A stretch of 63,093 nt of DNA, the filler included, from Licmophora abbreviata (lineage: Eukaryota): NCBI GenBank assembly GCA_900291995.1. It is 10 parts of 10 records of this genome, joined end to end, with 100 filler letters (N's around TTAATTAATTAA, not from the genome) between each part and the next. Parts side by side here need not be neighbours in the genome. Positions count along the whole stretch, not along the records: positions 1 to 5,891 come from OLMU01004673.1; 9 more parts are not named here. One strand, 5' to 3'. The notes below the pieces were generated by a model. It saw only the letters and a list, made by a program, of their open reading frames with translations, searched no databases and was not told the origin of the DNA. Position numbers and translations under genes: made by a program. How positions within the stretch are numbered: the first letter of the stretch is position 1; each line of letters opens with the position of its first letter. This document shows, piece by piece, positions 1 to 63,093 of the stretch.

Positions 1-225
1 CGGGCTGTTTTCCCAGCGTCTTTCTGATCATCATCTTTTTCCTTCAAATGACTTTGGGATTCTTCATCACGCTGGGAAATAGTGATGGTCGCCGTCGTAG
101 CGGCGTCATCGGCGACGACGACGACGAGAGACGATAAGCGCGCTGTGTTCACATCATCGGGGCTGCGCTATCGTTGTGAGGGCTATTCCTGTCGGAACAT
201 GCTCGTACGGCCTCGTCTCTGTGAT

Positions 226-1352
226 ATGACTCGATACGTGTTCCTATTTAAGACTACAGTAGCTGCGGCGTTGACCTTTTCGACATCAGCTGCATCGCAA
301 TCAGGTTTCGCGCGCAACCCATCACCATCCGTCGCGTTCCTTGGTTTGGCTGCTTCGCTTCGATCACCAGACCCATTGGTGTCTCCCTTGACGCGAATGT
401 TTTCCGCGACCGAGAATGGAGTCCACACTGCGCTTGTGTTGCCCTATGAAAACGGATCACATAACTCAGCCAGAGTCACTATTCCATCGGACGACGACGA
501 CTCTACATTCTGCAAGGTCGCGTTTCGAACTCGCCTCGAGGCAACGGTTGCCTCCTGTAGAGCACTGAAAAAGTCGAGTCTTTGGGTTGAAGTTCCCATG
601 TCACGTGCTAGTTTCATTGAAGATTGCGAAGAGTTCGGGCTTTCGTTTCATCACGCTGTGGGGAAAGTGGCGAGTCTTTCTCTCTGGCTCAACGACTCTC
701 CTTGCAAAATACCCGAGTACGCGACGCATCATGTGGTGAGCTTGCGCTACATTCGGATTGAGACTTCTGTGTTGTAGGATTGGCTCATGTCTGAATGCCT
801 TCTTCTATCAAACAGGGTGTGGGTGCAGTGGTTGTCAACAGTCGAGATGAGATATTGTGTGTACGGGAGCTTCGAAACAACCTAAGACCTTGGAAGATCC
901 CTGGTGGACTTTCCGACTTAGGGGAGCAAATAGACGAGGCAGCAGTACGTGAGGTTATGGAAGAGACGGGAGTACCTTGCCAATTCCTGACGGTACTGAG
1001 CTTTCGACACACGCATGGATTGAACCTGGGGCGTTCGGACCTCTACTTTGTATGCCGATTGGCGCCTATTGAAGGCTCTGATGAGAACGGCAATGCCATC
1101 ATCCCCGACCCAGTACCAGAAGAAGGTGAGATTGAAAGTGCGGCTTGGGTGCCACTGAATGAGTATCGATCCATGATTGAAGGCGAGGACGGTCATCCAA
1201 TGATGCAGCACATCATGCAACTGTACGAACAACCGTGGAAAGACCACGACATCCAGAAGACAGTTGTCCCGAGTATCGTACCTGGCCGAAAGCCTTCTCC
1301 AATTTATCACCCACCGATACGAACGAAAAATAGCGGCCATAACGAATACTGA
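226..1352 (+). CDS. Nudix hydrolase (NUDT6/AtNUDT8-like), 2 exons
   Basis: Nudix box GGLSDLGEQIDEAAVREVMEETGV. Intron 736-815 (GTGAG...AACAG) joins PEYATHHV to GVGAVVVN, the family pre-Nudix motif. Start may be 199 or 226; N-terminus looks like a targeting peptide. Confidence 0.88.
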
Positions 1353-1533
1353 TTGTTCCGCCGCGACAGCGACGAGTAGAAAGTAGAAAAAAGTATCGGG
1401 CATGATAAGGCAAGCTACTATAGACTTCATCGTACTACTCTACAGTCACTCGCCCGACACGTCTCGTCTCCAGGAGGACCGCCACCCATCACCTTGTCAC
1501 GGCAACCCCCTGTGAGGTGCTGGCACACGCACT

Positions 1534-1836
1534 CTAGCGAGCACGTTGGCGCATCTTACGACGCTTGCGGCGAAGACGGCGCATGCGCTTCTTGCGCCAC
1601 TTCTTGCGCATGCCTCCATTGACATCCAGGAGCATGGTGAGGGTATCTTCGTCCTCGACCCCGTTGGTAAGGAGAGATCCGCCTTCAAGGGCGCTAGCAC
1701 CATTGACGAGACGAATCAAGTCAGCGGGGACGAACTCCTTGTTCTCAATCATGAGCTTGAGAGACTCGACGGAAGCGTCAGCGTCCACCGTGTAGGTGGA
1801 GGCAGCGCCACTAGCACCAGCAATGAAAATCTGCAT
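1534..1836 (-). CDS. RPL41: Ubiquitin-like domain fused to ribosomal protein eL41 (eS32)
   Basis: 75-aa beta-grasp-like domain (MQIFI...LLDVNGG) followed directly by MRKKWRKKRMRRLRRKRRKMRQRAR, a 25-aa near match to canonical eL41. Confidence 0.9.
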   Translation of the reverse strand: MQIFIAGASGAASTYTVDADASVESLKLMIENKEFVPADLIRLVNGASALEGGSLLTNGVEDEDTLTMLLDVNGGMRKKWRKKRMRRLRRKRRKMRQRAR

Positions 1837-2387
1837 ACTTTCAGGAAGACTTGGTTGCTTCGGACCTGCAATAGAGTGAGAGAGTCAAAGGTAGAAGACT
1901 AAGGTAAGTCGATCGAGCGATGTGTGGCTCATATCCTTATTTTCTGGGGCCACCAACCAAAGTGAGAGAAAAGACAGTTTCTCTAGCGCTTTCGTCCCTC
2001 TCTTTTCCACTCTACAGCACACTCGTATCTCCATACGTTCATCCATCGTTCTAGACGGCTCAGAGTCTCATGGCAGTCGCAACAACGCCATCGTACCTGT
2101 AACAGGGAGCATACAGCAAGACTTGTGACACGTTCGACCTTCTTCCTGAACATGTTCACGTAGAGCGTGTACTGAAACGTACGCGAATAGTATACCTATG
2201 TAGACGTCTACTAACGGTCTGTATGGCGCCAGGTCGACGAGATCCAATCTCACACCCCCGCACACCACGAAGACAGACTCAACTTCACACGAATCGACCG
2301 CGGCCAAGTTCAGTTGTCGCTGCAGCTCACCTCCTTGCTTCTTAACTTCTCATCTTCGCCGAGCTAATTTCATTTGCTTTCAATATC

Positions 2388-5300
2388 ATGGCGGATAAAA
2401 CTAAGAATCTCGCCGACAACGGTGGAGAAAAGAACGAGGATGGCCGAGGAGGGCTTGCGTTTGGGACGGACTTGGGCGGATACGATGCCATTGGGAGTAT
2501 GGGTGGCCCAGCAGAGGAGTCCTACGTCGAATCGCTCCCTACGGGGGAAGAAGAACGTCGTATGATGGAAGGGGATGATATTCGACAACGGGAAGATTTG
2601 GAAATGATGGACGAGGGGCGTGTGAGCACTCATCCTGCTACTCGAGCTGCGGCCTCGGGAGCGAAGAAGGTACGAGCCACATGGACGAGAAGTCACCACG
2701 CTCTTGATTGCGAGAACAAGGGTATCCAATCTCAAAATTCTCTTTCTTTTATTTCCTTATCGCAGTCGGAGGATGCTGTCGAGGGGGAAGACGTAGATCC
2801 CTTTGCCAATCGAGAGGACGGTGGTGGCTCAGGGCTGGTCAATACTCGGATTGCGGATCGTGAATCTGACTATCAAAGGCGTCGTCACAATCGTGCCTTG
2901 CGGGAGGATGGAATGTCGTTCAAGGATGCTATGGCCCATGCATCTGTTGATAAGGAGCGTCATGAACTAATTCAGGAAGCTCGAAAGGACTTGCTTGATG
3001 ACGACGGGAATCTCAAGCAACCCGAGGAAGAAGCCGATACTACTCAGAGCAAGCGACGTCGTCGTCGTTGGGATGATTCGACGAACTCGGCTGCAACAAA
3101 GGAAGAAGAGAAAAAATCGGTCATGGTTACGGATGCCGAGTCGATGTCGTCCAAGTCGCGATGGGATGATGATGTGTCCACGTCGACTGCCGGTAGTCGT
3201 AGACGGAAACGGTGGGACGAGACTCCCGTAGTGGCGTCTGGTACGGCATCGTTAAGTACCATCACTGCCACGCCACTTGTGGCCTCCATGACAGACGCTA
3301 CTCCTGTCGCTGGGGCGAGTCGTTGGGATGAAACGCCCATGGTCTCTTCTTCTGCTGTGGGAGTGGGAGAAACGCCCGGTGGACGCAAGCGTAGCCGCTG
3401 GGATGCTACGCCGGTATCATCGTCGCAAGCCTCGACTGCTATTGTCGCCCCGCCTCTTGCCACACCTCTGTCGGGCAATCTAGCCAAGGCACTGGCGCTC
3501 GAAAAAGAGATGGAGTCGCGTAATCGGCCGTGGACGGAGACGGCATTGGATGCGATACTGCCCTCGGAGGGCTACTCTATTATTCGTCCTCCCGCGAGTT
3601 ACATGCCACTGCGCACCCCTGGCCGGAAGCTTCTAGCAACACCAACGCCGATGGGAATGACTCCCGCTGGATTTCAGATGGAAGTACCCGTTGAAGAACG
3701 GCAGGAAGCAAGTGTGCAGGACATTCGTGAGGCCTACGGCGTGCCGTTGGCTCCAACCGCCGCTGAGGTTGGCACAGAAGCAGGGGCTCTGCCCTACATC
3801 AAGCCCGAAGATATGCAGTACTTTGGCCGACTCATGGAAGATACGGACGAAGCCAGGATTTCCAAAGAAGAAGCCAACGAACGTCGCATCATGGCGCTTC
3901 TGCTCAAGATAAAGAGCGGGACGCCACCGCAGCGCAAGACAGCCATGCGCCAGATAACCGACCGAGCTCGATTTTTTGGTGCTGGCCCACTCTTCAACCA
4001 GATCCTCCCTTTGCTCATGAGCCCCACACTCGAGGATCAGGAAAGACATTTGCTAGTCAAGGTGATTGATCGCGTCTTGTACAAGCTCGATGATCTGGTC
4101 CGTCCGTTTGTTCACCGGATATTGGCTGTGATTGAGCCTTTGCTCATCGACGAGGACTACTACGCTCGTGTCGAAGGTCGAGAAATCATTAGTAATCTCG
4201 CCAAGGCTGCTGGTTTAGCTACCATGATTGCAACGATGCGCCCGGACATTGATAACCCCGACGAGTACGTTCGCAACACTACGTCAAGGGCGTTCGCCGT
4301 TGTCGCGAGCGCACTCGGTGTGCCAACCCTGCTCCCCTTTCTCAAGGCTGTCTGCCAATCGCGCAAGTCGTGGCAGGCACGCCACACGGGGATCAAAATT
4401 GTACAACAGATTGCGTTGCTAATGGGAGTGGCGGTTCTCCCGTATCTCCGAGAGCTTGTGGAAATTGTGAGCCATGGTCTGACGGACGATATGCAAAAGG
4501 TGCGGATCATCACCGCGCTGACACTTGCGGCTCTTGCCGAAGCGGCGAACCCATATGGCATTGAGAGTTTTGACTCGGCGATTCGTCCACTGTGGAAGGG
4601 TGCGCTAGAACATCACGGTAAGGCTCTAGCGGCTTTCCTGAAAGCAGTCGGATTCGTCATCCCACTCATGGAAGAGAACTACGCGAGTCACTACACGCGA
4701 TTGGTCATGCCTATTCTCTTGCGCGAGTTCCACTCTCCTGACGAAGAAATGAAGAAGATTGTCTTGAAGGTCATCCAGCAATGCGTCGCCACGGCTGGTG
4801 TCGAACCCGACTATATTCGCAAGGAGATCTTGCCTGAGTTCTTTCGAAACTTTTGGATTCGGCGAATGGCGCTCGATCGCCGCAACTACAAGCAAGTTGT
4901 TGATACAACCGAGGAACTTGCAAACAAGGTCGGATGCTCGGACATTGTTAGTCGTATCGTTGATGATCTCAAAGATGACTCGGAACCATACCGTAGGATG
5001 GTAATGGAGACCATCCAGAAGGTGCTGACGAATCTTGGCGCGGGAGATATTGACGAGCGTCTTGAGGAGCGCTTAATCGACGGCATTCTATATGCATTTC
5101 AGGAGCAGGCAGTTGACGCGACGTCAACGGGCTCAGGTGCATTCGGCAAAGAAGGGCAGATTATGCTCGACGGGTTCGGCACGGTAGTGAACGCTCTTGG
5201 CGAGCGCTGCAAGCCTTACTTGAAGCAGATCGCGGGGACTATCAAATGGCGTCTGAACAACAAGGCCGCCTCGGTTCGAATGCAGGCTGCCGATCTGATT

Positions 5301-5891
5301 GGAAGGATCGCCGTCGTGATGAAAGCATGCGGTGAAGACCAACTTATGGGACATCTCGGTGTTGTTCTCTATGAGTACCTAGGCGAAGAGTATCCCGAGG
5401 TGCTGGGCTCTATCCTGGGGGCGCTTCGAGCTATCGTTAGCGTGATTGGAATGACCAAGATGACACCTCCGATTCGCGATCTGCTTCCCCGACTGACTCC
5501 AATTCTACGAAACCGGCACGAGAAGGTCCAGGAGAACTGCATCGACTTGGTAAGTTTGTGTGTTTTGAGTTTGTATCTTTTATAGAAACGAGAGATCGGC
5601 AACTGATATAGGCGCATTCGTTCTCTCTTTCGTCCATTCATTTGCTTCTTGCTTCCGGCCATGTACTCACTCTCTTCTCTCGTTGTCGCTTTCATTCCAG
5701 GTCGGTCGCATCGCAGACCGCGGTGCGGAGTTTGTATCGGCGAAGGAGTGGATGCGCATTTGCTTCGAACTACTCGAAATGCTTCGTGCCCACAAGAAAG
5801 CCATCAAGCGTGCAGCTGTAAGCACCTTTGGCTACATCGCTAGAGCGATCGGTCCACAAGATGTTCTTCACACTCTCCTCAATAATCTCAA
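2388..5891 (+). CDS. SF3B1: Splicing factor 3B subunit 1, 3' truncated by gap
   Basis: RWDETP repeats, [18 protein letters not shown] and HEAT repeats ([20 protein letters not shown]). Introns 2670-2765 (in frame) and 5550-5700. Confidence 0.97.
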
Positions 5892-5991
5892 NNNNNNNNN
5901 NNNNNNNNNNNNNNNNNNNNNNNNNNNNNNNNNNNTTAATTAATTAANNNNNNNNNNNNNNNNNNNNNNNNNNNNNNNNNNNNNNNNNNNN
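5892..5991. other. Artificial contig/scaffold spacer
   Basis: 44 N + TTAATTAATTAA + 44 N; stops in all six frames. Confidence 0.99.
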
Positions 5992-6199
5992 TAAGTTACT
6001 TTTGAGGCGCTATTGGCTTGCAGTACTCGTGTCACGACTCACATGGTCGTCTGGTGTGAGAGCCATGAACCCCCTTTATTGTGTAACTCGATGCGACCTG
6101 TCGGAATACACGCTGCTCGAAACGATTCATTTTGCTATGAGGATTATCGGAACGAAATCTGACTAAATTTATCTTTCTTTGATCTTCCTATTTCGACAG

Positions 6200-6385
6200 T
6201 CCCGAGCGGAGGCCATCTTGCGTACACAACCAGAGAATCGGTCGGCCGCCGAACTTCACCTCGCGTCCATTGCCTCAGCGGAACAGCGGGAACAAGAACA
6301 AGTCAAGAAGATTGCGATTGGAACAGGTGCCGCGGTGGCCGTTGGACTTGCGGCGGGAGTGGCGAGCCTCTTGTTGAAGCGGTAA
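6200..6385 (+). CDS. FIS1: Last exon of mitochondrial fission protein FIS1-like tail-anchored TPR protein (5' part lost in gap)
   Basis: After acceptor TTTCGACAG: AEAILRTQPENRSAAEL (end of TPR), then a Gly/Ala-rich TM tail IAIGTGAAVAVGLAAGVASLLL ending in KR. Confidence 0.65.
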   Translation, partial: SRAEAILRTQPENRSAAELHLASIASAEQREQEQVKKIAIGTGAAVAVGLAAGVASLLLKR

Positions 6386-6604
6386 GTCTGCAATCGCAGG
6401 CTCCGGCTGTTCTGGAACCAGCCAGATCTCATGCCTTGCGATACATGCTTTGTCTCTAAAAGGCGCAAATAAACTACAGTAGCTGGTATCAGTTCGACCG
6501 AAGTGTAATAAGGTTGCCATAAAGACATGGGCACTAAGTCTGTGTTTCTAGCGTTTGTTGCAAGTCAAGTCAAGTCACAGTAGTCGTGACAGTGCAGTCG
6601 GCGT

Positions 6605-7660
6605 TCACCGCTCGTCCAATGTCGTCTGCAGATACATCATCCCCAACATGGACGAAGTCGATACGATACCCGTTGTTAGCAAGCCCGTATCGTCATAAGC
6701 TTCCTTCAGTAGTTCAAACACTGCCACCCATGCCATGGCTCCACCCGCAAAGCCCAGGCCGACCGGAAGAATTGGGATAAAGTAGTGTACAAACAGAAAT
6801 GCAGGTACAGCCATGATGGGCTGCGGGAGACTTGATAGCACTCCCCACAGGGCAGCGTTCAGCTTGCATGTTTTCTGTGGGAGCAACGTGACAGCGATCG
6901 CAAGTCCTTCTGGAATATTATGTACCGCCAAACTAGCCGAGATAAAAACACCGAGTTCGTGTCCACGGGAGCCCCCGAAGCTGACGCCAATTCCAACTCC
7001 CTCTGAGAAAGAGTGCAGCAACATGACCAAGAATATCAAGAGTGCTCGACGAAATTTGGCCCCGCCTAAGCTCCCAACGTGAAGGTCTTCGTGGTGGTCC
7101 AGAAAACGTTTCGTTCCGAGGATAAACAACAAGCCCAAACATGCTCCAAAGCATGTGCGCAATTCGCTCGATATGTGTGACATGTCGTCCGGTTCGTCAA
7201 AGGCGCAACCCTCCGAAAGCAGAGAATAGCTAGCGGCAACCATCATTCCAGCTGCAATACCTGGGAGTACAAGAGAGAACCATGTTTTCAGGTAAGAAAT
7301 GAACGTCGACGCCACATGACACCCGGCAAGGATGATCCACATACCATTCGAAATGCCAACCCAAGAGGAATCCAATTCCGGAATGAATACAAGTGGCAAA
7401 ACACCCAGTCCAGTACAAATAGCTGTGATCCATCCATAATACCACACGTGGTGCAATGAAGGCTTGCCCTTCGGGTGCAATGAAGACGGTAGCGTGACAT
7501 AACTGAATACAACCAAGGCGACCAGCGCGACGATAGACGACAGCGGTGTCGGTGGCGGGGCGTCGTCTGCGGCTTTGCCATTTTGTTTTCCCGATTCTCC
7601 GTTTTTTGATGCTTGCTTCTGCTGCGAGTCCGCTTTGTTCTCTGTTGTCGGTCCTGCCAT
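6605..7660 (-). CDS. ZIP family metal transporter (ZupT/ZIP11-like)
   Basis: TM4/TM5 motifs LLHSFSEGVGIGVSF and AVHNIPEGLAIA; probable in-frame intron 7261-7344. Confidence 0.92.
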   Translation of the reverse strand: MAGPTTENKADSQQKQASKNGESGKQNGKAADDAPPPTPLSSIVALVALVVFSYVTLPSSLHPKGKPSLHHVWYYGWITAICTGLGVLPLVFIPELDSSWVGISNGMWIILAGCHVASTFISYLKTWFSLVLPGIAAGMMVAASYSLLSEGCAFDEPDDMSHISSELRTCFGACLGLLFILGTKRFLDHHEDLHVGSLGGAKFRRALLIFLVMLLHSFSEGVGIGVSFGGSRGHELGVFISASLAVHNIPEGLAIAVTLLPQKTCKLNAALWGVLSSLPQPIMAVPAFLFVHYFIPILPVGLGFAGGAMAWVAVFELLKEAYDDTGLLTTGIVSTSSMLGMMYLQTTLDER

Positions 7661-8391
7661 TGTGCAATTGAGTGAAGTAGGGATCCGTGTGCGACACTAC
7701 GCGGTCAACGTTCTCCACGGTGATTCTCAATCGACAATTTCTCTATCCCAAAAAAATCAATGAGTCTCTCCTTTACCGTTCTAAACTCTAGATAGATTTG
7801 ATGCCTTGTTATGATAAAACTGGAGACAAAAGATAGCACCGTGTCCACTGGAACCTGTCGCCTTTGTTCTCTGAAATGTTGTCTCCTCTCTTCAATGGAC
7901 GAGACGCTCGAGACCGCGAGTGACGAGAGCCAAGCGAAAAATTTGAGACGGACGCGCGTCCCGCGCGAGCTTTCATCGAGCTCGTCTTGGGCTCACAAAG
8001 CTCCACGTTCAACCTTGATGAGTGTTGTCAAAAGCACGAACTCGCAGTGTAATAGTATGTACCGCGAACATGGAGCTCAAAAGGTCTACCGACCTTTGGA
8101 GAGACAGAGATGACATGACACCGGCGGCGACGACGACAACACCAAACAATCATCACAGCGACTCTTCGCCATGAGAGCCGAAAGGACTACCAGCAGCAGT
8201 ATTACACTATGTCTGTAATAGGCTCGCGGGAACTGCGTTAAACCATCGAAATCATACAGCTGAGCTTGAAAATTGGAAAGCCTACTCGCTACTCGTAACT
8301 TTCAGGTTCCGTCAAGAGAAGACCGTCTCTACATACAGTAAAGCTGGAGCGACGTTTGCGGCTTTAACGAAACTGGCCTGACCATTCTATC

Positions 8392-10752
8392 ATGTCATCG
8401 GTCACTGAAAAAAGGCCCGTGAAATCACACCATTCTTCCGATGAGGCCAGCACGGCGGATGTCACAGCTATCCTTGACGCATGCGCTGCGTCTTTGACAA
8501 TGCAGGAACCATTCTTGTGTATCGACAAGGAGTTTTCATTGTACGATTCCATGTCTGCATTGGAAATCATGGATCTAAAGATGGACTGTTGCGAGATTCC
8601 TGCGTCGGCCATGGCACTAGTCCCAAGCGACGACGACATGATAGTGCCGCCGCGTCCATTGCCAACTGGGCTTGATGACGACGTTCACCCTCTTCCTTGG
8701 GAAGAATTATCTCTGAATGACGCGGCTAATATTTGTGTTCAATCTCTTACGAGATTAGAATCTTTCTTGAGTGGGTCTTCAGTTGCCGAAAGTACGTTTA
8801 CGTGTCTTTACGCCCACAATGCAGTGCTCGCCGACATGACGTCGCGTCTCGCGAGCACAGCGGACGAGTCGCTCACAGCAAAATTCGAGTCCATGTTATG
8901 TAACCACGAAACAGAAGGGTCGAGTTCATTAGTGGCACAGTACGCTCTGTATGTGGTAATCTTGGCGAGTGTGGAGATAAGTGACTTGGTTCGCAGCATC
9001 GTGGTCCACGCGGACATTTACGAAGAAGAAGATTTCAACATCAACACATTTGATTTAAAGTTCTTCTCCGAGGGAGAGGGAAAACAATCAGTCCACGCCA
9101 TTCCGCAAGCGCTAGGGATGCTTCGTGAGGTCGAAGGATCCGATGAAGAGCGCCACGCGCTTATCATTCAACGCATACTCCAATTTCAGCTTGAGATGCT
9201 GACCGCATGCGCATCACTGGTAAGTCGTAGAGTATCGTCACGACCGACTAGATTGTCATTGTGCTTATCGAAATACCATGATGTCTTGACTGCACCTTCG
9301 TAACAGGGGATATTAGCTCCCGAAAAGACAAGACCAGTCGCCGAGAGCACTAAGGCCGCCGTCGCTTCTGGGGTGCAGCAGCTAGAGGAGTTGCGATCTC
9401 TTCTCGAGACTCGCAAGGTTACTTCTTGCGAGACAGATCCAATATTGAAACGATCGTTTGACTCGCTGATCTACCGGCCCCTAGTGGGGAACACACCTAT
9501 ACGAACGGTTTCATTTCACACGCCGACTGAGTCAATCGATGTTCTTCAGAAGACCTTGGGGGAAATTGGTTGGGCCGTTTGCGATGTTTTACTTCAAGGT
9601 ACCAGCATGGGGCGTATTCGTCGCATGTTGGAGAGAGTATCGGCATCGTCTGTCAATATTCTGAGTCGATCCCTGCTGTTGTTGAACCTGTACTTTGAAG
9701 AAAAGCTTCTTGGCCAATACGATGTGACCGATCTTGTCGCTAAACATGTGCAACAAGTTTCTGGGATGCCCGTCAGCTGGATGGAGAACCAGTACGCGCG
9801 TGCTTTGATGGATCGACTGGTTAAGCCGATGTACGATGCATTGAAGTTACTTCTATTGAATCGTAATCGCCAGCAGGCCTTCTTGGAGCGCGTGGCGTTT
9901 CAGGGCTGGGTGTCCCTCCTACAGGATGCTACTTCGGTCGACGTGGAAGTCATGGGTGACGACTCGACAGCTCCACCGTTCGCTTTCTTCAGCACTTATG
10001 TTCGCGCTCAGCTGGCACGGCTTATGGATCACCACGTCGCTCTTTCCGTAGAGCTCACCCTCGTCCGAGGGCATCACGACCTCGCCGTTGCCTATTGGTA
10101 TCGACACTATCTATTGTCGGCTCAGATATCGACTTTATACTCAATGAAACAAGCCAAAGCGTTCACAAAACCGTCTGAGGCATCGGTCCCGAAGTCACGA
10201 GGGAAAAGGAAGAGTGCGAAATGTGTCGAAAAGAAGAGTGATTCTGGATCCGCCGCATCGTGTGAGGATTCACTAGAAGACTTTGAGCTTGGTCTGATCA
10301 TTCTCAAGAGAGATCTCTGCAAAGGCATCACAAGTGTGAGTTGGGCCGACCACGTAGATTACTTTGTCTTTTGATTTCGATTCTGACGACGCTATTCTTG
10401 CCCGACAGTTCTTTGCATCGCTAAGTCAAGCAAAACTTTTACAGCCACCCTGCTACCAATTCACCTCTCATGAGCTTCGGTTCCAGCAGCGCTTTGATGC
10501 CTTTTCTGTTATTTCGACACCGCCGCCACTCACGTATCAGGACTTCCAGCAAGGCTCAGACTTCTCTTCCGTGCGGCAGTCGGAGCTGCTCGCAGCTACG
10601 GCTGAGTACTTCAAATCGAGTAAGAGGACGCTTGAAGAATTGCAAAGCCAGGCGCACTCCCTCGATATGCTTCCTGTGTCCGACGAAGAGCTACGCAGCC
10701 TGGCCAAAGCTTGCGTTGGAAACTCGGTGTTCGTAATGAAGCTAACGCAGCT
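8392..10752 (+). CDS. NAA35: NatC auxiliary subunit (Mak10), 3' truncated by gap
   Basis: FSLYDSMSALEIMDLKMD, SVAESTFTCLY, DIYEEEDF, RNRQ and RFQQRFDAF..ISTPPPLTYQDF motifs. Introns 9220-9306 and 10336-10408. Confidence 0.9.
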
Positions 10753-10852
10753 NNNNNNNNNNNNNNNNNNNNNNNNNNNNNNNNNNNNNNNNNNNNTTAA
10801 TTAATTAANNNNNNNNNNNNNNNNNNNNNNNNNNNNNNNNNNNNNNNNNNNN
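10753..10852. other. Artificial contig/scaffold spacer
   Basis: 44 N + TTAATTAATTAA + 44 N. Confidence 0.99.
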
Positions 10853-11132
10853 ATGGAAAATGCCAACATTGTCATCTACTCGGAGTACACCACAAAAAGA
10901 CGGCGCGAGCGTGCCGTCATCCGCCACGTCACAGGCGGGTGTCGCAGAGCATGGCGCGACGGTCTGTCTGTTGAGACTCACTCGACTCGACTCACTCCTT
11001 ATTATACCACGGCACCATCCTTGCGTCGCGACGACCAACTCGTGGCCACCATTGGCGTAACTAAGTTAGACATTGAGAGCCGACAGAGCTTGTGCAAGAA
11101 TAGGAGAGGGCGAATTTATTTATTTTTCTGAC

Positions 11133-13729
11133 ATGGGAAAGTCCAACATGAAGAATGTCTCACAGAAGATTGGCGACGACGACGAGACGGAGCTCACGTC
11201 TCAACAGCGTCGAAGAAAAGATCTATTTGGCGACTGTGCGCTCGTGGAGATAATTCACTTGCACGACTGTTTGCGTGGTGCTGTTCGGGCTCTGCAGCAC
11301 GACGTGACCGTGCTCAGCCAGTCGGTTTTGCACGGACAGGGCCAGCAAGTCGCTGAACTCGAACGTCGCGTTGCGGGACGGTTCAAGGTTATCTGGAGTG
11401 TATTTCGGGCGCATTCGGCAGCAGAGGATGAATTTATTTGGCCTGCCTTACGAAATAAAACGGGTGCTACAGGAAATGCGTCGCCGAGTCATCATCATGA
11501 CACTGAACCTACTACTGCGCATGTGGAGGACGCGGCGGCCATCCCTGGTATACAAGGCAATCGCCTGCAGGCGGCTCCTGCCGTCGACGACTCGCCGAGT
11601 GTTATCGAACAGGAAGAATACGAGGAAGACCATGCTGACGAGGAACGTATGTTCCGCAATATGGACTCGTTGCTTTCTAGGTTGCGAGAGTCGCTTCGGC
11701 ACGAGCACGAGGACTTCGTCTCTTCTACACACGAGCAGTCTGAGACGGCGGTACCGCAGGAGTCTATGCACGACATGGCGACTTCCATCAACGAACTCAC
11801 CAAGTCTTTGTCTCAGCATCTCATGACCCATCTAGAAAAGGAAGAGACACAGTGCATGCCGCTCGTCGTCAAGCACTTGACGAAGTCAGAAATCAACGAT
11901 CTTGTTGGACAAATTATGGGCCAGCGATCCGCCGATACGATTGCTCAGATCATGACAATGGCTGTTCAAAATCTCAACGACACTGATCGCGAGGAAATGG
12001 TGCGATACATGAAGCAAGCCATGATGGGAACCTTCTTCGAGCGATGGCTTTCCATGAGCGGGTGGATGTCTTCGTCCCGGAAAGCATCACTTTCAGAGGA
12101 ATCATGCTCAGGTGGCCCCGGACAAGACGCAGATACCGTCGACGCGGTGGGTGGGAGTTCTATGTCACTAAAACGAGATCACGAGACTGAGGGTGCTTTA
12201 GAGAAGCAGGTCGACAAAAAGCTCAAACCGGGCGCCCCCAGTCAGGATTCGGCGCATGAGTGCCTCTTGGGGAATACTACAGTGCACAACTGCGTGAAAT
12301 GCCAGCTTCTCGGTACGTGTTCTCTTGTGGCTGCTCAAGATAGCTCACCAATAGCGGAAATAACGAGCCAGACGGAAGTTGAAAAATTTATTCGGGTCAT
12401 CGCTTCCAATCCAGAACTGTCGTCAGCTCAGAAGAACGCGACAATTCAAGGTCTACGCGACTCTGTCTGGAAGAGCAATCAGATGCACAAAAACGCAACA
12501 ATGGGCGTTGCGACGACCACCCCACAGCTCAACAGGCGCCAGACGACGCTGGGAGACTCTTCCGGCAGGCGTGTGGCGTCAACCGTGGGTAGCCGTGCCA
12601 GACGCTCGACCCCTGCTTCCTCTTACTATAAGAAAGATCGCGAAGGAGTCACCGTCCTTGCATGGAGTAGGTAAGTCGAAGCGATATGCGACTCCACCGT
12701 CTAATATTGATCGGACCGCCAGTTCTAACGCGGTGTCTATGTGATCACACATACAGTGACGCCAATGAAGCCAAGTTTCCACCGGATGAAGCATCGGTGC
12801 CTTTTTTCTCTGCCTCGGAGCTTGCCCCCACGTATCACGACGGCGCCAACGGCGCCGTGCTCGGCTGTCCGCACTATGCGCGAGCTTGTAAGTTTCCTAG
12901 TTTTTGGTGACGTCGCCAAGGTTGCCTCCTCGTTTCTCCCGAAAATTCACCGATTTGTCCTCGCCCTGCAGGTAAACTAAGGCATCCATCGTCGGGTCGA
13001 CTCTACACCTGTCGTCTGTGTTGTGAACAGGAACGTGAGATGCCAACGAAAGATCACGATGCGCCTCTAGATCGCTATGCAGTGACAGAGGTTTTGTGCC
13101 TTCGATGTGGGGCGCTACAGCCTGCAAGTGATCGTTGCGTAAACCCCAAGTGCGAATCGCATGGAAGGCCATACGCAAAATACAGCTGCAACATATGCAA
13201 TCTATATGACGATGGCCCAAACAAGAATATCTATCACTGCCCATTCTGCAACGTGTGCCGCACTGGCCTCGGGCTTGGGATTGACTACCGGCACTGCATG
13301 AGGTGTAACGCATGCGTTTCTCTTGCAGACGACAATCACCACTGTATCCCTCAGCGATTGCAAGGCAGCTGTCCTATCTGCCACGAGAGTATGTTCGAAT
13401 CAACGGAGCCCCTTCGAGGACTGAAATGCGGGCATGTGATGCACTTGTCGTGTTTTAGCAGATATGTGCGAGGCCACGCCTACACGTGTCCGCTTTGCAA
13501 GAAAAGCGTGGAAGACATGACGGAGTATTTCTCTCAACTAGATGCAGCTGTGCGCATGCAGCCGATGCCTGCAGCTTACTTGTCGACGATGAGCAACATC
13601 TATTGCCAGGACTGTGGGAAAAGCGGACAATGCCATTACCATTTCGTCGGATGTAAGTGTCCGCACTGTGGTTCCTACAACACTCGCGAGGTTGGAAGAG
13701 TCCAGATCGGCAATGACCACAGTTCGTAA
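11133..13729 (+). CDS. Hemerythrin (HHE) + CHY/CTCHY/RING/zinc-ribbon E3 ubiquitin ligase (BRUTUS/HRZ-like architecture)
   Basis: HHE motifs HLHDCLR, HSAAEDEFIWPAL, EDHADEERMF and HLEKEETQCMPL. Introns 12671-12756 and 12888-12971 join in frame to GCPHYARACKLRH..., CTCHY, RING CPICHE...LKCGHVMHLSC...CPLCKK and IYCQDC...KCPHCGSYNT. An extra upstream exon near 10860 is possible. Confidence 0.9.
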
Positions 13730-13815
13730 ACTGGTGCGGTAACTCAACCCATTTAATGACATTTAACGCCAGCATCCTAGAACTTATGGAGATTTCATTG
13801 GTGGTTCATATCTAT

Positions 13816-16654
13816 CTAGAGATCCGCATTGTCCGGGCCGCTTTCAACGATATCTGGGAGGAACTCATCCACGTCAGACGTCTCGCTCTCAAGCCCTGCT
13901 ACTGGTACGACCGCTGTATTATCTACTTCGTTTCCGTTCGCCACCAAAGAGGACAGATTTTCTCCGCTTGCGTGCGGCGAGTCTCCAGTAGCTGGGATAT
14001 GAGCGTCACCGGCATCGATGCGGTCGCGCTCCCCCTTGATTGAATCCGCACTCCCATCTACTGACGTATGCTCTACCGTCTCGTTAGAAAGAGCATGACC
14101 GGGCCCGTTTGGAATCCCCATAACTTCTGCAAGCTGGCTCTCCCGAGTACCGACTGCCGGGGCGCCATGAGGGTCTATGGGGATGGAAGCAGTTGACGAC
14201 CGCGTCTCACCACTTTTCTGACTGATCGCATGAGTTAGCTCTTTGTCGGTATCCTGCTCAGGTTTGTCTTGCGGGTCGCTTCGCGTGGCGGCCCCTCCAG
14301 ACCGCATATTTTCGTGGTCAGCCTGAACCGCCTCTCTGGCGGTGCGCAGACTGCCAATCAAAGAACTTGTCGTGGTCATGTCTGGACCTGCTCCATGAGC
14401 AGCTGGAGGAGACCTAGCCGCCAGGATATCCAGCGGTGGAGCCCGAGGTACGGTTACTGCGTCGCATTGCCGAAGACATGACAAACTTGTCAAGGACACC
14501 GAGCCATCATGATCAAGCCGGCATGCATTGGCAGCGTCTCGCAAATTGCCGAGGATCCCACTTATTGCCCCATCGGGCCACGGTGTCGATAGACAAAGAG
14601 AGCCCAGAGTGAGCATTGCAACTCTTACAGATGAAGTTTGTAGAACTGGTTTGAGGCGACTAAGACTCGAGAGATGTGACAAGCAGCTACAAGCGATCGA
14701 ATCGACAAGCGTTCGCGTCCCTATCGGTAGATATGCACCAGTAGCTCCAAGGATCAAAGAAAGCGATTCGCAAGCGCATGCCCTGTCTCCAGTATAACAC
14801 ACAATAATTGGTTAGACATACCGCTAGGAAAACGCTGAACAGCTACAAAATGATTGCGAACTCGACGACTTACACGAGATGCGCCCTTTCCTGGGACGAC
14901 CCCCAGTCATCGGAATCTTCGTTGTGAGAAAGCTGCTCCAGGAGGGACCCACCAATGATTGCAATACCTTTTACACATTCGCTTGAGCTTGATCGAGCTG
15001 TCGAATGAACGTCCGATATGGGACTAATGACAAGGTTTGACCCAAACTCCGCCACGCAGAGCCGAAAAGTACAAACGGCCTTGGCCCGTAGTGGTATTGA
15101 CCTATGAAGCCATTTTCTCCGATTGGGGTGGATCCGAGCATTGCTTGCCGGGTCCAAAACTTTGCGCAACAAAAGTGACGATGATGACAGCAGTGACGAC
15201 TCTGCAATTCTCAAAACACGGCGCCCAAAGGGAAGCAGCATGCTGCCGCCGATACCAGAAATCACCGCGTCGAGAATATCATGCCCGAACGACTTTATCG
15301 GATTCGCAATGTTCGTTGCGATCGACGATATACTCAGAAGTCCACCTTCAACCCTTTCGAGCCGTAGACGCTTCTTCGTGGAGAAGAACATACTCTCTGC
15401 CAAAGACGGGAACGCTACCATTTGTCCCACCAAATCTAGAACACGCTCGATCGGGATGCGAGCAGTCATCATCGTAGCATCATAGTCTTCCCGGGCAAGA
15501 AGAGCTATAATGAGAAGTGACAGCCCGCGAGCAACCGCGAGCAATTTGATGGTGACTTTTTGTTCTTCGACAGAGGTGTCGCTCATTTGATTCGTCCACA
15601 GCGATACGTGCCCCAGCATCTCAACCGACATCCCATGCCCGCTTGACGGAATCGTTATCGACTTTTTTGCAATGGGTGCGACAGTCTCCAGCACAACGGC
15701 AATAGCCTCAGTCGTATCCGCAAACTCATCGGTCCAGGCAGCAGCTGGTTCTTTCTTGTTCGCTCCTGTCAGGAGTAGTTGCGCCACGAGCTCGGCAGCA
15801 CCCAGTTGCGTCTCGATGTCATCAAGTACAATTAGCTTCCATGCCGTACTTCGAAGAGAAAGTATGATGGATGAGCACCTCGATAACTTTGCACGAAACA
15901 GAATTGCCAGTGAGGATGACGCGCGCAAACAAGAAACCACAGCTCCTTTGTGTTTTCGCGCGGCTTCGTGGTCCAGGCGGAGGTCGAACACTTGTAGAGA
16001 CTGCAGTGTCGTTGCCAACCCTGTAAGAATCGATTTCCCCATCCGAGACAGTATGTCCCGTTCTGCCAGTGCGCACACTCGTTCATTCTGAGCAGCAACA
16101 TTGCAAACAGTGGCGCACACTATGGATGCCAATGAAATCAAGTCAAACGTATCGGTAGCGATGATTAGTGATAATTGGTGGTCCGCGGATCCCAGTTTTC
16201 GATTCCCGCCGAGAATTCGTACTATGGCAGACAAGAGCAAAAGTTCATCCTCGACCCCGGACAGATCTTCTTTAGCATGCACCGCTGTACCATCGAGACT
16301 GCTGTGCCCCGCTGTTCTCGCACGCTTGTTGGGACGACCAGGTGCCAGTGTCGCAGTCATACCAGCGACGCCATCCGAAGAGTCGAGTACACTACGGGCC
16401 TTTGTAAGATTTCCTTCCAGCAACCCCATTCGCGAATATTTATGTATGAACTTCGAGAGTATTGCCGATGTCTCGTGAATCAAGTCTGCTCGGTCGGGGC
16501 TGTTCTCAGCCTTTTCGATCTGTCGCACCAATGCCATCACACGCCTTGCAAGGCCAGTGTCTGGTGACCCCTCGTCATTTTCATTTCGTTTGGCTTCTGG
16601 TGAATCCAGAGCAGGCGGGACTATTCCATGCAGGTCGTGCATGCTGTAGCTCAT
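13816..16654 (-). CDS. Probable Rix1/PELP1 pre-60S biogenesis factor, 2 exons
   Basis: Helical-repeat protein with MLLPFGRRVL, ACESLSLILGATGAYL...RTLVD, VPRAPPL and acidic tail DEFLPDIVESGPD typical of RIX1 homologues; intron ~14783-14873. Confidence 0.65.
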
Positions 16655-17100
16655 AGTGTACCTGGCTCCAAGTTTGATCTTCTTGGCGACTCGAAAGTGT
16701 GCTCATACGTGAACAATCCACCATTTTGTGTTCGTGCCGCCGCGATCCTACATTCGGTTGCGCCAAACCTTTTTTGCATGGCCAGCAATGAAGCAGGTTT
16801 GATACTGGTACACCCGGCGAGGAACAGACTGTCGAGCCAAACTGAAGTGAGGGAGTCGAGTCAGTCGAACGAGTCATCAGTCGTTAGCAAAGTAACACAA
16901 CATTGAACATACCATACATGCGTTTCATATCGCCATCTCACCATCGCTCTCAATTGTTTCAGTACCCGACATAATGACAACTAGAACTTCGAAGAACGAT
17001 AACAGTGACAACATGATCACCTTACTAGGTACTACGTCGATACGACGCTATGCTCAGCAGGCACAGCCAAATGTCAAAATCGTGACCGGCCGTTGTATAT

Positions 17101-20100
17101 TCACAGCTGTTGAGGATGCACAAGAAAAGTCTTGGAGCAACCATTAAAGTCTCTGTACCTCGTCCATGAGACCGCAATTCCAAGACGCCGATGAATAGTG
17201 TGCGAGAGTGAAGCTATTGCTCGAACAACCTGTGCTGTCAGGCTCGCAGCAGTCGATCCCAAAGAAGTGGCTAGAACCCAGTCTGGAACGTGCATCAATG
17301 CTTCGGATGCATCGCCCAAGAGAGTCTTACGAGTTCCGTAGTGGCAAATCCGATACAAACCCTGCAGCGTAGTGGAAGGAATCTTCCACTGTACGTCCAC
17401 AAAGGAGACACCGAGAGCTTCTGGCTTCCACACAAATTTTGTGCACCAGTCACCGTCAACGTACCTGGTAGTCCACGCTCCGTCCTCTCCGAGCCTGTCG
17501 ACGGTCAAAAACGAGCCTTCTATTCGTTGATTATTCCGGGGATTTGCCGAACGGAAGGAAACCAGCACGGTGTCGTTTCCAACGACATAGTCGTCTTCCG
17601 CATCTCTCGCGATCGAGCCAAACTACGTTTTTGGGATCAGATAACGTCGAGTTAGAAGACAAGGCGTTTGCTGTGAATGACTTGCTGTAGCCCCTCGACG
17701 TGACTCACCTTCTTGCCGATGCCAATTGTGTCCAACTCAACCGGCGGAAGTAGTGATAATTGCCTTCTGGACATATCCACGGGAGGACTATCAGAGAGCG
17801 TCGGTGTACCGTTCAGTAGATCTCTCATTAGGCGCTGAAACTCTTGGATGTAGGCTGTCAAGGTATGGGGACCATAGAGCGTACTGGCCGATTCGTACCG
17901 CTGTCCTGCATATTCTTCCAATGTTGTCACGTAGTGGGTGTATGAGTTGGAAAGTCCCGCGATTGAAATGACCGGATCGTCAACATCATGCTCGATTGCG
18001 ATGTCACGCATCGCCCGACGCAGCCGTCGTCCAGCCATTGTAGTGAACTCGGCCGGTACATTGAGAATAAACAGACTCCCTATTCGAAAGATAGACGTTG
18101 GAACAGATGCTGGATCCCACGAGTAGGGAAGCGTCACGCGTCCAGTGTTCAACAGAATAGGCTTCGGGGCTTGGCATTGTATTTGCTCTTCAGTTGGAAC
18201 GGAAAGAAACCCACCAATCAGGTTCCAGAAAGGATTCGACTGTTCACAAGAAGAGAGAGCAGGCATATTGACGGTTGAGTTGACTGATTGCAAGCCCCCT
18301 ACCAGTCAGCTCTGGACATATGCGCACTCACTTACCGTATTAGTCCCTTGTTTGAAGTCGAAACTGTGGTTCGAGAGGACATTAGAACGAAAGCGTGTGA
18401 GTTGGGCAACCTCCAAACACCCGCATACAATGCAGACAGGTCACGACGGAATACGTACTCGCCAGGTCCATCAGTCGTTCCGGCAGCAAACGAGTAGCCT
18501 AGAGCAGCGGGGCACGTTTTGACAATATTTCCATCAGCAAGAGTGACATTTCTATCGGACATATCCACGAAGCTGTGTCGGAACGAAACTTGCCCACTAA
18601 GCTTCTTTGACGGCTGTTTGTAGAGCGACGTAGCATGATCAAACTGACTTCTCCCAATAATCTCGGTCGATTCGAACATGTCCTTGCCTGGACCAGATGC
18701 GACACAAAGAGACATCTGTCCGTTGCATGTCGATGTTACAACGTCACAAGGCAGTCCTGTCAGCGCGTTCAGACAAGGCGTGAGCGCGATGAGCACAACC
18801 AGTCGTCTAATAAAACAGAATGCGACTGGTGTTGTGCGTACCGGTATCGAGACACTTCGGGCCAGCTGTATTCGGCGATACATCTCCCAGATTCGAGGAG
18901 GCGAACGCCGCGACAAAGTTTCCTGTTCCAGGGAGCGCCTCTTCGCCGTTAAACTGCTTCTCCATTAAATACGATGCATACCCTTTGTTGTCCCCTGAAA
19001 TCAGCTGTAGGCAATGTGTAATGCGGAAGATTTCGGATGAGGATCAGCGTCCAGTACACAGCCCAGAGGGCAAATGGATTTACCTGATTCGTCGAATTCA
19101 TGCTCGTTCCGTGTACAGCGAACCAGTTCAGCGCTCCCAGAGGTTGCCCACCGTCATCACAAAACTTCAACATGAGCATAGTCTTGTCGGTATCGCCCTC
19201 GTCTGCATATTGATCTCGCTCGTTTTGGGGATTCAAAAGATAGCTGGATGGCGATCGGTTGATATTGGCATCATTCAAGAATTGGCTCGCTGATCGAATT
19301 GTCCCTCGTTGCAGTTTGTCGTATGCTCTATCGACACACAGAATGGAGTCAATGGCATAAGATGGGTTGCGCCATCGTGCACACACCGTGTTGACATTAT
19401 CTTACCTCTTGATCGACTGGGCAACGCCTTCCACATACGCACTCATGGTTTCCTCTGAGAATCCATAGCTCGTGATTTGGTACAAGGTGTACTGCAGGAA
19501 CCCCGCCGGCGCCGAGTGCGTATGAGTTCCACTGATGCTGAGATTCTCGAGTCGACACAGTCGCTTTCCCGTTCCCCCCTGTTCAGGAAGAAGCTCTTCG
19601 AGTCTTTTCACGACTCGCATATTCAGTAAGTCAGACCCCATTCCTGCGTCAATGCTAACAAAGCACACCGTCCGATCGGGGTCCGCACCGGCTGCAATAG
19701 CATTCTGTTTCAATTCTGAGTCGTGACGTTTGTGCCGCCATCGCAAAAGACCACGCTCTGATCCCAACTCTTTCGTGTTTTCTCTGCGCTCCTGAGAAAG
19801 AAAACTCTCTTTTTCTTCTGCGCTTTCGTCAAACGTCACGTCATCTTCGTCTGATGCTTCAGACATGATGAACGCCCGCGACCGAAGCCGTAGGTGAATG
19901 CCGTGACCCGTTTGACCTGCTCGCGCGTAGCCCATGAAATTCACTTGCGCTGCCGGTCCAGTCCTACAGTAGGGGAAACAGGAACGGTAAGACGACAGCA
20001 TTGAATATTCGCACAACCGATAGACAAAGAATCTTACTTACATGTCGTATATTCCGGTCCCAATCAAGAAATTAGAAGGATCGTCGTCATCATCTTGTGT

Positions 20101-20199
20101 TGTTCCATCCCTTCGATCGATTGCAGCAATCTCATCACTCCAACTGAAACAAAAGAATAGAAAAATGATGGTCTTGGAGGTTCGAGGTAGAAGCATCAT
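17101..20199 (-). CDS. Neutral/alkaline non-lysosomal ceramidase, multi-exon, with signal peptide
   Basis: IGTGIYDMTGPAAQVNFMGYA, GIHLRLRSRAFI, SGTHTHSAP, NWFAVHGTSMN, CPAALGYSFAAGTTDGPG, PAEFTTMAGRRLR and YVTTLEEYAGQRYESASTLYGP motifs, spread over several GT-AG-separated exons. Confidence 0.95.
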
Positions 20200-20726
20200 G
20201 GAAGCTGACGAGAGCAAGAGTTGCGGTGACTGAAATGAGCTGTGCTTGCGGCTTCACATCATGTTGGTTCGATGCCTCTTTTTTTTGTGTCGCCAATTTT
20301 GCAATTTTGCGTTGTCTGATGCAGCGCGAACTCTCGAACTCGCGATGTGCGGGACTTAGTTTCGGACTGTCCATCCATCAGTCAACTTCTTCTCTTGTGA
20401 TGCCACGTGGAGGACATAGCAGAGAAACAGAAGTGCGACGGCCGGCGCGTGGTAGGCGCCGCCGGCGACTCATCATTCACTTATCTTTCGCAGCGCTCAT
20501 CCCGCAATCCGCCATGACGAAGGTGCCATCTGGTGCCATCTGCTGACACAATGATGATGACCACAGGCTGCTGTTCGAAGATCAAGCATACCTTGTACGC
20601 CCCTGCAATTCGAGCGGCTTGTCTTGTTGGTGGAAGGCTTGAAACTCGGACCTGTGCTGCGATCCGACAATCGTACGCAGAGCACTATCGACACGACGGC
20701 AGCGTACGAAAACAGATACCTTCACG

Positions 20727-22041
20727 ATGACAGACCCCCCATCGCCGCCTGCTGCCAAGAAATCAAAACTGGACGAAAAGGCTGTCGCAGAAGAGCAAGC
20801 AGGGAAGAAGCCGCCTCCGCTCTATGGGTCACAAGTGTACTGGGAGAAACGATACAAGAAGCAGCGCAAGATGGCGAGGGCCGAAAACACCACGGCGCGT
20901 GTTGACGAGTCTGAGAGTTCCAACAACAAAGATGATGACGACGACGACATTGATCCTCTGCCATATCACGCATGGTACTTCACATACGAAGAACTTAGAC
21001 CTCTCATACTACCACTCGTGCTCGGTGGACGCGGCAAAGCCGCTACTATTCTTCTCGGTCCAGACGTGTCAGAAGATGACCAAGATGACGACGACGACGG
21101 CCCACTAGAGAGTACAACTGAGCAAGACGAGAGCGATGACAGTGGTGCAGACGAAGAGGACGATGCTAAACTAACGGACGAGGGACTTGCTCAGTCTGGT
21201 CCTATTTCTATATTGGAAGTCGGGTGTGGTGACATGCCACTCGGCAAGGAACTGGCTATCGAATTCGACGCTATGGCGAGCACAACCGGAACTGAAGCGG
21301 GGACTATAGTCGATCGTATCGTCTGCTGCGACTACAGCGACACTGTTATTGAAATAATGAAGGGTGAACAGAGCGATGACACACGGGAACGCACTGCGCT
21401 GATCGTTGACTACGTTGTAGCAGACGCTAGAAAGCTGCAATTTGCGAACGAATCTTTTCACTTTCTCCTTGAGAAAGGGACACTCGACGCAATGCTTTCA
21501 GACAAGGAAGTAGGCGCTGCAGGTTGTCGGCAAATCATTGCAGAATGCGCGCGGGTGCTCAAGACTAAGGGTAAGCGCAATCTGACTTGGGTGTTGCAAA
21601 CATGTGGTGTGTGTGACTGACTTGCATCTCGCGTTCATTTAACCGTCCACAGGGTGCATTATGATCGTGTCGCATGTTAACGCCCATACGCAAAACGGGC
21701 TGGACTGGCTCGAGAAAGTAGTCATTCCCGGATTGAGAGAAGGAGGTGGCATGGCCAGATGGAGTATTGAAGTCCATGGCAGCGATGGCAGTTCGGAGTG
21801 CGCTGAAGTCGAAGAAAGCGATGCAAACGACGAAGAGTCTGTGAGCGTAGAGGAGGACGCAAGAGGATCTTCGACAGCTAGCGGGGACGTCGAAGATGCT
21901 GGACAAGAAAGGACTCCGACACCGTCTGGTAGCCCTGGGCCGGCAGTGTACATGATACACAAGGAGACGCCGGCAACAGAATCGGGGTCTGGCGACACTC
22001 AAGATCCGCCATCAGTACCTCTAAGTTTTTATTCGTATTAA
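20727..22041 (+). CDS. Class I SAM-dependent protein lysine methyltransferase (METTL13-N/EEF1AKMT4-like), 2 exons
   Basis: YGSQVYWEKRY, WYFTYEEL, ILEVGCGD, DYSDTVI, ADARKL and EKGTLDAML motifs; intron ~21571-21652. Confidence 0.85.
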
Positions 22042-22406
22042 GACTCTTTTGGGCTTTTTACCATTACGATACCTGGCATAGTCATCGGCACATTCTCCAT
22101 TAGTCTAGTTGTCAGCTCTTCCTAGGCACTGACGCGAGCATCGACGCTGAAGCTATCATGAGCGAACGTTCCGACCAACTTGTCACGTACGCTGCCGCAG
22201 CCGTGGAACTAGAACCAATCTCCAACTCTCCAAACGTCCGCGTGATCGAACGGCGATTCTCGACTTTCTTGTGGCTCGACTTTGTCGAGAACCCAATATT
22301 GCTCTGACAGTTGTTACCTGTATCGTATAATGTATTTGCAAACCAGAACCGCATTGTTGTCGTGAGAAGTGTCAATTGATACAAAGAAAAATCATTCAAG
22401 CATACC

Positions 22407-23540
22407 TTACCACTCCTCAATGCCCATTAGCTTGCGAAAGAGAGTCCCGTCAGTTTCGATATTGCCCTCGAATGCGTCGTCGCTTTCGACCCGTAACCTC
22501 TCGTGCTGTTCGTTCCCGTTGATCCACTGGTCCGTAGGCGGTCGTCTTCTCTGGTAGTTCAAAAGCTGTCTCCGGACATACCTGCGATTTAAGTCGACAT
22601 CTGGAAGGAATGAACAGTATATCACGGCGCGAGGCTCTTGTCCATTGTGTCGATACGCGTTGGAGTGTGGGATGCGGTTGTCCCAAAAGACAGCAGAGCC
22701 GGCGCGAAGAGGAATATGTCGGATACGGGCAAAGACGTCAGCGTCTTCCTTCGGGCGAATGTGCGTGTAGTCTCCGATACAAGGGGCAGAAATAGATAGT
22801 TCTTCGGGATCACCCTGCGTCTTTCGAAGCACGGTCGAGGGTGGACGAGTCTTGGACCAGGCATCAAACTCTTGATGAAAGCCAGGTGCTGCCTCGAAGC
22901 CCCCCGTGTTGGGCTCCAAGTTGTCAGTGAGCGATACAAAACACTGAATCGGTCTCCACTTGGATACTTCCGTAAACATGCGGTTTGGGCAACAATCCAG
23001 ATGCGGGGTCAAGGATCGCTGTATAGGTTTCACCTTCTTCTTCCCGTTGTTGTGATCTCCGTCGGAGCCAAGCTTCTCTGCTAGCTCGGTTGGAATCCTA
23101 TAGCCGATCCGATCGACGTACATGTACCCTTTCTGACTGTCAAAAGGTCCGTAGGGATGCCACCGATACAATTGGTTGTCGGCGAGGCCTTCGCGTGTCT
23201 CCCCCATGTGACAGTAGGCAGCGTCCCACAGCTGATTTGTCGCGAGGAACAAGCGAGGATTCGATGCGATTTGGAGTTTCCAAGCGGAATAGAATAGGTC
23301 GAGAACCCCGCCACTGCCATTAGTAGAGCTGAGATTTCGAAGCTGACTACCAGTCCCGGCAAGATCCTTGTAATCCACGCCGTGAAAAAGCAGGGTCCGA
23401 TGCAATCCAGCCTTGGCATTCTGCAACTGCGACACAGTGAGAATATCGTCAACAACGAGAACTCCGTTGGCGATAAAGTCATCAATCTGAGTTTGGGAGA
23501 GAATAGTGGTCGCCTTTTCCGCGCTGACAGAGTCTGCCAT
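22407..23540 (-). CDS. PhyH-like Fe(II)/2-oxoglutarate dioxygenase
   Basis: LSQTQIDDFIANGVLVV start, HxD motif (PHLD), QCFVSLTD...GGFEAAPGFH and AGSAVFWDNRIPHSN. Confidence 0.85.
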   Translation of the reverse strand: MADSVSAEKATTILSQTQIDDFIANGVLVVDDILTVSQLQNAKAGLHRTLLFHGVDYKDLAGTGSQLRNLSSTNGSGGVLDLFYSAWKLQIASNPRLFLATNQLWDAAYCHMGETREGLADNQLYRWHPYGPFDSQKGYMYVDRIGYRIPTELAEKLGSDGDHNNGKKKVKPIQRSLTPHLDCCPNRMFTEVSKWRPIQCFVSLTDNLEPNTGGFEAAPGFHQEFDAWSKTRPPSTVLRKTQGDPEELSISAPCIGDYTHIRPKEDADVFARIRHIPLRAGSAVFWDNRIPHSNAYRHNGQEPRAVIYCSFLPDVDLNRRYVRRQLLNYQRRRPPTDQWINGNEQHERLRVESDDAFEGNIETDGTLFRKLMGIEEW

Positions 23541-24318
23541 GGTGAGATGTAGCCTCGTAGTTCACGAACGAGCCCCAGACAAGCACCGCCGCGTTGTACC
23601 TGTATGCAGGTCCGCCATGATATAGATGGATGTGCAGACCGATGGATCTTTGTGCGGCTTTTTGACTTTTGAGCGGATGAGGGAGAGCGCGACGTCCAGT
23701 ATAGGTCTACGAAGCAAGCGCCACTTTCCAGGCCTAGGAGCGAAGCGATGATGGAATTGGCAGTGGCAGGTCGAGACAGCACCGCTGCTGCTGTGATGAG
23801 TGTTTTGTGTTGTCATGGTTTGTGATTTGACTGGTCGCGATGTGTGTTGTCGGCGCGCGGCGCAAATTCCTTTACTCCCCATCGGTCTCAATCTACTTCG
23901 TAGTTTTGATGTTCACCCGTACCACTAGAGTGAAAACATTGGAGAGCGCTGGAGAGTAGGAGCGGGCGAGCGCGACGTCTCATCGATTCATTCACGACTG
24001 TGACGTGATGACGACATCACAGAGTGCATACTTCTCGTCGCAGCCGTCAGGCCAATACATTCATTCAATCAACAGAAACGCATCTCCATCATCCACACAT
24101 CGACACGCGTCTCTCTGTGTGAAAGAATCAGCTGAAGAGGAACGGGAACCGGCAAGATAACGACTGAAGGGGAAAGCGCTACGAAGCCATCTGCCCTCCC
24201 TTCAATTTCGTATTTTTGATAGAGTGTAGTCTTGTTCACACTTTGGTTGCATTCCGTAGCTTTAGGTTTCTGTGGAGTCAACAAGGGATCTACTCATACT
24301 GGAAGCACTCTTGTAGAC

Positions 24319-24687
24319 ATGCCTTATCGTAAAGCTATCCTCGAGGCAGTTGAACAGCTGCACGATTGTCATAATCGATCGTCCGTCGAGCAGATTCGGA
24401 AGCACGTCAAGGCGTCAATCCCGCCAGAGGAGTGGAACAGCACGCTGTTCTTGAAGACTCTCAAGGCTGTCATTCAGGATGGTGACCTGGAATTGGCGAA
24501 CGCCCATTGTGAACTCACAGGTTCCTTCAAGAAGCAGCGCGTCGATGATATAGTTTCGTCTCTTCATAAGGAGTATCCGTCACTTATCATCAATCGACCT
24601 TTTGTCGAACCTGGCTCGCCCCAACGACGCCCGAGTCACTCACAACAGAAGCTAGCGAAACAGCGAAGCATGGAACGATCTAAGTAA
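24319..24687 (+). CDS. H15 (linker-histone globular, winged-helix) domain protein
   Basis: PYRKAILEAVEQLHD..NRSSVEQIRKHV...LFLKTLKAVIQDGDL matches the H1/H5 globular pattern. A splice donor at 24684 may extend the gene. Confidence 0.65.
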   Translation: MPYRKAILEAVEQLHDCHNRSSVEQIRKHVKASIPPEEWNSTLFLKTLKAVIQDGDLELANAHCELTGSFKKQRVDDIVSSLHKEYPSLIINRPFVEPGSPQRRPSHSQQKLAKQRSMERSK

Positions 24688-25068
24688 GTTATCTCGGTTG
24701 AAGCAGTCTTCCATGCGCAATGCAATCTCATACAAAGCCTGACGTTCGTCTCAATGCGACACATACCAAGAATGCCATGGCAGTCGACCGGCACATGATA
24801 AACGATACCCTCTATATATTTTCTACATGAAGGACCACGAACCATCAAGCCAGCGAGCATCAATTGTGAGCACGTATGAAAAGTGGAAGGTGCGTGTTTG
24901 CATTGATGCTGCCCGCGACGACGATGGCCCAGCCGGTCTGCGATCGTCACCAACAGCATCCATGTATGACGGTATATAGCTTGTGTTGACTCTTCATTCG
25001 CTACATGTCATGCCATGCGTGTAATAGAGTGCTGATGCGAGTACTAAGTCTATTTGTTTGGTCGATGA

Positions 25069-26559
25069 CTATGATATTAGTTCGAAGCGGTCATTGATAG
25101 TCAAAACCTCAGTAGGGGATGCGCCCCTCTCGACGACTAGATTATCGCTGCTCGTCCGTCCAGCAAACCCACCAAACACCTCAGCCCGAAACGTTGCGCT
25201 CTGAAAAACTAAGCAGTGGTCGTGCGGTACATGCCAAAGGACATGGCGCTGGTGCCGATGCGTTGCATTTATCTCATTCAAGGCACCGAAGAACAACCTG
25301 CTTCTCTCTCTCCGGTTCTTGCCTTGAAAATCGTCGTCCTCGCAGCCAGCTTGTACAGGCAGGACATCCATTGCACCGGCTAGATATATGACATTCCTGT
25401 GAATGTATCGTTCCGTCATGTTTGAGATTCCTCCAACTTTCTTCAGTGAACGCTCCTTGTACGGAGTCGGCAAGTCTCCGCCAGAATCGAGACCCCATTC
25501 CCATTGATTGTAGGTCGGACACGCATGAATCGCCTTGGCCGACGGCATTCTAAGAGTGCCGTTGATCACTCGCCGCGCATCCAAGTAGCAGAATGATCTA
25601 GGATTCGCTACAACCACTCGGAGCGACACAAGCTTCGACTCCCAAGCGTCGATGGACGAGGTCAAAGCCCAACGTTGTGCGAATTGTCCACCGGCCGAGT
25701 GCCCGGCAACAATCAGACGCTCCAATGATGGGAGCTCAGCTGCAAGACGGTTGACGAGCGCATCCATGGCGTCGTAAGAGCTTACATTGGCATTGATTGC
25801 GTTCGCGCCGTATCGCCACGTGTGTGGGATCGGGTCTGTTTCATTCCAACGCAGAAGATCGATAGATGAGTTTGTTACATGTACGGTACCATCAGAGGGC
25901 ACAAGAAAGCGAGGCGCGACAACTATCGTTTCCTCTGGGATGCTGCTATCTGTAAGATTCATAGATAGAGCCGATACGGCACAGCACAAGTAATCATCTG
26001 CATTTCGCCCTGACCCATGAACAACGACAACCGCGTTCCGAATGACGTCCTTCTGCTTCATCTTGGCCTGATCCAACTCCACCGTGGAGTCCAATGCACC
26101 CATTGTTGAGTAATAGACAAGTTGGGGGAGATCAGGTCGTCCTGAGGCAATCGAAAGGGAGTGCACCCGCTCAAGAATATGTCTGGGAACACTGCATAGC
26201 CGATAGCGTGGCAGACGATGCGGAAGCTCGTCGGCCTTATCAGCTCTCCTTCCGTCCACGAGTCTGCAATAACTTGTCGGTACATTATTCACCGGGAACG
26301 ATGCGCATTCGTAGCCAGCGCCGCATCCGGTCACTCCCACGCCATCGTCGCTACAGCAGACGCCCGGCCCGTTCTGGTGGCTCGCCGGCGCAGTAATGCA
26401 CGAGGATACTTCAGGATCTTTCGTGGCGCAGCATTCGTTGTGGTCGGGACAGACTCCACCGCCGCTATCAGCTGAACAAACGTTTAATGCGACAATGAAC
26501 GAGGGGATATAGAGCACCAAGACAAGCAGAAGGAGAACTCCAGCATAACCTCGCCCCAT
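25069..26559 (-). CDS. Secreted alpha/beta hydrolase with N-terminal granulin-like Cys-rich domain
   Basis: Signal peptide; CPDHNECC...C...GVCCSDD...GCGAGYEC; HGSGRNADDY; nucleophile elbow GHSAGG; VVANP; C-terminal VPHD. Single exon. Confidence 0.8.
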   Translation of the reverse strand: MGRGYAGVLLLLVLVLYIPSFIVALNVCSADSGGGVCPDHNECCATKDPEVSSCITAPASHQNGPGVCCSDDGVGVTGCGAGYECASFPVNNVPTSYCRLVDGRRADKADELPHRLPRYRLCSVPRHILERVHSLSIASGRPDLPQLVYYSTMGALDSTVELDQAKMKQKDVIRNAVVVVHGSGRNADDYLCCAVSALSMNLTDSSIPEETIVVAPRFLVPSDGTVHVTNSSIDLLRWNETDPIPHTWRYGANAINANVSSYDAMDALVNRLAAELPSLERLIVAGHSAGGQFAQRWALTSSIDAWESKLVSLRVVVANPRSFCYLDARRVINGTLRMPSAKAIHACPTYNQWEWGLDSGGDLPTPYKERSLKKVGGISNMTERYIHRNVIYLAGAMDVLPVQAGCEDDDFQGKNRRERSRLFFGALNEINATHRHQRHVLWHVPHDHCLVFQSATFRAEVFGGFAGRTSSDNLVVERGASPTEVLTINDRFELIS

Positions 26560-26683
26560 CTTGCATTCTCTTCATCATCGATTTGCATGTCACAATTCGC
26601 AACTCATCATATCGTTGACCGCGCGAGCAAAAGGATACCCCAGTATACTCAAACTAAACAACTATGATTTTCGAACATAACCT

Positions 26684-26696
26684 TTTTCCCGCCAAA
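26684..26696 (+). promoter_or_regulatory. E2F-type site TTTTCCCGCCAAA
   Basis: Matches TTTSSCGC consensus in a divergent intergenic region; the identical 13-mer occurs reversed at 46502. Confidence 0.45.
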
Positions 26697-26839
26697 GTTG
26701 AAGTTTGAAGCAACACAGCTTGAGCAACATTCAACATCCTCATCCGGGACAATGACGCGCCACAACTCATCCCACAAGACACGTTGAACAAAGCACTGCT
26801 ATGGGCATCACATTCTCTATACGCAACTCGGAGTTCAGA

Positions 26840-27094
26840 ATGCTGGCTATCCTTACGCTCCTCTTGTTCGTCATGTCTCAGACAACATCCACAGCGTCGG
26901 GTGCCAACGTCGCATCAACTTCATTGTCGTCGCCATGGGGTGTCCGACGCGGTGGGGTTACAAAGGGCGAACGTCGTAGACCGACACCGTTGAGATGGAC
27001 ACGATTGCTACCTGGAATCAAGGAAGTGGAGCGTATAGTCGCTTGTAGTGATCACTCTGCTGTAGTGCAACTCGCTCACCAGATTCGCTTCTAG
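26840..27094 (+). CDS. Possible small secreted protein (signal peptide + RGG)
   Basis: MLAILTLLLFVMSQTTSTASGANVASTSLSSPWGVRRGG; divergent from the hydrolase gene. Confidence 0.35.
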   Translation: MLAILTLLLFVMSQTTSTASGANVASTSLSSPWGVRRGGVTKGERRRPTPLRWTRLLPGIKEVERIVACSDHSAVVQLAHQIRF

Positions 27095-27957
27095 CTACCG
27101 GTAGGTTGAGGTACTATAGAAGTCCGATTAGAAGGAGTGCGTTTGATCTTTCGTTCACCTTTGCCTTCATAGACCTATGCCATCTTATGCTGAATCATCG
27201 AGGAAGATTCTGATACAATCATCTTTGACGTCTCCAGTGCTTCGCAGACGACAACCATAGTTACATAGTCCTACAAACTTAGCTTTATATACTGAATTCA
27301 GAGTTTACTGCTGGGTGGAATGTAACTGATACATGTACTGCACTGTGGCTGGCTTTTGATGTGACTTCGTTTGACGCTGTGTTACGATCTAGCCGTCGTT
27401 TCCCGGCACACTTACGATCGAGTTTCGACTACAAAGTTGTTAACATCTTCATCGAGCGACTTCTGCGAAGAATAGCATCCAGAAGCGGCGATCTACCGAA
27501 TGTTCAAAGGTAGTGCATTCGACTTTTGATACGGATCTCTATTGTAGTATAAGTCGATCCGCAAACTGCTCATGCTAGCTATCGTAGTGTGACTGTCATC
27601 CGTCGTTCGTCGCGCGACACACCTAACGTCTGTCAGCCTGCACTTTGCAATTTACAAGATGAACAAATCGACCAATCAGCGATCTTCTGTGAGTTGAACA
27701 GATGTCAGGCTTTAAGTGAAGTGATGTCATCTATACATACATTTTATTAGTGGGACATGTCGAGTTTGCTCCACGGAATCGAGAGAACACAACAACATTC
27801 GGAACGAAGCACGCGAGCACAATGATGTGACTTTGATATGGAGCGAGACACCACCATATCAACCATCAGCATCCATCGGCATTTCAACCCATCAAACTTT
27901 TCTCATCGTGATCAAACTGTCTAGAGAGCGCTTTGGCCCGCCGGAGTGCTAATTAAC

Positions 27958-29832
27958 ATGTCGACGATGTCGTGCGTTGTAAGAATAGAAACGAAAACTC
28001 CCTCGACGAGTAAACCCATCGAAAACGTGACTTCGAGAACGGGATCGCGGCGGTACAGTCCTCTGTATCCCGGCCACCTTCGAATGGATCGACAGTCCAA
28101 TGGCATGGGCGGACGCGATCAGATGTCCTCGTCTTTCGATTTATCTGCCCAGCACATGCAAGAAAGGAAGCAGGAGAGCCCATCCCATTCCACATCGTTT
28201 CCTCCATCAATGAGTCACCCTGTCGTCGCTACGAGTATAGCGGAACCTTCAAAGGCATCACGTCGTGCGATATTTGGGAACTATTGGGAGCGGGGCGAAA
28301 CCGATTCTCAGAGCTCGTCACAGGAAGGTGATCTTCGGGCTCGGTCGCGCTCCCTGTCCTTGACCGACGATCCTGCGGGGGATGTTGATATCCGGTACTT
28401 TTCCCCTCCTCTAGATCGACAAGGGGGTCTCAAGAAGCATCATTCTCTTGTAGACGAAGGCCCTGAGGACGTGCGTTTGTTGGCTCTTCCCCCACCTCTT
28501 CGACGATACGTCAGTGATGGACCGACAGGCGGTGGTGTGTACCCTCTGCGATTACCATGTTCCATCTTGCGAAAACGAAGCAGCGACGACGAATCGCCGA
28601 CTGCACAAGGAAACTCTGAACGCCCTGGCGATTTCAATCACGAAGAGGACAAAGATATTGTCAAGCAGGTAAAGAACATGAAATGGGCCGAGATGACGAC
28701 TGCTGTGAAACCTGGACCATCCATTTTATCGAAGTTGGAGAGGGTGGACCTCGACGATGCCATGACCAAAACTTCGGAGCTCTTTCGGCGAAGTGGGTTG
28801 TCAACTACAGAGGAGGAACCCATTCGAAACGTCCAGTTTGATCCCCGTATCGTAATTACCGAGTTCGACGACGAGGCCGAGCGCAAGTGGTTCACGGAAG
28901 GCGAGCTGAATACCTTCAAGGCCGAAACTATCTATCTTGCTCAGGAATACATGATGACGCACCCGGAACTTGCCGAGGAGTTTACACGATCTGAAATCGA
29001 CCCAATCACCGGCAGAGAGCGACGACGGGCCCTTTTTTCGTTGCCATTTCTCTCTGCACAGCCTGACGATGCTGTACATTGCAGCAATTCACCAAGAGCG
29101 AGTATGGAGAAAATAGCAAGAGCCGAGATTAAAAGGATTCTGATTGTGGACCCCAACAAGATGATTCTAGAGCTGCTCTGCAAGTCTATGAAGCAGCTAT
29201 TTCCCCACGCGAAGCTTGCCGTCGCCCAAACGGGCGAAGCCGCACTTCGTATCTATGAGTCCGCGGCTGGCCAGCCTGACGCAGGATTCGATGTGGTTGT
29301 TACCGAGGAAAAGCTGTATCGGATATCTTCCATGGGCCCTGACACGAGAAGTGGACGTAATCTCAACCCCGAAGAGGGATCGAATCTCTTTTTTTCAACT
29401 GATTCGATTGTTGCGGAGCGAAGAGGCGGAAAGCAGGCATCGTTGTCTGATATTCAGAGCATATCTCGTCCCCTCACTGAACCGTCCCGCAGACGAGGAA
29501 TCTCAGGGTCGGGGCTACTGAGGAGTATACGTCTCTTGGAGCGTCAAGGTTTGGAGTCCGGAAAGCCTGTCGTTCCTAAGTCCGCGTCTCTCCGAACAAC
29601 AGTAGGTCGTCGCGTGCCGCTACTGATTGGCGTTTCGGTGAATGCTGCCAGGGACAAGAAGACCCTGCAAGAAAGCGGGGCCGATATGATCTGGGGGAAG
29701 CCGCCGCCTCGAATGGATGAGACGCTGAGAATCCACATGCTGAGTGTACTATTGGAAAAGCGACAAGCTCGTTCGACCTTCTGTATGCGCCCGGCTGGTG
29801 AACAGGACCAAACGCTCGACGTTTCATATTAA
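27958..29832 (+). CDS. Protein with C-terminal atypical response-regulator receiver domain
   Basis: RILIVDPNKMILELL, AQTGEAAL, FDVVVTEE, LLIGVS and GADMIWGKPPP; long disordered N-terminus. Start codon uncertain. Confidence 0.75.
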   Translation: MSTMSCVVRIETKTPSTSKPIENVTSRTGSRRYSPLYPGHLRMDRQSNGMGGRDQMSSSFDLSAQHMQERKQESPSHSTSFPPSMSHPVVATSIAEPSKASRRAIFGNYWERGETDSQSSSQEGDLRARSRSLSLTDDPAGDVDIRYFSPPLDRQGGLKKHHSLVDEGPEDVRLLALPPPLRRYVSDGPTGGGVYPLRLPCSILRKRSSDDESPTAQGNSERPGDFNHEEDKDIVKQVKNMKWAEMTTAVKPGPSILSKLERVDLDDAMTKTSELFRRSGLSTTEEEPIRNVQFDPRIVITEFDDEAERKWFTEGELNTFKAETIYLAQEYMMTHPELAEEFTRSEIDPITGRERRRALFSLPFLSAQPDDAVHCSNSPRASMEKIARAEIKRILIVDPNKMILELLCKSMKQLFPHAKLAVAQTGEAALRIYESAAGQPDAGFDVVVTEEKLYRISSMGPDTRSGRNLNPEEGSNLFFSTDSIVAERRGGKQASLSDIQSISRPLTEPSRRRGISGSGLLRSIRLLERQGLESGKPVVPKSASLRTTVGRRVPLLIGVSVNAARDKKTLQESGADMIWGKPPPRMDETLRIHMLSVLLEKRQARSTFCMRPAGEQDQTLDVSY

Positions 29833-30211
29833 CCACCTTTGCTCTTCGCATACGCTGAGTAACGTGTTTCAAAATCAATTCATGCTGCCGACATTGTATC
29901 ATTAGCTATTACATAATATGAAGCTCGCTATGCGCTTATCGTTCGTCCTGGTTGTGGTGTAATTAGTCATCGTAGCGGACGTAACATACCATCAGATCAG
30001 GTGTGATACCGGCGGTACCAGCATATGTATAATACGCGCGCGAAACTTGCCACCACGCGAGCGACACACAAAGACACACGGCACAAAGCAAACTCTTGTC
30101 GTGGAGAGGTTGAACGCGCTGTGGCACTCTCGCGACTAGAACTACGACATCTCTCGCCTTCATATCAAAAGTCTGATGCGATCCTCTGACTAAGCGCAGT
30201 CTGCAAGTAGT

Positions 30212-31339
30212 ATGAAGAGGGCACGGGAGAATCATAAGTCTCAAGAGAAAAGTGACGGGGACGACAATGGAACGCAGCCACCACATCGCGACTGCGACAA
30301 ACTGTACGTGGAGAGTGCGACGGTCCAATGCGCTTTGCGCAACCTTTGTGTGCCCTGTGCCTACAAAATAGGAAATTTCGATGTTGCTTTGGATCGAGAA
30401 TTTTGCGAGAGGGTCCCCAACCAAAGACCTGAGCAGTGTTGTCGAGCGACGAACTCACTTTCAAAGAATGGTCTCGGATATCGTCGAGGGATGAAAGTGC
30501 TCACGGTGGGTGACGGAGACTTCAGCTATTCTGTCGCCATATCTCGAATTCTGTCTCAGCAAGAACGCCTCGAGGGGAAGCTCGTTGCAACGAGCTACGA
30601 GAATCGAACTACTCTTGAGCAAGTGTATCCAAACTTTCTCCAGAATCTTGAAGAGCTTGAACGTTGTGGAGCCGAAATCAATTTCGAGGTAGATGCGACA
30701 AGCTTGAAGGAGACCTTACCGTCAGTCATGGTAGGAACGTTCGACCGGATAGTCTGGAACTTTCCCTGTACGGCCATCGAGTCCGGGATGGACGGCCAAA
30801 ACGATGCCATGGAATCGAACAAGAAGCTCGTGAGAACGTTCGTTCAGAATGCTAGACACTTCTTACGCAGAGAATCAGGGGAGATTCTCATGTGCCACAA
30901 GACAAAACCTCCATTCAACCAATGGAACTTTGAACAAGTTGCAGTAGAGGAGAGCAAAGACGAGCCAGTTGTCGAATATCGAGGTCGCGTTGTACTGGAT
31001 CGCTTTACACTCCCACCGTACTCGCCCAGAAAAGCATTGGACAGAAAGTCATTCCCTTGCCACGACGCCTGTACCTACGTCTTCGGAATTGTTGCGGATC
31101 AACAGAAATCATTGCTAGATAGCTATCGACTGACGTTATCTGACGAAGAGACGTGCTCAGAAGGAGCACTCGGCACGGAATGTAGCATGATGAAGGTCGC
31201 CTTGGATTTAGTCGAAACGATCCGCACGGCGCACTTGAACAGAAAGAAGCCGAAGGCGGGTAAGCGTAGAAAGAAAATACATTCCGGCAAGCAAAAATAT
31301 GTACGCAGACAATTCGTAAGCGATAACCGAAAGATCTAA
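30212..31339 (+). CDS. 25S rRNA (uridine-N3)-methyltransferase BMT5-like (DUF2431) protein
   Basis: VLTVGDGDFSYS, ATSYE, FEVDATSL and FDRIVWNFPC motifs. Confidence 0.85.
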   Translation: MKRARENHKSQEKSDGDDNGTQPPHRDCDKLYVESATVQCALRNLCVPCAYKIGNFDVALDREFCERVPNQRPEQCCRATNSLSKNGLGYRRGMKVLTVGDGDFSYSVAISRILSQQERLEGKLVATSYENRTTLEQVYPNFLQNLEELERCGAEINFEVDATSLKETLPSVMVGTFDRIVWNFPCTAIESGMDGQNDAMESNKKLVRTFVQNARHFLRRESGEILMCHKTKPPFNQWNFEQVAVEESKDEPVVEYRGRVVLDRFTLPPYSPRKALDRKSFPCHDACTYVFGIVADQQKSLLDSYRLTLSDEETCSEGALGTECSMMKVALDLVETIRTAHLNRKKPKAGKRRKKIHSGKQKYVRRQFVSDNRKI

Positions 31340-31364
31340 ATAATTACGATAGATTGAACCCTTT

Positions 31365-33357
31365 TCAGGGATACTGTTGTTGGTGAGGTTGAACATACTG
31401 CTGGTGCTGAGACGGCTGGCCGTATTGCTGAGGTGGGGGCGGCTGAGCATACGGCTGAGGTGGGGGCTGCTGAGCATACGGGAGCTGCTGGGGCGCTTGC
31501 TGAGCGTAGGGTTGGGGAGGCCCTGGAGGCTGAAAGGAGCTGGTATCAGCATACGACGGCGTGTCATCGAATCCTCCAAGCAAATCAGGAGTAGAATCGA
31601 CTGACGCCTCAGCTGTTGGTGGTCCACCACTTGCATTCTGCTGGTACGCATTTTGATTTCTAAACTCGGAGGAGTCTGTAAACAAGAGAATAGGGGAATG
31701 CGAAAAAAGAAACAGTGAGGACGATGTAGACACGACGGGAAAAAGCGGAAACGACAACCGTGAAGACTTGCCGTGATACTGGTCGCCGTAGTGTTGTCCA
31801 TTCGTTTCTGTATAACAGAGAAGCAGAGCATGGCAAACGGTTAGAAGAAGGCAGGTATGGAGAGCCAAGACGCGACTCTCCGGGGATGCGCGTACCTGGT
31901 AACTGATAGTTTTGGTAGCGCTGACCCCCGTCGCCATGACCGTATTGGTGCTGACCATGTGCGTTTTCCGGATGATCTTGACGAACAGCCCCAGTTGCAT
32001 GGACCCCTCCTTCTAGTGGGGTGTTTTTCATGCACTCGATAATGGCTTCGCGCAGAGTGTCGACCTCCTGGGGATCGGGCGATGAGAACGCAGCTGCAAT
32101 CGTCGGTCCATAATCCATCCACCGCTCCAACTTGAACTGCCTCAACATTTTCTTGCCATACGCCTTCGTGCGAGCTTGTGTCACTTGGTACCCGCGGACA
32201 TTCGGCTTGTACAGATCGTGCACAAAGTTCACGGCCAGCTTGATAAGGAAGTTCCTCTGACCCTGAGTGAGGTAAGGGTTGTTCAACCACTCGTCAAAGT
32301 CTTTCTCCGAGCGAAACCAAAGCATCGTGTGTCGACCGTATTGTACCCAAAAGGATTGCTTCCACTTTTTCATGAGAATGGTGCGAAAGGAGATCCGAGA
32401 CAAGACATAACCTGACTTGGAGACCATCTCGCCCTTGGGCAACGGAGCGGCACCGGGACCAGCCTCCCGAGCGAGAATCTGACTATACTTGTTCTGTTGC
32501 ATTGACGGTTGGCCTGCTTCCGAATAAGGGACCATTTCCCCAGTTTGTTGTTCTGCATAAGGGACCATTTCGCCAGCTCCATACTGCCTGACCGATACGT
32601 CTGGTTCCGAAATCACCGAGTGTCCACTACCCGCGACGGCGCTCACTACATTGACAGGCGGTGGAGCAGGATTCTGCGCCCGCTGATGATACCCAGGCAT
32701 GTCCACTTGTTGCATAGAAGGGGCTGGAACCAACTGTCCGCCCTGCGGTGGCTGCTGCGGGTGAACGGCCTCGGCGTATGGTTGCGATGCGGGAGCAGGA
32801 ACCATAGCCATAGTCTGAGGCGGAGGAGCAGGCGGCGGCGCAGCGAACGGATCAAACGAGCCCCCCGTCGCCTGGTGTACCGGAGGAGGTGCTGATGTAG
32901 CCCATTGTGAAGCTTCCTGTGTCGCCGGAACGAGAGCCTGCGTCTGAAATGGATCCGGTGCGGTCTGTTGAGGCTGCTGCTGAGCGGGTGCAAAGCCAGC
33001 ATGAGGTCCGGTCGGGTGGTGCGCCGGAACCAAAGCATGCTGGGTCTGCTGAGGCACCCGCGGCTGTCCTTGAAACTGTGGCTGCTGTTGAACGACCGGT
33101 TCCTGTTGAACGACCTGCATTTGAGGAACCATGGCGGTATTGCTTGGCGGCGTGACTCCGGGTGCTGCCGCATGTGCAGGAGCAGCGGCGACAGGGGCAA
33201 TTGGCTGCGGAGCACTGAACGGATCCGTTGGAGGAGACGCGAGCGGGTCAAAAGGATTCACAGACTGCATGGACGATGCGACAGGTTGGGGAGCTGGTGC
33301 GGCGAAAGGATTGGCAGCCGGCGGCGCCCCGAACGGATTCTCAAGAGGTTGCGCCAT
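31365..33357 (-). CDS. Pro/Gln-rich PH-like domain protein with NPF/DPF motifs
   Basis: KSGYVLSR...KKWKQSFW...MLWFRSE PH-like core; introns 31808-31895 and probable GC-AG 31676-31771. Confidence 0.7.
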
Positions 33358-33731
33358 GGCGAGAAGAGACGAAAGGCACGATTTGTGAGATAATCTTGAG
33401 ATGTCTATGTAAAACTCAGTACATTTTCTACGCATTTGCGTTGAGAGCACTTGGCATCCTCAAATCTGTTGAGGAGCATATGTATACGTCTGTCCCTGTC
33501 GGGTTTTCGCGTCGCTGAGATCGGACAAATCGAATCAATCAGTCGAATGAATGAATCGAATCAATCACGACGATCGCTACACGGCAGGCGATGGCAGCTA
33601 TAGCTAGCCAAGCCTCAACTGTCGTTTTACATGTTCTATCTCCCTCTAGACCTAGTTGAGCTAGATCGACGTTTAGTTATGGACTTTTTCTGTAGGTGGT
33701 ATCATCCTTTCCTCGATCGACTGCAAGTAGT

Positions 33732-34890
33732 TTACACGCTGAACATTTGCGATCTATCTCCGAACATTTCGTCCCATGTGACCACCGCCGGGTAACCATC
33801 ACGATAAGCTCTCGGAAGTCCCTCGGCGTGATGAATACTCTGGATGTCTCTCCAGCTACCCACGTATGTTATCGAGTCATCGCCGTGCAAGAAGAAGAAC
33901 TGCGGATACTCGTCTCGCTTCCCGCTGATCTCTTGAAGATGAAGTCGTCTGAATATGAACAAGCAAGGCAAAGAACACCGATCAGTATGTGACGCATAAT
34001 GTTGAATTGACTTGCCCACAGAGACATTTACTTACAGGTTCCGCTTAGTGGGGTCCATTCCATCAACCACTTCATAGTCTACTTGTCGCCCCTTTAAGAG
34101 TGCCAACGCGTCAGCCTGTTGGCGTGCATGGGCTGAGTCAAGGCAGTCTTTCAACATTAGAACGAGAAGCGTCTTTGTGCCATCCAGACCTAATATAACA
34201 GACTGAGGAGACCCTGCTTGGCTTGAAGTTTCGTTCGATTTATTCGGAGAAGGCTCGTACAAAGCCTCTCTGCCAAAGAAGAGGCGAGGGGATGGCGAAG
34301 AGCGAAGGGAGTTGCATTCCTGCAGAGACGGCGCAAGAGTCATGATTTGATCGTGGTCCCAGGGACTGGTTTCATCTGACGCCGCAGTGTACCTCTTGAC
34401 GTCGACATCTGGAGAAGTGAAACGCAAGCGTTGTTCGGGCATGACTAAATCATTTGTATCTTTCGAAGCAGAAAGCGCATGTTTGCTTAGCTGTATGTCA
34501 GGATGTGCGAAAGTCAAAATGAATACAAAATTCTGCACACTTACTTAAAAAGTCAGTAATCTTGGACTGTCGTCTTGCAGTGACAATTCTTCGATGAGGC
34601 TTCTCGTTGGGGCCGCTCTGTGCTTGACGCCTTGGGGATAGTCCAATCGAACGCGGAGCTGCAAAAGTAGGCGACCGCACATATCGGTTCATATTTTCGT
34701 TGTCGCGGTTCGTGCGAGCGCCACGCGAGAGAAAAAGGTAGATCAAGACCACTCCGCACATACACATGGCTGCCCCCATTCCAGCGTGCTGCAGCGAGAC
34801 CTCTCGGTCGGAGACGACGGCGGCATTGGCCGACCCTGCCATCAGTGATTCCGGTGGAATTCTCACGAATGTTGTTTGCGCTACGCTCAT
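33732..34890 (-). CDS. SH3BGR/glutaredoxin-fold protein with N-terminal extension
   Basis: QQADALALLKGRQVDYEVVDGMDP...ISGKRDEYPQFF; intron 33949-34035; 5' exon structure uncertain. Confidence 0.65.
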
Positions 34891-34901
34891 CTTTCATCTC
34901 T

Positions 34902-35001
34902 NNNNNNNNNNNNNNNNNNNNNNNNNNNNNNNNNNNNNNNNNNNNTTAATTAATTAANNNNNNNNNNNNNNNNNNNNNNNNNNNNNNNNNNNNNNNNNNN
35001 N
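34902..35001. other. Artificial contig/scaffold spacer
   Basis: 44 N + TTAATTAATTAA + 44 N. Confidence 0.99.
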
Positions 35002-35227
35002 GAGTCGCAACAGGGAATCTCTTCGGATGGAATCTCGTCAGATCGTTTGTTACACTGTCTACAGAGCATCGGGTCGTGAGTTGAATCTAGTCACGAGCTG
35101 ATGGCAGCCATCCAATTGACAAAATCTCTCTTTCGTTTCATTTCAAAATCGTCACAACATCGAGAGCGACGAACCGAAGAGCGCAATTGTATTCTGCTGC
35201 GCAGGTGTTCCCTTTGTCGTTTATAAG

Positions 35228-36700
35228 ATGGGGACCAGGCTAAGGCCCACCAACGATCCGATCGACAAAGTTGACGGCCAAGGCGATGACGACGCTGTGA
35301 GCGATGGTGAAATTGATGATTCTGAGGCGGAAAACTCAGACAGTGAGGAAGATGCCGCGAGCTCTGAGCACAAGGTACAGTCTGTAGTTGACGTACCCCC
35401 TACTGGATCGGGAGAACAGTGTACATTCGACCTGCGAAACTTGCTTTCGGTGAACTCGCACCAGGTTGACGCTTCCGTCCTCTACAGGCCAAGTACCACC
35501 CACAAGGATATGGTGTTTGAGCTTGACATCACGATTCCGCCAGAAAGACTCGCCGTCAAGGTAGACGAGTCGATCCTGCTGGAGAAGGCTAGTGATGGCT
35601 GCGCTCAGCTCTTGACAGCTTTGTGGCAGCAACCCATGGAAAAGAGTGATTCCGGGCCTATGGTCGTATTGCCAACGTACTTCGAGACGAAATTGCCTAG
35701 GGCACTGGTGCGTGGTTTGAATGCATTCGTCGTGTTGGTTCTTAATTCATCCAGGGTATGCTCATTCAATTGCGTTATCTTGTTATCGTAGCCACCGCCA
35801 CCTCCAAAGCAAGAAACTAAATGGGAGAAGTTCGCAAAGGAACGAGGTATTGCGCTCAACAAGGAAAAGGGATCACGGAAGGTGTGGGATGAAACCACTG
35901 GCACCTGGATGTATCGTCACGGCTACCAGAAAGCCAACAACGAAGCAGCGGAGTGGCCCATCATGGAGGTCAAGCGCAATGAAGATCCGTACGAGGATCC
36001 ATGGGAACGAGTTCGAGACGCGAAGCGAACTCGAGTCGAGAAGAATATGGAGCATCGTTTGCGCAATCAGGAACGATCAGGGCAGGTGTCAAGGGGAACT
36101 GCTACTCGTACAATGAAGAGCCTCGAAAAAACAAGGAATGCAGGAAAGACTGGTGGCAATCTCGACCGGGACAATAAGCTTCCCCCAAGCGGAGTTCCTG
36201 TCGACCTCAAGTCAGGAGAGGCAACTGACTCTGTCAAGAGGGGCAAGTTGTCTACAGTGGCCGCCTTGAGAGCGACGCAAGTATCCACGGCATCCATCGG
36301 AAAGTTTGATAAGATGAGAGACGGGGAGCCCGAACGAAGAAAGGCGCAGGCTAGCCTGAAGAAGCGCAAGCTCGAGAGCGCGACTGATAGAAAGGTCACA
36401 ACATCGGAAGCTGATCGAGGATTGAAGCTTCTTAAGTCTGTGATGAGTGGTGGCGGAGCAGCTCTCGAGAAAGCCAAGAGAAATGGATCTCTCGCGAAGG
36501 GAGAGACGGCATATGACTACGAATATGACGACGGATTGGGTGCATCGTCTTTCCGGAAGAAGAAGGTGTGTTCTCCAACGCTGTTTTGCGAATTTCGAAA
36601 CGCACCTGTAGTTCGAATCTCTAACACCTTTGCTTGTTGAATACAGGGCCGTGCGGGTGCCGGAAAACTGAAGAAGCTTACAAGAAAGCGCGTGAAATAG
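35228..36700 (+). CDS. RRS1: Ribosome biogenesis regulatory protein RRS1, 3 exons
   Basis: FDLRNLL, QLLTALW, TKLPRAL|PPPPPKQETKWEKFAKERGI, WDETTGTWMYRHGY and QVSTASIGKFD; introns ~35708-35790 and ~36566-36646. Confidence 0.93.
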
Positions 36701-36901
36701 ATCCATATAAGTTAAATCGCAAATCGACGATTTTCAAACGTACTACTGTTACCTACTCGCACCGCTGCTATGTTTCCCTTACATCATCGCCTTCTCCCCT
36801 GCACCATGCATGATACCGCCCCCTGTGCGATGCATATCCCCAAAAAATGACCGTGCAAGGCAATCGCCAACCGACAACACACCGACACTTTGGGTAGCAG
36901 G

Positions 36902-37267
36902 CTAAGTAAAAGTTTCTACGACGTCCCCAAACATTCGCTCCCACGTTTCAATCGAAGGATTCGCTTGCAGCACTTCATCGGGAAGGCCCGACGAATCATT
37001 GACCGCTTCGATTCTGGTCCAGTCCCCAACGAAATGAGTTGTGCCATCTCTGTAGACAAAGAAGAATTGCGGATAGTTCCCTCGCACACCGCTGACTTCG
37101 AATAACTCATTTCGTAGCTCCTTCTCGCTCGGGTCCATCCCGTCGACCGTGACATACGGGGTTTTCTTTGCTTGAAGCAGTGTCAACGCCCTGGACTGCT
37201 TCGTTGCCTGCGATCGATCGCTAACTCCTTTGGATATGAGAAGGACAAGTTTCTTCTGTTCGGGCAT
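36902..37267 (-). CDS. SH3BGR-like thioredoxin-fold protein
   Basis: QSRALTLLQAKKTPYVTVDGMDP...ELFEVSGVRGNYPQFF...FVGDW; no CxxC. Confidence 0.75.
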   Translation of the reverse strand: MPEQKKLVLLISKGVSDRSQATKQSRALTLLQAKKTPYVTVDGMDPSEKELRNELFEVSGVRGNYPQFFFVYRDGTTHFVGDWTRIEAVNDSSGLPDEVLQANPSIETWERMFGDVVETFT

Positions 37268-37653
37268 GATGGAGAAGCTTGGAGGAGTGGAGCCGCAATA
37301 CACCGCGATGATACGTTGGGTTCGTTTTTTTATTGTCAATTTACAAAATCAGTCAATGGTTTACTTCAAACGATGATAGCGGGATACCAGGCAATACGCA
37401 GAGAGGATCGACGCTGCGATGCTGTGCTGTGGTTGTCGCCTCGCCGTCGATGGATGACGATCGTCATTGCGTGCGGTGTTGTGCTGTTGTGCTTCTTCGC
37501 ATCGCGATCTTGAGAGGATGTAATATGAGCTCATAGCCTGTATTACCAGTCTGAGCTCGGCTATTAGCGAATGCAGAGTACTCGGAGTACGTCACTCTTT
37601 GCATCGCCGCGCGCGCGGCGGTGACATCCACTTCTTCGTGTCATTCTCACATT

Positions 37654-37753
37654 NNNNNNNNNNNNNNNNNNNNNNNNNNNNNNNNNNNNNNNNNNNNTTA
37701 ATTAATTAANNNNNNNNNNNNNNNNNNNNNNNNNNNNNNNNNNNNNNNNNNNN
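37654..37753. other. Artificial contig/scaffold spacer
   Basis: 44 N + TTAATTAATTAA + 44 N. Confidence 0.99.
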
Positions 37754-37838
37754 ATAGCTAGTCGAGCTGCTAAGCATAAAAGTTTCCGAGTTCTACAGGT
37801 TGGATATGTAAAAATAGATAGCTTATGATTTCTCCTAA

Positions 37839-38933
37839 TCATGCTGAAGAACTAGCAGAAGGATTCGGTCGCTGCTCTTGGAGATAGTTGCAGTCGACTA
37901 GGTAACGAAAGAGTTGTAGCGTCAACGCTCGCTCGCGACGAGCATCAGATTCGAGCAGCTTTCGTAGAAGCGTCATTGAAGAGCTACTTTTCTTCTTTCT
38001 GTGTCGCGGCAGCGATGCGTTGTGAGCACGGTGGGATCTTCCCGACTCGGCGAGCTCATGACTAAAGTTACACGCATCTCCGTTGCGGCACGTTCCATTC
38101 CGCATAAAGTATCGGCAGAGTCTCGATCGATAGTTCGCATGGCGTGAAGAACTAGTCTCCACAAATTTCGAGTGTTCAGAACCTGTTTTGAGACACTCTT
38201 TTCTCTTGTCCTCCGATTCATCACACGACGACGAGCCATACCCGTCCAATAGCGAGTCCAGACCTTCTTTGATCACGCTCTTGCTGGTTGTCGTAGGACG
38301 CGACTGTCTTGGAAATCGGCGTTTCCGCTCTTGGATCCACATTTTCAAATCCTCCGGATGATTCCCGACGCAGATACGAAACCGTTGAATACGACAGCCT
38401 GGCACAGCTATGGTTACCGATTTGAAACCTCGTCCTGAAAACTTGCCGTGTACTGATTGGAAGTGAGCCTTGACTAACTTGCGACTGGCAGTAAACGAAC
38501 ACTCTGTACATGTAATGTGCGACTGGATATGGGCGCGCAGTGAGGCCTCTGTTTCCAAGGAAAGCTGACACGCTGCACATGAGTATTGGGTCGTAGATGC
38601 AGCTGTAGTACCTGATAGGGCTTGAGTCAAATTCTGTTCTGCATTTTGTAGTTGAGAAGGCATCAGCGCTGATGATGGTGATGCAAAGGGGCCGCTTGGC
38701 ACTCTTCTTGGAGGCTGTGCCGGATATGACCGTCGAGTTGTGATTCCCGCCTGATGATGGTTAGAAAAACTAGTGTTCGAATGATACTGATACGCGGGAG
38801 GCGGAGGCGGGCATAAGCTGACACTGTGATCTTGTTGCTGTCGGCGCTGACCTCCTCCACCTTGTCTCTGAGCGGTAGCATTAGCTTGCTTTGGTCCATT
38901 TTGACGCCAGGGTGGCAGTGGAAAATCTGTCAT
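37839..38933 (-). CDS. NUFIP1: NUFIP1/Rsa1 box C/D snoRNP assembly factor with C2H2 and CCCH fingers
   Basis: PEDLKMWIQERKRRFP, CRYFMRNGTCRNGDACNFSH and LLRKLLESDARRERALTLQLFRYLVDCNYL. Confidence 0.85.
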   Translation of the reverse strand: MTDFPLPPWRQNGPKQANATAQRQGGGGQRRQQQDHSVSLCPPPPPAYQYHSNTSFSNHHQAGITTRRSYPAQPPRRVPSGPFASPSSALMPSQLQNAEQNLTQALSGTTAASTTQYSCAACQLSLETEASLRAHIQSHITCTECSFTASRKLVKAHFQSVHGKFSGRGFKSVTIAVPGCRIQRFRICVGNHPEDLKMWIQERKRRFPRQSRPTTTSKSVIKEGLDSLLDGYGSSSCDESEDKRKECLKTGSEHSKFVETSSSRHANYRSRLCRYFMRNGTCRNGDACNFSHELAESGRSHRAHNASLPRHRKKKSSSSMTLLRKLLESDARRERALTLQLFRYLVDCNYLQEQRPNPSASSSA

Positions 38934-39484
38934 CTGATTGCGAAAGTCCCCTTCCTTTGTATCTAATTCGTCCTTGAATAGACGGAATAGAAGGAGATGC
39001 TGGAGACGCGTTGTTGCACCATCACATGGACTTTGTGCGGGGAGCGAGGATGTTTGATTTATAATTTGGTGCAGGCGACAAGTTGAGTGGTTGTGGGCGC
39101 GCGCACGGTCAACATCCGGACGAAGGACGCTCTGTACCGGTATAACTTCGAATACAGCTCATTCATCATTATTCCTATGTTTTCATGTCTGAAGCTTTGT
39201 GTACACTTTGAAATGCCGAAATGCCACAAATGACGGCGAGATCACGACAAAAGAGAGCATCACCGCTTACGGCACATGAACTCGGCCGCTTTTCCTGTCG
39301 CCGCTGTCGCATCTCTGGAGCCATTGGTATCACGATACTGCGAAGGGGAATCAGAACTACCTCTCCAAGCTGAGATTGCGGATTTAGGGGTGGATTCGTT
39401 TGTTTTCGGTTGCAGAGCAAGACATTACGCGGCAGGTGTCATACGTATCTTGTATTCATTGGCATTTCACGCGATCGATAGGTC

Positions 39485-40897
39485 ATGGTGCGAATATTAA
39501 ACCCTCCCACGCCTCGAACGCCTCCCAAGTCGCATTCTGCAGTATTGGTAACGGACCATGAGGTATGAATGCGGTGTCGTAGGCACAAGGATTGTCATTT
39601 GGTTCCCTGTTCTCACAAAAGTCTTTTTGTGCCTTGACAGAAACGAATTGAGGCAGAGTTGGGACAACTGGTCATTGATATACGCAGAATCGGACCTACA
39701 TATCCTGATCCGTCACCGAATGTTCTGTTTGGAGAGCTGTTTGACGATGAGCAGGTACAGAACTACTATGAAGCGTTAGTCGGGACGCTCAAGTCGGCGA
39801 AGAAACGTGAGTGTCATCGTGCCGTATTACAGTTTCATGGGTCTGCTGTGAAATCAAGAAGACGATAAGGACTGTGCTCTGATATACATATATTTTTGGC
39901 TGTTCGTGGCGTAGGAGGAATTGTGTCATTCAAGGGACAGATGTTACTGAAGGGAGCGCATGACAATCACGTGATAACCATCGTCGATGGAGACGATATG
40001 GACAAAGAAGAAGGAAAGGAGAACGATTTGAGGCAGCCGGCGAAGTCTTCGACAAGAACGCCTTCCTCGTCAAAGAAGTTTACATTTCCCTCCCCCAAAG
40101 CGTCCTCCCCAAGGAAGTCACCGATTGTCCAGAGGAAGAAGTCGGAAATTCAGTGTACATGCAGCGATACGGAGGCTGAAATTATGGGGTCGCCGCGGGC
40201 TCCCAATCGGCCTATTCTGTCAATATCTACCGCGGCTGGTGCCCTCAGTGACTCCGAGACCGCTAGCTGGCGACCGAAGCTTAGCCCCCGTGACCGCATA
40301 GTGGTCCCCTTGGCGTTCGCAGCGGGAAACTCTGTTGACAAATCAGGTAGACCGCCGGCGCCGTGGAGAATCCGAAAGGCCAGGTCGGAAGCGGCAAGGA
40401 CAGCTAAAGTGACTGAACAGCTGCAAGTTAGGGAACCAATGACTGACCCAGCATGCGAGATGAACGAAGCGCGAAACGGCGGCAGCGAACGACTGTCGGC
40501 GCCGACAATCGCAGAAAAATCGGGTGAGACGCCGACGGTCGATAGCAACACGGCCCGATCGAAAGCTGAGGAGAAGGCAACCACTTGGACAAGACCGAAG
40601 CCGCTGGCCAAGGCTCAATCGATGAGCGTGCTCACTACGCAGGCGTCTTCTCGTATTGACGACGAGGTTCACCAACTAGTGAAAGACATCTCTAGAGTGG
40701 GAGCAAATTCAGGCGAGCCGTCGGTGACGTTTGGTGAGCTATTCGACGACGACGAGGTACAGCAGACGTATGAGGCTCTAGTTGGAACATTGAGGAGCGC
40801 CAAAAGGCAAGGATACGTTGAGTTCAAGGGACAGATGCTTTTCAAGGGAATTCATGACGGCGTCGTGATTCATGCGTTGACCAACGAAGAAGATTAA
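39485..40897 (+). CDS. Tandem Costars (ABRACL-like) domain protein, 3 exons
   Basis: Two copies of FGELFDD..VQ..YEALVGTL.SAK..G.V.FKGQML.KG.HD; introns 39563-39640 and 39807-39914. Confidence 0.85.
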
Positions 40898-41028
40898 TTT
40901 GTTTATATCGACAAGCTCATGTGCAACCAAGTGAACTTGCCATCATCCGTATGGAATAAGGCTATAGTCGGTTCACAACCATCGTTATCCCAGTCTTATC
41001 AAATAGATAGGCCTATTCAAGCGCTAAG

Positions 41029-41856
41029 CTAGATATTGTGGAATACAGCCGTGCAACTCAGACGCGGATTTGACCCTTCCAGGGAAACTACACCAGCGCA
41101 TTCATGGATTGTTTGCACGACAAAGTCGACGCGATCTTCGTTTCCCAGCACGCCAGCACCCACTTCCTGCGTCCATTCCTGGAGGTCTGGGTCGAATACG
41201 TATCCTGCGGAGTGCATGTGGTCAGACGATATCATCGCGTTGAAGAAGCTATGAACAAGCATGCCCACATGTGAAGGAAAACATTCATTGACCACACCAG
41301 TCAGCTGAACAGTTGAGTTGCCGATCAGAAGTGATTTTGAATAAGTCATGAGTTGGAGGCATGTAAGGGTCGGCACGACGGCCCCATCGATTTTTTGACG
41401 TACCTTCTGCCCAACGACTGGACAAAAAACAAGAGCGTCCAGTTCAACAAGATAGTGTATCTGCGGAAGTTCGTTCAGTATCACGCCATGGCCAGGCTCT
41501 CCCGTGTTCCCATCTGCTAGCTTCACCTTTTCAAATGCTAGGAGAATACCACCAATTCCATCCGAGAACTTGAGAAGCATTGTGTGAAGCGACTTCTTGA
41601 CATGAGACAGCACATCATCAAGAGCAGAGGGGTACAGTGAGACAACAAGCCTAAGCCGTTTTCTCTGGAATGACGAGCTTTCGTCACTAGGGCGTGAACT
41701 AACGTCCCGTAATCGCACGGATTTTTCTTGACTGACAGGCCCGCTGGCAGCGCTGTTTTCCTTCTTTTCGGCTTTCTTTCGCTTTTTTGCCTCCTTCTTC
41801 CGCTGCTTTCGCGCTTGCCGCTCTTCTTCAGTTTCGTCGCGGCTTCTTTTCGCCAT
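41029..41856 (-). CDS. RPA43: RNA polymerase I subunit RPA43
   Basis: SHS2-like (VSLYPSAL...LLKFSDGIGGILLAF) and OB (LVFCPVVGQK|LTGVVNECFPSHVGMLVHSFFNAMI) domains; in-frame intron 41305-41403. Confidence 0.85.
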   Translation of the reverse strand: MAKRSRDETEEERQARKQRKKEAKKRKKAEKKENSAASGPVSQEKSVRLRDVSSRPSDESSSFQRKRLRLVVSLYPSALDDVLSHVKKSLHTMLLKFSDGIGGILLAFEKVKLADGNTGEPGHGVILNELPQIHYLVELDALVFCPVVGQKVRQKIDGAVVPTLTCLQLMTYSKSLLIGNSTVQLTGVVNECFPSHVGMLVHSFFNAMISSDHMHSAGYVFDPDLQEWTQEVGAGVLGNEDRVDFVVQTIHECAGVVSLEGSNPRLSCTAVFHNI

Positions 41857-42388
41857 GCAATATTTTTCAGGTTAAATCGTTGGATCGTGCCGTATTGATC
41901 TTGGCAGCGGGGAACTTTAGAAGTATGCTGCTTCTCTATCAAAGAGTGGTTCGCGTCGAGACACTCGATTCGATTCATGTCGTCTCGTCGCGTCTCTTTG
42001 AAAGCTCATGGCTCATCTCGTGGCTGTGCTAGCCCGGCTGATAACCTTCACCATGAGTCTTTGAGACTGCCGGTGCCTGGCATCTCTTTTTTCTTAAATA
42101 AATGAAGAATGAACAATCGTCATGATATTAGAACACCTTCAACCTGAAAGGACCTCCCAGCCACACGCTTCTAGCACTTTAGCAAGGGCGTCAACACAGT
42201 CAACATCACAGACCACACGCGCACAACCGGCGAGAAGAGATTGCGAGGACAACTCATCTGGTCAGATTTTTTGTGGTGACCAGAATTTCCGTCTCTACCT
42301 TATACGTGGCATTGAATTGCACACCGATATCTGCTTTATGTGGCGAGCCTTTTCACAAGAACGACTCAAAAGATAAAATTAAGGCAGA

Positions 42389-43989
42389 ATGCCGCATCCC
42401 ATTCAGTCCCTCGTAAACTCATGGATCAAGGTCAACACGAAGCATGTGATCTTCCCGAGAAATGAAGGCAATGGTGAAAGGCCGCCTCCAGAAAATGCAA
42501 ATCGGGGAAGTTTGACTTCAAAGCATGCTTCGCCACAACGGAAAAAATTGGGGCGGCAGATTGAGGAGGAGCATGTCTCGCACGATACCGCAAAGACAAC
42601 ACCATCGACGACAGCAGATGTAGATCCGGAAGCACTCGCGATTTCACGCATGGACACTCGACGACAGAACAGGCGGGGGCTGCGACGGACAGTATCGCAC
42701 TCGGATCTACTTCGCGAACTTGCAAAAGAAAAGGGGAAAGCTGTTGCAGACGGTGACATGGACGACGAGGCGAAAAACAAGGCCGACAATGACTTGCTTA
42801 CGCAGAAGCCGCCCACAAATGAGAGTCTTGAGTCTCAAAACGATAAATCAGGAGACAAGAAGGCTCGATCTCAGCAGACGTATCAGTCATTGCTACGACC
42901 AGCCCCTCAGCTGATTTCAAAGCGACAACAGACGGCAGCGACGACTGGGAAGTATCTTAATGAAGCTGTGTTTGTCCAGCAGATGGAGCAAGCGAGAGCT
43001 CAACATCAGCGTGNNNNNNNNNNNNNNNNNNNNNNNNNNNNNNNNNNNNNNNNNNNNTTAATTAATTAANNNNNNNNNNNNNNNNNNNNNNNNNNNNNNN
43101 NNNNNNNNNNNNNCTGCTCGACCTGGAGTACTTACGGAGCGTCGCTGTTCGGACAGAGTTCACATGCAAAGCTTCCGAGGATCCAAAAGGCACGCGACTT
43201 CGGCCTAACCCCTTGAGATCAAAAGCTAGCTCCCCGGACGAAGCGTCGAAGCGGCTGGTAGAAGTGGCCACTTCGCACAGGAGGCAGATCGAGCAAATGA
43301 CGAAAGAACGAGTAAGTTTGTTCTGTGTGTTGATTGCCGTCAACGCCCGTAGTTTTGTCACCTGATCTTCTCTCGTCGTTTGCTTCCGTAAGTCACGTTG
43401 GCGTACCGACATGCAAGTGAAACTCTCCAAGATCACAATGATCTGTAAAGAGCTGAACGAAGAGAATGGCATTCGGAAACAAGCGGCTGCATCACTGGAA
43501 TCGGAATTGCAAGTAGTCAGAGACGAACGGAATGTTCTTGCCTCCGAGGTCGAACAACTGCGCGCGCAGATCGGTTTATATGAGCGAGAGGAAATTGAGT
43601 TCCGTCAACTCCAAGAAATGACTGCGAGCTATGAAACAGGTGTTCTGGACAGTGCCGACGAGGGTATCCGTCAACGAAACTCAGTGACCGCAGATTTGTC
43701 GAACCGGATGGAACGTGCAATGGATACGTTAGAGACTGAAAGGGCTCAACAGCGCCAACGTCGACAGATCATCTTTCCAGTGCAGAGATCAGCGCAGTCG
43801 AATGACGCGCGAGGCCACTCCACTGTCTCAAACGAGGTTGCTGCTTTAAAGGCGGAAGTCACGCGAATACGAGAATCCGCGCGAGAGACCGAAAAGCTGC
43901 TGGCGTCGACAATACTCGACGCTGATAGGAACGAGACCGCGCTTCGCACCAAGTGTGAGACCTTGGAGAAGCAGCTCAGAGCATCTTAA
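42389..43989 (+). CDS. Hypothetical coiled-coil protein, interrupted by gap
   Basis: Open frames on both sides of the spacer on the same strand; intron ~43312-43392; heptad-rich C-terminus. Confidence 0.55.
43014..43113. other. Artificial contig/scaffold spacer
   Basis: 44 N + TTAATTAATTAA + 44 N. Confidence 0.99.
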
Positions 43990-44091
43990 ATCTAGCCATA
44001 TGATAGAATAAAATACGAACAAATAGCATACGTCTTCGATAATTCTAGACTACCGCTATCAGCATCTGTCATCGCTATGAGGACATTTGTA

Positions 44092-46179
44092 TTACCTGAT
44101 CACGGAACCAGGTGTAGCTGGAAATAAGAGGCCATTCGAAGTGTTTTTGTCATTCGATCGAGGTCCTGGGAACACTTGCCAGAACCGGAGCGTCTCGTCA
44201 CCGGCACCCCTGCAGAACAAGAGTAAGAGAGAATAAGTACTGACGATCGTCGAACCCATGTTACAGACGAGGCAGAAAACTTACGTCACGATCGTGCTCC
44301 CATCAGGAGACACCGAGAGGTACAAAACTCTGTACGTATGACCAGTGAGCGTGACTACTTTGCTCATGCTGGGGTAGCGCCACACAACTATCTGATTGAG
44401 TGAGTACCCATGGGTGCTCACAATCTCGTTGCAGTTCTTCGACCATGCTAGATTGCACACTTGGCTACCAGTGTCGACACAGTTCAGAGACGCGCCGTTG
44501 AGAGTGTTCCAGAATCGCATACAACGATCCGCAGTACCTCCACCGCTAGCAAGCAGGCCGTGTTGGTGTGGAGACCATGCGATAGCTTTTACGGCAGCAG
44601 TATGGTCGGCGAAGCGATGAATCGGCTGAGAGGAATTCTTAATGTCCCACACAAGTAGCTTGTTGTCATTACCACCTGATGCGAGACTGGCCGGATCGTC
44701 GAAGGACCACTTCAATCCACAAACTTCTTGCTTGTGACAAGATAGACGCGCCGTATACTGCGGATGGATACGGACATCGCGTAGATAGACAAGACGGTCA
44801 CGCGAGCCGCTTGCTAGCATGGGACCGCTCCACGACAAGGCTCCAATGCGCGCAGAATGTCCACTCATGGTACGGATTTTCTTGCACTTGTGCGTGTCCC
44901 ATATCTGAACTTCGCCCTTGTTTGTTCCGACTGCAAGATGGGCTCCCCGTTGTGCCCATGACACGGAAGTCACTAGGTCCTCTGCCTGCGTGAAATCGCA
45001 CAGCTTGGTGACCTTGGACGTACAGGCGCTCCAAAGGTACACGCATGCTCCTAGACCAACAGCAAGCACATTTTGTGACGACCAATCCACTAAGTTCAGA
45101 TAGAAATCATCCTGCAATGCCGGAGCATCAAGAACTTTGAACGGAACTTTCTGAATTCGACGTTTTCGCTTCTGTGGGGTCGACAAGAGGCGCTGGCTAG
45201 AGAGGCTCGCAATGGGAGTCAAGCTAAAAGAATTCACCGCAGCCGTTGGATCAACACGCCTGTCATATAGACTGTTTTGATATGCTTGCCGTGGACTTTG
45301 AAACCTGAGATTGTTTCCTCCTTCTCGAAACGGGGCGTTCGATTCGCCCAAGGGTCCCCTATGGGCTCCCGTGTAACTCGATGGCGACGGATCCAAGTTT
45401 TCTCCCAGAAGTTCTGAGCGAAGTAGTGCATGGAGAAGAGTCGGCTGTGACTGAATAGTTGCCTCGGCGCTTCTCGCAGTATTCACTTCGCCTTGTCCGT
45501 CAGCGCTGGTGGTGCCATTGGGCTCGTTGCGGTTCGATTCTGCATTCTGTTCAGCTGCGTTGCTATTCATAGACTGATGCATCGGATTTTCCCAAAGAGA
45601 GAAGTGCATCTTGGATGTTGCTCTGGAAGGAATAAATCGGTCACCATGCATGAGATTCTTTGCATATCGAGTAGTGAACCGCCCAGCACCTTGTGTTGGG
45701 TGCATCAGACTTGCATAGCCACTACTCTTGCGTTTCGAGGCCGAAGAGAAGGAAGAGAAGGACGAAGATCGAGAGCCGAGTGACGATCCACTAGATGAGA
45801 GCAAACTACCGCGCGTTGTTCCGAGCGGAGTAGGTCGGAAGATTGATGAGTTTCGACTTCCTCGAGTTATGCTGGGTGGTGGCATGAGTTCAGCGTCGAG
45901 TTGTTGTTCATGACGGGGCGCGAGTCTGGCTGCGTACTGGGGGTCAAGCCTGGATCTCGATGGTGATGGCCAACTGATGTGAGAATATGACGATCGTCTC
46001 GAGCTGGAGGATCCGGGCGATGAAGTCGCAGAGTAGGCTGGTGTAGATGGAGATGCCCCCGCCCTTGTTGATGGGGTAGTTTGTGGCGTCACGGCGGCGA
46101 GGCTCGGTGTAGAGGAGCCACCAAAGGAGGACGTTATCTCGTATCGACCGGCATGGACACATTCATTCTCCGAGGTCAT
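44092..46179 (-). CDS. FZR1: APC/C activator Cdh1/Fizzy-related, 2 exons
   Basis: C-box DRFIPSR, LLRSELLG, KVPFKVLDAPALQDDFYLNLVDWS and WD40 repeats. Last exon GAGDETLRFW...SVIR* carries the IR tail. Confidence 0.93.
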
Positions 46180-46501
46180 ATTATACACTTCCGACCGCAC
46201 TGATGTGGCAGTGAAGTCAAATGGACGGCAGCAACAATCAAGCAAGGGTTGGCGCCAACTCTTGTCCCGTGGAGATCTTGAATCGTCGCTCTATAGAATA
46301 AGGGAGCAGTCACTGTGATTCAGCTATTTTGCGGTTGCTATCCTGCACGCCCACGACACTTCGAGCCAGAAAATGAGCTCTTAGCAGTATCCTTCGCTAA
46401 TTCGGAGTCCGGTTGACCTATCCGGCAACTCAAAAAGTGTGCAACACCCCACAGGCTTGTAGTCGGAATGCACCCGAGTATATGATACTCCTTCGACGGG
46501 G

Positions 46502-46514
46502 TTTGGCGGGAAAA
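46502..46514 (-). promoter_or_regulatory. E2F-type site upstream of FZR1/CDH1
   Basis: TTTGGCGGGAAAA on the plus strand = TTTTCCCGCCAAA, about 320 nt upstream of the CDH1 start. Confidence 0.5.
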
Positions 46515-46736
46515 TCTAGAGTTTAATTAAATGACTTGGCGAAATATGATTTTATTATGCCTGATTTTAGATCAATGATCCCAACGGAGACAAAATGTCA
46601 CAGTAACCCGGGTGTACGCTGTCTGTCCGTCCTCCTCTCGTGTGCTCGCAGGCTCTGCACGCCGGCGCCATCAAGTTTTTGATTGCTATTCACATTCATC
46701 CCGACGTCCGACAGCGTCATCACAGCCAGCAGCACC

Positions 46737-48847
46737 ATGGGGATCACAGGAGTCATTCGACCACCGCCAGAGATTCGCGCTGTGGCGGACAAGACAGCCT
46801 TGTTTGTTGCCAAAAATGGGAGAGCGTTTGAAGATAAAATACTGAGAAGCGATAAAGGAAAGACTCCGAAGTTTGCGTTCTTGCACGGCACCAGCCCATT
46901 TCACGCTTACTACGAAGATCAGATCCGATTCTACGAAGAGGGTGGGAACGACGACGAAGAGGATACAAAGAAGAAATCCGCTGATGAGGAGAACGAGACA
47001 GAAGATGGAACAGATGAAAAACAGGAAGAACGGAAGCAAGAAAAGTCGCAAAAGGCCAGTGCAATGGACCCAGTCGCGCTTAGCTTGCTGTCGCAGCGAA
47101 ACAAGATTGCTGCTGTCCGAAAGGCCGGCGAGGTCCACAAGGACAGCGAGGAAAGTTCTGATCCTCCTCCGTCGGAAATAGTGAACCCCCCGGGATTGAA
47201 TTTCGTGATTGTTGTCGCACCAAATGTAGCACCGGTACAGCTCGAAACAATCNNNNNNNNNNNNNNNNNNNNNNNNNNNNNNNNNNNNNNNNNNNNTTAA
47301 TTAATTAANNNNNNNNNNNNNNNNNNNNNNNNNNNNNNNNNNNNNNNNNNNNAGTAGCGCAGTTTGTTGCGCTCGACGGAAAGGGTGGTCCGTTCATGAA
47401 AGAGCTGGCGATCCGCGAATGGTCGAATCCTACCTTTGCATTTTTGCAGCCCCGCCATGGGCACTTCGCTTACTTTTCCGCGCTTGTTGATGGGTATAGG
47501 CGGATAATATCCACGTGGACCCAGAGCGATGGGGCCGACCTACCCCGGTCAATCGAGGAAAGCTTGGACGGCGCGGCCTATAGAGCCGAGTACGAACGAG
47601 ACGCTGCAGAACGTCAACGACTGCAGGAAGAAGGTGGCGAGGCTTCGGGTGTTGCACTCATTGACTGGCATGACTTTGTTGTAGTCGAAATGATTGACTT
47701 TCCGATTGCAGAAGTCGTTCAGACTTCGCTGCCGCCACCCGCACATTCTGCCGCCGCCGCGGACGAAGGAATGGAAGAATCTGATGAAGAAGGCGAGGCA
47801 ATTCGTGTTGTACCAAGCTATGAGCCTAAGGTGGTGTCAACGCAGAGTGTTGCCGCCGATGCTTCGCGCACGCATGTGATTGATCCCTTAACCGGGAAGA
47901 GCGTGAGGATCGGCGACATGCCGGAGCACATGAGGATTCAGCTTCTGGATCCAAAGTGGGCGGAGGAGAGAAAGAAGTTTCTGGATAAGCAGAAAGATAG
48001 CAATCTTGTGGAGGGCGACATGATTGCAAGCAACATATCTCGATTCGCGCAAGCCCGTGGCGATCTTTTCGGTGCATCGGTACGTTTGTGTTCGCGACAA
48101 ATGATGTTGTACAACTTATGTTTTTGTCTTATCCTCAACACGTCTTGTATTGGTTACATGTAGGGGGACGACCTTTCTAGTCAAGATGCCGAGTCCAGGA
48201 AACGGCTAGACGAGGCGAATCGTTTGATCCGAGAACAATCTCAGTCTGGTCCGACGCTCCCTCCCCCGATGCCCGCACCGATGACTGCAGCCAACCAATC
48301 GGGTCTGGCCCGTCCACCTCCCCGAGACGAATATGCCAACCAATTGGCACCCCCACCGAAGAAAGCAAGAATCGACGAACCTACATCTTTCGGTTTGCCT
48401 GCACCGCCTCCGCCTCCTATCGGGTTGCCACCACCTCCAAATGGTTTGCCGCCGCCGCCGCTGCCCCCGACACCTGATCAACAGCCACCATCGACAGCAG
48501 ACGACGCACCGAAGGAAGCGTCGGCGAATGTCATGCCCCCAGCAGAGTTTGCTGCTTCGCTGGCTTCGCCAACTGTGACGCTGTCCATTCAAATTCCACG
48601 CGATGCGTCTAACGCGACATGGAAATTCAACGGTCAACTCGTGGAACTCTCGGTTGACGTTATGTCCAATGTGAAAGCGATCAAGGGGGAGCTCAAGTCG
48701 CACCTTGGAGACATTCCACTAAACAAGATACAACTCAAAGATGGCGAAAGCGGATTTCTCAAGGACAACCAGACGCTGGCGCAGCTCAATATCGGGCCAA
48801 CGGCTGATCTCGAGATGAGGGCCAAAAGCCGCGGCGGGCGAAAGTAG
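46737..48847 (+). CDS. SF3A1: Splicing factor 3A subunit 1 (Prp21), split by gap
   Basis: SURP1 (GVIRPPPEIRAVADKTALFVAKNG), SURP2 across the spacer, IDWHDFVVVEMIDF, EHMRIQLLDPKW and C-terminal ubiquitin-like domain ending KSRGGRK; intron 48080-48163. Confidence 0.95.
47253..47352. other. Artificial spacer inside SF3A1
   Basis: 44 N + TTAATTAATTAA + 44 N. Confidence 0.99.
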
Positions 48848-49791
48848 ACTCTGCATACACGACATTCTAAGCTAGTCTATCGGTACACAATGTATTAAGC
48901 TAGGGGGAGAGTACAGTGGTTGTTGCATTACCGATGCCGTTTGGAACGATACAGCGTGTGCAAGCGAGATGATATCACGTCCAGTAGGACGAGTTGTCCC
49001 AAACGGATGAGTACGCAATGATTAGATGAAGGCAACAGACTAGCTGGGGACAAGCCCATCTAGAAAAGATGGGCGAAGACAAGAACAAAAACGAGTGAGA
49101 TCAACTGACGCATCAACACGCTCGAATATAAGTTTCGTCCGTGTGAAAGAAAATGTGGTCGTCGTTCAGAAGTTTAGGAATCAAAAGCTTTCTACATCGC
49201 CCATTTTGGGCTCGTAGTGAGCTGGGTGGGGTCATCAATACGATTCAAACAAGCGGTATGAAAACGCAAGGCTCATTTCTTACATTCATTGTTGAGAAAT
49301 CGCGTTGTGTACGCGTTTCGCTTCCTGTATAATACGTTGAGACGATACGGATTTAGGGGCGTGAGTAGGTACTGCCAGACAATCCAAAACAGTGACTTGG
49401 AGCGTTCGCATAGGTGTCGATCATGACAATAATTTACTTGAATGTTTCTCTTCAAGAAAAAAATTTCAGCCTGGGGCGGCATCCATCCAAGGAGGATAAT
49501 CATCTCGACAAGAAGTGCTGAGGCTCGGAGCTCGGTCAAGACTTACCATGAGACAAAATTGTAAGTACTCAAGCTAACTACTAGGTCATTCTGAATGAAA
49601 GGAAAGAGTGGACCAGAGAAATAAAAATGAGAGTCTCTTGCAACCACTAAGGTCATGAACTCAACACTCCCCACTTGACATCGTCGTGAGTCAGTGTAAC
49701 TATGACAATATACCCGCCATTGCAAAAACATGGAACGAGCAGCGACAGAACGTCAATGCCACATTCCGAAACGAGACCGAAAGTCCCGCCG

Positions 49792-50208
49792 CTACAGAAA
49801 TTTACACTTTGTTGTCATCATTCTCATGATCTTGTGCCATGGACGTTCGATCCGATGGTTGTATGGAGTTGGATTCATCATGCGCTCGTACGGTCGATGA
49901 ACCGACGACATCAAGAAGGGGAATCCGATATCCTCTCTGTATCGTCCTTTCGAGCGTCTTGCTGCAATTTCTGGAGGTGAGGTCTTACCTTGCTGCCATG
50001 TGTCATTTCCCTCATTGGCTTTTGCGCAGCAGTCTGTCCAAGCCTTGACGGCCGGGGCTATGCAAGACTTGTCGTCATCGGTCGCCTCCCGAATCCTGTC
50101 GACGCAGGCAACCAGAGCTTCCTGCTGGGCGGCGCACTGCACCTCACAGCGAGACCTGACAATGTCTTTCGTTCCGGACGTCGAAACAGAAGAGTCTGGC
50201 TCACTCAT
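49792..50208 (-). CDS. Small twin-Cys helical-hairpin protein (Qcr6/CHCH-like)
   Basis: C-x3-C-x9-C-x13-C-x10-CC pattern; 3' end uncertain (donor-like AAG|GTAAGA near 49988). Confidence 0.5.
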   Translation of the reverse strand: MSEPDSSVSTSGTKDIVRSRCEVQCAAQQEALVACVDRIREATDDDKSCIAPAVKAWTDCCAKANEGNDTWQQGKTSPPEIAARRSKGRYREDIGFPFLMSSVHRPYERMMNPTPYNHRIERPWHKIMRMMTTKCKFL

Positions 50209-50528
50209 ACTGGGGCGCAATTGACGAAAGACGTGACCTTGAACGAAGGATTTATGGGTTTGTCAGCGCGTCAGCGAGGTGAACCCCTCGATTGTACTTC
50301 GGCTATCACTCTGGTTGTGCTTGATAGTTTGAGGAGGTCCACAAAGTTGTTCTCCGCTCTCTGTGGGATGCCTCTGCTTCCCGGTGAACACTCGTCATTT
50401 TATGTTCAATGTGTGGTGTTGACGGCGAGATTGACCATGTGTTGGTGGGTGTGTTGGCGCACACTTTTTTCAGGCAAAAATTCGTGGCCCAGAATGAATT
50501 TCAAATTGCACACAACATCACTCACACA

Positions 50529-51188
50529 ATGACGGACGTACCGGCGTCGTCTTCGTATCAAGAAGATCAGACAATATGCGGGGACTGCCCTAACCCTTCT
50601 GACGAAGCCATTCGCTTGGCACCATTCAATCCAACTTGCACCGATGCTCAAGACATTGCCCTTGAATTGTTGTCGCTTCAAACGAACGACGTACTCTTTG
50701 ATTTGGGCTGTGGCGACGGTCGTTTTCTAATCGCCGCCGCAGGACAGACGCCCGGCTTGCGATGTGTGGGCATTGAACTAGACCCAGTGTATGCGTCAAG
50801 GGCAGTTAGTTCAGTGGAGGAAATGCCGTCTCCAATTAAGGAGCATATTGAAATTCGACGAGGCGATGCCTTAGACAAGGAGATCCAGGACCCTGACGAT
50901 GCTCCGTCGCTACAACGTGACGCGACGGCAATCTTTCTTTACCTAGTTCCAACTGGACTCGAAGCTATGAAACCAATACTGGACCAAATGAGACGCCAAA
51001 AGAGAAAGGAAGGTCCGCCCTTGCGCATCGTGACTTACATGTTTTGCTTGCGAGGTTGGGAACCGTCTCGCGTGGAGCGAACACGTGGAGCCCATTGTCC
51101 CTTGTACCTTTATGTAACGGGGACCAGTGTTGAAGCGACAGGAGACATACCAAATGCTTCGATTTGTAGATTTGACCTAGCTAGATAA
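50529..51188 (+). CDS. Class I SAM methyltransferase (FAM173/ANTKMT-like)
   Basis: LAPFNPT, DVLFDLGCGDGRFL, CVGIELD, ATAIFLYLVP and RIVTYMF motifs. Confidence 0.85.
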   Translation: MTDVPASSSYQEDQTICGDCPNPSDEAIRLAPFNPTCTDAQDIALELLSLQTNDVLFDLGCGDGRFLIAAAGQTPGLRCVGIELDPVYASRAVSSVEEMPSPIKEHIEIRRGDALDKEIQDPDDAPSLQRDATAIFLYLVPTGLEAMKPILDQMRRQKRKEGPPLRIVTYMFCLRGWEPSRVERTRGAHCPLYLYVTGTSVEATGDIPNASICRFDLAR

Positions 51189-51251
51189 CCACGTGCATTT
51201 GTTTAGGTCTAAATAATAGCAAAAAGTACTCCTCAGAAAACAAAAGTGTGT

Positions 51252-51331
51252 TGACACCAGTGGGGTTCGAACCCACGCCAATTAAGAACACGACCTGAAC
51301 GTGCCGCCTTAGACCGCTCGGCCATAGTGTC
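51252..51331 (-). tRNA. tRNA-Leu(CAG)
   Basis: GACACTA acceptor stem; D arm GCCGAGCGGTCTAAGGC; anticodon arm GCACG-TTCAGGT-CGTGT; T arm GTGGG-TTCGAAC-CCCAC. No encoded CCA; T-runs downstream (Pol III terminator). Confidence 0.93.
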
Positions 51332-51438
51332 TTTATCATGTTGAAAGGCGTAGTTGACTATTTATTTTCTACATTATTTGGGGTACAGAGACGACTTGGC
51401 AGCGACCACCGAAACATCTCAGAGCACAACATCTGACC

Positions 51439-52314
51439 ATGGTGTGGCGAAGACTGTTCCCGTCGGAGGGGGGTGGAACCATTCGGCGATGGGCTCGATT
51501 GCAGAAAACGCTTTTTGAAAAGTCTATGGATACAGACCATCTTCTCAAGGGGCCCTTGACACTGTACGATTTTAGTCTACACGACGATGCCGTCGACGCA
51601 TCCAAAATGCAAGGTGCTGCCAAGCACGATGGGTGGAGAACTGCCGATGACGAGGTTATAGGCGGGTTTTCGCGCGGAAAAGCTGTCTTGATACATACGG
51701 TTAGTGATTACGATCGACACAAAAGAGGAGAAGGGTCTGCTCCCTTTCCACCGGTGGATACACCTGCCGAGCCAATAAAAGGCGACGGTATCGGTGACGA
51801 AGCATCATTCATGCCGTTCATACGATGGCGAGGCAGGATTGACACACGAGTAGGGGAGACTAGCAAGGCGGCTAGATCAGGCTTCTCTGCCATACGTGCC
51901 CCTGAGTTTCCTTTTGGAGGGGCAAATATTGGCAACAGGTACAACGCGCTGGAGTTCACCTGTCGTACGGACGGGCGAGCGTACACTGTGAATCTCAAAG
52001 TGTCGAGCTACTTTCCCGATGATCTCTATCAGCACTTTATTGACGTCCCCCAGACACATGAAGTGGACTCAGTTGATACGGTTGGGGAGTTCGCCAGAGT
52101 TGTTTTACCTTTTCGAGATTTTGTACTGACGTCCGCGGGACGTGTTATAGAAACGCAACGCGAGCTGGACGGTGGAGTAAAGATAGAAACAATCGGGATC
52201 ACGCTCATGGATGGGAAAGACGGAGATTTTCAATTTGATCTTGCAAGGATTAGGGCAGTAAACTTCTACCACGATGAAATACTAGGCGAGGACGACGAGG
52301 AAGCTCCATACTAG
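51439..52314 (+). CDS. NDUFAF1: Complex I assembly factor CIA30
   Basis: WRTADDEVIGGFS, RSGFSAIR, RTDGRAYTVNL, LPFRDFVLTSAGR and DGDFQFDLARI motifs. Confidence 0.9.
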   Translation: MVWRRLFPSEGGGTIRRWARLQKTLFEKSMDTDHLLKGPLTLYDFSLHDDAVDASKMQGAAKHDGWRTADDEVIGGFSRGKAVLIHTVSDYDRHKRGEGSAPFPPVDTPAEPIKGDGIGDEASFMPFIRWRGRIDTRVGETSKAARSGFSAIRAPEFPFGGANIGNRYNALEFTCRTDGRAYTVNLKVSSYFPDDLYQHFIDVPQTHEVDSVDTVGEFARVVLPFRDFVLTSAGRVIETQRELDGGVKIETIGITLMDGKDGDFQFDLARIRAVNFYHDEILGEDDEEAPY

Positions 52315-52391
52315 CTTCTGCACGTCAAAACTCCAAAATAAGTCCAAACCAAATATTCATTCTATTGTTGGTCTAACTTGACAGCTGCATT

Positions 52392-53118
52392 CTAGTAGCT
52401 GGGACTGCTGGGTAGTGAGAGCGTGGACTTTAGCATGAATGAGAGATCCGGAACTTGGCTAATGAACTGCTGCGCTGTGGTTGACGCTGGCAAAGACCTA
52501 GTCGTGTTGTCTACTGCAGTCATTGATACGTCTGCGCCGGCTAGACGACGAGGCCTGGTGGTAGAAGCAGATGAACATCGAAGCGGCGGTAAAGCGACGA
52601 CCGTGCCGGAAGAAGACATAGAACTACAAGCCTCGCTCGTTTCACGTTTCGAATCCGGTTTCACCTCGTCCTTTTCACTGGCGTGACTTGGCTCGATGTC
52701 AGCCGCCGGTATGGACATGGAAGTATGACGTTTCCGAGGTTGACTGATGCGCGACTCAACAGGCAGCCCGCCCGTCCCAAAGGAATAGACGCCGTTAGGC
52801 CACACACTCTCTTCGTGAACAACAACTCGAGGACTCGAACTGCCTAATGGTTCGTCTGTCGACAGGAGTGACCGGAGAGCTGCCTCTGGCCAGACAGGAT
52901 TCACATCGCCTCCAGATTCGACGCGCATTCGAGCCTGGGAGAAAGGGTGTGAATGCGAATTTGAGGAAAGATATGAAACCGATCACGAGTCGGCTTTCAG
53001 CACAAGACTTACCAGCAAATCTTCGACTGGCACTGCCGTTCGTGTGCCCTTTTCCTGGTTATCATGGATGTTGGATGGTGCCGCGTTTCCATCAAATATC
53101 TCAGCGAATAATATCTCC
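52392..53118 (-). CDS. Hypothetical protein, 3' part (5' lost in gap)
   Basis: 178-codon open terminal exon after an acceptor-like pyrimidine tract; no family recognised. Confidence 0.4.
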
Positions 53119-53218
53119 NNNNNNNNNNNNNNNNNNNNNNNNNNNNNNNNNNNNNNNNNNNNTTAATTAATTAANNNNNNNNNNNNNNNNNNNNNNNNNN
53201 NNNNNNNNNNNNNNNNNN
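53119..53218. other. Artificial contig/scaffold spacer
   Basis: 44 N + TTAATTAATTAA + 44 N. Confidence 0.99.
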
Positions 53219-53351
53219 AAAAACACGTCTGACCGCCTGTATTGTTGGCACAAATTCGGGGTTTCAAGATGATGAGTGCGACTGATGATGACCATATACA
53301 TGAGGGCCAACGCGACGAACCAACGTTGTAGCACAGAAGTGACGCTTTCCC

Positions 53352-55277
53352 ATGAAGAAAGGGACACCAGAAGACAAGAATGCTCCTGTTAAGAAAGCAT
53401 ATAGCACCCCTGAGCCTCCAGGCGGAAGTAATGCTTTCGATGTCCTCATGCACTCAAGAAAGCGGAAGGCGTCATCGTCAGCGTCAGCCGGAAGCAGTGC
53501 TAGCCGCTTTGTGCCGTGCCCCGCGGGCTGCGGATCTCATGTAATGGAAAGCGAGATCAATACACATCTGGATCTTTGTCTTGGGGGAAATTCGAATCAG
53601 GAGCTAGATAAGAAGAAGACGGGTAGTGGTGTGTATAACGAATCGTCGGGGTCGAGAAAGGTAGCCAGCAAGCCCTGCGAGGATGGCGTTGGCGCTGCTC
53701 CGCTTATTCCGCCGGTGTCGACTCCAACGACTGGGCTGTCGGATCGACCGAATGCCTTTGCAAAAATGATGCAAGAGAGCAAGCGCGTATTCGCCAATTC
53801 CAATCTCCAGCCTCAACGTTATCGCTTTCATTTGCACCAGAATGACCGGCTTTCGTTGGTTGACATGGATTCTGCTTCTGTTGCGGAAGGCAACGTGCTC
53901 AATCCTGGGATGGATGCACAATCAGAAGGTCTAGAAGCAGCGGAATGGACCGCGACGGTCGTTCTAAAAGGAACTCGAATGCAATCTTTGAAGGAAAAGG
54001 AGGAGTCAGAGGATCGCGTCGCTCCCCGAGACATTGAGCTTACAATGAGTTCATCCATTCCAAGTGCATCTATGTCGAGTACGCGGCGACTGGTTCGACA
54101 TCATTCTCGGCTATCTGTGAGTATGCTCGGAACCTACTATGAGCTTCTTAGTGCTTTTTTGGGGTCTCAACACCCGCAACTTCTGATGGACTAAACAGGT
54201 TCCAGTGCTCAAATCGATACTGCAGAAGTCTATCCGACGAAGACGTCCTCTGCCGGCCGCTCGCGTTGCCATGGAGCTGGTAGACAAGGCGCTAGGCGAA
54301 CTCCTTCGGCGTCTCCCCATCATTATCTTGGAAGATTCGACATTGCATCCAGGGCTTCCTCTTGTCGTGTGGCTCATGGTGGCGGAAAGCAAGGTGAGCT
54401 GTTCACGATTTTCGTGCTGGCGCCAATTGAAATTGCAGAAGTTTTTACCAAATTTTTACTTACACGTTGCGTCTTTGGTCACTAGGACTACGTGCCTCCA
54501 ACCCAGCTCCTGCTCAGTGTCCTTCAAATTGTTTTTGAAACTGCCTCGTGTCCTTGGATGGACCACTTAGACGACACATCTCCGATCGACGCCAGAGAAA
54601 CACAGGCAGCTCCAATCGGCTTCTTCGGCAGCGACCATCCGATACACTGTACCTCTTTGGTCCGATCACTTCTTATACGAACCTCCTACGGCGGCATGAA
54701 AGGCGACATGGAAATGTTACATGACTACGTACGCCGTTGGAGTCATCGTTTTGGAAACCCCGAGGTATCGCCGCGAATGAGGGAAAGGCTTTCCTTGAAG
54801 AGTACTGACGATAATTGGTGCAACATCCCACAAAATATTCATCAGCGGTCTCAGGCGCAGAGTCTAGCGAAGCTTGAGCCACTAATTGCCCGAGGTGTCG
54901 AGAAACTGACGGTTGCTGATATCTGCCTTGAGGGCGTTGATTTCCATTGTTCGCCTGTTTTGGATCACCTCCTTGCGAATGCTTTTTTCGTCTCTGCTTG
55001 CAGTCGCCAACTGTCGAATGTTGTATCCCTTCCTCCTATGCCGCACGCTAATGACCTGCGACGATCTTGGCTATTGGGAATACTGAAACGTTGCATGTGG
55101 GAATACTCTTCAGGCGTTAATTTTCGACTGTCTCTTGTAGACGCGACGGCATCATCACCGGGCAAGCCAAAGAAGACGGCGCCCGCGGAACCTCTTGAAG
55201 CCTTCTGGAAAGATCACGTCGCTGACAGAGTGGAATCATATGCGAGGAATTATATTTCGGATAGACTGGCACGTTGA
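53352..55277 (+). CDS. UBZ4-type zinc finger protein with MgsA/WRNIP1-like helical motif, 3 exons
   Basis: VPCPAGC...[22 protein letters not shown]...[12 protein letters not shown]; introns ~54118-54199 and ~54393-54486. Confidence 0.65.
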
Positions 55278-55586
55278 CAATAAGATGGATCTTGTATTTC
55301 GAGAGTTAACTACACTCCCTGTGCTTACAATTATATTAGGTGCATACTTGTCTAGAGATCTGTTGACAGCGATGTCGAAGTGCTTGCTTGTTATGCCGTG
55401 AGATTCTTGTTTTAAATATCTGCAGTTCATCATCGGAGGCAAGATGAGCGGGGACACCGAGTCAACGCATTGATTTCCGGCAACACGAATAGTTCAAACG
55501 CATCCAGACAAAAGAAAAATTTGATGATTTGTATGACGCTGTCCGTCACAAGCGAAAGGTTCTGGCGTTGACGACTGCCGAGAAGA

Positions 55587-56816
55587 CTATGCACCATCCA
55601 TCGATCTCTCCCCGCTTTCGCCTTCCATATTTTGTAATAGCGGCTCTCTTTGCAAAACAAGCAAGTCCGCTGGAAGAATAGGCTGCGACTCTCTCATGAC
55701 ATAGCGCGGCGATAGGGGCTCCCATCCGATGATGCCTACATATGAGTAGTCCAGCATGGCAATAATGGGCAAGATTTCGCAAACAAAAAAGAGGAGCAGG
55801 AGCACAAGAAATGACCAAAGCGGTGTGTGTGAATCCTGCAAGAGTTCAATTTTGTAGATAAAGACAAGTAGCGTTGCGACTCCCCAAACAATTCGAGTCG
55901 TCGACCACAGTGTCATGACGGCCGAGACTCTTTGAAAAGAGCGTCTGGATTGGTCCGACCGAAACGGGAAACCCTAAACGAAAGATGGACATTGCGTTTG
56001 AGGAAAAGTACGGGATTGATTCGCAAGTTCCAGCCGTCTTCTCTCACGTCTTACCGAGAACCGCACATTGAGAAAGACATATAATAGCAGCACCAGAAAC
56101 ACGGACGTGAAATTGGTACATGTAATGGCAGCGTAGACTATCGTGCGCAGAACCCAGTCGGAAGGAGCAAAGAAAATGCAAATGTACAATACGAGCTGCA
56201 TAGCATACAGTGCGGCATTGAAAATCATGTATCCAATCAGCCCTGCCTTTTTCCACTGCACCAGGTTCTCAGTCGTGAACCTCAGTTCCATGAAGAGCTC
56301 TAACCAAACAAGAGACAAAAGAACATAGGTCGACACAACGATACAATTCGGCAAGTCAAAGAGCTAAGGGTGCGAGGAAAGGGAAAAACGAGAGAACTCT
56401 TCACGGTTAGAAACCGAGAGCGACGACGAAGTGTGACAGCGTGGCTTGAGTCTGTAGGACAAAGAACTCACTACCATCATGGACTTGTCGTAAAAGTCTT
56501 GATTCTGTGAATCTGGTGGATGCAAAGAGTAATGTACACGAACATTAGCGATATTCATGGCTGCCACGCCTAGAATCGTCATGATGCGAAGGGCGCAGAC
56601 GACGCCGACACTCATCACCAAGAGCCGCTTGGTCGTCATGGTGGCAGGACGGAGTCTAGCCAGTTTTCGTCGTACTAGAAGTATACAGAACATGTAGAGA
56701 ACGGAAGCCATCAAAAGTGCGACTGTCAGCATGTCGACAGTGAATGTCACCGTGGGAGCGGGCCCATCATCGTGCAACCCGACCCGCCGGCGGTCCACCG
56801 CCATCATGGTCGACAT
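55587..56816 (-). CDS. THH1/TOM1/TOM3 (DUF1084, GPR137-like) multi-pass membrane protein, 3 exons
   Basis: About 7 hydrophobic segments; LFDLPNCIVVSTYVLLSLVW and FFVCEILP motifs. Confidence 0.7.
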
Positions 56817-57037
56817 CAGAGCTATTGTCTGTCATCGTCATGTCATTGATCAGACGGTCCGCTGTGCGCGCCGCGCGATGACGCATTTTATGACGCGACT
56901 TCAAAGCGGCCTATGGGGTGTCGCTTCAGCGCTTGTCCTCGTCATGATTGCCGTTCTCATCATTGTCAGCATACAGGATGATCAGTAAATCAGATAAGCA
57001 CAAGAGGCGACAACAGAGTCGGGTTCTGTCCAGAGTG

Positions 57038-58058
57038 ATGACAAACTCTTGTCTGATTGTCGCCCTATATCCAATTTCAGGCAGTCTGGCGCTTCAACAG
57101 CAACGCATAGCACCCCGGCGACGCTTGTTAGAGGCCGCTGCTTGGACGGCATCATCGTGGTGTTTGCTCGACCCGAAAGCGGCCAATGCGGCCAAGGGAG
57201 CTGCTGAGTATGACTTTGAATACTACATGCGCGATCTTCTTGGTGGAAACGCAAAGCAAGGGAACGTCGTCGCCTCAAAGCCTCCGCCAGCACCGGCACC
57301 TCGTGCACTGCAGGGTCCCTTGTTGCCTCTACTTCTCAACGACGACTGCAATCCGACATGTGTTCCGACACAGGCATTGCTTAAACAGGTAAAAAGCCTC
57401 AATCTCTCCCGAAGAAATCATGAGTCGAATGGAGGAATATAGATCGAAAGCGAGTCGAAGCTTTGTCGCACGAGCCCCATGGGCGTCGGAACACGTTGCC
57501 GACCAGTACTACTTTGACCTAACGAGCTACGCCTTGTGGCGAACGGCTGCAGACTTGATACCAGACTACCGACAACGGGACATCTTTGTACGAGACGTTG
57601 GACGCGGTATCTTGGAGCGAATGGTCGATCAGAAACTCGTCAGTACAAACCTGCTACCGAACAAAGACTCGTCTCTGGTGAGTACTGTTCCTTCCGTCCT
57701 TGAGGTGTTGAGACGATACCGAGATGCCAGGTACTGTAAGGGATTCCGGATTGGAGATGCAGAAAGAAGCGATGCTGTATTCGACGAACTAGACGATCAA
57801 GATATCCAGAGCGGTGCATCGGTCAACTGCTTGGTCAGTATTTACGAGCCTGCAACTTTGGGCGCGAGCTTACAGATCACCGGCGAGCAATCACGGTTCA
57901 CCCCTGAATATGTTGGTTCTACGCTAGCGGCTCTATGGGAAATTGCAGGACTGAAGGTCTCGTACGACACTTACTTCGTTGATCCCGAGTATCGACCAAA
58001 TCCGAAAGACTACTTTCCTGATGAGCAACTCTTGCAATTCACACTGACGAAGAACTGA
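57038..58058 (+). CDS. Putative thylakoid-lumen protein with an apparent frameshift
   Basis: Signal peptide (..GSLA|L), twin-Arg RRRLL and ANA|AKGAAEYDFEYY cleavage site; frame changes near 57389-57400. Confidence 0.6.
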
Positions 58059-58767
58059 GAGCTATCGACGCCAGGAGCGGGATAGAGTCAACGATGGCCG
58101 TGTTGGTCTTAGCCCTTTCATTTTTTGGATGTGTCGTGGATGCGCAATTGTAGACGGAAAGTGACGCCGTTGCCATGTTCTTCTTGATGGGCGCTGAAGA
58201 AGCACTAGAGAAGTCTACGTTCATGAAATCTTTCATAGGAGCAAAGGGATCGACTCGTGTGTATAGAAGACTCTGAATAGGCAGGTTTCATCCGCTGCCA
58301 TGCCTTTGCCTCGGCGCCCGATCGCCGTAGAATTCATCAGCGAAACTGTGAGATCGTAAACGGAAATGACGTTGAACACCACATCAGCAACGAGCGACAT
58401 CATCTTGGATCTAGCTCTTTGCCTCATCGCCATGGCTAACTTTCTGTAGCTAGAAGGAATCGCATGCGAAAATGGGAACGAACTATGTTCCCGGCAAGAT
58501 AGACTACGAGTATAGATAGAATATCGACGAGAGTTGCTGTGCCTGATGTGCTAGTTGACTGACTCCTTCGACTTGATGATGAAGTGCGCGGCATGTTGAA
58601 ATACTCGAGTGTGACGGTATATTGCCTAGCACTGGAGTAGGGTTCAGTGTTCAAAGGGTTCAAAAGATGTTGATAACGTTGTTGTTCGTTCGCTTTACTT
58701 GTTAAGATTATAAGCATAGTTTGCCCGAAAAATAGGTATCGAAAGTAGTGTGGAACAGGGCTGTCAA

Positions 58768-58867
58768 NNNNNNNNNNNNNNNNNNNNNNNNNNNNNNNNN
58801 NNNNNNNNNNNTTAATTAATTAANNNNNNNNNNNNNNNNNNNNNNNNNNNNNNNNNNNNNNNNNNNN
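58768..58867. other. Artificial contig/scaffold spacer
   Basis: 44 N + TTAATTAATTAA + 44 N. Confidence 0.99.
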
Positions 58868-59009
58868 CGCACGCGGAGGACCCCAGCAACCTTGATTATT
58901 CTCACAGGCGCACCAATGTCCTGTGATGTGAGATGGCGATCTCAGACATCTTCATCTATCATATCGTTTGATAGTCTCTCTATGATGGGGTCTCAGCTGC
59001 ACGCGTATC

Positions 59010-59885
59010 ATGGAGGCAACGAAGCCTTGCTACAAGAAGCCTCGGGGTGAAGGATTCAATGTCGATTCCATAAAACATTCCGCAGATTGGTTGAATTTGG
59101 ATGCAGAGTCGCATGTTCACGAGATCAGGAGGGAGCACGGCAACCCTCTCTTGGCACGAGGCGCATTTGGAGAACTATCTATTGCGATCGATACAAAACG
59201 AGGATGGAATCTTGCAGTTGTCAAAACTATAACTCATGCCACAGTCGCGGCTGGAGGATGGAAGTCTTCACAACGGAAACTGTCCAAAGAAGTCCTGAAT
59301 GAGATTCTGGCGTTGCGTTTGCTTACTCCGCATGACAACATCGTGTCGTTCCTCGGGTTGCTGCCTTCCGTGGACTCGATGCCTGGGAGCATATCGCTAT
59401 CCTTTCATTACAGTCCGATCGATCTAAATCTCTTACTTGAATGCAGGACGCGAGTCCTTCCTTGGCCTGTCGTCAAGGCTATTGCCAGAGACATTATTAC
59501 TTCACTGGATCACTGCCATTCGCATGGAATACTACATCGAGATGTGACACCTCGGAATCTGCTTGTGTCTTCGAGTGGACGTATTCAGCTTTGCGATTTC
59601 GGACTTGCAAAGCCTATTCCCTCTCTCGCATCAGCTGGACAAGACAGCGCCGATGATCGTCTTCCTACGCCAGCCGTACAAAGGACGGGGACCAATGGGC
59701 TCTGCGCCTTGTGTTTTCGACCACCCGAAATTTTGCTCGGTGGACCAGCTCATCATTTCTCGATTGATATGTACAGTGCTGGACTCGTTATATCCGAGTT
59801 GATCTCGTCTCGCACTTTGTTCGATGGACTAAGTGTGATTGAACAGCTCAGTCGGATATTCTCCGTCCTCGGAACTCCAAGCGAC
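59010..59885 (+). CDS. CDK-like (CDK20/CCRK-like) Ser/Thr kinase, 3' truncated
   Basis: RGAFG, AVVK, NEILALR, HDNIV, HRDVTPRN, DFGLAK, RPPEILLG and EQLSRIFSVLGTP. Confidence 0.85.
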
Positions 59886-59985
59886 NNNNNNNNNNNNNNN
59901 NNNNNNNNNNNNNNNNNNNNNNNNNNNNNTTAATTAATTAANNNNNNNNNNNNNNNNNNNNNNNNNNNNNNNNNNNNNNNNNNNN
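59886..59985. other. Artificial spacer at the eukaryote/bacterium junction
   Basis: 44 N + TTAATTAATTAA + 44 N. Confidence 0.99.
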
Positions 59986-60028
59986 CATAACCTGAAGGTC
60001 GTAGGTTCAAATCCTACTCCCGCAACCA
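59986..60028 (+). tRNA. 3' half of bacterial tRNA-fMet(CAT)
   Basis: CATAACCTGAAGGTCGTAGGTTCAAATCCTACTCCCGCAACCA with encoded CCA; truncated by the contig start. Confidence 0.85.
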
Positions 60029-60220
60029 TATTTCTTTGCAAAAGGTCGTTTGGCGTAAGCTCAGCGGCCTTTTTCTTATGTCCGAGGCCTTCAGAATATC
60101 GGCAAGTTCACCTTCGATGTCTCTGAATACATCGTTGCCGACGCCTCCTGGCGGGGGCAACACTATCTGATCAATCAGGCCGCGCAGACGAACTGTTGCT
60201 CCGGCCCGGAGTGAAACGCG
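60014..60220 (-). pseudogene. C-terminal remnant of a large serine recombinase
   Basis: Reads LRAGATVRLRGLIDQIVLPP...DIEGELADIL..KRP toward the tRNA 3' end; no start codon or catalytic domain. Confidence 0.6.
60040..60074 (+). terminator. Probable Rho-independent terminator after the tRNA
   Basis: AAAAGGTCG...GCGTAAGC...CGGCCTTTTT imperfect hairpin followed by a U-tract. Confidence 0.55.
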
Positions 60221-60235
60221 TCTTGGTTTCCCCGT

Positions 60236-60820
60236 TCAGTGTATTCTCGACACCGCAAGGGCGACCCATCCGCCAATCAGCAAAATAGGACAAATCACGC
60301 GCGCCCAACGGTCAATCTGGTGCGCGCGTGCCTCGTGGCCATTGACGACGTACAGCCCTGTCACAAGAGCCATCGGCGATGGCCAGAAACACAATCGCTA
60401 TTGACGATATCAGGATCTGATCAAGATCTGTCAGATAGCCAAGCGGGGGCAGGGACCCGGCGACCGCAAGATTGAAAGCGATCACCGTTAATATTGATGT
60501 GACCCCTAGACCTATCTGAAACTCAAACCTGTTTGGCGGCACCCAGAAGATCACCAAAGACATAGCGACCACGAAAAACAGCGGCAGCATGATCCGGAAG
60601 AGGTAGTAATTCACCTCACGTTCCGCCGAAATGGTCAGTGTGAGCATGCTCAAAAAATGCGCTGATTCTCGAAGTTTTGCTTGCTGCTCTTGGAGTGACA
60701 GGGTGTTGACATGCCAGCCCGATATATTGAGCTGGTCCGATAGCCATATGTTCGCCTGATCCGGCACGAATTTCAGGGTCGCGGCGCCAGTGCCGACCGG
60801 CATGCCAGAGCTGCCTTCCG
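60236..60820 (-). pseudogene. Bacterial pentameric ligand-gated ion channel (GLIC/ELIC-like) pseudogene
   Basis: M1-M3 (REVNYYLFRIMLPL, GVTSILTVIAF, LPPLGYLTDLD). A frameshift near 60372 separates M4 (AHQIDRWARVICP). Most of the extracellular domain is missing. Confidence 0.8.
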
Positions 60821-61227
60821 GTTACGCAAGCAGCAAGGATTTTTCGCGCCGACGCCAACTTTGCGTTCTGCGTTCCGGCGAAGTAGAATTGACCTCGAGT
60901 GCAGGTCATGTGGTGCGGTCATACGTCTCGAAGATACCGATTATGAACACCCCGGCCGGGCAATTCGGGTCATAGGCGATCAGGCGGCACGCATTCTTTC
61001 TGTGCAGGTCGAATGAAAAAGAGGATTGCGTATCAATTCTCATGCAAGCCTCCTGATACCACGCCTCAGTCACTCTAAGCGCTCATCCAGTTGTTCGAGC
61101 TTTGCATGCCAGATCATGCATCTTCAGCAACCTGAAGGCTGCCAAGGCTGCTGGTCAGTACGATGCTCACCGCTTCCTTATTGTGTCTTACGCCGGCACA
61201 GGGGCGGAATGAACACGTTTGTCCAGG

Positions 61228-62775
61228 TCACAGAATCCATTCAACAGGCAGCAGGCTCATGAAGCCGACAAGGCCGCGTTGGAATGCCGTGGTGTTCGGT
61301 TCCTCAAGCCAGACCAGCGGCGCGTCACTGTCACTGACCTCGGACCATTCGATCTGTCCGTCCAAACCTTCGCCCAGGTGGTAGAACATCTCGTTTCGAT
61401 CCAGAGCTGCCGCGAGTGATGCCGCGATTGCCGGACTTTCAATCAGGAAACCCATTTCCGTGTTCAGTGAGGCGGAGCGCGGGTCGAAATTGAAAGAGCC
61501 AATGAAGATACGTTCCCCGTCGACGGCAAACGTCTTGGCATGAAGGCTCGATTGTGAACCCGTCAAAAGCTGCGCGAATGACGTGCCGTCGGGCATGTCA
61601 GGGCGGGCACGTAATTCGAGAATCTCGGCACCCGCCCGCAGCAGGCGGTCACGGTACCCTACCCAGGCGCTGTGAACCACCGGGACATCCGTTGCCTCTA
61701 GTGAATTGGTTACCAGTCGAGTACGGATTCCGTCGGCCAGATACCCCTCGATAAGGGCTGTACCGGCCTCGCCCGGGATCAGGTAGGCAGACACCAGATC
61801 AAGGCTACGCTTGGGCTGACCCAAAATTTCGGGAAGCTGCCCTATGAGCAGCGCGTCATCTTCCGCCTCGCCAATTCCCTTGGCTGGGTCATCGCTGACC
61901 AGGGTGACGGTGGTCCACTCCAACACGTCCTCCCCCGCCAGAACACGCGCCATAATGGGGGCGTCAACGATCGCGGCGGCGTAATCTGATCCAAGTGAAC
62001 TATTCTTCGCTTCGGAAACAGCGAGGGCCATCTCCGCAAGCCCGTCTTCGGAGAGCGGCAGCACGTCGGCGGCATCATACGAGGAATCGCTGGTCCAATA
62101 CCCGTCGAAATTGTCCGCAACATCTTGGGCCGCGGGCCCCACCGCCAGCGCATCAAAGTCGAAATAGGCCGTGCCCTCGCCATAAGCGAAATATATGTCG
62201 CCGATGTTGCGCCCGCCGATGACGGTTGCCAACCCGTCTACGGTCATCGACTTGTTGTGCATTCGCCGATTCAGGCGAAAGAAGTCGAACGCGTAAGACA
62301 GCAGTTTGGGCTTGCGCATGGTGAAGGGGTTGAAGATGCGGACCTCGACATTTTCCATACCGTCGAGATCGGCCAGAACACTGTCGAGGCCGGGGATGCC
62401 GTTGTCATCCAGCAGAATGCGCACCCGCACCCCGCGCTCTGCCGCGGCTCTCAGTTCCTCGAGCAACAACCAGCCAGTCGTGTCAGTCTGCCAGATGTAG
62501 TATTGCACGTCGATTGACACTTCCGCCGCGCGCGCAAGAAGTATTCGAGCGGTCAGTGCGTCGCGGCCATCGGCCAAGGGAACAACCCCACTGAGACCTT
62601 CATGCTCTGCAATTAGGGGCAGAAGGGCGCCGCCGAGGCGGGAGTCGGCGTTGGCGCGAATAGCCGTCGAGGCCTGTTCGGTGGGCGGGTCGGGCAGTGG
62701 GTGCGTCAGCCGCAGAACGACGATGACAAGCGCCGCTACAATGACGGTCTTGAGAAGAAATCTCAGGAAGCCCAT
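61228..62775 (-). CDS. clsC: Bacterial phospholipase D family protein (cardiolipin synthase ClsC-like)
   Basis: Two HKD motifs (RRMHNKSMTVD, SLHAKTFAVD), GGRNIGD, GSFNFDPRSASLNTEMG and an N-terminal TM helix. Confidence 0.9.
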   Translation of the reverse strand: MGFLRFLLKTVIVAALVIVVLRLTHPLPDPPTEQASTAIRANADSRLGGALLPLIAEHEGLSGVVPLADGRDALTARILLARAAEVSIDVQYYIWQTDTTGWLLLEELRAAAERGVRVRILLDDNGIPGLDSVLADLDGMENVEVRIFNPFTMRKPKLLSYAFDFFRLNRRMHNKSMTVDGLATVIGGRNIGDIYFAYGEGTAYFDFDALAVGPAAQDVADNFDGYWTSDSSYDAADVLPLSEDGLAEMALAVSEAKNSSLGSDYAAAIVDAPIMARVLAGEDVLEWTTVTLVSDDPAKGIGEAEDDALLIGQLPEILGQPKRSLDLVSAYLIPGEAGTALIEGYLADGIRTRLVTNSLEATDVPVVHSAWVGYRDRLLRAGAEILELRARPDMPDGTSFAQLLTGSQSSLHAKTFAVDGERIFIGSFNFDPRSASLNTEMGFLIESPAIAASLAAALDRNEMFYHLGEGLDGQIEWSEVSDSDAPLVWLEEPNTTAFQRGLVGFMSLLPVEWIL

Positions 62776-63093
62776 TGTCCGCCTTTCGTGCAAAAAGACC
62801 CGTCGCAATTTATCGCATGGCCCGGCATGGTCGGGCAACCTTCATCAGCGTCCGCAAAAACATTTGGCCGGCGACGGGTTAAGCTCCGTTCGCCCCCTTG
62901 TCCTGCTGAGGCTGGCCCAAAGCGCCGGATCGCTTTTAAATTGAATGACGAAGTTTTGGCAGGGCGGAAGGGAACCGTCGTGGTCATTAAAGTTATCATT
63001 CTGTCGCGCGGCGCGCTTCAGGTCGGCGCCATCTATTTTGCCTGGCGGGCGGTTGCCTCGGCTCTGAGGCCGCCGGGGCGGAGTAGGCTGGGC

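Follow-up and report, generated by a model that had tools for sequence, protein, structure and literature searches.

The open reading frame (ORF) studied here is located in a window of 63,093 nucleotides, which is the whole stretch of DNA analysed from the genome assembly of Licmophora abbreviata and has a GC content of 0.507. Translation of the minus strand at 1534..1836 gave a single ATG-to-TAG frame of 100 codons, uninterrupted and without intron, which ends with the stop codon TAG at 1534..1536 and is bounded by an in-frame TGA at 1885..1887 (minus strand), 17 codons 5' of Met1; relatives with a like layout have 95-101 residues. Residues 1-75 (MQIF...LLDVNGG; 1612..1836, minus strand) comprise an acidic ubiquitin-like (Ubl) domain, predicted to be of the beta-grasp type, with 12 Asp/Glu versus 3 Lys/Arg. 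Residues 76-100 (MRKKWRKKRMRRLRRKRRKMRQRAR; 1537..1611, minus strand) comprise the polybasic ribosomal protein eL41, with 18 Lys/Arg. The two parts meet at the junction codons Gly74-Gly75-Met76 (1609..1617, minus strand), where family conservation and the alignment of PDB eL41 chains point to a putative cleavage after Gly75. All of the figures given in the original prediction for the ORF and its 75-residue Ubl domain (12 Asp/Glu, 3 Lys/Arg, end in LLDVNGG) were reproduced, and the strand, which had been left unstated there, is the minus strand. The gene is referred to as Ubl-eL41 in this study.

Ubl-eL41 is found in an ordinary nuclear context and is the one copy of eL41 within the 63-kb window. 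It is flanked tail to tail by a NUDIX hydrolase gene (795-1352, plus strand; Pfam 70.2 bits) and head to head by a gene for an SF3B1 homologue (2388-5585, plus strand), identified by an SF3b1 domain of 107.9 bits and by HEAT repeats, whose ORF probably runs on beyond 5585, interrupted there by an intron or by masking. From the positions of the two divergent genes, the spacer between Ubl-eL41 and SF3B1 (1837..2387, on neither strand in particular) is presumed to hold the promoter. The window also contains nine pairs of 44-base N runs, 12 bases apart within each pair and amounting to 792 N in total (5892-5991, 10753-10852, 34902-35001, 37654-37753, 43014-43113, 47253-47352, 53119-53218, 58768-58867 and 59886-59985), which have the look of masked sequence and none of which is near Ubl-eL41.

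The C-terminal part was identified by Pfam and by comparison with solved structures. Ribosomal_L41 (PF05162) matched residues 76-98 with 29.4 bits, above the gathering cut-off of 22.3, and phmmer aligned residues 76-100 with 26 distinct PDB eL41 sequences, residues 1-24/25 of this part pairing with residues 1-24/25 of the plant, human and yeast chains. Met76 corresponds to the first residue of the eL41 chains, 22-25 residues long, from solved plant, human, yeast and other ribosomes, a protein to which PDB depositors now also give the name eS32, and residues 76-99 were modelled by AF2 as one long helix. Translation, Pfam and the PDB alignment thus all bear out the earlier description of a complete 25-residue eL41 that carries 18 Lys/Arg and its own Met. 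Longer eL41 chains of 33-41 residues are present in the PDB for kinetoplastids, Plasmodium, Toxoplasma, Euglena and one further protist; in these the eL41 part forms the C-terminal end and is preceded by 9-16 extra N-terminal residues, and lengthening of the tiny eL41 ORF may be a recurrent theme.

Of the 693 candidates in a first homologue search with Ubl-eL41 as the query, 660 were retained at E<=1e-3. Among the 120 matches listed, nearly all of them 95-101 residues long, 119 contain the L41 Pfam family; the sole listed match without it, P0103, has a broken tail. The ubiquitin family of Pfam (PF00240) matched residues 3-70 of the window protein with 22.1 bits (E 1.3e-4), under the cut-off of 25.4, and many relatives carry PF00240 in their precomputed annotation while many others among the matches listed carry PF05162 only. 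A family profile was built from an alignment, A1, of the query and 99 of the 120 listed matches (100 rows), from which 21 rows had been left out by hand, mostly sequences with extra N-terminal residues, near-duplicates and P0103. This profile matched PDB ubiquitin at 43.4 bits per unit (i-Evalue 3e-10), with profile positions 1-76 aligned to ubiquitin 1-77. The domain positions invariant in A1 are M1, Q2, K27, E31, N32, P37, L43, G53 and G75.

Structure prediction by AF2 on the 100 rows of A1 reached a mean pLDDT of 91.4 and a pTM of 0.77, with strands at 2-6, 12-16, 41-45 and 65-70 and a helix at 23-34, arranged in the order of ubiquitin. When the model was compared with the PDB by Foldseek, ubiquitin chains ranked first and all matches listed had E<=6.4e-8; single-ubiquitin chains gave TM values by target of 0.84-0.93 at 27-36% identity. 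The Ubl of Ubl-eL41 is therefore predicted to have a beta-grasp fold like that of ubiquitin. At the sequence level the window domain is identical to ubiquitin at 24 of 75 positions (32%), and 35 diverse members range from 22 to 49% in the alignment. Two positions distinguish all 35 from ubiquitin, Glu at ubiquitin position 31 and Phe or Tyr at 35, where ubiquitin has Gln and Gly. Position 63, a Lys in ubiquitin, is Asp or Glu in 31/35, position 72 is Arg in none of the 35, and 31/35 have Asn, Glu, Pro or Lys at position 74; Gly76 in ubiquitin numbering is present in 35/35 and Gly75 in 32/35. Lys48, Lys63, Arg72 and Arg74 of ubiquitin are missing from most members and Lys27 is the sole Lys widely kept. 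A bona fide ubiquitin was considered as the identity of the head and ruled out by the 32% identity and by the failure to keep Lys48, Lys63 and the Arg72-Leu-Arg-Gly-Gly tail. The best explanation of these features is a dedicated, fast-evolving ubiquitin descendant that no longer serves as ubiquitin.

Selection on the domain was estimated from 26 full ORFs found in 43 loci, together with the window. Six pairs with dS<=0.82, a range not contradicted by saturation, gave domain dN/dS values of 0.072 (L005/L006), 0.118 (L010/L012), 0.135 (L002/L003), 0.167 (L018/L022), 0.253 (L017/L022) and 0.176 (L013/L023); more distant and saturation-prone pairs reached 0.57. The domain is under purifying selection. 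Conservation of the upstream domain in relatives, whose lack the original prediction had named as one finding that would speak against it, was thus observed, the domain being kept at a dN/dS of 0.07-0.25. Taken together, the homologues, the profile match, the fold prediction and the dN/dS values indicate that the domain is translated, selected and of a ubiquitin-derived fold. A chance ORF or an artefact was also considered and is ruled out by Pfam, the homologues, the ubiquitin profile match and dN/dS.

Junction and charge were surveyed in the 215 members that carry the eL41 start motif. The residue before the eL41 Met is Gly in 215/215, as in the window, where the head abuts residue 1 of eL41 with Gly (...NGG|MRKKW). 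The residue before this last Gly is Gly in 186 members, Ala in 28 and Ser in one, and Thr-Gly and Asp-Gly junctions occur in further sequences beyond the 215. The acidity noticed in the window domain proved to be family-wide: the net charge of the domain is below zero in all 215 members, with a mean of -8.3 and a range of -14 to -3, versus a ubiquitin that is neutral by composition. The domains contain 1.7 Lys on average, and 38 of the 215 have only 70-71 residues, being without ubiquitin positions 7-11 (the beta1-beta2 loop, including Leu8). The tail, described earlier as departing from LRLRGG, is never LRLRGG in the 35 diverse members, in keeping with the lack of Arg72 noted above. A doubled junction, NGGM[KR]GG|MRGKW, was seen in nine members (P0276, P0278-P0282 and P0284-P0286, relatives of the sequence in locus L001); here four residues around the cleavage site are repeated, a feature that persists throughout a clade, so that either site could be cut.

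On these grounds Ubl-eL41 is read as a precursor of eL41/eS32 from which the head is cleaved, in the manner of FUBI-eS30 and Ub-eL40, and we give this reading a probability of roughly 0.7; the cleavage, the type of protease and the carrier or chaperone role are the parts that we infer. Translation would start at Met1, residues 1-75 would fold into a ubiquitin-type beta-grasp domain, and a ubiquitin-type (deubiquitinase-like) protease would cut after the invariant last Gly. The 25-residue eL41 would be released with its own Met and then incorporated into the ribosome. The exact join, the invariant last Gly and the ubiquitin-like fold fit a processing site for a ubiquitin-type protease, and the constant acidity and position of the head point to a carrier acting in cis. 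Such a head may extend an ORF of 25 codons to a length that can be translated normally, may with its net charge of about -8 compensate for the peptide's +18 until it is delivered, as has been suggested for Ub-eL40, Ub-eS31 and FUBI-eS30, and perhaps escorts the peptide until assembly. Since the head is not ubiquitin, co-production of ubiquitin, or a coupling of its supply to ribosome output, cannot explain Ubl-eL41. The view that this is a further carrier-fusion type gains support from the ORF and from the homology of both parts as far as a further type of ubiquitin(-like)/ribosomal-protein fusion is concerned.

Besides serving as a carrier, the released Ubl might be a conjugatable modifier with targets of its own, as had been suggested from its free Gly-Gly end. 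The Gly-Gly of 186/215 members would suit this, the invariant surface-helix residues Glu31 and Phe/Tyr35, shared across clades, hint at a conserved partner, and a gene of the UQ_con family of E2 enzymes adjoins Ubl-eL41 in locus L001. The suggestion is nevertheless weakened by the 29/215 members without Gly-Gly (28 Ala-Gly and one Ser-Gly), by the 38/215 that lack the beta1-beta2 loop, and by the low between-clade identity and fast divergence, with Lys48, Lys63, Arg72 and Arg74 not kept and Lys27 alone widely retained; no stand-alone gene for the Ubl domain occurs among the matches listed either. We regard such a second role as unlikely.

Slightly less probable still is that no cleavage takes place and that the Ubl stays on eL41 as a lineage-specific appendage of the ribosome. 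The residue preceding the last Gly bears on this point, as Ala or Ser in 29/215 members and Thr or Asp elsewhere could slow ubiquitin-type proteases, and the extended eL41 chains of other protists, with their 9-16 additional residues, make N-terminal extra residues on eL41 conceivable in principle. However, a last Gly in 215/215 and a join placed exactly at eL41 residue 1 are what is expected of a processing site and not of a mere linker. In the 80S structures of yeast and human, eL41 lies deep in the interface of the two subunits as bridge eB14, a position that leaves little room for a retained globular domain of 75 residues.

The third alternative, in which eL41 is made by initiation at Met76 and the 75 upstream codons are a regulatory leader, can draw on the retained Met of eL41 and on the G at -3 of Met76, but it is very improbable, given that both parts stand in one frame without a stop across hundreds of sequences and that the domain has a dN/dS of 0.07-0.25, a confidently predicted fold and six ATGs ahead of Met76. 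Three of these ATGs are in frame (Met1 and codons 29 and 68) and three out of frame (at about codons 45, 71 and 73); with A at -3 of Met1, scanning ribosomes should start at Met1 and are unlikely to reach Met76 as a start. For the cleaved precursor, transcript assemblies also contain full-length ORFs: MMETSP assemblies of diatoms, among them Thalassiosira, Skeletonema, Chaetoceros and Corethron, contain sequences labelled 'type:complete'. In T. pseudonana the rpL41 promoter routinely serves as a constitutive one, according to the part of the source available (PMC5561644). At the exact locus the RNA support is thin, consisting of one 152-base contig of a polyA metatranscriptome that covers 1398-1544 with one mismatch. 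The sequencing matches came from three runs with word shares of 0.04-0.10, all of them contigs and mostly of conserved parts of relatives, and metatranscriptome contigs of this kind give neither transcript start, end nor strand.

Among the known fusions, FUBI-eS30 (FAU), a holozoan precursor, is similar in having a divergent ubiquitin-like head with Gly-Gly directly before a small basic ribosomal protein, and FUBI-eS30 clusters are the next-nearest feature neighbours of Ubl-eL41 in the ESM Atlas (0.89-0.90) after the L41 clusters. Ubl-eL41 differs in its cargo, the 25-residue eL41/eS32, in its lineage, the stramenopiles instead of holozoans, and in its head, an independent ubiquitin derivative with the signature Glu31 and Phe/Tyr35. 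Ub-eL40 and Ub-eS31 share with it an N-terminal beta-grasp unit, the junction Gly and a basic ribosomal-protein tail, and in the PDB the family profile also matched fusion chains of both eS31 and eL40. Their head, in contrast, is ubiquitin proper, which hardly varies in sequence and supplies the ubiquitin pool, whereas that of Ubl-eL41 is only 22-49% identical to ubiquitin and in most members is without Lys48, Lys63, Arg72 and Arg74. Processing of FUBI-eS30 is carried out by USP36, as the available part of that report has it (PMC8354635).

The architecture itself has been catalogued before. In the sections available, Martin-Villanueva et al. 2021 mention 'a few cases' in which eS8, eS19, uL1 or eL41 is joined to ubiquitin, and the text calls such fusions anecdotal; Table S2 contains exactly one ubiquitin~Ribosomal_L41 entry, Emiliania huxleyi R1FF22 (PMC8122580), and the list of fusions is repeated in the part seen of a further article (PMC11354881). 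As the table presents it, R1FF22 has the two Pfam families in the same order as Ubl-eL41, but it is a single, unanalysed haptophyte entry, and the comparison is one of Pfam architecture, not of head sequence. The stramenopile members mostly escape such architecture tables because the domain often lies below the Pfam ubiquitin cut-off; in databases they are labelled '60S ribosomal protein L41', 'ubiquitin' or, wrongly, 'S27Ae'. L41 is never mentioned in the available text of a study of ubiquitin fusions in algae (Sibbald et al. 2019; PMC6332867), and no characterisation of the Ubl-eL41 fusion, of its breadth or of the distinct identity of its head was found in the literature. The table entry and the database labels, together with this result, indicate that the fusion had been seen but not studied. 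The novelty originally claimed for it accordingly stands as regards a characterisation, and was overstated as regards the architecture, which the portion of the review consulted already records.

Why some ribosomal proteins sit behind ubiquitin is an open question, which a 2021 review, as far as its available text goes, takes up under the title 'Chance or Necessity?' (PMC8122580). Because its head is not ubiquitin, Ubl-eL41 lends itself as a natural test of whether a carrier/chaperone role accounts for fusions of this kind in general, since it separates that of a carrier for a tiny and very basic peptide from that of co-production of ubiquitin. The head has drifted to 22-49% identity and lost its chain-forming lysines, yet it has been kept before eL41 across the sampled ochrophytes and oomycetes and is always acidic. 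Transformation is possible in T. pseudonana, P. tricornutum and Phytophthora, so that the question of the carrier can be put to the test in these organisms.

At E<=1e-3, a search seeded with one divergent member retained 511 of its 524 candidates, and a search seeded with another retained 675 of 712. Named diatoms among the matches listed are Cyclophora, Fragilaria, Seminavis, Chaetoceros, Thalassiosira, Skeletonema and Corethron; the Phaeophyceae named there are Choristocarpus, Discosporangium and Scytosiphon, and the other named ochrophytes are Chrysoparadoxa australica, the xanthophyte Tribonema minus and the raphidophyte Heterosigma akashiwo. The oomycetes named among the matches listed include five Phytophthora (P. 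megakarya, P. infestans (PITG_15069), P. cactorum, P. nicotianae and P. ramorum) as well as Pythium insidiosum, P. oligandrum, Lagenidium giganteum, Thraustotheca, Saprolegnia and three species of Aphanomyces. The stramenopile affiliation guessed earlier fits these relatives, which are diatoms, brown algae, other ochrophytes and oomycetes. Two labels look like contamination, and were found in the clusters of P0223 and P0312: another 'Heterosigma akashiwo' UniRef entry sits inside a Skeletonema cluster, so the raphidophyte record should be treated with caution, and an entry of the foraminifer 'Nonionella stella' sits inside a Thalassiosira cluster. Clusters of the ESM Atlas that combine L41 and ubiquitin, taken as leads only, comprise one commonest in Bacillariophyta, one in Oomycota and two that are mostly labelled 'Viruses'. 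HMMER with the family profile returned 8211 proteins at E<=1e-3, and nine of the best 150 were single-stretch Ubl-eL41, these best 150 being dominated by polyubiquitins, whose repeat scores sum, so that the search does not map the outer limits of the family.

The phylogeny of the domain supported a diatom clade (95/89, 15 rows) and an oomycete clade (99/93, 8 rows). The tree is based on 75 columns, with 10 of 45 inner branches unresolved and ubiquitin on a long branch, and was used for supported clades alone and not for rooting or for the naming of viral donors. Glu31, Phe/Tyr35, Asp/Glu63 and the lack of Arg72, which are common to the members, together with the diatom and oomycete clades, argue at the sequence level for one origin of the domain, and inheritance since at least the common ancestor of ochrophytes and oomycetes is the simplest reading. 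The fusion is also a candidate shared character for stramenopile phylogeny. The sole record for haptophytes is the review's table entry, E. huxleyi R1FF22. In six metagenomic loci (L031, L035-L038 and L043) the eL41 exon is preceded in frame only by ...GG and unrelated sequence, and the sequence that matches the domain is found at another place in the same locus, which suggests that some lineages have introns within the domain-coding part.

Ubl-eL41 was also observed on three IMG/VR contigs, at L001:6001-6303, L002:150-446 and L003:590-886, on the plus strand in each case. In L001 (GC 0.42) it stands among tightly packed, intron-free genes, which encode an XRN domain, a thioredoxin, two RFC-like AAA proteins, DnaJ, the adjacent UQ_con E2, DUF72, a TBP-like protein and a thymidine kinase, a set that resembles that of giant viruses. 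L002 and L003, with GC contents of 0.25 and 0.23, are named as giant-virus MAGs; each encodes a Ubl-eL41 of 98 residues (Pfam L41 23.9 and 26.5 bits, respectively), with neighbours that include a type I methylase, a helicase, a GNAT protein, a nucleotidyltransferase and an amidotransferase. The three contigs are candidate viral sequences by their IMG/VR labels and gene content, the available stretches containing no hallmark capsid or polymerase gene. The basic tails of their Ubl-eL41 proteins match eL41 specifically.

A comparable case is the giant-virus Ub-eL40, which Thomy et al. 2024, in the text available, present as the first case of a ribosomal protein in a eukaryotic virus (PMC11499249). 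There too, as far as that text describes it, a fusion of a ubiquitin-type head with a ribosomal protein lies on Nucleocytoviricota-type contigs, but the cargo is eL40 and not the eL41 of L001-L003; 'eL41' and 'L41' have 0 occurrences in what is available of the main text of that article (PMC11499249), and no report of a virus-encoded eL41 was found in the literature. Should the viral status of the contigs be borne out, they would lengthen the short list of ribosomal proteins that viruses encode. Considering distribution, head and contigs as a whole, we lean somewhat towards regarding Ubl-eL41 as an ancient precursor system, already in place before ochrophytes and oomycetes diverged, a fourth class of fusion between a ubiquitin-type head and a ribosomal protein with a domain lineage of its own, like FUBI, and captured more than once by giant viruses of protists; eL41 would, if this is true, be the second ribosomal protein encoded by eukaryotic viruses. 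Just upstream of Ubl-eL41 in L003, at 109-546 on the plus strand, lies another ORF that ends in Gly-Gly followed by a Lys/Arg/Ser tail of about 40 residues.
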